This document shows positions 1-64,000 of a DNA stretch of 64,000 nt, piece by piece. Source of the stretch: Octopus sinensis (taxonomy: Eukaryota). Position numbers and translations under genes: made by a program. The notes under the pieces are model-generated. The model made no database searches, was not told the DNA's origin, and saw only the letters and a program-made list of their open reading frames with translations. The stretch's first letter is position 1; each line of letters opens with the position of its first letter. Location of the stretch: assembly GCF_006345805.1 (NCBI RefSeq), contig NC_043004.1:88412001-88476000 (forward strand), read 5' to 3'.

Positions 1-484
1 TATATATATATATATTTTCTTATTACATTTTATCGACAAAAAGAATTACCAAAAATGATTCAAGAGACGAGAGCTTCGTGTATGGCATTCGTGCAGTGCC
101 CCAAACACCCCCCCCACACTTTTGTAACGTTTAAAGATAATCAAACTCATTATATAATCATATATTTGTTCATCGAAGACCGTACCTAAATATTTACATA
201 CATATTTGCATACATTAATACACACACACACATGCAAACAAACACACGGACATATGCACACCCACATACTGACACACACTCACACATATATTTATATATA
301 TATATATATTATATATTATATATTATATGTATATATATGCTAAAATGGTACAGTGGATAACAAACGTCTTTACAGTAAAAAATTAGAAGCAACAAAAATC
401 GGGCGCAGATATGCTCAAATCCTCATAATAGTCGGACAAGTATCATCACAATTTCGACAGCTATGATATCTTATTCATCTGGTG

Positions 485-584
485 NNNNNNNNNNNNNNNN
501 NNNNNNNNNNNNNNNNNNNNNNNNNNNNNNNNNNNNNNNNNNNNNNNNNNNNNNNNNNNNNNNNNNNNNNNNNNNNNNNNNNNN
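485..584. other. Assembly gap (100 N)
   Basis: Run of N characters. Confidence 0.99.
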
Positions 585-696
585 TTTCAAACGAAAATGA
601 GAAGGAAAAAGAAACCATTCTGCAAAATACAAACGAAAAATCACGACTCTATTTGTCGAAAAAGCACAATTCTTAACGTAGGAATTTCAACAGTAT

Positions 697-1103
697 ACTA
701 GTTAACAAAAGCTGCAATGGACTAGCGCAGAGTGCGACCTTAGCTTCACGCAAGTATCAAATAATAGGAGTACAGCCATGGACTGGTGTCGGTCCTATAC
801 TGCTTCTTACCATCCAATGTATCGCTTTTGGTGCATTGGAAATTCCTGATTTACCCTCTTGAAATTATGATATGCAAATCTACATTCTATGACGTAGTGT
901 TAAATCTATGATGTATAAAAAACAATGAGTGATTTATAGGATGCAAATGCTCTCAGGTATATTTAATCAGGTTCGACCATGGGCTAAACAGCGGCGACGA
1001 CAATAGTCGGTATCTACATATCAAATTTGAGCGCAATCGGATGGAGGATGTCCGAGATCCTAGAAGACACACACAGACAGGCAGAACGGATTTTATATAA
1101 TAG
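697..1103. mobile_element. Non-autonomous Helitron/Helentron-like element
   Basis: Starts TACTAG and ends ...cagacaggcagaacggattttatataatag. The same terminal segment recurs at ~43912-43966. Ends resemble HINE/Helitron termini. Confidence 0.5.
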
Positions 1104-1119
1104 TTATATATATATAAAA

Positions 1120-1450
1120 CACCCTTCGGTCACGAATAACCATGGAATCACACTTAAAAAGGTTCCCTTCCGAAGTACAGGTTCGGGCAGGGACGTTTAT
1201 GGAAGACCGGCTGTCACCCATGCATACCGGTCTTCCCTCTCTACGCCACCGATTTTATCCAAAGCAAAGGCGAAGGCTGGTACAGCTCGGCATCATTGAC
1301 GTCGCAACTCATTTCTACAGGCGAGTGAAATGAAGCAACGTTAAATAAAGTGTCTTGCTCAAAAACCCAACACCGGTCCGGGAATCGAAATCACTATCTC
1401 ATGATTGTGTGAGCCCAACGCTCTAACCACTGAAGCCATGTACCTTCACG
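1120..1450 (-). mobile_element. tRNA-derived SINE (family D)
   Basis: Minus strand has a tRNA-like head (catggcttcagtggttagagcg...ttcgattcccggacc) with A/B-box-like motifs; flanked by TA repeats. Confidence 0.6.
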
Positions 1451-1453
1451 CAC

Positions 1454-1480
1454 AATATATATATATATATATATATATAG

Positions 1481-1512
<32 letters not shown>

Positions 1513-1513
1513 A

Positions 1514-1584
<71 letters not shown>

Positions 1585-1655
1585 ATATATAATATAATAT
1601 ATATATATATATATATCATATATATATATATATTATATATATATATATATATTAT

Positions 1656-1703
<48 letters not shown>

Positions 1704-1722
1704 TATATATATATTATATATA
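1454..1722. repeat. (TA)n microsatellite (representative of dozens in the window)
   Basis: Imperfect TA array. Confidence 0.95.
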
Positions 1723-1801
1723 ATACAAAAATGGGACAAAACGGAAAACATCCAGACAGACGATACAAAGAAAACAAGGACGGATCATTCGGAGTTTTCT
1801 A

Positions 1802-1874
1802 TCCCCAGTCGAATTCCAGATTATCTTCGCAATTTCAGCTGGTTATACTCGAGAATGCTCCGATCTGGCCAGCC
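1802..1874 (-). ncRNA. Candidate non-circularly permuted hammerhead ribozyme (copy C)
   Basis: Minus strand: ggctgg ccagat cgga gcat-UC tcgag tataa ccagct GAAA ttgc ... atctgg aa ttcga CUGGGGA. Four helices; A6 is replaced by G. Confidence 0.6.
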
Positions 1875-1879
1875 CCAAA

Positions 1880-2290
1880 AAGTCAAGATAGAAAATGCTA
1901 AAATAATTTTATAAAAAAAATTTCAGTACCGGTTTCAGTCATTGAGACTTTTTCAACTGCAACAATTAAACAATTAAATTTAGAAAAATTAAAAAGAAAA
2001 GTTTTTAAAAGAATATTTGCATAGTGTTCAAATACAAGTGGCATTTTCCTTGTTTCTGTCTTTCTCTGTCTCTCTTGTTTACTCTTGTCGGTTCGAGGTC
2101 GTTGTGAATTCTTGGTAGGGAAGAAGAGGAAAAAAGAGAAGGGAAAGAGAAGGAGAAGAAGAAGAAAAGAAGAAGAAGAAGAAGAAGAAGGAGACGAATG
2201 TGGGAGTGTCATGACCGTAGTATGTTGAATGGTCAGCTAACGACCCACAGTGGATGGTAGCAGTCGCTCTTCAATTCATGAAAATATTTC
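1880..2290 (-). mobile_element. Solo terminal repeat of the Penelope-like family at 24705-26560
   Basis: Reverse complement matches 26135-26550 (gaattcacaacga, tatttgaa...atgcaaata, cagttgaaaaagtctcaatgactgaaaccggtactgaaa). Confidence 0.8.
1921..1962 (-). ncRNA. Minimal type I hammerhead ribozyme, U3-A8 core variant
   Basis: cag UUGAAAA agtc-tcaat-gact GAAA CCGG UA ctg: stems I and II pair, stem III is the palindrome ACCGGU, cleavage triplet is GUA. Confidence 0.75.
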
Positions 2291-2543
2291 TTTTGAATGT
2301 TTTGTTTATAGAATGTATATATATATATATATATGTGTGTGTGTGGTGTGTGTGTGTGTTTGTGTGGGTGTGGGTGTGTATGTGTGTGTGTGTGTTTTGT
2401 GTATGTATGAATGTATATATATATAATATTGTATATTATCTACTATTTTATTGAACGCGACTCATCCATTTACAAGTTTATACATACATATACACATATA
2501 TGTATATCTATGCGTGTTAGTGCATATATGTGTGTGTATATAC

Positions 2544-2576
<33 letters not shown>

Positions 2577-3101
2577 GTATACACACACACATATATTATA
2601 TACATGTATATATATGCATGATTAGTATCTGTATGAGCATCAAGATACGACCAGATATTGATTTAAATGCATATGTGAAGGAACACGTCTGCATACAAAA
2701 AGTAAACTATGGCACATATAGAAACACAGGTTCGTGCACTCAAACACGCAAACACGCACGCACACCCACACACCTACACACCCATATATAGACAATCATG
2801 CATTCAATTCAGGCATGTTTAATTTCTTTGTTTTTTATCAATTCCTTCGTTTCATCCTACTTTCCCATTGCAACAACAATGCGATGATTTAAGGAGATCC
2901 TGGGAGCAAATATCTAAGCACTCTACCTTCATCTAATATAATAAAGGGTGAAGCCGAATACTTAAGGAAATGTGTGAGTGTTTAACCAAAAGGCGAATCA
3001 AAGTACCAAAACCTATTAAGTTACGTTTCGTTTTTACACAGGTGCAATATTCCAAAATTATTTTCTCTCTATATATATGTATATATATATATATATATAT
3101 A

Positions 3102-3328
3102 CAGCATCCTCTCGACTATCGCGGGTGATATGTTCCACCTCCACCCACCCCAAATAGGTTTAAATCCGCGAAGTAGAAACAGTAACATATAGTACTTTTA
3201 AAAACATTATTATTATAATTTGTATATATTTATTTCATCATAAATGCAAAACAACACCATGGAAGAATTGAGGTAAGCTTAAATAATAAACTGCGATAGG
3301 TGAACCGCGATATGGCGAGGGATTACTG
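3102..3328. mobile_element. pogo/Tigger-like MITE
   Basis: Imperfect TIRs cagcatcctctcgactatcgcgg / ccgcgatatggcgagggattactg, flanked by TA. Confidence 0.65.
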
Positions 3329-3466
3329 TACATGTGTGTGCGTGTGTATATATATGTATGTATATATTCTCTTATAACAATATTGATTATATGCATGTAT
3401 GTGTATGTCTGAACGACATATGTATATATATATATATATTATATATGTAATATATATAATATATAT

Positions 3467-3501
<35 letters not shown>

Positions 3502-3517
3502 TGTGTATATACATACA

Positions 3518-3555
<38 letters not shown>

Positions 3556-4099
3556 CGAAGATTAATCCGCTCGTGGTGAATATAGATATAAATAATTTTT
3601 TATATACTTAAATATATACATGTATGTATGTGTGAGTATGTGTGATGTGTGTGTGTCTGTGTGTGTATGTGTGTGTGAGTTTGTGCATGTGTAATATCCT
3701 TTTATCGCTGGTTTTAGTTTTGCTCACAATTTCACACACCCAGATTAATTTAAACAAACTATCAATGAATTTTATGGTTCCTTCTAAACGAATGAGCAAA
3801 AACAAGAAAGGAACACAATTATCTAACGTAACTTTTTTCAATAAACGTCACTAACGAATGTATGGGAACCAAATCTCCGTAGAATATAGAACCACACCAT
3901 TCATCAATATCTGCAAGTAAAATATCATTTAAACCATAAACGGTATAGTTCGTCGCTTAACTCATTGCGCAATAAACATGAAATGAAAAATAGAGGAACT
4001 GATTTTTTTCGTACGACGTTATCGTACACAGGCAGATAGGTAACCGTTACTAGCAAAGGCCACTTGAGATCCTCGGGGAGAAAATCGCACTTATGTAGA

Positions 4100-4234
4100 T
4101 GGCTTGAGCGTGGTTGTGTGGTAAGAAGCTTACTTTTCAACGAAATGGTTCAGGTTTCAGTCACATTAGGTGACACCTTGGACCGACCAAGCCTTGTGAG
4201 TGGATTTGGTGCATGGATACTGAAAGAAGCCCTT

Positions 4235-4237
<3 letters not shown>
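4100..4237 (+). mobile_element. SINE family B, 5' part
   Basis: gtggttgtgtggtaagaagctt...ggtttcagtc...gccttgtgagtggatttggt; homologous to 4397-4780. Confidence 0.7.
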
Positions 4238-4291
<54 letters not shown>

Positions 4292-4349
4292 TTTACTCTT
4301 TTAGATATTCACAAGCGTAGAAACAAAACACATACATACAATATAATAA

Positions 4350-4396
<47 letters not shown>

Positions 4397-4398
<2 letters not shown>

Positions 4399-4780
4399 TC
4401 TTTTACTTGTTTCAGTCATTTGACTGCGGCCATGCTGGGAGCAACCGCTTTAGTCGAGCAAATCGACTCAAGGACTTATTCTTAGTAAGCCTAGTACTTA
4501 ATCTATCGGTCTCTTTTGCCGAACCGCTAAGTTACGGGGACGTAGACACACCAGCGTCGGTTGTCAAACGATGTTGGGGGGACAATCACAGACACACAAA
4601 CACACACACACACATACAAACATATATATACATATACATACGACGGGCTTCTTTCCACTCACAAGACATTGGTCGGCCCGAGGCTATAGTAAAAGACACT
4701 TGCCCAAGGTGCCACGCAGTGGGACTGAACCCGAAACCATGTGGTTGGTAAGCAAGCTACTTACCACACAGCCACTCGTG
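4397..4780 (-). mobile_element. tRNA-derived SINE family B, full length
   Basis: tRNA-like head (gagtggctgtgtggtaag...gggttcagtccc), internal (TA)/(TG) tract, 3' end gactgaaacaagtaaaagag; about 11 homologous copies in the window. Confidence 0.85.
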
Positions 4781-4828
<48 letters not shown>

Positions 4829-4956
4829 CAAAGTAGGGGGTTAGTTCACAGGTGATCTAAGCGATTAGGTACGCTAGTTAAGTGCTGTAAATGATAACTA
4901 GGTCTCCAAGTTTATAGCCGAGACGGTAGTTATGAATTTCAGATGCAGGGGATATA

Positions 4957-5451
4957 TTGACGTCCTGTTAAACAGGACGTCAACCATTAAGGCAACGCAA
5001 ACATCTCAAGTCATATACACTATTATTATAGGAAAAAATTCAAAATCTTACAGCTGTTTCTGGGATATCCTAGCGTATGGGATATTCCGTCATGAGAAAC
5101 AAATTGTGGCAAAAAATATGGAAAATGAGAATGATATATATCAGTAAGATGATAACATAGAGGAAGGGAGTAAGTGAATAAGGAGATGGAAAGAGAGAAG
5201 AAAAAAGAGGCATAAAAGTTCATAGTGCAACTTTCCGAAGAAACCAAAGCATGAGTACTTAAGTGCAATCCTGTGTAGGCACATGAGTGTAAGTCTTTAG
5301 GTGCTATATAAGGACTCCAGCCCACATTGATATACGTAGGGTTGCAACTAAAGACTTACACGTATGGATATACGCAGGATTACACCTGTAATAATATTAT
5401 ATAAGACTTATGTTATTTGCCTTGCCTTAATGTTTGACGTCCTGTTTAACA
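4957..5451 (-). mobile_element. Short PLE-derived element with inverted end segments and a degenerate hammerhead
   Basis: Palindrome at 4957-4983; 4966-5001 is inverted at 5416-5451; hammerhead-like motif at 5046-5100. Confidence 0.55.
5046..5100 (-). ncRNA. Degenerate type I hammerhead
   Basis: ttt CUCAUGA cggaatatcc...ggatatccca GAAA CAGCUG UA aga; G5 is replaced by C; stem III is palindromic. Confidence 0.55.
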
Positions 5452-5529
5452 ATTATATACGTGTGTGTGTGTGTGTATATTTGTGTCTGTGTCAGTGTGT
5501 GTGTATGTGTGCGCGCATGTGCGTGTGTG

Positions 5530-5705
5530 TGTTTGTCCCCCACCACAGCTTGACATCCCCGTAAATTAGCGCTTGGGCAATGAGGTCGATAGGATAGGTA
5601 CCAGGCTTAAAACAAGAACAAGCGCGCATTCATTCGAGTAAATTTTCTTCAAGGCGGTGCTCTAGAATGGCCACTGTCTGACTGAAACAAGTAAAAGATA
5701 AAAGA
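5530..5705 (+). mobile_element. SINE family B, 3' part
   Basis: gtttgtcccc...aggcggtgctctagaatggcc...gactgaaacaagtaaaaga. Confidence 0.7.
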
Positions 5706-5782
5706 TATATATATATACATATATATATGTATATATATACCCATTTAGATATAGATTTTTATCTATGCATTTCTTTTGCCTA

Positions 5783-5960
5783 TGTCAGTCATTTGATTGG
5801 GGCCATGATGGAGCACTGCCTTTAGTCGAATAAATCGAGCCCAGAACTTATCCTTTGTAAGCCTAGTACTTGTTCTATCGGTCACTTTTGCCGAACCGGT
5901 AAGTTACGGGGAGGTAAACACACCAACATCGGTTGTCAAGTGATGGTAGGGGGGACAAAG
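5783..5960 (-). mobile_element. SINE family B, 3' part
   Basis: Homologous to 4410-4585. Confidence 0.75.
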
Positions 5961-6304
5961 AGAGTCAAAGAAATGCATACATATCAGAGACGTGCCGCCT
6001 AGTTAGGCACGGTAGGCAGTGCCTACACTAAACAAAGTAGATCGATACCAACATTTTCCTTTTATGGCAAAACATGCTCCTAATTCAATAAAATTATGAC
6101 GATTTCTCTGATTACTGTGCATAAAATGAAAAATATTTAACCTTTTTTGTAGATTAGGTAGGCAGAATTCGCTCCTGCCTTTTAATCTCAGTATTTAAGC
6201 TACGCATAGTAATGCTGTAGTACACGCCAGTTTTTCGATTATTTTTGTGCGTTTTAATACATAAAGGTCACCAAATCCTGCCCTGAGTAATTACTGACTG
6301 TACG

Positions 6305-6375
<71 letters not shown>

Positions 6376-6740
6376 GTATATGTATATATTGATATATATG
6401 TATATATATATAATATATTATATATATATTATATATCAATATATATATACCTATATATCTCTCTCTCTCTTATATATATATATATATATATTTGAAAGTT
6501 TATGAGAATTACTTAATACAGTATTTTAATGTAAATGTGATTTTTGGAAAAAATTATTAAAACAAAAATTATATGAAATCTTTTATGAGGATGTTACTAA
6601 CCTTTTTTGGGAAGAATTTTTTCTAGTGTGTGAACGCTTTCGTTTAACCTCTTCAAACACATGTGCTCTTAAAGAGAAAGTCGTTACATATAAAATATAT
6701 ATATATACAATATACAAACACACACATAAGACATATGTAT

Positions 6741-6818
<78 letters not shown>

Positions 6819-7419
6819 CTGTATATACAGTTGTGTGTAAGTACAATGCGTGTGTGTGTGTTTGTGTATGTGTGAGTGCGTATGTGTTGAGATAATAATG
6901 AGGAAATAGGTGAGACAGTGGAAGAGATACTGAGAGGGAGAGAGGGAGAGAGAGAGACGGAGTGAAGTAATTATAGAAAGAAAGATTATTCTAATAACGT
7001 AGTTTATGATAAATATGGGGCTGAATAACTATTCCATTCAAAGACAATTCAATTCTTCACTAAATGCATATACAAACGGATTGCGTACACTAATTCATTC
7101 ACTCATTCATGCAAATTTTTATGTATATACGTATGTACATACTTACACAGGTACAAACACAAACACATGCACACACACATATATATATATATATATACCT
7201 GAGGAACAAGTTAAAGGTAAAATAAATATATATGTGTGTGTGTGTCGTTGAAGGCTCGAACTGAGGAGTAGATAGCTGAGAACTGATGAAAGACCGTTCT
7301 TTGTGTTACTTGTTCTGTTTTCCATATTTTCTGTCGTTGTTTGCGTATTTAACTCGTTTGTTTTCGTACTTCATGTTGTTTACAGTTGGTGATGTCCTGA
7401 CATATATATATATATATAT

Positions 7420-7790
7420 ACTGTTATACTTGCGGATGGTGATATATTGCCAGTTAAGCATATGCACTTTATATTTGGTTTTCACCTCAGCTTTATTATT
7501 GTTATTATCATTAATATTGTTTTAGATTCAGTTTCTTTGTGAATTCAGTAACTTCTATGTTGAAGTAGAGACAACATGTTCTTTGTCTATCTCCTTAACA
7601 TCTTGGAGATTGTAGGTATAATTATACTAATGTATCCATCTGCTCTAATTTAATTAAATTTTATATTCTTGGGCAGTCGAGATTTGCTCTGCATTTTAAA
7701 TTGATATAATGATTGCATTGTTTAATTAAATAGAGTTGCATGAAACGATCTTAGTGCATTACCTCTGGATATCCTTGTTGCTTATTTTGA
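7420..7790 (-). mobile_element. Highly degenerate Penelope-like ORF fragment
   Basis: Minus-strand remnants KQQGYPE and SKSRLPKNIK resemble the HYP and KSKRQPKS motifs of the other PLE copies in this window. Confidence 0.35.
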
Positions 7791-7837
7791 TATATAGATA
7801 AATAGATAGATAGATAGATAGATAGAGAGAGAGATAG

Positions 7838-7933
<96 letters not shown>

Positions 7934-8329
7934 TTCGATAGATATAAAATGATTTCACTTACGTATAGTGATACTACTAACCAGTTGTGTGATCTCAATA
8001 TATATATATATTATATATATATATATATATATGCTTTCGAATAAGGTGCTGTTCGAATGCAGAACGTAATATCAACATATGGATCGCAAATGAACAAGTA
8101 TGGTGTACCTGCCTTTATGAGGTTCCAGCTGCAGTGCAATGTCTTGTGGCTTCATCAGAAGTTGTTCGATGTTCAACTAACACACATTTCTGAGTGCATC
8201 GCGTCTAATAGAAACAGCTGTAAACTTACAGCTGTGATTATGTAAATCTAGTTCTTTTGTGATTAGTTGAATACACATACATACTCGTACATACACACAT
8301 ATATGTATATACGTATGGTTTACAGTTGT

Positions 8330-8470
8330 AAAAAAAAAAAAAGACAACAGATGGAGACAAGTGAGGGAAAGGAAACAAGTTGCATTAGTTTGACGCTTAC
8401 GAAAAGTGAAGGAGTCTTTGACGTTTCGAGCTTACGCTCTTCTCAAGAAAACAGATGGAGAAAGGATATA
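8330..8470 (-). mobile_element. Short PLE-type terminal-repeat element (family H) with a hammerhead-like motif at 8415-8451
   Basis: tttt CUUGAGA a gagc-gtaa-gctc GAAA CG UC aaag; homologous to 28690-28850, 59040-59195 and 62415-62620. Confidence 0.6.
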
Positions 8471-8483
8471 TCTGGATGTATGT

Positions 8484-8515
<32 letters not shown>

Positions 8516-9491
8516 CACACACAAACATATATCCTTTATATGTATATACATACATGCATTACATACATGCGTACATACATTTACGAGCATCAAACTAATA
8601 AACCTACTTGTTTTTCATACACCTGCCTTCGTCTTTTGTTTTTCTATAAGTTAACACTATATATATATACGTATATATAAGTATTAATATATATATATGT
8701 GAGTGTGTGTGTGTGTGTGTGCGTGTGTGTGTATATGTATGTATACTGTGTGTGTGTTTACTGTTTGTGTATTGATGTAGGCGTTTTGAAAGTGTATTGT
8801 TGTAGGTGTTGATTAATGTGTGTATATGCTTCCGTATGTTTATGGGGGAGAATGGGTGTTAATTATTAATTAACATTTATGAAACACAAGATTAAGAGAA
8901 TCGTAAAACTTATTATTCAAGTCCTGATTCTTTTAAATCTAATTTACTATTTGAAAATTTTAATTGTGCAAAAAGCATATACGGGTGCGCACATCCGAGC
9001 GCGCACACACACACACACAGACACATACACACACACACATAAGCAGACTTTCGCGCGCGCACACAAACGCACACACATATACTAATAGAAACGAGATGCA
9101 CTCGGAGACAGAAACATGCACATACGCATAAACACATCCACATACATTCACAGGCAACCACCCACACACACACACTCCCGCGTACACACCCATATAATGA
9201 AAGACGAACGACACACATACATAGAAAGAGACTCACGAAATACACATATACATATTTACACATAAACACTCTCATATACCACAAAGATACACATAAATTG
9301 ACAGCCGCACAGACACACACATACGCACAAAATATTTGTCACACATTTCAATGCATCATTACTTACGTGCATACATACATACATTCAAACATACATTCAT
9401 ACATACGTACATATATACATTCATACATACTTGTATACATGCATGCTCATGCATACATACTGAGATACATCCATAGATACACACACACATG

Positions 9492-9563
<72 letters not shown>

Positions 9564-10051
9564 GTGTGTGTTTGTGTGTGCACGCACGTACTTATATTCA
9601 CATACATGCATACATACATACATACATACATATATACAAACATACATACATACACACATACAAACATACATACATAATACATACATAAATACACATATAT
9701 TCATTCATTTATACACACATACATACAATTTTAAAGCGAAATATAATAAAGCAAATTCTTGTATAATTATCCAATGTGATTTTTGAATATTTAATTAAAC
9801 ATGTTTGAAACAAAACTCTTAATAATATTCATTGTTTTATAAACTTCTAAAGAAACCTCTTCAAAAAGCGCACCAAACTAAATTATAAATTATATTATCA
9901 ACGAATTGCGGAAGACGTATTTGAGTTGATCTTTTTGCGTATTTACTAGATCGTATGAAAATAGCAGACACCGAAACATTGTAAGAAATTTCACCTGCAA
10001 TCTGTAGCCTCATTTAGTTATAAGCAGTACATACGCTAAGCCTACAAAGTG

Positions 10052-10157
10052 GAGACACATGTCCTAGTGGTTAGAGCAGTGGACTCGCGGTCGAGGGATC
10101 GCGGGTTCGAATCTCAGACCGGGCGATAGGTGTGTTTATGAGCGAAACACCTAAGCT
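10052..10157 (+). mobile_element. tRNA-derived SINE head (family C)
   Basis: tagtggttagagcagtggactcgcggtc...gggttcgaatc; homologous to 32343-32637. Confidence 0.7.
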
Positions 10158-10361
10158 ACCAACTAAACAGCAACCAAATCTTCTTTAAATTTCGTTAAAC
10201 TCGTTACAAATTCTACACAAGAAACAGGGCCCTTTTCGTTGCTTGCACCTTCTCGCAAACAATAACCAATAATCAAATTTTTCATTAAATCAGGCAAGAA
10301 ACATTGCAAATTCTTTACGAGACAGCGACTTGTCTCTGTGTAGCCGTTCGACATAAGCCTC

Positions 10362-10501
10362 AGTACTTGTCTGGTACTTCATCCGTATGGATGAAAGTCA
10401 AAGTTGACCAGATGGGTATTTGAACTCAGAATCTAAAGAGAGGGAAAAATTGCCGTTAGTCATATTGAACGATGTGCTAACGATTCGGCCAGCTCGCTGC
10501 C
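10362..10501 (-). mobile_element. SINE family A
   Basis: gcgagctggccgaatcgttagc...ttctgagttcaaat...actttcatcc. Confidence 0.7.
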
Positions 10502-10561
10502 TTTCTTCTGGTCAATGCAACTATAAATAAGTTCTCCACCACGAGTGCTGGAGCATTCCTC

Positions 10562-10612
<51 letters not shown>

Positions 10613-11349
10613 CCTTCCATCTCTCTCTCTCGTTCCCCCTCTCTCTAGCACTCCTCTTCTCAATGTTACACTGGTATGAGCATAAAAAAGGTGTCTTTTT
10701 GCTCGACCACAAAGGCACCTAAAGCAATGAGTGAAAACACGGCACACTCTACAAGTCCGTTCTCGCTTACAGGTATTTATAAAAATTACATTGTTCATCG
10801 GTGCTTCATTATTTTTTAAGACTGCAGGATGTAATATAAGGAATTGGACATTTGGTTAGCATTTCTAGCAGATCATGTAACAACGCAGAGGCTCCCATGT
10901 TCGTAATCAATTATGTCTCCCCACTAAAATCAATATTGTCCAGCAGTTCAGTTATATTTCACTGTTTCGATTTGAGAAAACAGATAAATGAAGTCAAGCA
11001 TTTAACTTCTAATTTAAGAATGAACTTGTTCGTACATGAACTCTGCTGTCTCGAAACATATTACGCATTTAAGCATGCTCCCACACACATACACAAAAGC
11101 AGACGCACAGAGACAAATACATACGTACATGAATACATACATGTATACATAGATACATACTGATACTAACACACACATAAAGAGTACATACGTAAAAAGT
11201 ATATGCATGCATTGATACACACACACACATATATAATTGTACATGTTACAACCACTATCATTCTCACATTGTGTACATATAAGAATATATGTGTGAGTGT
11301 GTGTGTATATACATACATCCAAAATTACACACACTCTCACACACACACA

Positions 11350-11386
<37 letters not shown>

Positions 11387-11505
11387 GCATACATATATGT
11401 ATAACAATACGCATATATACAAATATATATAAGCATATATATATACATATACATATATATATATGCATATATAGAAATATTTACATATATATAAGCATAT
11501 ATATA

Positions 11506-11549
<44 letters not shown>

Positions 11550-11681
11550 TGCATATATATATGTAAATATATATATAAATGCATATATATGTAAATATAT
11601 ATATGTTTATATGTAAATATATATATGTATATATATGTATGTATATATATATATGTTATATATATATATATATATAATATA

Positions 11682-11738
<57 letters not shown>

Positions 11739-12276
11739 TAGATAGATAAATACATACATACATACATACATGCATACATACATACATACATGCATACATA
11801 CATACATACATACATACATACATAATACATACATACATACATACATACTTATGTACACACTCGTAAATACAGATACACATATACATGAATTCTTGTGCAA
11901 ATTCAGGTACAAAAAAATTTTACACGTAAAAGAACATATTTTCGTTTTCTTTTTTCATGTTTCCTGTTTTTTAGTTTTTACCAGAAAATTATTTAAAAAT
12001 AGACTGAATTTAATAACTGTTTGGAAGAATTGCTACATCGTAGATGAAATGTAAAAGACATTGCGACTGTGTAATCGAATAAAACTTTCTATTTTTAATC
12101 ATTTCGCGGATTACGAAGTTAGAGAACGCCTGGAGACAACCAAATAATAAACAGTTTAGCATCGTCTGTTGTAAGGATCTGGAGAAGAAAGAGGGAAAAG
12201 AAAAGAAAAATTAGAAACGAACGACCAAGGAATAGATTTAGTTATATAATGTAAATAAAATGAATTAATAATAATG

Positions 12277-12400
12277 ATTTTGACATTTGCCACAAGGCTA
12301 GTCAGTTCGGGGGATTGGGTAAGTGGATTACATCGACCCCAGTGTTCAACTGGTACTTATTTCATCGAGCCCGAGAGGATGAAAAGCAAAGTTGACCTCC
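12277..12400 (-). mobile_element. SINE family A, 3' part
   Basis: gattacatcgaccccagtgttcaactggtacttatttcatcga. Confidence 0.7.
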
Positions 12401-13479
12401 AATCAGGGTTCCAGTAGCCTTGCAATTATGCGTAATTGAGAGACTTTGGAGTCCTATATTAAATCTAAAAGTATCTTTTTCGATTACTTTTTGGGGTGCA
12501 TTTGAAATTCTCATCTGTTCTTAAAGACATAAGCTATTTTCCCTTTGCCCTTATTTGTTTGAAGTCGTCAGGCAGAGACTACTCCTTTGGGAAATTATAT
12601 CAAGAAATTCTTAGTGTTGAAGACACTGGCAAAGCTGCCACAGGTGTGCAATTAGCAGAAAAAATGTTTTTAACTTAGTGAAGCGTGTGAAAATGTGTTA
12701 GTGTTGTTGTTGTTGTTGTTGTTGCTATTTTTGTTGTTACCTAAAACTATTATAACTCAAGTTGTTCAAGACAATTTTGGGCTGCTAAAATATCATTTCT
12801 CTTTCCTTCAGGTTCAAAATTAAAACATTCATGTATAATTAAATTCATATTTCTTTTTTCTTAACTCATTTTCTGTTCGTGAACAACGTTGTTTGTTCTT
12901 GTTTTGTTTTTTCCATTTTCGTTGTTCGTTTTTACCTTTTTTTATTCTGATCGAGGCGTGTATCTGTGAGAAGACGCCATCGTTATTTGACTGTTACACA
13001 AAAACAGAAAAAGAAATTCCATTGAAGATTAAGGCGCGGATCAACCTCTAGCATTGATTCCCTAAAACTGTAAACCACACCAATTTCAGCCACAGACTTT
13101 TCAATCGCTGGATGCTCGTAATTAAAAAAAAATGTTTAAACTGCGTTATTCTTTTTGAAACACCCTGAATTTGACATGAAACCTTTTAACGTATTCTTAT
13201 TTGAATGTTGTCTCATTCTCTCACTTTTTCTTTCTCACCCTTCTCTCCACCTGTTTATATGTGTGAGCATAGATTTCTTTATGTGTATCATGATTGTTCA
13301 ATTCAAAATTGTAATGACACTCTCTTACTTTTCTTCCTCTCTCCCTCCTATATTACTCCCATTTTCCCTCTCTCTCACACTTTCTCTCTCTCACTTTATA
13401 CATATGAGCATATTTCTGTATATGAGTATGAGGAGATGGAAAGAGTTTATTCCAACCGCTTTCAGTTAACGAATAGCTA

Positions 13480-13676
13480 TGTCTCTCCTCCCGCGTTCTC
13501 TCTCTCTCTTATTCTCTCTCTTACTCTCTCTCTCTCTCTCTTATTCTCTCTCTTACTCTCTCTCTCTCTTACTTTCTCTCTCTTACTCTCTCTCTCTCTC
13601 CTTATTCTCTCTCTTACTCTCTCTCTCTCTTATTCTCTCTCTTACTCTCTCTCTCTCTCTCTCTTATTCTCTCTCT

Positions 13677-13707
<31 letters not shown>
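13480..13707. repeat. (CT)n with periodic TTA/TTAT interruptions
   Basis: Higher-order unit ctctctcttattctctctcttactct. Confidence 0.9.
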
Positions 13708-13712
<5 letters not shown>

Positions 13713-14136
13713 TGTATATTTCTGCACGTACGTGCGTGTGTTTTTCTCCAGTGCTAGGGAAAGTACTATCGCCAAAAAAGCTTCTATGCCCATTCAGCCG
13801 TGCCAAATGGCCAGCGTCTAACGGCCTCATTTCGAAAATATGTACTTGTTGAACTTTGGAGTCGATGTAATTATTAGAGTGAGTGGAGACACATTCACAC
13901 TCTTTGCCACACAAGAAAAATAATTATTATTGCTGTTGACATAGGCACAACGTCAAACATTTAACGAGAGGACTCAGAACTTGACTGTTACCTTGTTTTT
14001 ATTGATTCAGGAAAGAATGATAGAGTTAAAAGAACAACTACAAGGCAAATTGTCCAATGCTCTAACGTTGATAATAATCCACCGCTCCGATGCTGTTCTT
14101 GTGCTGCTGCTACTACTACTGCTGCTGCTGCTGCTG

Positions 14137-14199
<63 letters not shown>

Positions 14200-14230
14200 A
14201 TGATAATAATAATAATAATAATAATAATAA

Positions 14231-14786
14231 ATGCCCTGATGCAGTACCAGGCAGTGGCTCTCATGGCTTCTGATCTTAACTGATTGGAAGTGTTATCATG
14301 TACATTGTTTTGTGTTGGTATAAAAGATGGCCTACAGCAAATATTCTGCTCAGTACCCCAGATTTGCTTGTCAGTTGTTTGACCTTAACCAGTTGAGCAT
14401 GTCCCTTAGTGGCTGACGATATGTGCATCTCTGATCTCGAGCAGAAGTAGTGGGGGAGCATCATAGCCATGTGTTGAGAGGGATTCTTTGGGGTTTGAAT
14501 AGTTCACCTCTGGAAACATGGGTGGTTCTTTCAACATCCTTAAACAACCCTTATTCAGGGACCGTTTGAGCGGGATGGGATACTCAACCTGAAGAAAATT
14601 CTAACTGGGCCCCACTTGCAAGGTCATGTGCTGTTTATCTTGATATGAGATCACCATGTCGCGCACATATGGTTGTGATGCATGTGCCTGGTGTACCCTT
14701 ATCAGACGGGTAGTCATGATGGGTATATTGGGCTTCGTATATTTTACCCCAGTGTCACTTTGATGGCATGAACTGCTCTCTCACTC
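14231..14786 (+). mobile_element. ~555 bp non-coding TAA-flanked element (copy 1 of 5)
   Basis: atgccctgatgcagtaccagg...ctgctctctcactc, with (TAA)n on both sides; close copies at 21436, 31140, 45291 and 45894. Confidence 0.9.
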
Positions 14787-14807
14787 AATAATAATAATAA
14801 TAATAAT

Positions 14808-15128
14808 AAGGGCACTCGGAGAGCGCAAACCTCCTCCAAGGCAACACCAACGTCCTCTCCACGATTAGCTAGAGATGATATTTAAAAATAAACTCGACGG
14901 TTCTCACAAACGAGAATACTAAAAATGAAACCGACTGCTCTCAAAATTAAGTAAAAAAAAAATGGAAAAATGGACAAATAATCCAGAATCGTTGTCCAGT
15001 ACCTGATCAATCCTAAAATCTAACCAGTTCGTGCCAATCACTATACCTGAAAGTTTCATCAGAATCCATCCTGCGGTTCTTGAGATATATTGTCAACGGA
15101 TAAACAAGCACGACAGAATAACCATAAA
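14808..15128 (+). mobile_element. Helentron-associated (HINE-like) non-autonomous element
   Basis: Starts agggcactcggagagcgcaaacctcc; typical distal segment aagtttcatcagaatccatcc...gttcttgagatat...gataaacaa. Confidence 0.5.
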
Positions 15129-15338
15129 AAAACCTTATGCTTAGCCTGGATAGACATCAAAAAGGCTTACGACATATTTCAACGTTCGCGGATTCTGGAA
15201 ATACTAGGCATGTGTGGAATAGCTGAGAATATGTGTGCACTGATTATGAACAGCATGCCTAGTTGGAAAGCACGTCTTACCTGTTACAACCAGCACATAA
15301 TCGAGGTAACAATCAAAAGAGGTATCTTCCGAAGAGAC
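15120..15338 (+). pseudogene. R4/Dong-like reverse transcriptase fragment from a diverged family
   Basis: HKKTLCLAWIDIKKAYD...IKRGIFRRD aligns by eye with HKNLSIAWIDYKKAFD...ISCGIFQGD of the main element. Confidence 0.8.
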
Positions 15339-15520
15339 TTTGGAGGAGGGCATGTGTCGATTACATCGACCTCAGTCTTCAAATGGTACTTAATTTATCG
15401 ATCTCGAAAGGGTGAAAGGCAAAGCCGACCTCAGCGGAATTTGAACTCAGAATGTAAGGACAGACGAAATGCCACCAAGCATTTTGTCCGGCGTGCTAAC
15501 GACTCTGCCAGCTCGCCGCC
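15339..15520 (-). mobile_element. SINE family A
   Basis: ggcggcgagctggcagagtcgttagcacgccgg...ttctgagttcaaattccgctgaggtcg; abuts (TAA)n. Confidence 0.85.
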
Positions 15521-15571
15521 TTAATGATGATGATGATGATAATAATAATAATAATGATAATAATAATAATG

Positions 15572-15633
<62 letters not shown>

Positions 15634-16515
15634 GAAAAGGCGGCTGGACGTGATAGAGGATGGACGTATTTTTACGATGCTCTGAACTGGCAACAGCGAA
15701 CCCAGCAGGACAACTGAAAAAAACAACTGTAGAAAACTGGAAGATCTACTGTTTTCTGTGAGTAATTTGAATTTCCCTCAAAATAAGTTTTAAAAAACTT
15801 ACATATCTACAGCTCATACAAACGTACACCTAACAAGAAAAATTAGAAACATAAATATCTCCAATTCTGTGTGAACATTTACATTTAGTCGTCTCTCATG
15901 ACTATAAGAATGTGTAAATTGCCTTTTAAATTACCTTTTATTGTAACAACACAATTAAATGCACGATAAAAGTGATGGAATTAAGCACCTACTAATATAT
16001 ACATACAACTGAATTCTGAAATTTAAAAAATATATACATAACATTGAACTCAGAAAGTTAAAAAAAAAAAAATCATCGACGTAAACATCAGATAATATGT
16101 GTGAGTGAGTATACATATACATATACATATGTATGTGGAGAAAAAGAAAAGAGAAAGGAAAGGAAAAAAATAAAATAAAAATGAAATAAAATAAATAAAT
16201 GTAAACAGGTTTGACCTTTTACTGACCATTAACGTCCTTTGTCTCCACCATCTGCCGAATATATTTATAGACCCAAAGAACATGAATTTTTTAACCAACC
16301 ATTCTCCCACACAATGGAGTGTTGATGGTGGCTGTGGCTACACATAAAACAATGTCATTGATGATGATGATGGTGATGGTGATGTTGCTGATGATGGTGA
16401 TACTGGTGAAGGTGATAGTAATAACAATAATAACGGACAGATCCCGTCTTTTTCCCTTTCTTTTCGTTTCCTTCTCCGTATTTTATTCTCATTATTTCGA
16501 ACTAATACAGGCAGA

Positions 16516-19500
16516 GTGAGCCTTGGAGAAAGGAAGAGGAGGAAAAAAATGTTCGGAGATAAAACTATCAACAAAGAAAATACAGACGAATATAGATCTG
16601 CTAGTCTTAAGAAGCTGCGCTATGAGCAATGCTTACATGTAGAGAACCCTAAACTGACAGATCCATCTCCTAATATAAGAATGGATGCTCGTCATGCTTC
16701 AAGTTCAACAAATCAAACAATAAACCGCATTGGTCGTTGCGCGGATTACAAAAGACCACGTACCCGAAAATTGAACCAAATTCTGATTGAAAAATAGCTA
16801 CTGGATCAAATCTTCCCAACACACAGGAGCTGGACGTACCCCACAACCGGAATATTCCAACAGATGGCCATCCATACTCATCACCAAATAATCAAAAGAA
16901 AAAGAAGGAGAAATGGTCTAGGGAAAATAAGAAAGAAGTTCTTGAGGCCTTCTACCATGCCATATATTTCCCCACAGATAAATCTAACACCGTACAAACA
17001 TACTTAAACTGGAGACAGAAACACCCCCAAAGTAAGACCCTACATAGACAGTAACAAATTTGCCAACGTCAGAAGAAACATTATAAAAAAAAATTACTGA
17101 CAGAAGTAGAGATTGATCAGGTTAGACAAGCAATATCGGATAAAATGAACGAAGCTGCAGCTAGAGAAGATAATACAGAGGAAATGATTATAGACCAGTC
17201 CAGGGCTGATAAAAACGAAGTGAGGATTGAAAGAGTTAGTATAAGTGATAGGCAAAGTGAAATACTCCCTGAACCAATCATAAACACTAAGACAGATGAG
17301 CATCAAATAGATAAAGAAAGTCACACAAATATTGACCCAACAGAACTACATGAGCTAAAAAATCAAATCATGATTGAATGGCTGAGAATTAAAGAAACCA
17401 GCATGGATGAACGTGATACACTTCCTAAAATCCGCAACTTTAACCAAAACATGAAAATAATTGGTAAAATCCGGCTTGCACTTAAGGATATAATTTCAGC
17501 TAATGATGTTGATATCACAAACCTCAACCACCTATACTATGCATCCGCGAAAATCTCAACGATCCTATGTGGTGTAAAGATTAGAAAACGGCAACATTCC
17601 CACAAAAAGCCTTCTTGGCAAGAGCGTCTGCAACAACAAATTAAAATATTTAGATCTGTCATTGAATATTTGAAAAACCTTAAGGCTCACAAGACTACCA
17701 AACCTACAAAAACCCCCAAATTACTGAGAAAATACAATATGAAAACTATACTTGATATTGATGCCACCATAGAAACCATCAAGCAAAAGGTATCTGCCAA
17801 AGCTGCCCGCATAGCGAGGTATGAAAAGCGTGTTAGAGTTTTCAAGGACAACAACATGTTCAAAAATAACACCAAGAATTTTTACAGGAAGATAGGAAAA
17901 ACAGCGTTTACTGCAAGGTCTGTACCATCAAAAGAAGAAGTGCAGGGATTTTGGAATAAAATCTGGGCAGAAGAAAAAACACACAACGAAAAGGCCCCCT
18001 GGATTGACAGAATATCTACAGAACTGGACCCCTTAGAAGAGCAAAATTGGGAGGGTGTCAAGGTAGAAGATATAAGATCTGCTCTCAGGAGGTCAAGCAA
18101 ATGGAAGTCTCCAGGAAAGGATAAAATTCCTAACTTCTGGCTGAATGCCTTCCCAGAGAGCCATGAACTGCTAACAGAACTGTACAATGATGTTTTGCAA
18201 CACCCTAGTAGGATGCCTCCTTGGCTAGTTAATGGGTTAACATTCCTGCTTCCAAAAAGTGAAGAAACAAATGAACCAAAAAACTATAGACCCATAACCT
18301 GCTTAACAACTATGTACAAAACACTAACATCTGTCCTGACGGAATATACCTATAGTTTTTTAACAGACAGCAGCATATTCCCTAATGAACAGAAAGGATG
18401 TAAACGTGGATCCTACGGTTGTAAAGACCAACTACTCATCAATAAGATGATCTTAGAAGATTGTCACAAACGACACAAAAACTTATCAATAGCCTGGATA
18501 GACTATAAAAAGGCTTTTGATAGCCTACCACATAGCTGGATTAGGAAATGACTGGAAATGTATAAGATAGCACCTACTCTGCGAAACTTCTTGACTGTAA
18601 GTATGAGATCATGGAGAACCACACTAACTCTGAACAGTGACAATGAATCCCTAAATGCTGGTGATGTAAAAATTTCGTGTGGCATTTTCCAGGGTGACTC
18701 ACTGTCACCACTCCTCTTTTGTTTATCCTTAATACCTCTCTCAAAGCTGCTCAATGACGCGCAGTACGGGTATAAAATGTTTGATAAAAATATAAATCAT
18801 CTCATTTACATGAATGATTTAAAGTTTTTTGCAAAAAATGACCAACAACTCAAGGGCTTACTAGCGATAGTCAAACAATTCAGTGACGACATCAGAATGC
18901 AATTCGGCCTCGATAAATGTACAAAAGCTACCTTTATCAAAGGAAAAATGACAGAAACATTTAACGTTAACCTTGACCAGCAGAATGTCATAAAAGAACG
19001 AGACCCAGCGGAGAGCTACAAGTACCTAGGGGTAATTGAAGGGAACGGAATAAGGCATTCAGAGATGAAGGAAAGGATCAGGAGAGAATGCTATCGAAGA
19101 GTGAGAGCAATACTCAAGACAGAGCTGAATGCAAGAAACAGGATCGAAGCGATCAATGCATTAGCCATACCAGTCGTGACTTACAGTTTCAATATTGTTA
19201 ACTGGTCAATTACTGAAATATGTCAGCTCGACAGAAAAATAAGGAAACTGTTGACAATGCATAGAATGCACCACCCTAAGGCAGATACAGAACGACTCTA
19301 TCTGCCAAGAAAAGAGGGAGGCCGTGGTCTTTTGCAACTGGCAATAACAATGAAGATTGCTACAATTGGCCTAGACACCTACCTGAAAAACTCTGAGGAC
19401 TGGATGTTAAAACTTGTCTCAAAACATGAAAACAAGAAAGCATCATACTCAGTCACAAAACAGGCAAAGAATATCTAAGTGAATTCCGAATACAACTGAT

Positions 19501-20216
19501 TTCGGAATTAGAGATAGACATACAAGAAACAAGCACAGAAAAAGCTAGGCGCATGAAAACCCGTGCCAAAACTGCGGCCTTAGATATTCTGAATAATAAA
19601 TGGCAAGAAAAACCTCTCTATGGCAAATACCCAAAGAGAGCGAATAATGCAGATATCCACCTCCAGTGCTTGAAAATGACCACATCTCACTCCTCTGGAA
19701 CTTCACCATTCAAACTGACAGGAAGATAGATGCAAATAGGCCAGACATCATATTGAAAGACTTCAGACAAAGAACATGCCTCCTCATTGATATGACTGTC
19801 CCAATCGATATAAACGTATCTGTCAAGACCTACCAAAAACTGAGCAAATATAAAGATCTTGAAATAGAAACCAGCAAAATGTGGAAGCTGAAGACTAAAA
19901 CAATACCTGTTGTCATAGGTGCCCTGGGAATGATAGCGAAAGGGACTGATTGCTACCTAACTCAGATACCAGGAAACCCCAAAATGGCAGAAATTCAAAA
20001 GATAGTGCTCATGGGAACTGCTCATATCCTACGCAAAATACTCTCTATGTAATCCCAATGTTTATGTATTAGACATTCACTAGTACAACACCAAAAAAAA
20101 GGGGGAAAAAAGAAAACCCCAAATATATGGCACAGAACTTCCAACCTGTTGTCTCTTGAGGTCTCTGGGTGAGACTTGGAGCCAACTTGTACAGACATAA
20201 AGCAAAAGTCAAACAT
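16516..20216 (+). mobile_element. R4/Dong-clade non-LTR retrotransposon (single ORF: N-terminal domain, RT, REL endonuclease); inactive; 5' boundary uncertain
   Basis: N-terminal KWSRENKKEVLEAFY and NKFANVRRNII; RT motifs WKSPGKD, NYRPITCL, WIDYKKAFDS, GIFQGDSLSPLLF, YMND; REL motifs NRPDI...LIDMTVP...KLSKYKDL...IPVVIGALG; (TAA)n tail. Confidence 0.93.
17145..20052 (+). pseudogene. Disrupted RT-REL polyprotein of the R4/Dong element
   Basis: In-frame TGA at 18549, catalytic YMDD changed to YMND, frameshift near 19475, and a deletion near 19657 that removes the CCHC knuckle region. Confidence 0.9.
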
Positions 20217-20218
20217 AG

Positions 20219-20256
20219 AATAATAATAATAAAAATAATAATAATAATACTAATAC

Positions 20257-20332
<76 letters not shown>

Positions 20333-20352
20333 AATAATAATAATAATAATAA
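20219..20352. repeat. (TAA)n/(TGA)n tail and target array
   Basis: Directly follows the LINE 3' UTR. Confidence 0.95.
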
Positions 20353-21026
20353 TTCGATGCTGCTGCTGACTAATATGACTAAACCAGAATTACTCTAAGT
20401 CATAGAAAGAGTGCTCAAATTTTGTGATGTGATTTATTGAATGATCATTCAGATGTAGTTTGCACAATTAATTTCTTCGCTGTTGTAATGAAGGATAATT
20501 TCACACACACACACGCGCGCACACACACACGAACATACACACGCGCGCACACACACACGAACACACACACACACACGCACACATACACACGCGCACACAC
20601 ACGCACACACACACACACACGCACGCACACAAAAACATACCTACACACACACACACCACACTCACAAGCTCTCTCACATACACACACGCAACTCATAATG
20701 TAATTATGTTCCTCTCAATACAAATTGATGGAGTGTTTGCGTGTTAATTTGTGTTTTCCTAATATTTAGAAAGAGCATTTTGTCCTGCAAGACGTTGAGG
20801 TCCGGTTTATAATGAATCGTTGTTGTTGCAGTTGAAATTCTACATGCGTAGAATGTGTACATTCCCTTTTCTTTTGGTGCTTGAAATTATTTTATAAATG
20901 GTTCAATAAATTATTATTACGAATGAAGAATTGCTTTTTAACTAAGAACGATCGTCCGTCATTAAAATTTAGATATTAACTACGATATTACCACGCTAAA
21001 CAAATATATTAATATCAAGTTTGTAC

Positions 21027-21195
21027 TTCAGGCACATAGCTTGAAATTATGGAGGAGAGAGATGGTTGATTACATCCATCCCAGTGCTTATCAGCTGGTA
21101 CTTATTTTATTGGCATCGAAAGAATGAAAGGCAAAGACGGACGAAATGGCGTTAAGCATTTGCCTGGCGTGCTAACGATTCTGACAGCTCACCGC

Positions 21196-21197
<2 letters not shown>
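21027..21197 (-). mobile_element. SINE family A, internally deleted
   Basis: gattacatccatcccagtg...gcgtgctaacgattctgacagctcaccgc. Confidence 0.75.
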
Positions 21198-21249
<52 letters not shown>

Positions 21250-21354
21250 TAACAACAACAAATCACAGCACATACCCAAGGCACACAGAGCTGCGCTCGG
21301 CAGTGAAGTGAAAGCACGCTATAAAAATAAAACTACTGAACAAAAATAATAATG

Positions 21355-21407
<53 letters not shown>

Positions 21408-21435
21408 GAAAAATAAAATAATAATAATAATAAAA

Positions 21436-21972
21436 TTCTCTGATGCAGTACGAGGTAGTGGCTCTCATGGCTGCCGATCCTAACTGTGTTATCATGTACA
21501 TTGTGTGTCTTGGTATTTTTTATTTGTAGATGGGCTACAGCAAATATTCTGCACAATACCACAGATGTGCTTGTCAGTTGTTTGACCTTAAACCAGTTGA
21601 CCATGTCCATTAGTGGTTGACGATATGTGCATCTCTCATTACAAGCAGAAGTAGTGGGAGAGCATCATAGCCATGTGTTGAGAGGGATTCTTTGGGGTTT
21701 GAATAATTCACCTCTGGAACATGGGTGTTTCGTTCAACATCTTTAAACAAGCCTTATTCATGGACCTTTTGAGCGGGATGGGCTACTCGACCAGAAGAAA
21801 ATCGTAACTGGGCCCCACCTGCAAGGTCATGTGGTGTTTATCTGAGATTACCATGTCGTGCGCAGTTGGTTGTGATGCTTGTGTCTGGTGTACCCTTATC
21901 AGACGGGTATTCATGATGGGTATACTGGGCTTCGTATATTTTACTTTGATTGCATGCACTGCTCTCTCACTC
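21436..21972 (+). mobile_element. ~555 bp TAA-flanked element (copy 2)
   Basis: Homologous to 14231-14786; TAA/CAA flanks. Confidence 0.9.
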
Positions 21973-21984
21973 AATAATAATAAT

Positions 21985-22036
<52 letters not shown>

Positions 22037-22038
22037 CC

Positions 22039-22076
<38 letters not shown>

Positions 22077-22079
22077 TAA

Positions 22080-22207
22080 TCCTTTCTACTATAGGCACAA
22101 GGTCTGAAATTTGGGGAAGGGAACTAGTCGATTTCATCGACCCCAGTGTTTCACTGGTATTTCATTTATCGATCCCGAAAGGCAAAGTCGACCTCGGTGG
22201 AATTTGA
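22080..22207 (-). mobile_element. SINE family A, 3' part
   Basis: tcctttctactataggcacaagg...tcgaccccagtg...gtcgacctcggtggaatttga. Confidence 0.75.
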
Positions 22208-22225
22208 TAATGATAGTAGTAGTAA

Positions 22226-22262
<37 letters not shown>

Positions 22263-22941
22263 GGTGGTGGTGGTGGTGGTGGTGGTGGTGGTGGTGGCCG
22301 TGGTGGTGTTGTTTGTGGTGTTATTAGTCTCCTATATCTACACTTTTTGTTTTTAAGATTCAATTTGCAGGGTAAGTATTGCATCATTTCTTCTTTTACC
22401 TGAAAACGCCATCTACTTTTTAAAGATTAATAAATAACATAGAGCAAAGTACCAGCAAATACATGTGCAAATTTAATTATATAACCTGGATAGAGACTCA
22501 GTAGGTTTTGAAGCAGTTTTCTGTAGCAGTTCTTTTCCTCGCTGATTTTGAATGAAATATTCTCATCTACTACCAAAGCAAACTGTGCAACATTATATAA
22601 GTTTTTTTCTTTCTTTTGTCCCATATATTTATAATGGAAGTTTCCAAGGAAGTATTCTACCAATATTTCTTTTTATATTATACATTTTTTTATTTTTCAT
22701 AATTTTTTTTTATCTTTTTCTGAACGTGTACAAGTATTCATCGTCAGAAAATATTTTAAATGATTAGCGCAGAGCAGTTTTTTTCCTGTAGATGTCATTG
22801 AATACTGTTCGGCAAACAAGATGATAACACGGCAAAGTTAAACATTTTATTGGAGCAAATGCTCAAAACAGCACGCCTTCCAGTGACATGGGACGCGTTC
22901 AGCATTGTCGGCTGCATATATATATATATACACATATATAC

Positions 22942-22986
<45 letters not shown>

Positions 22987-23128
22987 TATACAAACGCGCA
23001 TATATATGTGTGTGTGTGTACATACATACATATATATATATATATACACACACATACCACATACAGATATAGGTATATAAATGTTCATATATATGTATAA
23101 TACAATATGTATTTATACATATACGTAC

Positions 23129-23204
<76 letters not shown>

Positions 23205-23399
23205 ATATACAAACATATGTACATATACATGTGTGTGTACATATATGTAAATATACATTTAGAAGTATGCATAAAAATGCATATAGAGAATATATAGACA
23301 AAACTATATAGACACGCGCACAAAGTTCTATATATTCATATACGCATGTACCAGTTAGTCAATCAGTCAATTAATCAATTGATCGATCAGTCAATCTAA

Positions 23400-23661
23400 G
23401 GCACTGCCTTGAAGCAATTAAGCGGATAAACCAACCTCAGTGGTTTTTGCCGAATCACTAATTTATGGAGACGTAAACAAACCAACACCGTTTGTCAGGC
23501 AGTTGTGGGGGATAAACAAAAAGACGCACTCAGACACACACAAGCACATATAATATATATATACACACATATTTATATATGTGACAGACTCTTTTCAGTT
23601 TCCGCCTACCATATCCACTCACAAGCCTTTAGACGGCTAGGTGCGATAGTAGAAGACACTT
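23400..23661 (-). mobile_element. SINE family B, degenerate
   Basis: ttttgccgaatcactaa...gtaaacaaaccaacacc...atccactcacaagcctt. Confidence 0.65.
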
Positions 23662-23664
23662 CCC

Positions 23665-23699
<35 letters not shown>

Positions 23700-23705
23700 T
23701 ACACA

Positions 23706-23800
<95 letters not shown>

Positions 23801-23809
23801 GTGCATATA

Positions 23810-23849
<40 letters not shown>

Positions 23850-24225
23850 CTTTACCTTCCCCTCTCTCTCTCCCTCTTCCTCATCTCTCTCTCAGCCGCG
23901 TGTCTGCCTCTCTCTCTCTCTCTCACTCCTCCTCACTTTTGTCACTGCTAATCCTTTTGCACGCTGCTTTCAAACCGTAAAGTCATGTTTCCATGCGCTT
24001 GCCAGAACCTCTTCCGTCCCAGCCAGAACAAAGGCCTTTTCGTTTGTTTTCTTGTTTATTTTGATTTCTCGTATTGTATTTTATTTCTCGTTTTGTATTT
24101 TCTTGTGCATGTATTTTTATCTTGTATTTTATTGTGCAGTTTTATTGTTACGTCCTGTTTGTGTTACATTTTTTCGTGCTTGTTTTACCCCTCTGCGAGG
24201 TTATTTTATTTTAATTCTCTCGCAG

Positions 24226-24300
24226 GAAGGCCTAGTATTGACGAGTCGTGTCCTGTCTTGCCTTCGAAACACGCTTATGTCTACTAGCGACAGCTGATGA
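24226..24300 (+). ncRNA. Candidate non-circularly permuted hammerhead ribozyme (copy A, intact)
   Basis: gaaggc ctagta ttgacgagt cgtG-UC ctgtc tt gccttc GAAA cacg cttatgtc tactag c gacag CUGAUGA. Four perfect helices and all core nucleotides are present. Confidence 0.75.
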
Positions 24301-24709
24301 TTGGGGATTTTCCTTGTGTAGCTTGTCCTGTACCTTGTTTTTCTGTTGTAAATAATGCTTTTCCTGTTTTCGTTCTCGTCCTGTTCCACGTCTCTGTCAT
24401 TCTGTTGTAAAAAAATGACTTTTCCGTTTTCGTTTCTGTTGAGTTCTACGTCTTTTTGTGGTGTCCTGTACTTACGTATATATATTTATATATGCATGTA
24501 TATATACATGTAGATGTAGGTACGTACATATATGTTTGTATGTATGCATATATTTTATTTATTACACTATATATATATATACATACATATGTATATCTAA
24601 ATATATATATGTATATATATGTATATATATGTATATATATATGTACATATATATGCATATACATATATATATGTCTGTGTGTGTATGTGTGTGTTTTCCA
24701 TACTTAGAT

Positions 24710-24745
24710 TTGAAAAAATCTCAATGACTGAAACCGGTACTGAAA
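24710..24745 (+). ncRNA. U3-A8 hammerhead lacking the 5' arm of stem I
   Basis: UUGAAAA aatc-tcaat-gact GAAA CCGG UA ctg. Confidence 0.55.
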
Positions 24746-26235
24746 TGCCTTTTATAAAAAATATTTTTGCATTTTCTACCTTGACTTTTTTCTATATATA
24801 TATCAACTCGTATGTTCCTTTTCAACCTTCTACATATCATTACCCCACACGAGATACAGAAAAGGCCGAGAAAAACAGACACAATCACCACCATAAATGA
24901 AGAAATACTGAAAGTACTCAAGAAAATCAACACAAATCTGTTAACGTTTTTGAACAAATTCGACTCGACACATCAACCCAATGGAGAGAACAATGAGGAA
25001 ATCGATACGAAAAATACAACCTTCGAAATCGTCGAAAACCTTGAAAACTTATGCGAAACAATTAGAACATTTTTCTCTAACAACGCGAATCAAACGAGAT
25101 AGCATATGGGATCAATACTCTCACAACATACCAAATGAAACACCTTCCTGCAACAATAAACAAAAACACCCTACTAGTATCCTTCGATGTAGTCAACCTC
25201 TATTCCAATATCCTCCCATAACCTAGGAATAGAGGCAATTCAATTCTGGCTAGAGAATTACGCCAACGAACTCCAACATCGCATCAAAAAATTATCCGTG
25301 ATAGAAGGGCATAATCCTCCAAACACACACCATCATAAAAAGCAAGAGACAACCCAAATCTATGAAAAGTCTCCTAAAACAAGCCCGAATACGCTCAACA
25401 ACAACACAGAAGGGTTCAGTAAAAAAATGCAGAAGACCCAACTTTGGGATATGTGTCAATTTAATTGAGGGAGTTCTCCTTCAAACAGGGACATCGTTTC
25501 ACAGTGAAAAGCAGCTTCACATGTGCTTCGGAGAACCTGATATACGCACTAACCTGCTCTGGGTGTCAAGGGCAATACATAGGCCAAACAAAAAAACAAT
25601 CTACGTAAAAACGATGGCTCTGCACAGATCCCAGATCAAAATTACCCAAAATAGAAAAATAGCATTCAGCCAACACATCGACATTTGCGCCGATAACAAA
25701 TATCCAAGCTTCAGAATTTCTCCCCTCCACCAATTCAGGGACGATACAACATGTAGCCAACGAAATAGTAAAGAGACTTTCTATATTACAAAATAGAGAC
25801 CCCTTTCGAAAGCATCTACAACAAACGACATATCCACCACGGCCTTAGAATAACGCAAACACGCAAATATTAAAAATGATACACTCGTGGATTCCCAAGA
25901 ATTCATTAAAAAACAGTCCCAATCACTTCTATAATCTATAAGGAGTCACTTTTTGGTCACTTGACCATTTAACATCCTACTACTATCATATCACTTACAT
26001 TCCTTTCTTATTCTCTCTTCTCTTTCTCCTTCTTCTTCGTCTTCTTTCTCTCCCCCACATTCTTCCTAACTTTACCACTATTCAGAATAACACCTACGCA
26101 AATTTTATAAACAATGCATTCAAAAGATGTCTCAAGAATTCAAACACTACTACCATCCACAACGGGTCACTTTCAGGGCACTTGACCATTTAACATCCTA
26201 CTACTATCGTGGCACTCCCGCATTCTTCACCTCCA

Positions 26236-26266
<31 letters not shown>

Positions 26267-26475
26267 CTTCTTCTTCTCTTCTTCTTCTTCTTCTTCTTCT
26301 TCTTCTTCTTCTTCTTCCCTGCCAAGAATTCACAACGATCTGGAACCTACAAGAGTAAACAAATGATACAGAAACAGCCAGAGACAAGGAAAATGCCTTT
26401 TGTATTTGAATACCATGCAAATAGTCTTTCAAAAAATTTCTCTTAATTATTCCCAAATTTAATTGTTTTCCATAA

Positions 26476-26517
26476 TTACAGTTGAAAAAGTCTCAATGAC
26501 TGAAAACGGTACTGAAA
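26476..26517 (+). ncRNA. U3-A8 hammerhead in the PLE 3' terminal repeat
   Basis: cag UUGAAAA agtc-tcaat-gact GAAA ACGG UA ctg; one substitution in stem III. Confidence 0.65.
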
Positions 26518-26574
26518 TTTTTTTAATAAAATTATTTTAGCATCTTCTACCTAGACTGTTTTCCATATATATAT

Positions 26575-26608
<34 letters not shown>

Positions 26609-26623
26609 ATATATATATATGAT

Positions 26624-26657
<34 letters not shown>

Positions 26658-27565
26658 ATATATACATATATATATACAAACATACATATATTTATATATA
26701 TATATATGTATGTATGTATATCTAAGTATATGTGTCTGTGTGTATCTTTGTGAGTATGTGTATATGTGTGTTAGAGTATGTCTATACTTATGAATATTGT
26801 ACGACAGCGATGTAATCAATTTCATTCTTGCTAAACAATTTTTAAGAGATTATAATAGATTACCGAAATAATCTGCTTATTTCAGCACATTTTTATCACT
26901 TAAGTCTAATTTTTATATTTTTCCTGCTTTCATTTATTACAACTAAATTAAAGGAACGATAAGAAAAGCAGCTAAAAGAAATCTCCTCCTTTACTATATA
27001 TTCGCCATTTTGTTTTCCTAATTCCCATTTTACATGTTATTTCTTCGTTACCATTTATTTACTTCAAAGGAATGTTTATAACCTCTTAAATTATCAATGT
27101 GTTGTTTTATTGGTAACATTGTTCTACATGGTTTAATGCATTCATTGAGTGAAGAGGCGTTAGACCACGAAAGTCACACTATTGCAATAAGATGGTGGTG
27201 ATAAAAATGGTGTCGGTGATGCCGGTGATATACCAAATGTACTGTCAGCCGAATTTCATATAAAATTTATAAAAATAGCTTTGCCATTGTTTTTACATAG
27301 GCCAAGGAAATACCAAAATAGAGCTAATTTAATTTCTGTATATAACACATACATACATACATACATACATACATATGCATATATATGCGTATATATATAT
27401 ATGTATATATTTATACATGTATGTGTGTATGTGTGTATATATGTCTATATATACACACTTATTCATATATATATATATATAAGAATGAATGTTTTTATAT
27501 ATAATGAACGTGAAATACAGGAAGGGACGAACACGGAACACAGACAAATCATTCGAAGCCTTCAA

Positions 27566-27672
27566 TCTTCAGTCAGACACCGAATCATCATAGCAAATTT
27601 CGGCTGTTATATATATATGACTGGCTTCGAACATATGCTCTCACAACGCTTGGGTCACCCCAGGTCGCAGCA
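27566..27672 (-). ncRNA. Degenerate rearranged hammerhead-like motif (copy D)
   Basis: gctg...agcata-UG ttcga...cagcc GAAA tttgct...tctga CUGAAGA; same strand order as copy A, with several mismatches. Confidence 0.4.
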
Positions 27673-27735
27673 GAGGACCGTGTTGTTGGGAAGCATACAT
27701 ACATACAAACATACATACATACATACATACATACA

Positions 27736-27766
<31 letters not shown>

Positions 27767-28136
27767 GCAACACCTTAATAAATAGCATTGTGTAGGATAG
27801 CATTACGTAATGTGACTCAGGATACATTATATGTTAGTGAGAAAAAAACATTAAGTTGATTTGAATTGTAACGTATTTACTCATGTCTGCACGATCACGA
27901 CTGGTGTGCGGCTTAAGAAAAACATCGACGACGGCAATGTAAATTTATTCTTCAAAGCAAAATAAAAGCATAGGCAGGAGTGGTGATATGAAATCTCACC
28001 ATCTTGAAGAAATCACCCAAATGAGATAAATGTGGGAAAAGGTAGTGTTCTTGTATGACTGCAGTCGCATGGAACGAATAGATATAAAAGATATCAAAAT
28101 ATATATAGATATAATGTGTGCGTGTGCGTGCCTGTC

Positions 28137-28200
<64 letters not shown>

Positions 28201-28202
28201 TA

Positions 28203-28421
28203 TTCTTTTACTCTTTTACTCTTTTACTTGTTTCAGTCAGTCTTGACTGCGGCCATGCTGGAGCGCCGCCTTAATCGAGCAACTCGACCCCGGGACTTAT
28301 TCTTTTGTACGCCCAGTACTTATTCTATCGGTCTCTTTGGCCGAACCGCTAAGTAACGGGGACGTAAACACACCAGTTGTCAAGCAATGCTAGAGGGACA
28401 AACACAGACACACAAACACAG

Positions 28422-28475
<54 letters not shown>

Positions 28476-28627
28476 TATATATATACATATATACGACGGG
28501 CGTCTTCAGTTTCCGTCTACCAAGTCCACTCACAAGGCATTAGTCGGCCCGGGGCTATAGCAGAGAGACACTTGCCCAAGATGCCACGCAGTAGGACTGA
28601 ACCCGGAACCATGTGGTTGGTTAGCAA
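28203..28627 (-). mobile_element. SINE family B, near full length
   Basis: Homologous to 4397-4780; tail (gagtaaaa)n; lies within TA repeats. Confidence 0.85.
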
Positions 28628-28769
28628 TATATATATATATCGTCAAATCGAATATTAAAAGTTGAAATTTAACAATCGAACATTAAAAATAACAGTAACA
28701 AAGCAACAAAAGAAAATACCGATGGTATGTATTAGTTTGACGCCCAGGAAAGGTGAAAAAAAGAGTGAG

Positions 28770-28805
28770 TTTTTAACGTTTCGAGCTTATATCTTCGTCA
28801 GAAAA
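28770..28805 (-). ncRNA. Short-stem-III hammerhead (family H)
   Basis: tttt CUGACGA agatataagctc GAAA CG UU aaaa; canonical core, damaged stem II. Confidence 0.55.
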
Positions 28806-28860
28806 GAAAACGGAAAAGTCTAGAGAAGGAAAAAAATTTCACGAGCAGCACGTGGGTGGT

Positions 28861-29032
28861 TACGAGGAGATGCTGATTTTGGGTAAAAGAAAATAGTAGA
28901 GGACAGTTATGATTTTATTCAACATTATTCCCTCTGAGATTCACACTTCATTGCAGCAGTCCTTCAGTTTTTCTAAGCCCTGTAAAAGAACTCGGAAGGT
29001 TGAACCGCCAACCAGGCCTTTCGCGACAACCC
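28861..29032. mobile_element. Mariner-like terminal fragment
   Basis: Starts tacgagg...gctga; the following ttattcaacattattccctctgagattcacac...ttgcagc resembles a mariner subterminal region. Confidence 0.4.
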
Positions 29033-29035
29033 TTA

Positions 29036-29095
<60 letters not shown>

Positions 29096-29428
29096 CACCA
29101 CACACATATATATATATATATGCTTTCGGGGTGAAAGGTTTCTTTATATAGCGCCTGTAAATAATAATAATGGTATTTTTATATAAGCTTAAAGGGTATG
29201 GCGATCACCGTCCAATGACAAAGGAAAATATTGTAATAAAGGGGCCTATAATCCCTCGACAGAAAAAAGAAGACATTCCTATGTAATATTATGAAGTTAT
29301 CCTAACCCGAATCTGTAATTCTCAAACGTAAAACCGTTAGGGAAGCCTACTAATTTTGTTCTAACATGCGTTTTATCAGAACGGCATGTATGTATGTATG
29401 TATGTATGTATGTATGTATGTATGTATG

Positions 29429-29459
<31 letters not shown>

Positions 29460-30507
29460 TTACCTATCTATTTATCTATCTATACACATATACACATACG
29501 TATATATACTTTCATCCATGTATAAATGCATACATGTATATATGTATATATGTATACACGTATACATGTATACATACATGCATACATCTATGTGTTATCA
29601 TGTATGTATGCATGTATGTATGTCTGTGTGTATGTATTCACATGTTACTCCTTGCCGGTTGAGCAACGAAATCAGAAACTCCGCCTTATCAATGAAAGAA
29701 ATATTTTTAAATTCATACATTTTCGTCAAAACAAAAACTATACTAGTTGTGTTGCTATAAGCTTAAGACTGTTTTTCTTTTATGCATTTTAAAATACTCA
29801 GTCTTCATTGAGAAGTCTAGATAATTTTGCGCCGAATTATGTCATAATTCTATTTCGTTATATAACAATAGGTTTTCTTAATATTTCGATTACCTGCTGT
29901 GTGTAGCCAGCCTCGTGTGCGGCTTGCTGCTTAATAGTGTTATATTGTTTCGCTTCTATACTTTCCTTTACGCATCTTAATCCTCTAATTAAACACATTG
30001 AAAACCATGTGATATGTAAATTTTCTTTAAATTTAACATTTTTTCTTCATTGATCTTCTTTTTTCATTTTCATTGCAGAGAAGCTATTTTAACTACGTTT
30101 ATGGCTTCCCTATATATTTTTTGAAAAATCCATCTTCGTTGTTATATTTCAATTTTCTCAGATATCAATTAGCTTTAGTTTGCTAAATTTTCCTTGCAGT
30201 TCTTTATTTCCATTACACTATTCTGTGTTTCTTTTGCTCCCAGTTTGTTCTTCAATTTAAACTCATTGAAACGTTCAAATTGAATATGATACAGTGATTG
30301 TTTTAACCCTCTTACTGCAGACCACTCACTCTAAGTTTACTTTTTAATCTATATATTTCCCTTGATAATTAACTCTATATGTTCAGCGGTGAATAAACTA
30401 TCGTCTAAATTACGAAAATATGAAAATAACACTGGCATCCGATTTTAACAGATATATTTACCAAAATTACGTAAAAATATTCTAAAATACTAAAGAGTAA
30501 ATTTATT

Positions 30508-30977
30508 CTATAAAATCGTCTTTGGCTTCAACCACGGCTTCCAGACGAATTCGGAATCCTCTGCAACTCTCCTGGTCTCCTTGTTTAAGTTGATGAATGA
30601 TCCTTGCCTTGACTTCATCTTTGGTGTAACAAGCAGTCTTGTTGGTCTCCCGCTCAACTGTGCCCCACACATAATAATGAAGGGGGTTTCAGACCACTTC
30701 AAACACAACGATCTTGACTGGATGTTTAATTTTTATCACTCTCGGTACATGTCCCAGATTGATCCCCAAACACTGTGAAGTGTTCGGATTGGAGCTTACG
30801 GCGCGAATGCCAAGCAGTACAGCATGTCATTTCCAAATCTTTGGCAGAGTGAATTGCATCATGGTGCTGGTTTTTGTCACAGACGGTGCCCAAGTGACCC
30901 TACTATACTCTGCAGTCGACAAAATCAAAAACAATGTGCATGTACAAGGTAAAAATTTTATACATTGCACCCTGTGT
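30508..30977 (-). mobile_element. Tc1/mariner-superfamily transposon remnant, internally deleted
   Basis: Minus strand: N-terminal MMQFTLPKIWK*HAVLLGIRA and C-terminal YYVWGTVERETNK...CRGFRIRLEAVVEAKDDFIE*; begins cagggtg. Confidence 0.75.
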
Positions 30978-31089
30978 ATGCATGTATATCTATATATATA
31001 AAAGCACACTCATACAAGCATACATACATACAAACATACAGTATACTTGTGAGGTGGGGTGCGTGCGTGCGTGTGGGTGCGCATCAGGG

Positions 31090-31123
<34 letters not shown>

Positions 31124-31139
31124 GATTATTATTATTATT

Positions 31140-31719
31140 GAGTGAGAGAGCAATGCATGCCATCAAAGTTACACTGGGGTAAAATATATGAAGCCCAGTA
31201 TACCCATTAAGACTACCCGTATGATAAGGGTACACTAGGCATATGCATCACAACCAGATGAGCGCAACGTGATGATCTCATATCAAGATAAACAGCACAT
31301 GACCTTGCAGGTGGGGCCCAGTTAGTATTTTCTTCTAGTCGAGTAACCCATCCCGCTCAAAAGATCCCTGAATAAGGCTTGTTTAAGGATTTTGAACGAA
31401 ACACCCATGTTTCCAGAGGTGAATTATTCAAACCCCAAAGAATCCCTCTCATCACATGGCTATGATGTTCTCCCACTACTTCTGCTCGTGATCAGGCATG
31501 CACATATCGTCAGCCACTAATAGACATGCTCAACTGGTTATGGTCAAACAACTGACAAGCAAATCTGTGGTATTGAGCAGAATATTTTATGTAGCCCATC
31601 TTTTATACCAAGGCAAAACAATCTACATGAAAACACATCCAATCAGTTAAGATCAGAAGCCATGAGAGCCACTGTCTGGTACTGCACCAGGTCATTTTAC
31701 TGGTATTGCATCAGGGCAT
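31140..31719 (-). mobile_element. ~555 bp TAA-flanked element (copy 3), with a duplicated 5' tip
   Basis: Reverse complement of 14231-14786 between (ATT)n arrays; the terminal ~20 nt are repeated at 31699-31719. Confidence 0.9.
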
Positions 31720-31722
31720 TGT

Positions 31723-31765
<43 letters not shown>

Positions 31766-32206
31766 TATTATTATTACAATCATCATCATCATCATCATCA
31801 TCATCAATATAAAAACATATTGAATCGAGAACCCACATTACCTCAAGCAATCTTTTATACACCGATTATGAAAATGGAAAGTTACCCTCAGATTATATTC
31901 ACCAAGACGGTTACAAAAGATGCTGTGGTCCTGGACACACTGCGTCAGCAAAATGTGATGCTTGCAATTAAAATATCTTTGATTGGTTCACCCGATCACG
32001 GTTAATTAGAACAATTTCTGTATCTATGTCTACATCCATAAACTTCTAATTGATGGGTGTTAATTCAATTATATATATTTAAATCTGTATACAACAATAT
32101 TGCTTTAGCTAGGTATACTTAAATATGTGACAACCTACTCAAGTACGCACTTGCCTTTAAAAAATCTTCGTGTTTCCATCTATCAATTTATATACATACA
32201 TACATG

Positions 32207-32259
<53 letters not shown>

Positions 32260-32278
32260 ATGTAGAAAGATACATACA

Positions 32279-32313
<35 letters not shown>

Positions 32314-32342
32314 GTATATATATATGTATGTATATATGTATG

Positions 32343-32637
32343 TGTGGTTAGGCCAGCGGACTCGCGGTCGTAGAATCGCGGTTTCGATTCCCAGACCAGG
32401 TGTTGTGAGTGTTTATTGAGCGAAAACATCTAAAGCTCCACGAGTCTCCGGCAGGGGATGGATTGCGATCCCTGCTGTACTCTTTCGCCACAACTTTCTC
32501 TCACTCTTTCTTCTGTTGGCCTGCTCGCTTAACCAACAGGGTGGCGTCATTTAAAGGCTAAAACAATGCAAAGTGCATTGTGACCAGCGATGTGTAGCAA
32601 CATCTAATAGCCTGGTCGCTCACATTGATCACGGTGA
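32343..32637 (+). mobile_element. tRNA-derived SINE family C
   Basis: gtggttaggccagcggactcgcggtcg...ggtttcgattcccagacc...gagcgaaaacatctaaagctcc. Confidence 0.75.
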
Positions 32638-32661
32638 TATATGTGTGAATATAGATAAATC

Positions 32662-32720
<59 letters not shown>

Positions 32721-33094
32721 GCAAGCTGAACGAATGGTTCGGCCGCCAGTAGCTGTGTCTAGGGGAGTATAAGTTTTAAACTCACCAAGACGCCCTGAAC
32801 TAATATTTTAGAAAGTATAATGACAACAATTTGGTATTTAAACCTATTCCAGTTTGGGAGAGTTGTTAAGTATCTACGTCCCACAGGGCCTATTCTGGCA
32901 GTACTGAGCCCAAATCACTAATGTGCCCATGAGATATGTATACAAGATAACCCTCACGTGAAAGCTGGACCCGCGGCTATCGGTTGTTTGTACGATTATC
33001 TTTGAAATATGTTATACACCTCCATTCGGTTGATAAAGTTGAATGCTTTTGATTTGACGGAAAACCACTAGCTATCATGTATATATGTATATAT

Positions 33095-33560
33095 ATCATT
33101 ATTCAGTTTATTTCAAGATATCTTGCCAATAGAGAAAGAGCCGGTTTCTAACCTAGATCCAAGGCACCTTAATTGGAATTTCAACATCAACAACAGGCTC
33201 TTTTTCTATGTATGTATGTATGTATGTATGTATGTATGTATGTATGTATGTATGTATGTATGTATGTATGTATGTATGTATGTATGTATGTATGTGCAGA
33301 TTTGTATGTTTTATGTATGAATGTATTCTCAAACATATCGTTTCATATCTAGACATACTCATATATGTGTAAATGATAAACTTCTGAAAAGTTTTACAGA
33401 CTTTTACAGTTCCAGTGATGAATTTGATGTGTAGTCTTCGAATTAGATTCCTTCTTTCTCGTTTTGAGAAGCCTAATTTCTCAAGATTGGTATTTAGGCA
33501 ATATATTACATATCCCAGGGTCCCACTAATTACAGGTATAAACCTGAACCTGTAATTTAT
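33095..33560 (-). mobile_element. 3' end of a second REL-endonuclease LINE family, 5'-truncated
   Basis: NYRFRFIPVISGTLG...ITGTVKVCKTF resembles the IPVVIGALG...GTAHILRK C-terminus; the putative 3' UTR has an internal (ATAC)n; TA flanks. Confidence 0.7.
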
Positions 33561-33565
33561 GTATG

Positions 33566-33610
<45 letters not shown>

Positions 33611-33664
33611 ATGTATGTATGTGTGTGTGTGTGTTGTGTGTGTGTAGATAGACAGATGTATCTA

Positions 33665-33739
<75 letters not shown>

Positions 33740-34132
33740 ATATCATACGACTATTTTACTTCATATACAACCAGTTTTAAATAACATGTGAATTAACCAC
33801 TTCAGACGTGAATGTTTAGAAAATTGTTCAATTCTTATCTTTTTGACATTTCGCCTATTTCGCAAATTCAAATACGTTAAGCAAATTAAGTGTGACGTTT
33901 AAGTCAAAGTTTATAACTGTGTTTACGACTGAGGGTTTGTGTGTTTGGATTTGTATGTGCGTGTGTCTGTGTGTGTCTAATGAGCGTGTGTGGTCATAGA
34001 AATGTTTTCTTGTGTAGTATGCACGTGAGTGTTTGACTCTGTCAAAATATATGTATCTGAGTGTGTGTAAGTATATATTTGTTTTTATTAAAGTTTAACT
34101 CAGAGAATGTCAGAAGATTGTGTGTTTGCAAG

Positions 34133-34183
<51 letters not shown>

Positions 34184-34321
34184 TGTGTGTTTGTGTGTGT
34201 GCGTGTTTGTTTGTGTCTGTGTGTGTGCGTATATGTGTGTACACATGTAATCTATAATAGTACCCATGTATTAGTGACGGCGAGAAAGATGTCTGTAGAT
34301 GTAGCAGTAATATTATCTCAG

Positions 34322-34660
34322 TTTAGTATTTCGTCTGCCGTTACGTTCTGAGTTCAAATTCCGCCGAAGTCGACTTTGCCTTTCATCCTATTCTGGGGCT
34401 CGATTAAATAAGTACCAGTTACGCACTGGGGTCTATGTAATCGACTTAATCCCTTCCTCTGACCTTGATTGTCCCCTCTATGTTTAGCCCCCTGTGGGCA
34501 ATAAAGAAATAAATATTATCGCAGTTTAGCAACATTATTACACACCTCCAAAAGGTGGCGAGCTGGCAGACACGTTAGCACGCCAGTCGAATTGTTTGGC
34601 GGTATTTCGTCTGCCGCTACGTTCTGAGTTTAAATTCCGCCGAGGTCGACTTTGCTTTTT
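34322..34660 (+). mobile_element. Two adjacent SINE family A pieces
   Basis: gtatttcgtctgccgytacgttctgagttyaaattccgccga occurs at ~34326 and ~34602. Confidence 0.8.
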
Positions 34661-34680
34661 GTTATACTTTTGTATACGCT

Positions 34681-34920
34681 GTGAATTCTTGGTAGGGAAG
34701 AAGAAAAAAAATTCACAACGAACCCACAAGAGTAAATAAGAGAGACAGAGACAAGCAGAAACAAGGAAAATGGCCCTTGTATTTGAATGCTATGCAAATA
34801 TTCTTTTTCCAAAATTTTCTTATTTTTCTTGTTTACAGTTGAAAAGTCTCAATGACTGAAACCGGTACTGAAATATATTTTTATAAAATTATTTTAGCAT
34901 TTTCTACTTTGATTTTTTTT

Positions 34921-34922
<2 letters not shown>
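34681..34922 (+). mobile_element. Solo PLE terminal repeat with a 5' inversion and a U3-A8 hammerhead (34833-34873)
   Basis: Matches 26325-26560; the first ~23 nt are inverted; cag UUGAAAA gtc-tcaat-gac t GAAA CCGG UA ctg. Confidence 0.8.
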
Positions 34923-34978
<56 letters not shown>

Positions 34979-35006
34979 ACAACTACACACCGATACCACA
35001 CAAACA

Positions 35007-35050
<44 letters not shown>

Positions 35051-35708
35051 TGTTTGTGTGCGTATGGTGTGTAGTTGTTTCTGTGTGCATCTATATAAAT
35101 GCATCTCTTTCAGTGACACCAGCCGCTGTTAAGTTTCATTATCAAGTTTCACACCACTTAAAATTGCTAAGCTAAATTACTTTCAAAGAATCAACATGAG
35201 TGGCAATCTGTCATAATGAACGACATTATCTTCATGACATATTGTTTTAATTTGTTTCAGTTTGATTTGTATTGTACGATGTCAGCCTCCTGACAAATCT
35301 GTGAGGGTTACTGTCTTATAAATTAGGCACAAAACAATGATATTTGGTCGATTAGATCGACTCTACTACTTGATTTTATACCGATTCCAGGGACTGCCTG
35401 AATCCAAAAGAGAAAGATGACCTGAATATGATAGAATCAAAATATAGCGAGATACCCTGTCCGACATTGTACCGCACCTTCCGAATGCCATTCATATTTC
35501 ATGATTTCTATATCATATGACAAAGCATAAAGGGTAAAGCAGACGTTTTCAGATTTAAGGATTAAGCAGTCTCGCTTCAGTTTGCTGCTAATCTTTGGAG
35601 GACAGGTATGACTGTTATAATATTTAGTTCTAAATCTGAATTTAAATCTGTGTATACTCATATAACAACAATCTCTACAAATGAATTTGCGCAGGTAAAT
35701 ACAAACGT

Positions 35709-36040
<332 letters not shown>

Positions 36041-36464
36041 TCCCTGTGTATGTTCGTACGTATGTATGTATATGTATAAACATGTGTGTTATGCGTGTGT
36101 GCGCGTGTATATGTATGTCTACATTTCGTTGACTAGTGCTTGTGTGTGTGTATGTACATGTGTGAATTGATATTTTCATTACTGTACAAATCATCAATGC
36201 TTAAAATTATCTCTTCAGTGTTCATACGATAGAGAACAATTTTGTTTCTCGAGAAGTCTAGAAACTTGTTTTTGGTAAAAACACAGGCGTTTGAAATAAA
36301 TTTACGAAACGTATTTTATCGCTATGATGCACTCATTCCGACATACACCACGATTACGCACACACAATCACGCACACACATATATGAATATATGTATGTA
36401 AATCTATATATCTGTCAAGCTATCAACATATATATCTACACATACGTACATACATACATACATA

Positions 36465-36556
<92 letters not shown>

Positions 36557-36716
36557 AATGTAGATGCGTGTCGGATTGGAATTTAATGTGAATTTAATGA
36601 GAATAATATTGTAATAAACAAATTTTGAGATAAATAATTCTCCATCCTCTTTATGATGTCTGATTATACGTACCTATGCATACGTATATATATTTATACA
36701 TATAACACACCACCAC

Positions 36717-36783
<67 letters not shown>

Positions 36784-37532
36784 TAATATGTGTATGTGTG
36801 TGACTATGTGTATGTGCCTGTATGCGTGTCCCTACGTGTGTCTGTGTTTGGATGTATGTGTGTGTGTGCGTGTGCATAACTATGATTAATGTTAAGTTAA
36901 CGTTGAATGTAACACGACTACTCGCAATAATATTAAAGAAAATAAAAATATGTTCAATTTATGGAATTATAACTTAAATATTAAAAATTTACAAGAACTT
37001 GTATAAATGTTTGACACAAAATTTGGCACTGTACAAGCGAAAACACGACCCCCACCATGTTTTTACTCTTTTATTAATATTTAATATTCGTCTGACAACA
37101 AAATCACTTTCAATGATTGCCAGTATGTCTTGAGTAGTTTTGTAGTTTGTATATATTCATTTTTTTCTGTATTTTTTAACAGACACACCGTTTTCCTAGT
37201 TCTAAGCTCCTTACAAACAGTTCCAAGTTCCTGTTTCACTTATTACAATCATTCTAGAATTCCCTTCTTGCTCGAGTTTTCCTTGCAGCCTTCAACCTGC
37301 TTTAGTTAAATAGTAATATTAATTGTGCCGATCTTGTCGATGCTAGAGGCACTGTCTAATTATTGATCAGTGGAGAGGAACATAGATGTTTGCATGTAAT
37401 AGGCTTGATAATTGTTGATGCATTCTGTGACATGAAACCAATGGTAAACCTTCATACACCAAATAAATTATCCACCAATGTGGTGTTGAGCACTCATTCT
37501 CATTATTCGATATTTACTAATATATACAGTTA

Positions 37533-37830
37533 TCTATATATATAAAACTGAGAATGTGTGTGTGTCTGTCTGTGTGAATCCCTAAAACTTGAGAACAACA
37601 CAACCAATTTCATTCAAATTTTACATATGCCTTATTTAGGATCCATGTAGTGTCATGGGCAAAACAATTTTTTAACTTTTTGCCTAGGGCGAGCCCACAG
37701 CAATATCATATCTTCTCCACTATTTCAGTATTACGTGTCAAAAGTGAAACAAAAACATCTCTCTATTGTAATGTCAGATACTTTCACTTAAATACTTTCA
37801 TTTTAAAACTGAAACTATTATATAACAGGG
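37533..37830 (+). mobile_element. Helitron-like 5' fragment
   Basis: Starts TCtatatatataaaactgagaatgtgtgtgtgtctgtctg...accaatttcattcaaattttac, typical of non-autonomous Helitrons. Confidence 0.55.
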
Positions 37831-37980
37831 ATGAACTGTAACTGGACAGCCATTCTGCTAGAAGATCCGTTATGATCTTATATGCTACACCACTTGGTTT
37901 TAAATTCATATTAATCAATTAATATTCAATTTTTCACCCGTATTATTTAATTTAAATTTACATGTATATATATAAATAAT

Positions 37981-38031
<51 letters not shown>

Positions 38032-38215
38032 ATTTATACATATATATATGTATATATATATAGATGTATATGTATACATGTGTATGTATAGATGTACTTC
38101 TATAGATATAGATGTAGATGTATACATATATAGATGTACATGTAATATGAACACAAATATATAGACATATATACATGCATACATATATACACCCATACAC
38201 ACATACACACATATA

Positions 38216-38487
38216 GGTGCAGATGTGGCTGTGTGGTAACAAACTTGGTTCCAAAACACAAGGTCCTCAGTTCAGTCCCACTGTGTGGTAACTTTGCATG
38301 TGTCTTCTGCTATAGCCTCAGAACAACCAAAGCCTTGTCAGTGGATTTTGTAGACAGAACCTGAAAGAAATCAATTGTATGTATATGTACGTATATACGT
38401 AAGTCTATGTGTTTGTGTTTGTGTTTCTCCCTCATCACTACTTCACAACTGGTGTCCGTATATTTACATCCCTATAACTTACTGGTT
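38216..38487 (+). mobile_element. SINE family B
   Basis: gtggctgtgtggtaac...gttcagtcccactgtgtgg...aaagccttgtcagtggatttt. Confidence 0.75.
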
Positions 38488-38790
38488 TCACAAGAGAGAG
38501 ACAGAGAGAGATAGATAGATGTATAATATATGTAATATACATACATATGCATATATACATACATATATGTACATACCTACATATATATGTATATATAATA
38601 TATATAATATATTATATATATATATTATATATATATATATATATACATACATGCATATATGGGTACAGGCGATAACAAAAAGTAACACAATGGGAAACGA
38701 AAACGAAAAAACAAAAACATTGAAAACGAACATTTTTCGAACAACGAAAAAAACAGAGAAACGAGAGATGCAACATAAAGAACATTCCCT

Positions 38791-38868
38791 TCATCAGTTG
38801 TCCCTTGTTTCATCTACTCCGCGTTACGAAGGTAAGGACAATACTCGACTTCGTTAAAACAGTCCTTC
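38791..38868 (-). ncRNA. Candidate non-circularly permuted hammerhead (copy B)
   Basis: gaagg ac tgtttta acgaagt cgaG-UA ttgtcc tta ccttc GUAA cgcg gagtaga tgaaaca ag ggacaa CUGAUGA. Helices covary with copy A; A13 is replaced by U. Confidence 0.65.
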
Positions 38869-38914
38869 CCGCAAAACCAATTAAATAAAATTAAGGATTT
38901 TAAGCGGAGGGTGA

Positions 38915-39440
38915 GTGTGGTAAGACAACTGTGTAGTAAGACGTTTGCTTCTCAACTACATTGTTTTGGTTTCAGCCCCACTACGAAGCAGCGTGGGCGA
39001 CTGTCTTCTGCTAAATGTGTGGGTGTGTGTAATATATATACATACATACATATGTGTGTGTGCATGCGCGTGTGTTCGCGTGTATGTTCGCGTGAGTATA
39101 TGAGTGTGCGTATGCGCTTGAGTATGTGTATGTGTATGTGTATGCGTGTCTATATATGTGTACATATGTATGTATATAAATATATATATATATATAATAT
39201 ATATATATAATATATATATATTTACATATATATGCGTGTATGTTTCTGTTTGTTCCCCATTACGGCTTGACAACCGGTGATGATAGGTTACCATCCCCGC
39301 ACCTTAGCGGCTTGGCAAAAGTGACTGGTAAAATAAGAACCAGGTTTAAAAATGATTAATACGAGGGTTGATTCGTTCGATTGAAATTCATCAGAGTGTC
39401 GCCCCAAGATTGTCGCCGTCTAATGACTGAAACAAATGAA
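38915..39440 (+). mobile_element. SINE family B, old copy with an expanded internal microsatellite
   Basis: Head at ~38915-39012; 3' part ggcttgacaaccgg...ttagcgg...gtctaatgactgaaacaa. Confidence 0.6.
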
Positions 39441-39490
39441 AGAGGGATGAAAATGAAGATATCAACATAAACCCAGTCCGCATAATAACA

Positions 39491-39691
39491 TTTTCTACTC
39501 TAAGCACAAGGCCCGAAATTTTGGGGGAAGGGCCCAGTCGATTATATCGATTCCCAGTACGCAACTGGTACTTAATCTATCAACTCCGAAAGGATGAAAG
39601 GCAAAGTCAACCTCGGCGGAATTTGAACTCAGAACGTAAACAACGCTAAGTAATTCACCTGGCATGCTAACATTTCTGCCAGCTTGTCGCC
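39491..39691 (-). mobile_element. SINE family A, full length
   Basis: gcacaaggcccgaaatttt...aaggatgaaaggcaaagtcaacctcggcggaatttgaactcagaacg...gctaac...ctgccagct. Confidence 0.85.
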
Positions 39692-42133
39692 TTCAGTCCG
39701 TATAATAATAAAATAATAATTGTAGGACCTGGTAGCATGCACCATGTTTTTACTAATTGCTTTAAGGACTTACATAGTTGCGAACAGAAACAAACACCAT
39801 TTGTCCCTTCCTGGACTTCGTTTCAGTGAGACATCTGAGATGCATCAGCTGAAGAGAGAAAGGGCGCTACCAGCACTTGAGAGGTTCTCAAATTTTCAGA
39901 TGATTAGACAAGAGCAAAGTAAACAGAAGAACCTTGATCATAGACAATCCTGCAGTCCGACTCTTGAATCTAGTTCACTATCGTATGACCATGTGTCTAA
40001 AATTCTTAACGGTCCTTCACTGTCTTTCAATATTCCTAATGTTATTGTTGTTATGTTCCGATAATTTAAAATATAATGCAATGAAAGTGTTCTCAATAAA
40101 TAATAGTTCTGTATGCCATTTTTTATTGTAATTCAAGAATCCCCAATCAAATTTCTAATCATATGCACCAGCTTGATCAATATAGACATCAGTAAGCCAA
40201 CAAATGACTCTTTATATGGACAGAGGTTTTGCTGGAAATATAAGTGAAATCTTACTCAAATTGTATTCTACCGTTTTGAAACAGTACCGATACTTTCGAC
40301 ATTGGAATTCTGGTTGAACTATGTCTGAATAAAATACGTTATACTTCTTATGGCCTGGAATGCCTTGTCCATAGTTCTGCTGGACCTGGCGTAAAAAACC
40401 CCAGAAGCAGCTTAGATTGTGAGTCTACGATCTATTTATCTTAAAACAATAAAATGGCTAATTTAGCTGGTTAGGTAACTACAGAAAAAAAGGGCTATTG
40501 TAAATATGAGTTTAACTTTGGCATTTTTAGTTGATTCGTTTAATGGAGAAAAGAATGACAGCGCCAACGACAAAATTCTCCACGGTCTCTGAGACTTGGG
40601 GAAGAAAAAAAGGAAAACGTTACCTCTTAATCGGGGACAAGATCTGAATGCTTACAACAAAGTCAACATCGTCAACGTATTCCGATGACTAAATGGTAGT
40701 TTTAGACTTGTCGACGAATAAGATTAGAACTGAGGACACAGAATGCAAAGAGTCGGGGCGGGGGAAAGGCTGCTGAGCATTTAGTTTCCCAATGTAACAT
40801 TTCTGGCAATGCGTTTCTTCTCAAAAGAAAAGTTAATCGTGGTGAGATTTGAACTCGGGACCTAAACAACTGAAACGAATACAACAAAAGTATTTCGTCC
40901 TACACCTAACGATTCTGCCAATTTGCCTATTTAGAAAGAAAGGAAAATATTTTTGAAAAAGTAGACAAAGCATGTTCAGGAAAATGAACTGAGCTGTTGA
41001 TATAATATGTTTGTTTAACCCATCTATTTGGCAAGGTGGTCGTTTGTAGACAACACTGTAAACAATAGCTATGTTTGTGGAAGTAAAGCAATTTTCAGAC
41101 TGTTCATTTAACACTCTGTATGCTTTAATCCTCTGTCGACTAAACGGCTCAAATAACAATCTGAGATTTTTTCTGTTTTAAACATAATTTTTTAATGTCC
41201 ATAAGAAAAGGAAATATACGTATATCTTTGTTAAAGTGTCTATGGAAAGAATAACAGAAAGAAATTACATAATAAAAATCTATTAAAATACAAAAACATT
41301 TCACCGTTCGGTTTGGCTTATAAGAGGTGACTTTTGTTAAATTGTTTTCCTGCTGATAATTTAATAAAGAGTCTGATTCTCATATCTTAAGGGATCTTTT
41401 TTGTTTCTTTTTACATTCAACTGCATACACGTATTTCAAGTAGCAATTTGCTCCACTGAACAACATAGCACTCAAGTAGAAAATACAGAGCAGAAAATAA
41501 GTTTCCCAATGATGTTTATAACAGTTTATATATAAAACTTTAGCCACAAACTTTCCTCATTATCTTACGCTAGACAAAGCAAATATTTGAAAGATTTTTC
41601 AGCCACCATTTTGAGCCATGGTGATGTAAATTATTGCAGTAAAACAAACATTGTACATTTACTTAAAGCAAAGACAAAAAAAAAAATAAATGCTTGGAAA
41701 AAATGCTGAATCATCTGAAGATGCTATTGCGTAACCTCGTGGACAAGACGATTTCTCTGCGGCAACTATCAACAATCGCCATTTTTGCATGTTTTCACTC
41801 TTGCCTACTACCACCGTCCTTTCCATTCAGCAAATATAACTGTATGTTTTTATTCATCTATTTACATAATACCATGTTTTGTGTGAATGAAGGAATATTC
41901 GATTAAAGGTAGCTAACAGGTGAAAAGCAATTTCGCTGTAGTTTAGTTTCCCTGTTGGGAGAGTGAAAAGGGACATTTCGTACTACTCGGACGAAACATA
42001 TAGCACAAATGCTTTTCTTGGAAAGTATTCTGCTTATCGATTTTCTCTCCGATGATACCAATTTTCGTTGATACACATCGCCACACATTCGAAGACATAT
42101 ATGCACGTACACACATAAATACGCAAAACACAA

Positions 42134-42698
42134 TTGGGTTGTCCGGAAAGTTCGTGCCGATTAATAGTAGCTTACCTTTCGACTTATTTTAGAACATGGT
42201 TGAGTTCTTAAAATAGGATTTGACTGCACCTCCATTTAGAGCACAGTTTAAGCTATCTTTTCGTGCAAGAAGGTTTGTGTTCCTATAACCTGTGTTAATT
42301 ATGTAACCCTTTAAAATGGAAGATAAGAAAGTTCATATTCGGCATTTAATGCTTTGGGAACCAGACAAAAATTGCTGCAGCTCGGCTGGGATGAGTTACC
42401 CGACTCTCCATATTCTCCAGATATTGCACCTTTGGATTTCTACTTATACAGGTCTCTGCAGAATAGTCTTAATGGTAAAAAGTTCAACTCCTAGGATGAC
42501 GTAAAATGATACCTTGATGAATTCTTTGCCATGAAACCACCTCAATTCTGGGAAGAGGGTATTTTCAAGTTAAAGGAAAGATGGAGATGCATTGTGCAAC
42601 AAAATGGTTCATATTTGGTTGATTAAAATGTAATGGCAAGTATTTATTGACCTTTTTCTTTCCTTTGGAAATCGGCACGGACTTTCCGGACAACCCTA
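42134..42698 (+). mobile_element. Internally deleted mariner transposon with intact TIRs
   Basis: 29 bp TIRs ttgggttgtccggaaagttcgtgccgatt / aatcggcacggactttccggacaacccta; MEDKKVHIRHLMLWE is joined out of frame to QLGWDELPDSPYSPDIAPLDFYLYRSLQN...RWRCIVQQNGSY. Confidence 0.93.
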
Positions 42699-43012
42699 TA
42701 TATTCATATAAACACATATGCTTGAAGATATTAGTGAATAATTGAATGTTGTGTGGCGAACCTTTGAAATTATGAAAGTATTTTGCAAAAAGAAAACCCA
42801 TTGTTTTGATGCTTCCTAAGCAATGTCTGCAGGGGATGTCACTGAAAGTAAAAAATAAATAAGTTTGATCCTGTCTTGCAAATCAGCCATTTCTTCATTT
42901 GTAAAGAATAGGCGGTGTTCCAGCATGGCCGCAGTCAAATGACTGAAACAAGTAAAAGAGTAAAAGAGTAACGAGGTATGTGTGTGCTTCTTTCTCTCTT
43001 TCTGTCTCTCTT

Positions 43013-43047
<35 letters not shown>

Positions 43048-43191
43048 GTCATACACGCACACTCTGACACACTCACATTCACACACTCACATACACATAC
43101 ACACTTACACACACATACATACATACATACACACATTCACGCGCGCACACACACACAAACACTCTGTCTCACACACACACTCACTCGCATG

Positions 43192-43222
<31 letters not shown>

Positions 43223-43759
43223 ACGCACGCACGCATCCACAGAAACATACAAACCCAACTATCTTCCGTCCAATTTTCTCTCACCAAATCCTCCTCAAAA
43301 AGCACTGGTCAGTCCAGTTTCTGGTAGAAAACACCAACCCAATTTACTCTGATTAACGCGAGGAATTTCATAATCGCACAGCCACACAACCATACCTGCA
43401 CAACATATTCTAGACTCAATATTTGCCTATTTAATCATGCCCCTATCGTTTTATTTATATTATTTTTGTGTCAGTTGCTATCTATCATTATATTTTGACA
43501 AATATTTGCCCCTCTTATACTAATACAGTGAAATCTAAAGACAGCAAAGAAAGATTAAATATGTCTGCGATAATGTACAATGCTTTACTGCAGGGAATAA
43601 CATACTACACGAGTGGCAACGTTGCTGTCGTTTAGCTCACGTCAAGCTTAATTGAACAGTCAACACCTTTAATCAAAGACACTACAGCTGTATTCAGAAT
43701 AGGTATTCATGTACACACATATGACTACCCAGGTGAAGTTGCTTAAATAATAATGGTTA

Positions 43760-43912
43760 CAAATTTTAGCACATGGCCAGCAATTTCAAGGAGAGGCTAA
43801 ATCGATTAGATCGACCCTAGTGTCCGATTGGTACTTATTTTATTGATCCAGGCAAGATGAACCTCGATAGAATTTGAACTCAGAACGTTGAGGCAGACGA
43901 AATTTTGTCCGA
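43760..43912 (-). mobile_element. SINE family A, degenerate
   Basis: tcgattagatcgaccctagtg...tggtacttattttattga...aatttgaactcagaacg. Confidence 0.65.
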
Positions 43913-44761
43913 CGTGGAGGATGCCCGAGATCCTAGAAGACACAGACAGAACGGATTTTATATAATGGATAAACTGATATAACTGAATATTTATATGTAA
44001 CTCAGTAATGATTCTTTTAAGGCAAAAGTCTTTAAAACTTTTAAACATTACTCACGCACCGCTTGTACTGCATTCATGGAGACGAGTTGACACTTGGATC
44101 GATCCCAGATAGGTGGCTATAGGCATAGCAGAACCTTTGTCTGACTAACCTATCTTTGTGAGTATACACTGTCTGCATCAAGATACAAATATCTCTCATA
44201 ATACACAAATATTTACCACAGTCTAGGTTTGTCTATCTTACCATACAACTGTTTACAATAATATCTATTTGTCTCCCGCAGTTTTCGACATTTTACTACT
44301 AACTAAAACTGTCGATACGACTGTGTAAATCTACTTTTGTTTACTGTTCTCTGCTACTTGGTATTAATCTCCATGACATTTCGAGAATGTCACTGTTTTT
44401 AAAATCATGACAAAGTTGGACAATTGGCTTAGTATACGTAGTGAGTATCTTATGCAGTAAACTTCAATATTAATAACTACGACGACCTTCTTTCAATCTC
44501 CGACTACCAAATCCACTCACAAATCTTTCCTTACTCTGGGCTATAGAGTAGCAGACACTTGATCAAGATGTCGCGTAGTTTACCGGTGAAAAAAATCACG
44601 TGGTTGGCTAGAGAACTTTTTAATCACATAGCCATCGAATATGTATGTACAGAACATATCTATCTTAGTATATCTCTGTTTTTCTCTCTCTCTGTATTTC
44701 CCTTTCTCTCTCTTATATACATACATACACACGTACATACTTACATGCATACATATATATA

Positions 44762-44804
<43 letters not shown>

Positions 44805-44868
44805 GTGAGACAGAGACGAGAGAGAAAGAGAGAGAGAGTGATAGATAGATAGAAACATAAAAACATAC

Positions 44869-44906
<38 letters not shown>

Positions 44907-45213
44907 GTATATATATATATATACATATAATATATAATCCTTACGTACACAAACTGATGGTTCCATCAACTTTATAATGAGTTCCTACAATAGTAGCCAT
45001 TGTAGGAACTCGTTGCCATGCCAACGATCTCAAACCTGATGCTTAGTTTGAGATCGAAAGTTCTACGGGGTTTCTCGTGCATTTTTCTGTGCATTTCGTC
45101 CAGCGTGCTAACAATATTACCGCCTTACCGCCTTAAAAATAATAATGATAATAATAAAAATAATAATAACAACAACAATAATAATAATAATAATAATAAA
45201 AATAATAATGATA

Positions 45214-45290
<77 letters not shown>

Positions 45291-45820
45291 TACCAGACAG
45301 TAACTCTCGTGGCTTCTGGTCTTAACTGATTGGAAGTGTTATCATGTACATTGTTTTGTCTTGGTATAAAAGATGGGCTACAGCAAATATTCTGCTCAAT
45401 ATCACAGATTTGCTTGTCAGTTGTTTGGCCTCAACTAGTTGAGCATGTCCCTTAGTAGCTAACAATATGTGTATCTCTGATCATGAGCAGAGGTAGTGGG
45501 GGTGCATCATAGCCATATGTTGAGAGCGATTCTTTGGGGCTTGAATAATTCACCTTTGGAAACATGGGTGTTTCGTTCAACATCCTTAAACAACCCTTAT
45601 TCAGGGACCTTTTGAGCGGGATGGGTTACTCAACCAGAAGAAAATTCTAACTGGGCACCACCCGCAAGGTCTTCTGCTGTTTATCTTGATATGGGATCAC
45701 CATGTTGCGCACATATGGTTGTGATGCATGTACCTAGTGTACCATAATCAGACGGGTATACTGGGCCTCGTATAGTTGTACCCCAGTGTCACTTTGATGG
45801 CATGCACTGCTCTCTCACTC
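45291..45820 (+). mobile_element. ~555 bp TAA-flanked element (copy 4, slightly 5'-truncated)
   Basis: Homologous to 14231-14786. Confidence 0.9.
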
Positions 45821-45840
45821 AATGATAATAATAATAATAA

Positions 45841-45893
<53 letters not shown>

Positions 45894-46448
45894 ATGCCCT
45901 GATGCAGTACCAGGCAGTGGCTCTCATGGCTTCTGATCTTAACTGATTGGAAGTGTTATCATGTACCTTGTTTTGTCTTGGTATAAAAGATGGGCTACAG
46001 CAAATATTCTGCTCAATACCACAGATTTGCTTGTCAGGTGTTTGACCTTAACCAGTTGAGCATGTCCCTTAGTGGCTGACGATATGTGCATCTCTGATCA
46101 CGAGCAGAAGTAGTGGGGGAGCATCATAGCCATGTGTTGAGAGGGATTCTTTGGGGTTTGAATAGTTCACCTCTGGAAACATGGGTGGTTCTTTCAACAT
46201 CCTTAAACAACCCTTATTCAGGGACCGTTTGAGCAGGATGGGCTACTCAAAATGAAGAAATTCTTACTGGGCCCCACCTGCAAGGTCATGTGCTGTTTAT
46301 CTTGATATGAGATCACCATGTCGCGCACATATGGTTGTGATGCATGTGCCTGGTGTACCTTTATCAGACGGGTAGTCATGATGGGTATATTGGGCTTCGT
46401 ATATTTTACCCCAGTGTCACTTTGATGGCATGAACTGCTCTCTCACTC
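45894..46448 (+). mobile_element. ~555 bp TAA-flanked element (copy 5)
   Basis: Nearly identical to copy 1. Confidence 0.9.
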
Positions 46449-46458
46449 AATGATAATG

Positions 46459-46506
<48 letters not shown>

Positions 46507-46508
<2 letters not shown>

Positions 46509-46949
46509 TGATATGACTATCCCAATCGATATAAACGTATCTGTCAAGACCTACCAAAAACTGAGCAAATATAAAGATCTTGAAATAGAAATCAGCAAAA
46601 TGTGTAACCTGAAGACTAAAACAATACCTGTTGTCGTAGGTGCCCTGGGAATGATAGCAAAAGGGGCTGATTGCTATCTAACTCAGATACCAGGAAACCC
46701 CAAAATGGCAGAAATTCAAAAGATAGTGCTCATGGGAACTGCTCATATCCTACGCAAAATACTTTCTATGTAACCTCAAGGTTTAAAACAAACATTTTTT
46801 TTAGACATCCACTAATACAACACAAAAAACAACCAAATATATGGCACACTAGGCATAACAACAATGTGAACTTCCAACCTGTTGTCTCTTGAGGTCTGTG
46901 GGTGAGACTTGAAGCCAACTTGTACAAATATAAAGCAAAAGTCAAACAT
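46507..46949 (+). mobile_element. 5'-truncated copy of the R4/Dong LINE
   Basis: IDMTIPIDINVSVKTYQKLSKYKDLEIE...RKILSM* plus a 3' UTR ending gcaaaagtcaaacat, as at 19787-20216; TAA on both sides. Confidence 0.95.
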
Positions 46950-46991
46950 GATGAGAATGGCGATAATAATAATAATGATAATAAATTAATG

Positions 46992-47086
<95 letters not shown>

Positions 47087-47598
47087 TATAATAATAATAA
47101 TAATAATAACAACAACGCTGAATGTTATGTAGTACCTGTGTTTAATTGGTAAAAATATGACCATCCCCAAATATAACAATATAATTAGACGCCAGAGTCC
47201 AGTAAAAGACAAAAAACATACACAAAGGATTGTTGCGTATCAAACACTCTTACCAAAAATAAAATGTTTTTGATAAGGTACAAATCTCATTCTGCAAAGA
47301 AAAACAAGTTTAGTAGCTGGATTTTATCGATTTATGTTATAACTGGCGTTTATTTAATCAAGAAAAAACAACAGACGGTGAGTCAAAAGATAAACTGTAC
47401 CATTTTAACGTCAATATTACATGAAATGTTTTCTAAATATATATTAGAGTCGGTAGGTAAGATATCCTTTAAGAAAAAGTATTCGATTATTTTGTCACGA
47501 GACCAAACAGCGTCTATAATTATCTGTCATCGTTATATGTTGTCTAATTGAAATACTAAACTAATTGAAGATAAGTATAAACGAAAATATCTGCATTC

Positions 47599-48325
<727 letters not shown>

Positions 48326-49282
48326 AACTAGTTAGTTAGCTACCTGACAGACAGACACGCAGACAGATAGATAGAGATATATATGTAGAAAGAGGACGAG
48401 AGAGAGAAAGAGAAGCAGGCAGATATAGTTAGACAGGCAGATTGAGAGACATAGATTAATAGATAGGCAGAGAGATCGAAATCCGCACACAGACACTCAC
48501 TCACACACACACACACATGCGCATACACAAACACACACAGAGCGAGATCAAAATACGTACATATATATAAAGAGATAGATAGATTGATAGAAAGCGAGAA
48601 CGAGAGAGATAGAGATAGATAGAGAGAGAGGGAGGGAGAAACATGCATTGTCTATGCCTGAACTATACACAGTAAGATTTGTAGGATAGGTTGGAACATA
48701 CTGTAATGTTAGCATTACATATTACCACAGTGTTCAACTTCAGCAAGTATTCATTTACTAAAGATGATATTCTAATCTTCAAACATTTTGGATGGATTTT
48801 TCTTCTTTTTGAATATTTTGTTTTCCTCTCTCAATTCTTTTCATCTTTAAGTCTTTACCTGTCTATGAATAGGAGATTATTGCATACAGGAACGCAAGAG
48901 CTACTTCTCTCTCTCTCTCTCTCATTCTTTCTGCCTCTCTTTCTCATTCTTTCTCTGTCTATTCTGTCTTTCGCTGTTACTCTCTCCCTATAAATTAAAA
49001 GTGTATATATATATGAATGTATGTACATATATATATATATATTTGTGTGTGTGTGTGTGTGTGTATGTATGTGTGTGTGTGTGCGCGCGCATGTGTGTAT
49101 GTGTGTGTGGATATATATATATGTACGTATGTATGTATGTTTGTATGTATGCATACAAATACATTAATGAGCATATCAGAGTGTATGTATATATGTATGT
49201 ATGTATGTATGTAAGTATGTACACACAAACACACATATGTGTATATGCGGGCATACACGCACACACACACACTCACACAAAC

Positions 49283-49321
<39 letters not shown>

Positions 49322-49569
49322 GCAGGATTGATGGCTATATTGTCATTATGTCTACTTGCTTTAGAATTGTAGTAATAATTCGTACTTTGAAGGCAGGAAT
49401 GGAATATTCTTACCAATTATTCGAAGCAGACAATTAGAAATGTTATATAATCTATATACAAAATATATTTATGATATAAATATATATGTGTGTGTATGTG
49501 TGTGTGCATGTATATATCAATATCATATAATATACACTATATATGTAAGTGCTTATATAAGAATGTTTG

Positions 49570-49617
<48 letters not shown>

Positions 49618-49878
49618 CATGTATCTCTCTGTGTGTAATCATGTATATTATAGTATGTTATGCATTGTATTCATATATTTTACATTATAAATACTATATT
49701 ACATTGCTATTTATCTTTTTCGACTAATTACTAAGAATATTTATTTTCTGGTTTCAAAATATGAAATATAGTAGAATTCAGAAACAAAAAAGAAAATTAA
49801 TTAGCAACGGCAATGTCAACAATACATACATATTATAGAAACATACTTACTTACATATATACAAACATACACGGATAC

Positions 49879-49933
<55 letters not shown>

Positions 49934-50102
49934 CTACTTTCGTTTTCCCATGGCAAGACCAATAATCAGTCGTTAGAACTAAATATACTTATAATGCGCA
50001 GATAATATTCAGCGATTTTGAATGAATTAACTTACATCCTCAGCTTCCATCTTTTATAAGGCCCAGAAGATAAGTACTTGGCGTAAATTCGAACTATCTA
50101 TT

Positions 50103-50139
<37 letters not shown>

Positions 50140-50224
50140 GTTTATCCGTCTCTCTGTTTTTCTACATCTGCATCTATACACACACAAATACACACATATA
50201 TATACATACATATATACATACATA

Positions 50225-50580
50225 ATTAATGTTTTCTTTTAAATCGGAGAAACAAGAAAAGGAAAAATAGCAACGCGAGCACGTGGTACATGCAAAATAT
50301 TAATAAGACGCCCAGAGGAGGAAAGAAGGAAAGAAAGCAAACCTCTTGTTCGGAGACAGGAGACATAGGAAAGTCCAAAAGAAAAGGAAGAAGGTGGATT
50401 TTTCCCTTTCTTTTCTTTTGGACCCATGTTTCCTGCTTCCGAAGAAGAGCATTGCTTGAAACGTAAAACATCCACCCTTTCTTTCCTCCTCTGAGCGTCT
50501 TATTAATACTTTGCATGTACCAGGTGTTGTTTGTTTTTTCTTGCTGCCTTTTTTCTCCGTTTTTTTTTATTAACTATTTT
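50225..50580 (+). mobile_element. Short PLE-type element with inverted repeats and a hammerhead-like motif (50426-50471)
   Basis: 50284-50328 is inverted at 50475-50522; CCGAAGA a gagc-att-gctt GAAA CG UA aaac. Confidence 0.55.
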
Positions 50581-51996
50581 ACCGTAGGGTCAAACGAACC
50601 CCCGTTCTCCCTACTGGCTTTGGAGGACCTAATTCACGGAAATCTCTTTACCATCGGATTACATCACCTTATTCATTCGGAGTACATTTCTGCATCTTGA
50701 TTGTCAATACATACATTAATAACGAGAAACTTTTCTATGGAAATTTACATATTCTATTACTGGATTGATACATATGTTTCTGCATGATACGCGTTTGTTT
50801 GTGACTACATTTTCACATCTATAAGATATTTTTAAATATGATTTATGATATCCTTGGTTCTTCAGAAATGTCATTATTGAATATGCATTTTCGGCAGGTA
50901 TTCTGCATTACGAGCGGACTCGAAGGCATTTGCCATAAATGAATTACAAGGATATATATATATATATATATAAACAATACCTGACTCTAAAAAATACCTT
51001 CTATTCACCTCCAATCACCCAAAACACACAAAGACAAATATCCCCTTCAACCTAGCGAGAAGAATCTACACTATTGTCTCAAATGACACAACACGAAATA
51101 GAAGACTCCGGGAACTAAGGGCAATTCTTCTCGAAAGACATTACCCGGCATCACTAGTAGACAACGGAATAGAACGGCCAAATCAATCAACATTCAAGAC
51201 CTACGAAAACCCAAACACATCCACAGTACAGTAAATAGCCTCCCCTATCTCTCAACACACAACCCAAGGAATGCAGAAGCTTACACTATTATATACAACA
51301 ACATTCCACAACTAAATCAAGACCCACGCCTGAAAAAAATACTGGCAGCTCATAAAATAATAAAAAGTAAGAGACAACTTAAATCCCTAAAAAACCTCCT
51401 CACCAACGCAAAATTACACAACACAAACCCACCGCCCACCATAAAAAAATGTGGTCGCCCCAATTGCAAGACCTGCATCCACCTCATTGAGGGATCGTCG
51501 TACAAGTTCCACTCGGGACACACATTCATCATAAAAAATAATTTCACGTGCGCATCAAAAAATTTACTCTACGTCATAAGGTGTGAAGGATGACACGAAG
51601 ACTACATAGGGCAAACGAGCCTTACCCTCAGAGAAGAATGACAGTTCACCGACAACAACTGAGGGACCCCTCCACAAGACAGATACCACTAAGTGGACAC
51701 TTAGACCTTTGTGCACACAATAAGTCCCCCAAATTCTTAGTCTTCCCACTATACCAATGCTCGGACAACACCACAGACCAAACACGAATAAATAAGGAAA
51801 GTAATCTTATTCAAAAATACAGACCACAACTAAACATACTCTAACATACCCCCTGGACACACATCCAGAGCAGGCACGCAGGGGCACGCGCACACTCACA
51901 GCATATCGTGCGGGCGGGCACATGCGCGCATCGGCACGCATAGGACACACTAGCGGGCATTGACCGGACACATACGTGGCACGCACACGCATGCAT

Positions 51997-52490
51997 TATA
52001 TATATGTAGGTTATGTATGTGTGTGAGTGTTGTGTGTGTGTGTGTGAGTGTGCACGTTGTGTGTGTGTGTGCGCGTGTGTATATGTATGTGTGTGTGTGT
52101 GTGCACTGTGTGCGTGTGTGTATGTGTGTGTGTGTGCGCGCGTTGTGTGTGTGTGCACGTGTGTATATATATATGTGTGTGTGTATGCACTGTGTGCGTG
52201 TGTGTGTATGTGTGTGTGTGTGTGAGCATTGTGTACGTGTGTATGTATTTACATGTGTATTTGTTTATATATATATATATGTGTGTGTGTTGTGTGTGTA
52301 TATGCACGGTATGTGTGTATATGTGAGTACATTTTTTGTGTGTGTGTGCGGTATGTAGAGATATATTTGAGTGTGTACGCTATAGGTTTGTATTTTGTGT
52401 GTGTGGGTGTGTGTGTGAATTTTATATATATATGTGTGTGTATGTGTGTGAAAAAATATATGTATGTGTATGTATGTATGTATGCATATG

Positions 52491-52523
<33 letters not shown>

Positions 52524-53308
52524 GTGTGTGTGTATGTGTGTGTGTGTATATATATTTTCATGTATATGTGTGTATAAACATGTGCATTATTTGCATGCGC
52601 ATTGTGTATATGTATATTGTATGTATGTGTATTGTATATGTATGTGTACAATTAAGTGTATATATGTGTGTATGTGTGCATTGTATATATGTATATTGTA
52701 GGTGTGCTATATATACATGAATACATGTATATGCGTTGCGTGTATATATATGTATGCATTGTGTATGTATGTTATGTGTGTGTGTGTCTATATATATTAT
52801 ATGTATGCGTACATGTATGTGTATGCATTGTATGTATGTATGTATATTGTGTGTATATGTGGTATATCTATGTATGTGTATGTAAACACTATTTATATGT
52901 ATATATGTATATATGTATATGCATTGTCTATATATATTATATGTATGTATTGCGTATGTATATTGCATGCATATATTGTGTATGTGTATTATATACATGC
53001 TGTGTATGTGTATTGTATGTGTATATATATGCTAGGTGTATTTGTGTGATATTTATACTATGTATATATGTGTGCGTGTGTTGTGTGTGTGTGTGTGTGT
53101 GTGTGTGTTGTGTGTGTATGTGTTATATATGTGTGTATATTATATATAAATACATGTTATATTTGTGTGCTGTGTATATATATTATATATGTGGGTGCGT
53201 TGTGTGTGTGTGTGTTCTGTGTGTGTGTGTTGTGTGTATGTGGTGTGTGTTTGTATACTATGTGTGTGTGTGTATTGTTGTTGTGTGTGTGTGTGTATAT
53301 ATGTGTGT
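51997..53308. repeat. Complex (GT)/(AT) microsatellite, 1.3 kb
   Basis: Continuous degenerate purine-pyrimidine alternation. Confidence 0.95.
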
Positions 53309-53870
53309 GACAAACAGACGCTGTCTGACCAGCAGGCACACAGACACATCTATTCACACCCGCATACTCACCTCCCAATAACCCCAAAATCACTGATGCT
53401 TGAAGAGGAAGTATAAACCAAACTGGGTACATATCTTTTTTTCTCTCAATTCAACTTTTCTGCTAAAACAAACAGGTCAGTAAAAAACAAATTCTCGCCT
53501 TCGATTCAAAATATTCAGAGATGTCTAAAATATCCATTTTAATTTTCTCTGTCAATATTACAAGCTTTCTCACCAAACTATTACACTTCCTTATGTCTTT
53601 AACATGTCCTTTCTACCAAAGACTGTATATATATACATGTAATGTGACAATTTGCGACAACCAATAATTAACGCAACCAAATTTCCAATAATATATTTGT
53701 TTTATTCTTTTCTGCCAATTTTTCCAAATATTCTCATCACACTATTGAACTTTTTTATACTATATTTATATATGTAATGTGACAATTATGTATAAAAAAA
53801 CATTTTTGAATTCATATATTCAATGTGACAATTATGTAAAAAACTTTTTTTGAACCCATAATATTCAATG

Positions 53871-53915
53871 TTACTTTTGACAATCTTTTACCAAAGAGTG
53901 AAACCGGTTAAGTAA
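53871..53915 (+). ncRNA. Minimal type I hammerhead, U3-A8 core (second family)
   Basis: ttactt UUGACAA tcttt-tacc-aaaga gt GAAA CCGG UU aagtaa; perfect 6 bp stem I. Confidence 0.7.
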
Positions 53916-53994
53916 ATAAACATCGTTTAAATTGCATTTTCAAACCTTTTTTCATATATAATCCCACTCGTGCGATACCCCACAACTCAACTTT

Positions 53995-54058
<64 letters not shown>

Positions 54059-54282
54059 GTATAATAGGGACTATAATTCCAAAACTCACAGGGGAAAATT
54101 CAATTTAACAATTTTAAATCAAATTTCACAATATATATTATATGCATATAATTTACAGAAAAAACAACTGTTAAACAATTCAATAAAAAAAGATGTTAAT
54201 CACACCATATAGAAAACATATACTATAAAAAAAAACCTTATTTTAAATCAATAAAGTACAATAAATAGTAAATAGTAGTAAA

Positions 54283-54406
54283 AACCTACGCACGTTTCAG
54301 GGCTGTATTTTCAAATAGATAATAATAATAATTAAAGAAATTCGATTCAAAATTAAATCGAACTAAAATTAATTCTCTTTAAAAATATAGTCGCTCATCA
54401 GGTCTA
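54283..54406 (-). ncRNA. Degenerate hammerhead with a long AU-rich stem II
   Basis: gac CUGAUGA gcgactatatttt...aaaatacagccct GAAA CGUGCG UA ggtt; lies in an AT-rich element between TA arrays. Confidence 0.5.
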
Positions 54407-54622
54407 AGATAATCAATAATAAAAAATAATAATAGAATAAATGTACTTATCTTAACTTATACTAATTATCAAATAAATATATGAAAAAATGCATGTATTA
54501 AATATAAATAATCGAAAAACATTTGACAATATTTCTTAAAACAAAAATATAACTTTTCTTTAAATTTATATTTCGTTAACTAACAATTTAAACGTGAATT
54601 GTTTAATAGTGGGTTTTTCTCT

Positions 54623-54698
<76 letters not shown>

Positions 54699-56180
54699 GT
54701 CATATTATGTCGCAACATACATATCCTATTCTATAAGATTATGTTTCAAAGTTGTTGGTGTGTTGGAACTGACAATTTCCCGGGTCTACAGTTTGCATGA
54801 GAAACCGATCGAGCCCTCTGTATTAACAGGGAATAGATCTAGAACAAATTATTCGAGTTAACTGAGTAGAAACCAAGACTCGTATCACAAAACTAGGTTA
54901 TAGTTAAACACAAGGAGAACGTTAATTTCTGAGGGTACTCCAGAGTTGGTACTCTTAAAAACTGATCCTGCTGAGTTCACTTACCATTTCCTCGTAGCTT
55001 CTAAGAATCTCTTGTTGCTAAAGTGTAACAACGTTGTTATATTTTGATCTATCCTGTACATGAATAACAGGACACTTGTTGCTTGGTAACAACCGAGTCC
55101 TAAAGCATGTCGATACAAGTATAATACCGATTTTCCGGACTCTGACTATCAGGAACATTTTATAATCAGTACGAATTTGCACTACTAATTTTACGCGAAT
55201 GTATAAGTACCAGTATACCAGTATTTCATTTATTCATTTAAGTACATTTAATAATTGTTTAATTTACGGCGTGTCGCCTATGGTGACCACCCTTGGTTCG
55301 GAAAAATCAGTAACCCGAAAAGACGTCGGAATGAGGTGTTGCGTAAAATCGCTGCTGTTCTTGTACTACCACAGAAATCCACAATCTACTGATTACAAAC
55401 CACATTGCTTTCTTGATATAAATCGTAAAAGGAGGAGTTGTCTCCGACTGTTGGATAATTTATAGAACCCCGATTAATAGTCAATGTCCACCTCCATAAA
55501 ATAATGTAATAAAAATATGTATTGATAGTTCAAAATTTGACAAAAATACAAGAGTAACACACGCGCACACACACACGCGCGCGCACACACACACACAAAC
55601 ACACACAATCTCACATATGCACGTGCAGATGCACACACACTTGTTAAATCTTGCATATCCTGACCCTAAAACTTATTCATACCCCACCTTAAAGAGGTGC
55701 GACCTTCCTGATCTAGATAAAACGTGTTTGTTTACGTGATACGAGTCAGCCGCATTAGGACACTAAAGCAAGCTTGCTATCTCGGTTTCTTAGAACAGCT
55801 GTTGTCGTGGATGTATAGCCTGAGGTCATCCCTGATTAAAAGCTTTCGGCTTGTCTTTTTTCGTAGACTGCGTACCCAGGGTTGCATTATTAGATGCGTC
55901 CTTCCGTTTTAATTTAGTAGAACTATTGTCGAGTGTATTCCAACCGAGACCATCCTGTCGTTTTTGTGTCTCCAACCGAGACTGCGTTATCTAGCATTAC
56001 GTAAAATGATCGCGCATAACTTGAGAGAAATTTGTGTGCTATTACTAGAAGATGGAGCAACCGCGTTCAGGCATTCTCTCGACTCGTCTTAAGGAAATGA
56101 AGATACATTCGATGTGGAGTTAAAGAATTGTATTATGGTTACTTATGATGCCTAGTTTGTAGCCTTATATTTCTTACACC

Positions 56181-56390
56181 GGAGGCAACGAGCAGGCACA
56201 ATTGTTAGCACGCGGGGTAAAATGCTTAGCGGCATTTTGTCCGTCTTTATGTTTTGAGTTCAAATTGCACCGAGGTTAACTTCACCTTTCACTTTTCGGG
56301 GTCGATAAAATAAATGCAACTTGAGCACCAGGGCCGATGTACTTGACTCACCCCACCACTCGAAATTGCTGGCCTTGTACCAAGATTTCA
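56181..56390 (+). mobile_element. SINE family A
   Basis: gttagcacgcggggtaaaatgcttagcggc...tgagttcaaat...ggggtcgataaaat. Confidence 0.75.
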
Positions 56391-57269
56391 GAGTAAATTT
56401 TCTTATACTGTGCTGCGAAAGAATCTGTTTTGATTTGGGCTAAAAGAAATATATTCCGACTAAAAATTCATCAAGCCAAGCCAAACGAAAGCGAAGATTT
56501 CATTGTTGCTACTGCAAAGAGATTTTTCAATTTACCACATTTTCTTTCTTTCTTGCTTTATTTTATCTATCTATCTATTTCTTTGTTAAAATCATTAACA
56601 GATCTGATGACCTAAGCCATTAACGCTTGATGATCTAATGATCTAAACGAATAACGGATAACACTTTCTAGACATTTTTAATTATTGCTTCAAGTGTGAT
56701 ATCTGATTCGTTTTGAATGATGGAGTTAGCTTGACTCCTAACTGTTGATAACACATTATCCTATCTTGTGACGACAATACCAATGAAATGCTGTCGGCAT
56801 GACTTAATCGATAAAATAATGAATTCAAAATCGCGGTTTCAATACTTAATATCTGCAAGGTATTTAATGTGAACCACTGTTTAATATTCATTAACAGATT
56901 GTAATCTGGGCTTCATCTTCATCAGTGTTGTTAATATCATTAGTTTTTTTTTTAATATTTCATCGTATTCGTTTTCTTGATCTCTTCGTCTAACACTAAT
57001 GTCAAAGCAAATTTCTTTTCCTCTTCCAACATAACTTAGAAATCGACAAGATGTTGTTGAATTTAGATTTCTGTTCATCGGATCATGAGAAGGTCAAAGT
57101 AACCTCTTCTCCGTGAAAAAAATTGAATGAAACAAGCGACCAGCTAACTATAAAAAAGCTATAATGCTGTTCACACTTAATGTTTTAATTAATAACACAG
57201 TGGTTCGTGAGTGTTCAACTATGGCGTTACAGAATAAATCCGGGATGAAAATCAAGCGATAAAAAATAC

Positions 57270-57505
57270 CATTGGATGTTGAGCCGTAGGTGAACCCTGA
57301 TCAATCAGACCTTTAATCCAACGACTTCCAGCTGGGGCAAACATCTTTTTATTATATTTATTATATTCAAATAGCAAAGAGCTTTTTTTTGCAACATCGT
57401 GCAATCCAGAGCATCATTTCCCCGTAAGAGTGTAGCGAGTGATTTGACGAGAGATTTGGCAGCGATTTGTGGCAAGTCGAGCGACCACGATGACGCTTCA
57501 TTGTT
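57270..57505. repeat. Old unclassified dispersed repeat
   Basis: The gagatttggcagcgattt...gcaagtcgagcgaccacg motif recurs, degenerate, at ~10850 and ~56020; the left part resembles 43620-43690. Confidence 0.4.
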
Positions 57506-57630
57506 GACTCTTCCTCGGTTGTTCGTACTGTTGTTTAATCTCAGATCAGCTCCGTTCCAGCAGACATGCACACACACACACACACACACACGCGCGCGCA
57601 CACACACACACCACACACACACACACACAC

Positions 57631-57675
<45 letters not shown>

Positions 57676-58149
57676 GACAAGAATGGCTTAAAATCTTCGA
57701 AGTCACTGTCAATAATATTTTTGTTTAAGAATGATAAATTTGTTCTCTACAAAATTTTAGATTAACCAATCAGATTAATGTAAAATTGTTTTTATTATAA
57801 TTGAACATAAAAGAAACACACACACACACACACGCACACACACACATATACATATATATATACATATATATACGTCCGCATGTGTATCTGAGTGTGTGCG
57901 TGTGTATACGGGTGTCTATGACGTGTGCCTACTGGCGTTTGTCTCACACCGCTTGACAGTTCATATGCTTTGTTTACATCGTCTTAAATTTGAAGTTCGT
58001 TAAAAAGAAATACATCAAATATATTTGATTAACTAAAGACATAAAGGTAATACTTCGGGTTGGCCACATTTCAATGCTTGATACAGGTAAAAGAGAAACC
58101 AATATGAAGGCAAGCGACAGTGTAAGACTGAATTTTTTATAAAAATAAT

Positions 58150-58575
58150 AGATTTTAAAGCGGTGTTATTGTATGGGGCTGAGACATGGCGAACAACAGT
58201 TAAGTCAAATAAGCAAATGCAATCATTCATGAACAGATGCTTGCGTAGTATACTTAAAATTAGATGGCCCGAACACATAAGCAATATGGAGCTATGGCAA
58301 AGAATAAAATCGAGTTTCGATTAGGGAGCAAATATTTAAGAAAATGTGGAAGTGGATTGGTAGCACAATTAGAAAAGACACACCAAATATAGCGAAAAGT
58401 GGAATCCGAATGGATATAGAAAGAAAGGTAGGCCCAAGAACTTGTGGCGTAGATCAACACAAAAGGGACTAGGGAAAGGGGGACATTCATGGCAATAAAT
58501 GAAGAAGCGAAAGATTATGCGACATAGAATTCAATTATATGTGGCCTATACTTCGCGTTGGAGGGTTAAAGGCAG
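58150..58575 (+). mobile_element. RTE-clade LINE 3' fragment, degenerate
   Basis: KAVLLYGAETWRTTVKSNKQMQSFMNRCLRSILKIRWPEHISNMELWQR, followed by WKWIG. Confidence 0.85.
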
Positions 58576-59070
58576 AAAAAAAGTAGATTTTAAGGAGCAA
58601 GAGCCGTAAATGCGAAAAATTGAATCTGATGTCTCATTCTATTTTCTGGTTACAACAGTTAACTATTGTTTTATTCGTTTATTTGTTTAAGTCATTGGAT
58701 TTCGGCCATGCTGGCCTCCTCCTTGGTTTAGGGTTTAGGCTAAAATAATCGCCACCACGCCCCAGTACGTATTTTCTAAAGAGTGATATTTATTCAGGAG
58801 AGCTCATTGGCTGAACCTCTAAGTTCTGCAGACTGAAACAAAACAACACCGTTTCTCAATCTGTAGGGGATAAACAAAACGTAATACACACATATATACC
58901 CCACCCTTATTTGTATGCTTATATATATATATAAGAATATTTATGCAGTTTTACATGCCTATATGTATATATATGTATGTATATGCATGGACATACATAT
59001 AAATATATAACATGCTAGACCGCTGAAATCTATAAGCTTTATTTTTCATTCTCTGTCTATTTTCTCTTAT

Positions 59071-59109
59071 TCTTTTCTGTTGAAGAGCGTAGGTTCGAAA
59101 CATAAAAGA
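59071..59109 (+). ncRNA. Short-stem-III hammerhead-like motif (family H)
   Basis: tctttt CUGUUGA a gagc-gtag-gttc GAAA CA UA aaaga. Confidence 0.5.
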
Positions 59110-59654
59110 CTTTTTCATTTTTCCCGAGTGTCAAACTAATACACTATCGGAGTTCATACCCCTGTCTACGTCTTTTGTTTTTCTATAAATTTCAACTGAG
59201 CTGGGTCCTCGACTATAAATGGCCGCATGTCATACATTTGGCACATCTGTAGTAAAGTGTTACTTCGTCGATACAGCTTAGCAGCTGTTTCACCGGGCAC
59301 AAATTACTCATATCACCAGGAGAGACAGGAACATCAAAACACACCTCCTCTGATATCAGTAATTAATAGACCTCTTTAAGGATGCTACCAGTTTACAGAT
59401 GTCACTGATTATGGATTAGAAAAGAAAAATCTCCAAATTGAGATTTAATTCATTACCAGAAATAAATGGTTATAAACTATGGATAACGTAGGTAATGAGC
59501 AGTTAAAAATGAATATGAAAATAAATAGTACAATCTGACAATTTCTTTGTGAATGGAGTATATCGATATGGGTTTTGTTTCTGATGTGGTTTTTGTTAAT
59601 TGTTATGGAAATAATGGCAAGTGAGATGGCAATAAAAATTGCGATGGCGGTGAC

Positions 59655-59690
<36 letters not shown>

Positions 59691-59825
59691 AGTGGTAGTG
59701 GTGGTGGAGGATCACCATCAATATACGAAAAATAGCAATATAGGAATACAACTAAAGTATAGGTACACAATAACAACAACAACAACACAACAACAACAAC
59801 TATAACAACAACGATTGATAATAAT

Positions 59826-60259
59826 CCTTTCTACTATAAGCACAAGACCTGAAATTTGGAGGAGGGACATGTCGATTATATCGACCACAGTGGGTAACTG
59901 TTGTTTATGTCATCGACCCCGAAAGTACGAAAGGCAGAGTCGACCTCAGCGGAAATTGAACGCAGAACGTAAAGACGGACGAAATGCCGCTAAGCATTTG
60001 CCCCAGCGTACTAACGGTTTTACCAGCTTGCCGCTTTAATAATGATAATTATAATCATCTTTCTACTATAGACACAAGGCCTGAAATTGGCGGAGAGGAC
60101 TAATCGATTACATCGACCCAAGTGTTTCATTGGTACTTAATTTATCGATTTCGAAAGGATGAAAGACAAAGTTGACCTCGGCGAAATTCGAACTCAGAAT
60201 GTAACGACGGGCTAAATATCGCTGAGCATTTCACCTGGTCAGATAACGATTCTGTCAGC
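59826..60259 (-). mobile_element. Two tandem SINE family A copies
   Basis: Both begin (plus strand) ctttctactata...cacaag, at ~59827 and ~60059, separated by TAA. Confidence 0.85.
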
Positions 60260-61040
60260 AATAATAGTTATAATAACAGTTCCTTTATTGGCCAGGCCAA
60301 ATGAAAAAGACAGTGGGGATTTATATATAACACTGTTGACATTAAAAGCAGTGACAATTCACAAGAAAGTTTTATCGACAAAATTCTCCAAAAGGAGATA
60401 AACGCCATTCAAGAGCAACCAAGGAACACCAAATATCCTCGGTCATCTCTTCTCTTTATATATATATATCTACACACATATATATATACACATATATATC
60501 TACATATATACATATATAGTAAAAATAATTGAAAGGGCTAGCAACAGGAATATGAAAATAAATAGTACAATCTGACAATTTCTCTGTATATGGAGAATAT
60601 ATCGATATGGGTTTTGTTTCTGATGTGGTTTTTGTTGTTATGGAAATAATAATGACAAGTGAGATGGAATTAGAAATGGCAGTCAAACACTGTTTTTTCC
60701 ATTTTCTATAAGTGGAGATTCCAAATACGATGGACCCCGCGGTTCACATACACAAAATCGGTGTAGCAAATAAACGAAAACAATCTCTTACCGTTAATAG
60801 TGAACATGTTTCTAGATCACAAGCTCGGAAAATAGCTTGATTTCCTTTGTCAACACTATATTCGATAGATTTACCAAATGCCACAGGCCCTCACTTCTGA
60901 CCAAGCAACATCAGATACTGGGGGGAAGTGTGCAGATGTTAAAACTAAGTAATGACAGGGAACGTAAATTCTCCCTCCAAAATTCTGCCATGCGCGCCGT
61001 CTGGGTGATCGCAATGGAATAAGGAATCCACATGGTAATG

Positions 61041-61186
61041 CAATAAAAATGGTAAATAATTTTTCAGTAATTTTTCATATAACCAACAATTATTTACCGG
61101 TAGTCATATTTACATACCGAAATTTACCGGTAAATAATTGTTGGTTATATGAAAAACCACTGAAAAATTATTTACCATTTTTATTG
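61041..61186. repeat. Near-perfect inverted repeat (62 bp arms, 22 nt spacer)
   Basis: 61041-61102 versus 61125-61186, with two mismatches. Confidence 0.9.
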
Positions 61187-61284
61187 TATATACATATATA
61201 TGTACATATATATATATAAATGTATATATATTTATGTATATATATATAAATATGTACATATATACATATATATGTATATATATA

Positions 61285-61376
<92 letters not shown>

Positions 61377-61709
61377 GTATATATATGTGTGTGTATGAAT
61401 ATATATATATATATATTTATGTATAAACTTATGTGTATGTATAAATAAAATTATATGTATGTGAGTATGTATGTATGTATGTATGTATACATGTATCATC
61501 AGACATTTTTTCGTTGAAAAAGGACAAGAAAATAGCAGTAGGTGTTATTTAATAAAAAAAATAGAATGCTTTATATGAGTGACGTTTAATTTGTTTACTA
61601 AGTTTCTCTCACGTCAACTGAATATTGATCAGAACAGCTTATTCACACATACATACATACATACATACATACATACATACAACATACATACATACATACA
61701 TACATACAT

Positions 61710-61740
<31 letters not shown>

Positions 61741-61942
61741 AACACACACATAGATACATAGAACGAAAGTGTTTGCCCGTGTCTGTGTGCACCTACCCAT
61801 ACATATAAATAGATAACTGTAGACATATGCACGCGCATACACACATGCGTGCAAAATACTTGCGTGTATACTATGACGTTTGTAAGTACTTGTATATCTT
61901 CCTGGTTGGGTGAATGCCTGTTTCAAAGTAATTTGTTCATTT

Positions 61943-62005
<63 letters not shown>

Positions 62006-62064
62006 GTATGTATATATGTATGTATGTATGTATGTATGTGTGTCTGTATGTATGTATATATATG

Positions 62065-62125
<61 letters not shown>

Positions 62126-62375
62126 CATATACATACATACATACAGACACACATACATACATACATACATACATACATACATACATACATACATACATAA
62201 ATTCATCTCCCTTTTGTGTTCCCAGTACTCGGCATCCTAATTTAGGAGCCCTTAATTGTATTACTACATGAATAATATTTTTCTTTATGATTAATATTTT
62301 GTCTTATGACTAATTCGTCTTTTGTGCTGGGCACCTGGTAGTAACTAATTATTACTACCCTTTTTGTTTATATTC

Positions 62376-62419
<44 letters not shown>

Positions 62420-62507
62420 AGAGTTTACGAAGAAAAAACAAAAGACAAAGACAGGTGGTTTACAAAACAAACAGATCTATTAGTAGAACGCTCGTGAATA
62501 TAAAAAG

Positions 62508-62545
62508 TCTTTTACGTTTCGAGCCTACGCTCTTCTACAGAAAGG
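62508..62545 (-). ncRNA. Short-stem-III hammerhead-like motif (family H)
   Basis: cttt CUGUAGA a gagc-gtag-gctc GAAA CG UA aaag. Confidence 0.6.
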
Positions 62546-63185
62546 AGCAGAGAAAAAAAACGAGGAGAGAAACAGGGAGAGAAAAGAATCTGTGTAGTCG
62601 CTAACGATCTATCATGGTGATATATATATATCATACATACATACAAAATATTTGGCACCACTTCAGTATCCTTTACATCTAAGTTCACAATCCTAACCAC
62701 TCCCTCCCACTCTTCCCGTCAAAGAACTATGTCCAACGCTGGTGGTCAGAATTAGGATAAAGTATCAGCCGTCAGCGATTTCTTTTCCCTTATTTATTTG
62801 TCTATATCTCTATGTTCCCCAAACTCTTTCGACAAACATGCCCTTACTATAAAGACTAGTATATATCTACTCTACTGCTTCTGCCTTTCTGTCTTCCCTC
62901 AATCTTTAGTATAATATTTCCTACTCAATCTTAAATCAGTCTTCATTCAATCATGGAAGTGGTAATTCTACAATTCCTTGCTAAGGATGATTATCGGACA
63001 TTTTTCTTCGGAATTGCTGATGGACCTTACCTACAGCTTTATAACTATATTATTTCTGCAATCGATCATGGAACTGTATAACATATCTATTTCAATCCGA
63101 TTCTTCCTTTATTTTTGACAAACTGGAAAATACTAATATCCTCGATTAGGGATATTTCTTCGTTTTTATATTTTTCTTACTTCTC

Positions 63186-63273
63186 CCTCCCTGATGATGG
63201 AATATCTAGCTTATGGAATCCTTACACAATATCACGATCCATATGCTTGGCTATTCTAGAAACAGATGTAAGG
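63186..63273 (+). ncRNA. Type I hammerhead with an extended stem II
   Basis: CUGAUGA tggaata..tatgg..atc / gat ccata..tattcta GAAA CAGAUG UA agg; stem I is imperfect. Confidence 0.6.
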
Positions 63274-63378
63274 TATTCTCTCTGTTTATATTCTTTATGT
63301 AAATTAAATGTTTCTTTCGAGTGATGCGAAATATTTTGCTTTTTTCAGCTTTTATCTTAATCTATATCCACCTGCTCA

Positions 63379-63488
63379 ATGAGAAACTACCTCTATCCAC
63401 CTTCGATTGGCAGTTCAAGCTGGGGTTTTAGTGGTAAATCAAACTGAGCACTCATAGAACATACCTATTACATTACTTCAGCTGACGA
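63379..63488 (+). ncRNA. Degenerate rearranged hammerhead-like motif (copy E)
   Basis: atgag...ggta...ctga gca ctcat a GAAC atacc...tcag CUGACGA; same strand order, but the cleavage triplet is eroded. Confidence 0.35.
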
Positions 63489-64000
63489 AAACTCCTTATA
63501 TTATATTATATTACATTATATCATATATTATATATATCATTATATGTATGTATGCGTGCTGGCGTTACTTAACGGTTGCGTATGCTTAAACGGGCTTCAA
63601 TATTGTGTATGCGTAAACATACATCCTTGTCTGTGTTAAATAATTGCATTCCAGCTGTCGATTATTTCCCGTTGAGTCTTCCATAGATTTTACTTAAGTC
63701 GCATTCAATAAACCGGTGTTGTTCTCTAGGAACAGAAATGACGTATTGGACACCTTCAGCAAGACAATGTTGTAACTATAATGCCGAAAATGGTTTTAAG
63801 AGTTGCGTGCAGAAACCGTCACGCGACAAACAGCGAAGAGAATGGTTAGAGAGGTAGAAGCAGAAATAAAATAAAATAAATAGAAATACATTCTCAAGAG
63901 AAAAGATTTGAAAGAAAATTGTGTAAGAAAAGAAGTGTACGTCGATAGAAAAATAAAGTAGTTCCATTAGCGATTCGATCTTAAAGTCGATATATGTACA

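Follow-up and report, generated by a model that had tools for sequence, protein, structure and literature searches.

Positions 38791–38868 of the window (the whole stretch of 64,000 nt that was analysed) carry on the minus strand what is, with high probability, a decayed split-core hammerhead, copied from a ribozyme that likely cleaves itself and located in a non-coding tandem repeat that was likely moved by a Penelope-like enzyme. This copy is referred to as copy B. A second copy in the window, copy A (24226–24300, plus strand), was identified by its sequence and by the descriptor given below; it belongs to the younger sister family A (copy 23846–24570, units of about 850 nt), and its ribozyme looks intact.

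Arrangement of the strands

Read on the minus strand, copy B starts with the 5' strand of stem II, GAAGG (positions 10.1–10.5 of the hammerhead; 38868–38864), which is detached from CUGAUGA and was assigned from the sequence and a stem II swap matrix. Then follows the 5' arm of an extra helix, TGTTTTA (38861–38855), which connects stem II to stem I at their distal ends and was placed from the sequence and the pair states in the copies. The 3' strand of stem III and the cleavage triplet (GAG plus UA) lie at 38842–38847, the triplet GUA itself at 38844–38842, and the cut is predicted between 38842 and 38841, where copy starts pile up. Downstream of the cut are situated the 5' arm of stem I, TTGTCC (38841–38836), a 3 nt linker TTA together with the 3' strand of stem II (38828–38835, CCTTC at 38832–38828), and the G12-A13-A14-A15.1 element, which reads GUAA (GTAA, 38827–38824) with the U at 38826 in the place of A13. 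The 5' strand of stem III, ACGCG (38820–38824, CGC at 38823–38821), the 3' arm of the extra helix, TGAAACA (38812–38806), the 3' arm of stem I, GGACAA (38803–38798), and the core strand CUGAUGA (CTGATGA, 38797–38791) complete the structure; by sequence and swap matrix, the strand after CUGAUGA does not form stem II. The extra helix includes one U.G pair. Stem III contains a single mismatch, A.G at 38845, where comparison with the family copies gives C in place of A.

A sequence-only reading of this DNA had named these strands, the GUA triplet, the intact CUGAUGA, the GUAA in place of GAAA, the one mismatch in stem III and the helix sequences of copy A. All of them were located by direct inspection of the sequence, those of copy B on the minus strand.

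The strand order is thus II5'-extra-III'/cut/I'-linker-II'/GAAA/III-extra'-I/CUGAUGA. This corresponds to a type-SGC hammerhead opened between A9 and G10.1, the missing stem II strand being supplied from 70 nt upstream. A descriptor consisting of CUGANGA, GNAA, UH and the four helices matched copies A and B only in the window and gave 4 matches in 300 resampled windows, a control that flatters the two copies because the descriptor was derived from them. Taken by itself, the word CTGATGA is about as frequent in the window as chance predicts (12 occurrences, 9.9 expected), and a search with Rfam at gathering score returned no matches.

Covariation of the helices between families

The hammerhead core CUGANGA, GAAA and NUH is present in the majority sequences of families A, B1, B2 and C and in the single copies of families D and E, and stems I, II and III around it are present with covariation across families. 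The extra helix is 5–7 bp long in every family and covaries as well; judged by its sequence it would brace stems I and II. The linkers from stem I to stem II comprise about 1–5 nt depending on the family.

From copies A and B alone, compensatory change had been proposed for two helices, the extra helix and stem I. The covariation turned out to be wider, since all four helices vary between families and stem III, too, differs between A and B, with U-A in A and C-G in most B copies, a change that had been overlooked; for stem I, however, the difference between A and B amounts to one pair changed and one gained. The proposed selection on structure is supported by the covariation across families but acted on the source elements and not on the inserted copy B. 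Stem II is identical in copies A and B, so this pair alone could not reveal the stem II partner.

Within family B, one pair of the extra helix is C-G in 26, U.G in 3 and U-A in 13 of 44 matched copies, and copy B is a U.G intermediate in this series from C-G through U.G to U-A. A second pair of the extra helix shifts from U-A to C-G in run X6 (43% and 49% of depth, unphased).

The same design with other stems was observed in single copies of two further families, D and F (L004 and L027), and the pattern search for family E returned its own copy as the sole match. In metagenomes a pattern search gave at least 119 matches; the helices were absent from 79 of the 80 loci fetched, and the full design was found in one. 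This locus, L353 (record JACCDR010061988.1, AT-rich and outside this genome), shows the complete split-core design with a stem I of 6 bp, a stem III of 5 bp and 9 of 10 pairs in the extra helix (by eye).

Copy starts at the predicted cut

To locate copy ends, we used a sample of 90 of 119 copies whose sole selection criterion was a perfect match to a 35-mer downstream of the cut. Among the 58 copies reaching +3, 15 end at −4 to +3 of the cut compared with 8 over the preceding 36 nt (p 9e-7; the end windows were set after the data had been seen, and the TA flanks blur ends by 1–3 nt). The excess of starts at the cut hints indirectly at cleavage. Another 15 ends pile up on GAAA, at +13 to +17 (p 2e-5). 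These ends are distributed as 1, 5, 4, 2 and 3 over the five positions, A13 being at +15, and hence lie on both sides of this base; six of the 15 are at or 5' of G12, i.e. beyond it. By eye, none of 30 copies of family A, which is younger and has intact cores, and 3 of 30 copies of family C start at the cut, so the footprint is not general. The copies that read through the cut do so without a scar, the first base after it being changed in 2 of 43, which is equally compatible with circles, multimers and uncut RNA.

One alternative is that a genuine, selected fold has lost its cleavage activity and instead serves as a hammerhead-derived binding or pausing signal for a retroelement protein. The majority of A copies and roughly half of the B copies indeed cross the site scar-free, and since the reverse transcriptase also stops at GAAA, structure alone gives pile-ups of ends. 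On the other hand, all catalytic bases and the UH triplet are kept in five families with different stems, and the ends of family B gather at exactly the predicted bond. We therefore regard a non-cutting fold as unlikely.

The detached stem II strand

In other families stem II reads GGCTG/CAGCC, GCACC/GGTGC and GAGCA/TGCTC, as obtained from a scan of the fetched flanks. A swap matrix was set up with 8 copies of 5 families with 4 stem II sequences. The upstream strand forms 5 of 5 Watson–Crick pairs within its own family and 1–2 of 5 across families, and for the strand after CUGANGA there are only 0–2 Watson–Crick pairs in any family.

These data bear on the reading of the element as a plain type-SGC hammerhead, in which the purine-rich strand after CUGAUGA would be stem II and the upstream GAAGG an off-switch. 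For A and B1, 4 of 5 pairs are indeed possible with the downstream strand if G.U is counted and 1–2 nt are inserted, and the SGC-2 construct has, according to its oligonucleotides, one extra U at this place (Eckert et al. 2023, PMC10085705). Apart from the low Watson–Crick count in every family, however, there are at most two pairs of any kind in C and three in B2. Within families A and C the downstream strand is variable and the upstream strand constant, and the extra helix is placed behind the upstream strand exactly as the brace between stems I and II is placed behind stem II in type-SGC. This reading is consequently very improbable. That the arrangement is a chance assembly of short complementary words can be dismissed: the strands are 5–7 nt long, but the cross-family covariation, the descriptor control and the thousands of related copies refute it.

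The swap test gave no support for a possible fourth helix, in which the U-rich strand preceding stem II would pair with the purine-rich strand following CUGANGA. Duplexes formed within a family have weak energies (−0.2 to −6.0 kcal/mol) and for the most part do not outdo those formed across families.

With a folding program that does not handle pseudoknots, the fold of copy B is little better than that of shuffled sequences (z −1.3), and the nested folding of family B favours a rod in which the core is buried. This long, imperfect rod can form between the U-rich leader and the core from −50 to +33 around the cut in family B, and also in family E (L195). A rod concealing the ribozyme could possibly represent an off state.

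Family majority and decay of copy B

The sequence-only reading had predicted that a family consensus would restore GAAA and a paired stem III, and both predictions were borne out. GAAA was found in 68 of 100 B1 and 90 of 100 B2 sequences among the matches listed (of 294 and 146, respectively; counted by hand, with fixed-length patterns that miss deletions). At 38845, C is present in 17 of 18 B2 copies and in 56 of 65 other copies that read through the cut. The majority thus has neither GUAA nor unpaired helices, and the breakage of stem III is limited to copy B.

Compared with the majority of the 18 B2 read-through copies, copy B differs at six ribozyme positions, two of which are 38845 and 38826, the latter being A13 (A in 15 of 18). 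The suggestion that copy B is probably decayed holds inasmuch as it differs from the family majority, but GUAA itself is a recurrent change at one position and not ordinary decay. Copy B is a decayed family member, and with GUAA and the broken stem III pair its ribozyme is predicted to be slow or dead.

Recurrent changes at A13

Position A13 is a mutational hotspot in family B, which is a new observation. Among the matches listed, A13 is changed in 32 of 100 B1 sequences (T 13, G 14, C 5; counted by hand) and in 10 of 100 B2 sequences, copy B being one of them, and in none of 100 sequences of family C; no change was found in 30 copies of family A. The changes comprise GUAA, GGAA, GCAA and losses of 1–2 nt. 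With these losses included, A13 is altered in 33 of 65 copies extending past the cut compared with 6 of 35 copies starting at or after it (Fisher p 0.0012). Hand counts among the matches listed gave changes at A14 or A15.1 in 16 of 42 sequences with a changed A13 and in 9 of 158 others; in the locus sample, from which deletions were left out, this association was absent (4 of 29 and 8 of 61).

In addition, the hotspot is visible at L135:646 in runs X4, X5 and X7 (T 9–14%, G 7–10% of summed depth). It is missing from run X6 (0.4% and 0.9%) and from run X8 (window position 38826, all A), where the relatives bear other markers.

We considered, at roughly even odds, that the enzyme stalled and miscopied at A13 in B1, and less so in B2, mainly on uncut templates; the stall could be brought about by structure or by a base mark. 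A-to-I editing was rejected as the cause, as it accounts for G only, and the rates of change at other A sites are 4.0% and 2.9%. GUAA was also rejected as a subfamily marker because copies carrying it occur on all marker backgrounds and do not group into a clade.

The main competing explanation, a reasonable though distinctly weaker candidate, is that the changes were inherited from source copies with dead ribozymes, which gave full-length templates, so that selection and not miscopying would account for them. This would fit the enrichment in read-through copies, the dependence of the rate on the subfamily and on the run, and a mix of T, G and C that is not clearly unlike that of other A sites. 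But the remaining core positions show no such enrichment of changes among read-through copies (0–3 of 21 each, against 9 of 21 at A13), and this includes G12, which lies in a fast-mutating CpG. A tree of 86 rows, from which three long ones had been dropped and which is star-like, speaks on both sides. The state of A13, intact or changed, clusters slightly (21 changes, shuffles 26.4 ± 2.3, 4 of 300), as inheritance would have it. GUAA copies, in contrast, form no clade (22 changes, shuffles 23.9 ± 1.7), and one supported clade of 14 rows contains A, T, G, C and deletion states at A13; among the marker controls three of four cluster on this tree, and one that should be inherited does not.

It is rather improbable that A13 is a hotspot at the DNA level that acted after insertion, for example by repair in the long imperfect hairpin that is open to read-through B copies alone. 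Family B is able to fold a long rod across the cut, but divergence elsewhere is alike in copies with a changed A13 (0.058, 27 copies) and an intact A13 (0.062, 24 copies), so the state of A13 is not tied to the age of a copy. Furthermore, templated repair would favour one base, whereas the changes seen include T, G, C and deletions, and family A shares the TTCGAAAC context without any change at A13.

Tandem and inverted neighbours were rejected as proof that one template had been copied repeatedly, as they differ at A13 and at subfamily markers at several loci. In L081 and L151 we observed similar deletions of about 16 nt between two GAAAC repeats within the ribozyme.

The carrier repeat

Copy B resides in a 5'-truncated family B repeat with mixed B1 and B2 subfamily markers, which blastn places at 38583–38923 on the minus strand. 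The match to a tandem unit extends from 38900 to 38583 (84.5%, blastn) and that to a B2 copy from 38923 to 38630; the 3' end is blurred by a TA-rich stretch and is probably at about 38520. A first-look search of the genome (2.72 Gb) yielded 5,085 candidates for family B, the best with 87–90% identity to copy B, and 2,272 for family A, the best with 93–98% identity to copy A.

The tandem units are non-coding, comprise 748 nt (L018) or 849 nt (L044) and contain one hammerhead each; the ribozyme region and the TA-rich stretch are common to both. Most family B copies are scattered and truncated. The copies are truncated at the 5' end, often flanked by (TA)n and often adjoined by an inverted partial copy. 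Their 3' ends gather in the TA-rich part, away from the cut, as is expected from internal initiation. For a Penelope-like element (PLE) of Anolis, internal initiation has been described, and ribozyme cleavage was unnecessary for insertion in vitro (Frangieh et al.). Tandem units, inverted truncated partners and (TA)n flanks are described as traits of PLEs and Naiads in the part of the publication available here (Craig et al. 2021, PMC8557442).

No open reading frame was found in family B, and the long reading frames at the B and A loci are low-complexity sequence or parts of other elements. A coding partner with a B-like tail was searched for and none was found. The reverse transcriptase fragment beside L009 was rejected as a partner, as the B copy there sits within an unrelated element; the fragment belongs to an element with a C-terminal GIY-YIG domain and a different tail.

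Several further elements were noted. A third family with this ribozyme, family C (1,858 exact matches to a 33-place pattern), is represented in the window at 27551–27606 and 1680–1878, both on the minus strand, and the first of these copies begins at the 3' strand of stem II directly after a TA run. Positions 7243–7421 of the plus strand contain a decayed truncated copy like family E (79%). At about 28770–28810 on the minus strand, CUGACGA, a short hairpin, GAAAC and a palindromic AACGTT were seen, an arrangement that resembles a minimal type I hammerhead and would belong to another element. The loci L253–L262 belong to a Penelope-like family with reverse transcriptase and C-terminal GIY-YIG motifs and open frames of up to 1,120 aa (908 candidates); its tail has a hammerhead-like core with CUGAUGC for CUGAUGA in the five copies whose tail is printed that far. 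At L062, L166, L214 and L266 there are head-to-head insertions in which one copy begins at the cut and the inverted partner stops within the strand of stem III; it looks as though the enzyme had switched template via the stem III complementarity.

Comparison with known systems

Type-SGC hammerheads (HRIMA-1 and a variant), as far as they are described in the accessible part of Eckert et al. (2023, PMC10085705), share with the split form the block order cut site, GAAA, CUGAnGA, all core bases, a short linker joining stems I and II (typically 3 nt in type-SGC) and a helix bracing these two stems. The difference is that in the split form block C is broken between A9 and G10.1 and that the stem II strand and one arm of the brace are situated 5' of the cut; a stem II strand directly following CUGAnGA, or following after no more than 1–2 inserted nt, was not found. 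Types I, II and III have the circular order C-G-S and no core pseudoknots, whereas the order here is S-G-C. From these sequence comparisons the split form would be a hammerhead variant that has the SGC block order but a broken block C, and it is predicted to cleave.

With the Naiad PLEs, in the portion of Craig et al. (2021, PMC8557442) at hand, the families share (TA)n targets and tandem and inverted truncated insertions; unlike Naiads, family B has no open reading frame. The same source notes an 'HHR_half_core' in eight Naiads including Naiad_Ovul and, in that portion, gives no fold for it. By eye, the published consensus tails of Naiad_Obim and Naiad_Ovul have the same split design with GACAC/GTGTC. 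No likeness of family B to these two tails beyond the fold was seen by eye, nor was the split design seen in the tail of Naiad-3_Dst, another half-core case.

Non-LTR retrozymes, in the excerpted account of Li, Clavereau and Pollet (2026, 10.64898/2026.07.22.740005), are likewise non-coding tandem units with one hammerhead each, comprise 51–972 bp and have been proposed to be non-autonomous PLE derivatives. They are, however, defined and searched for by a type I hammerhead, a search that would miss the split form, which does not have the type I arrangement. No description of the split form was found in the literature covered, which leaves out most subscription journals.

The reverse-transcription signature of m1A, in the part of Hauenschild et al. 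(2015, PMC4787781) available, consists of mismatches at one A and arrests just 3' of it. Mixed mismatches at one A are found at A13 as well, but the family B pattern is read from genomic copies and not from cDNA, and the ends lie on both sides of A13.

Proposed course of events

The RNA of the tandem unit would fold into the split-core pseudoknot and be cut after GUA or GUC by hammerhead chemistry, releasing RNA of unit length; cutting after such a triplet is ordinary hammerhead chemistry. A reverse transcriptase may then prime in the TA-rich stretch, 260–340 nt downstream, at a (TA)n target. Run-off at the cut would give short copies, and long or tandem copies such as copy B would arise where the cut is crossed on uncut, multimeric or re-joined RNA.

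More speculatively, and with rather little confidence, the split-core hammerhead would cut in cells and be the ribozyme thought to be missing from Naiads, an m1A-like mark on A13 would have switched off some of the family B RNAs, the uncut RNAs would have given the long copies, and the mismatches and stops would be the fossil record of this mark. The T-loop-like word UUCGA, which we take to be a methylase motif, is also present in family A, which has no hotspot.

If correct, the split core would be a seventh hammerhead wiring and would overturn the assumption, underlying the six-permutation scheme, that stem II is inseparable from CUGAnGA. Eckert et al. (2023, PMC10085705) made this assumption, and the split form is not among the forms tested in the part of their paper available to us. 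It would be a non-circular permutation present in high copy number in an animal genome, and it is a candidate for the ribozyme that is reportedly lacking in Naiad elements. The A13 hotspot makes it testable from sequences whether cut or uncut RNA serves as the template for Penelope-type insertion, and it also bears on whether a base mark switches ribozymes off.
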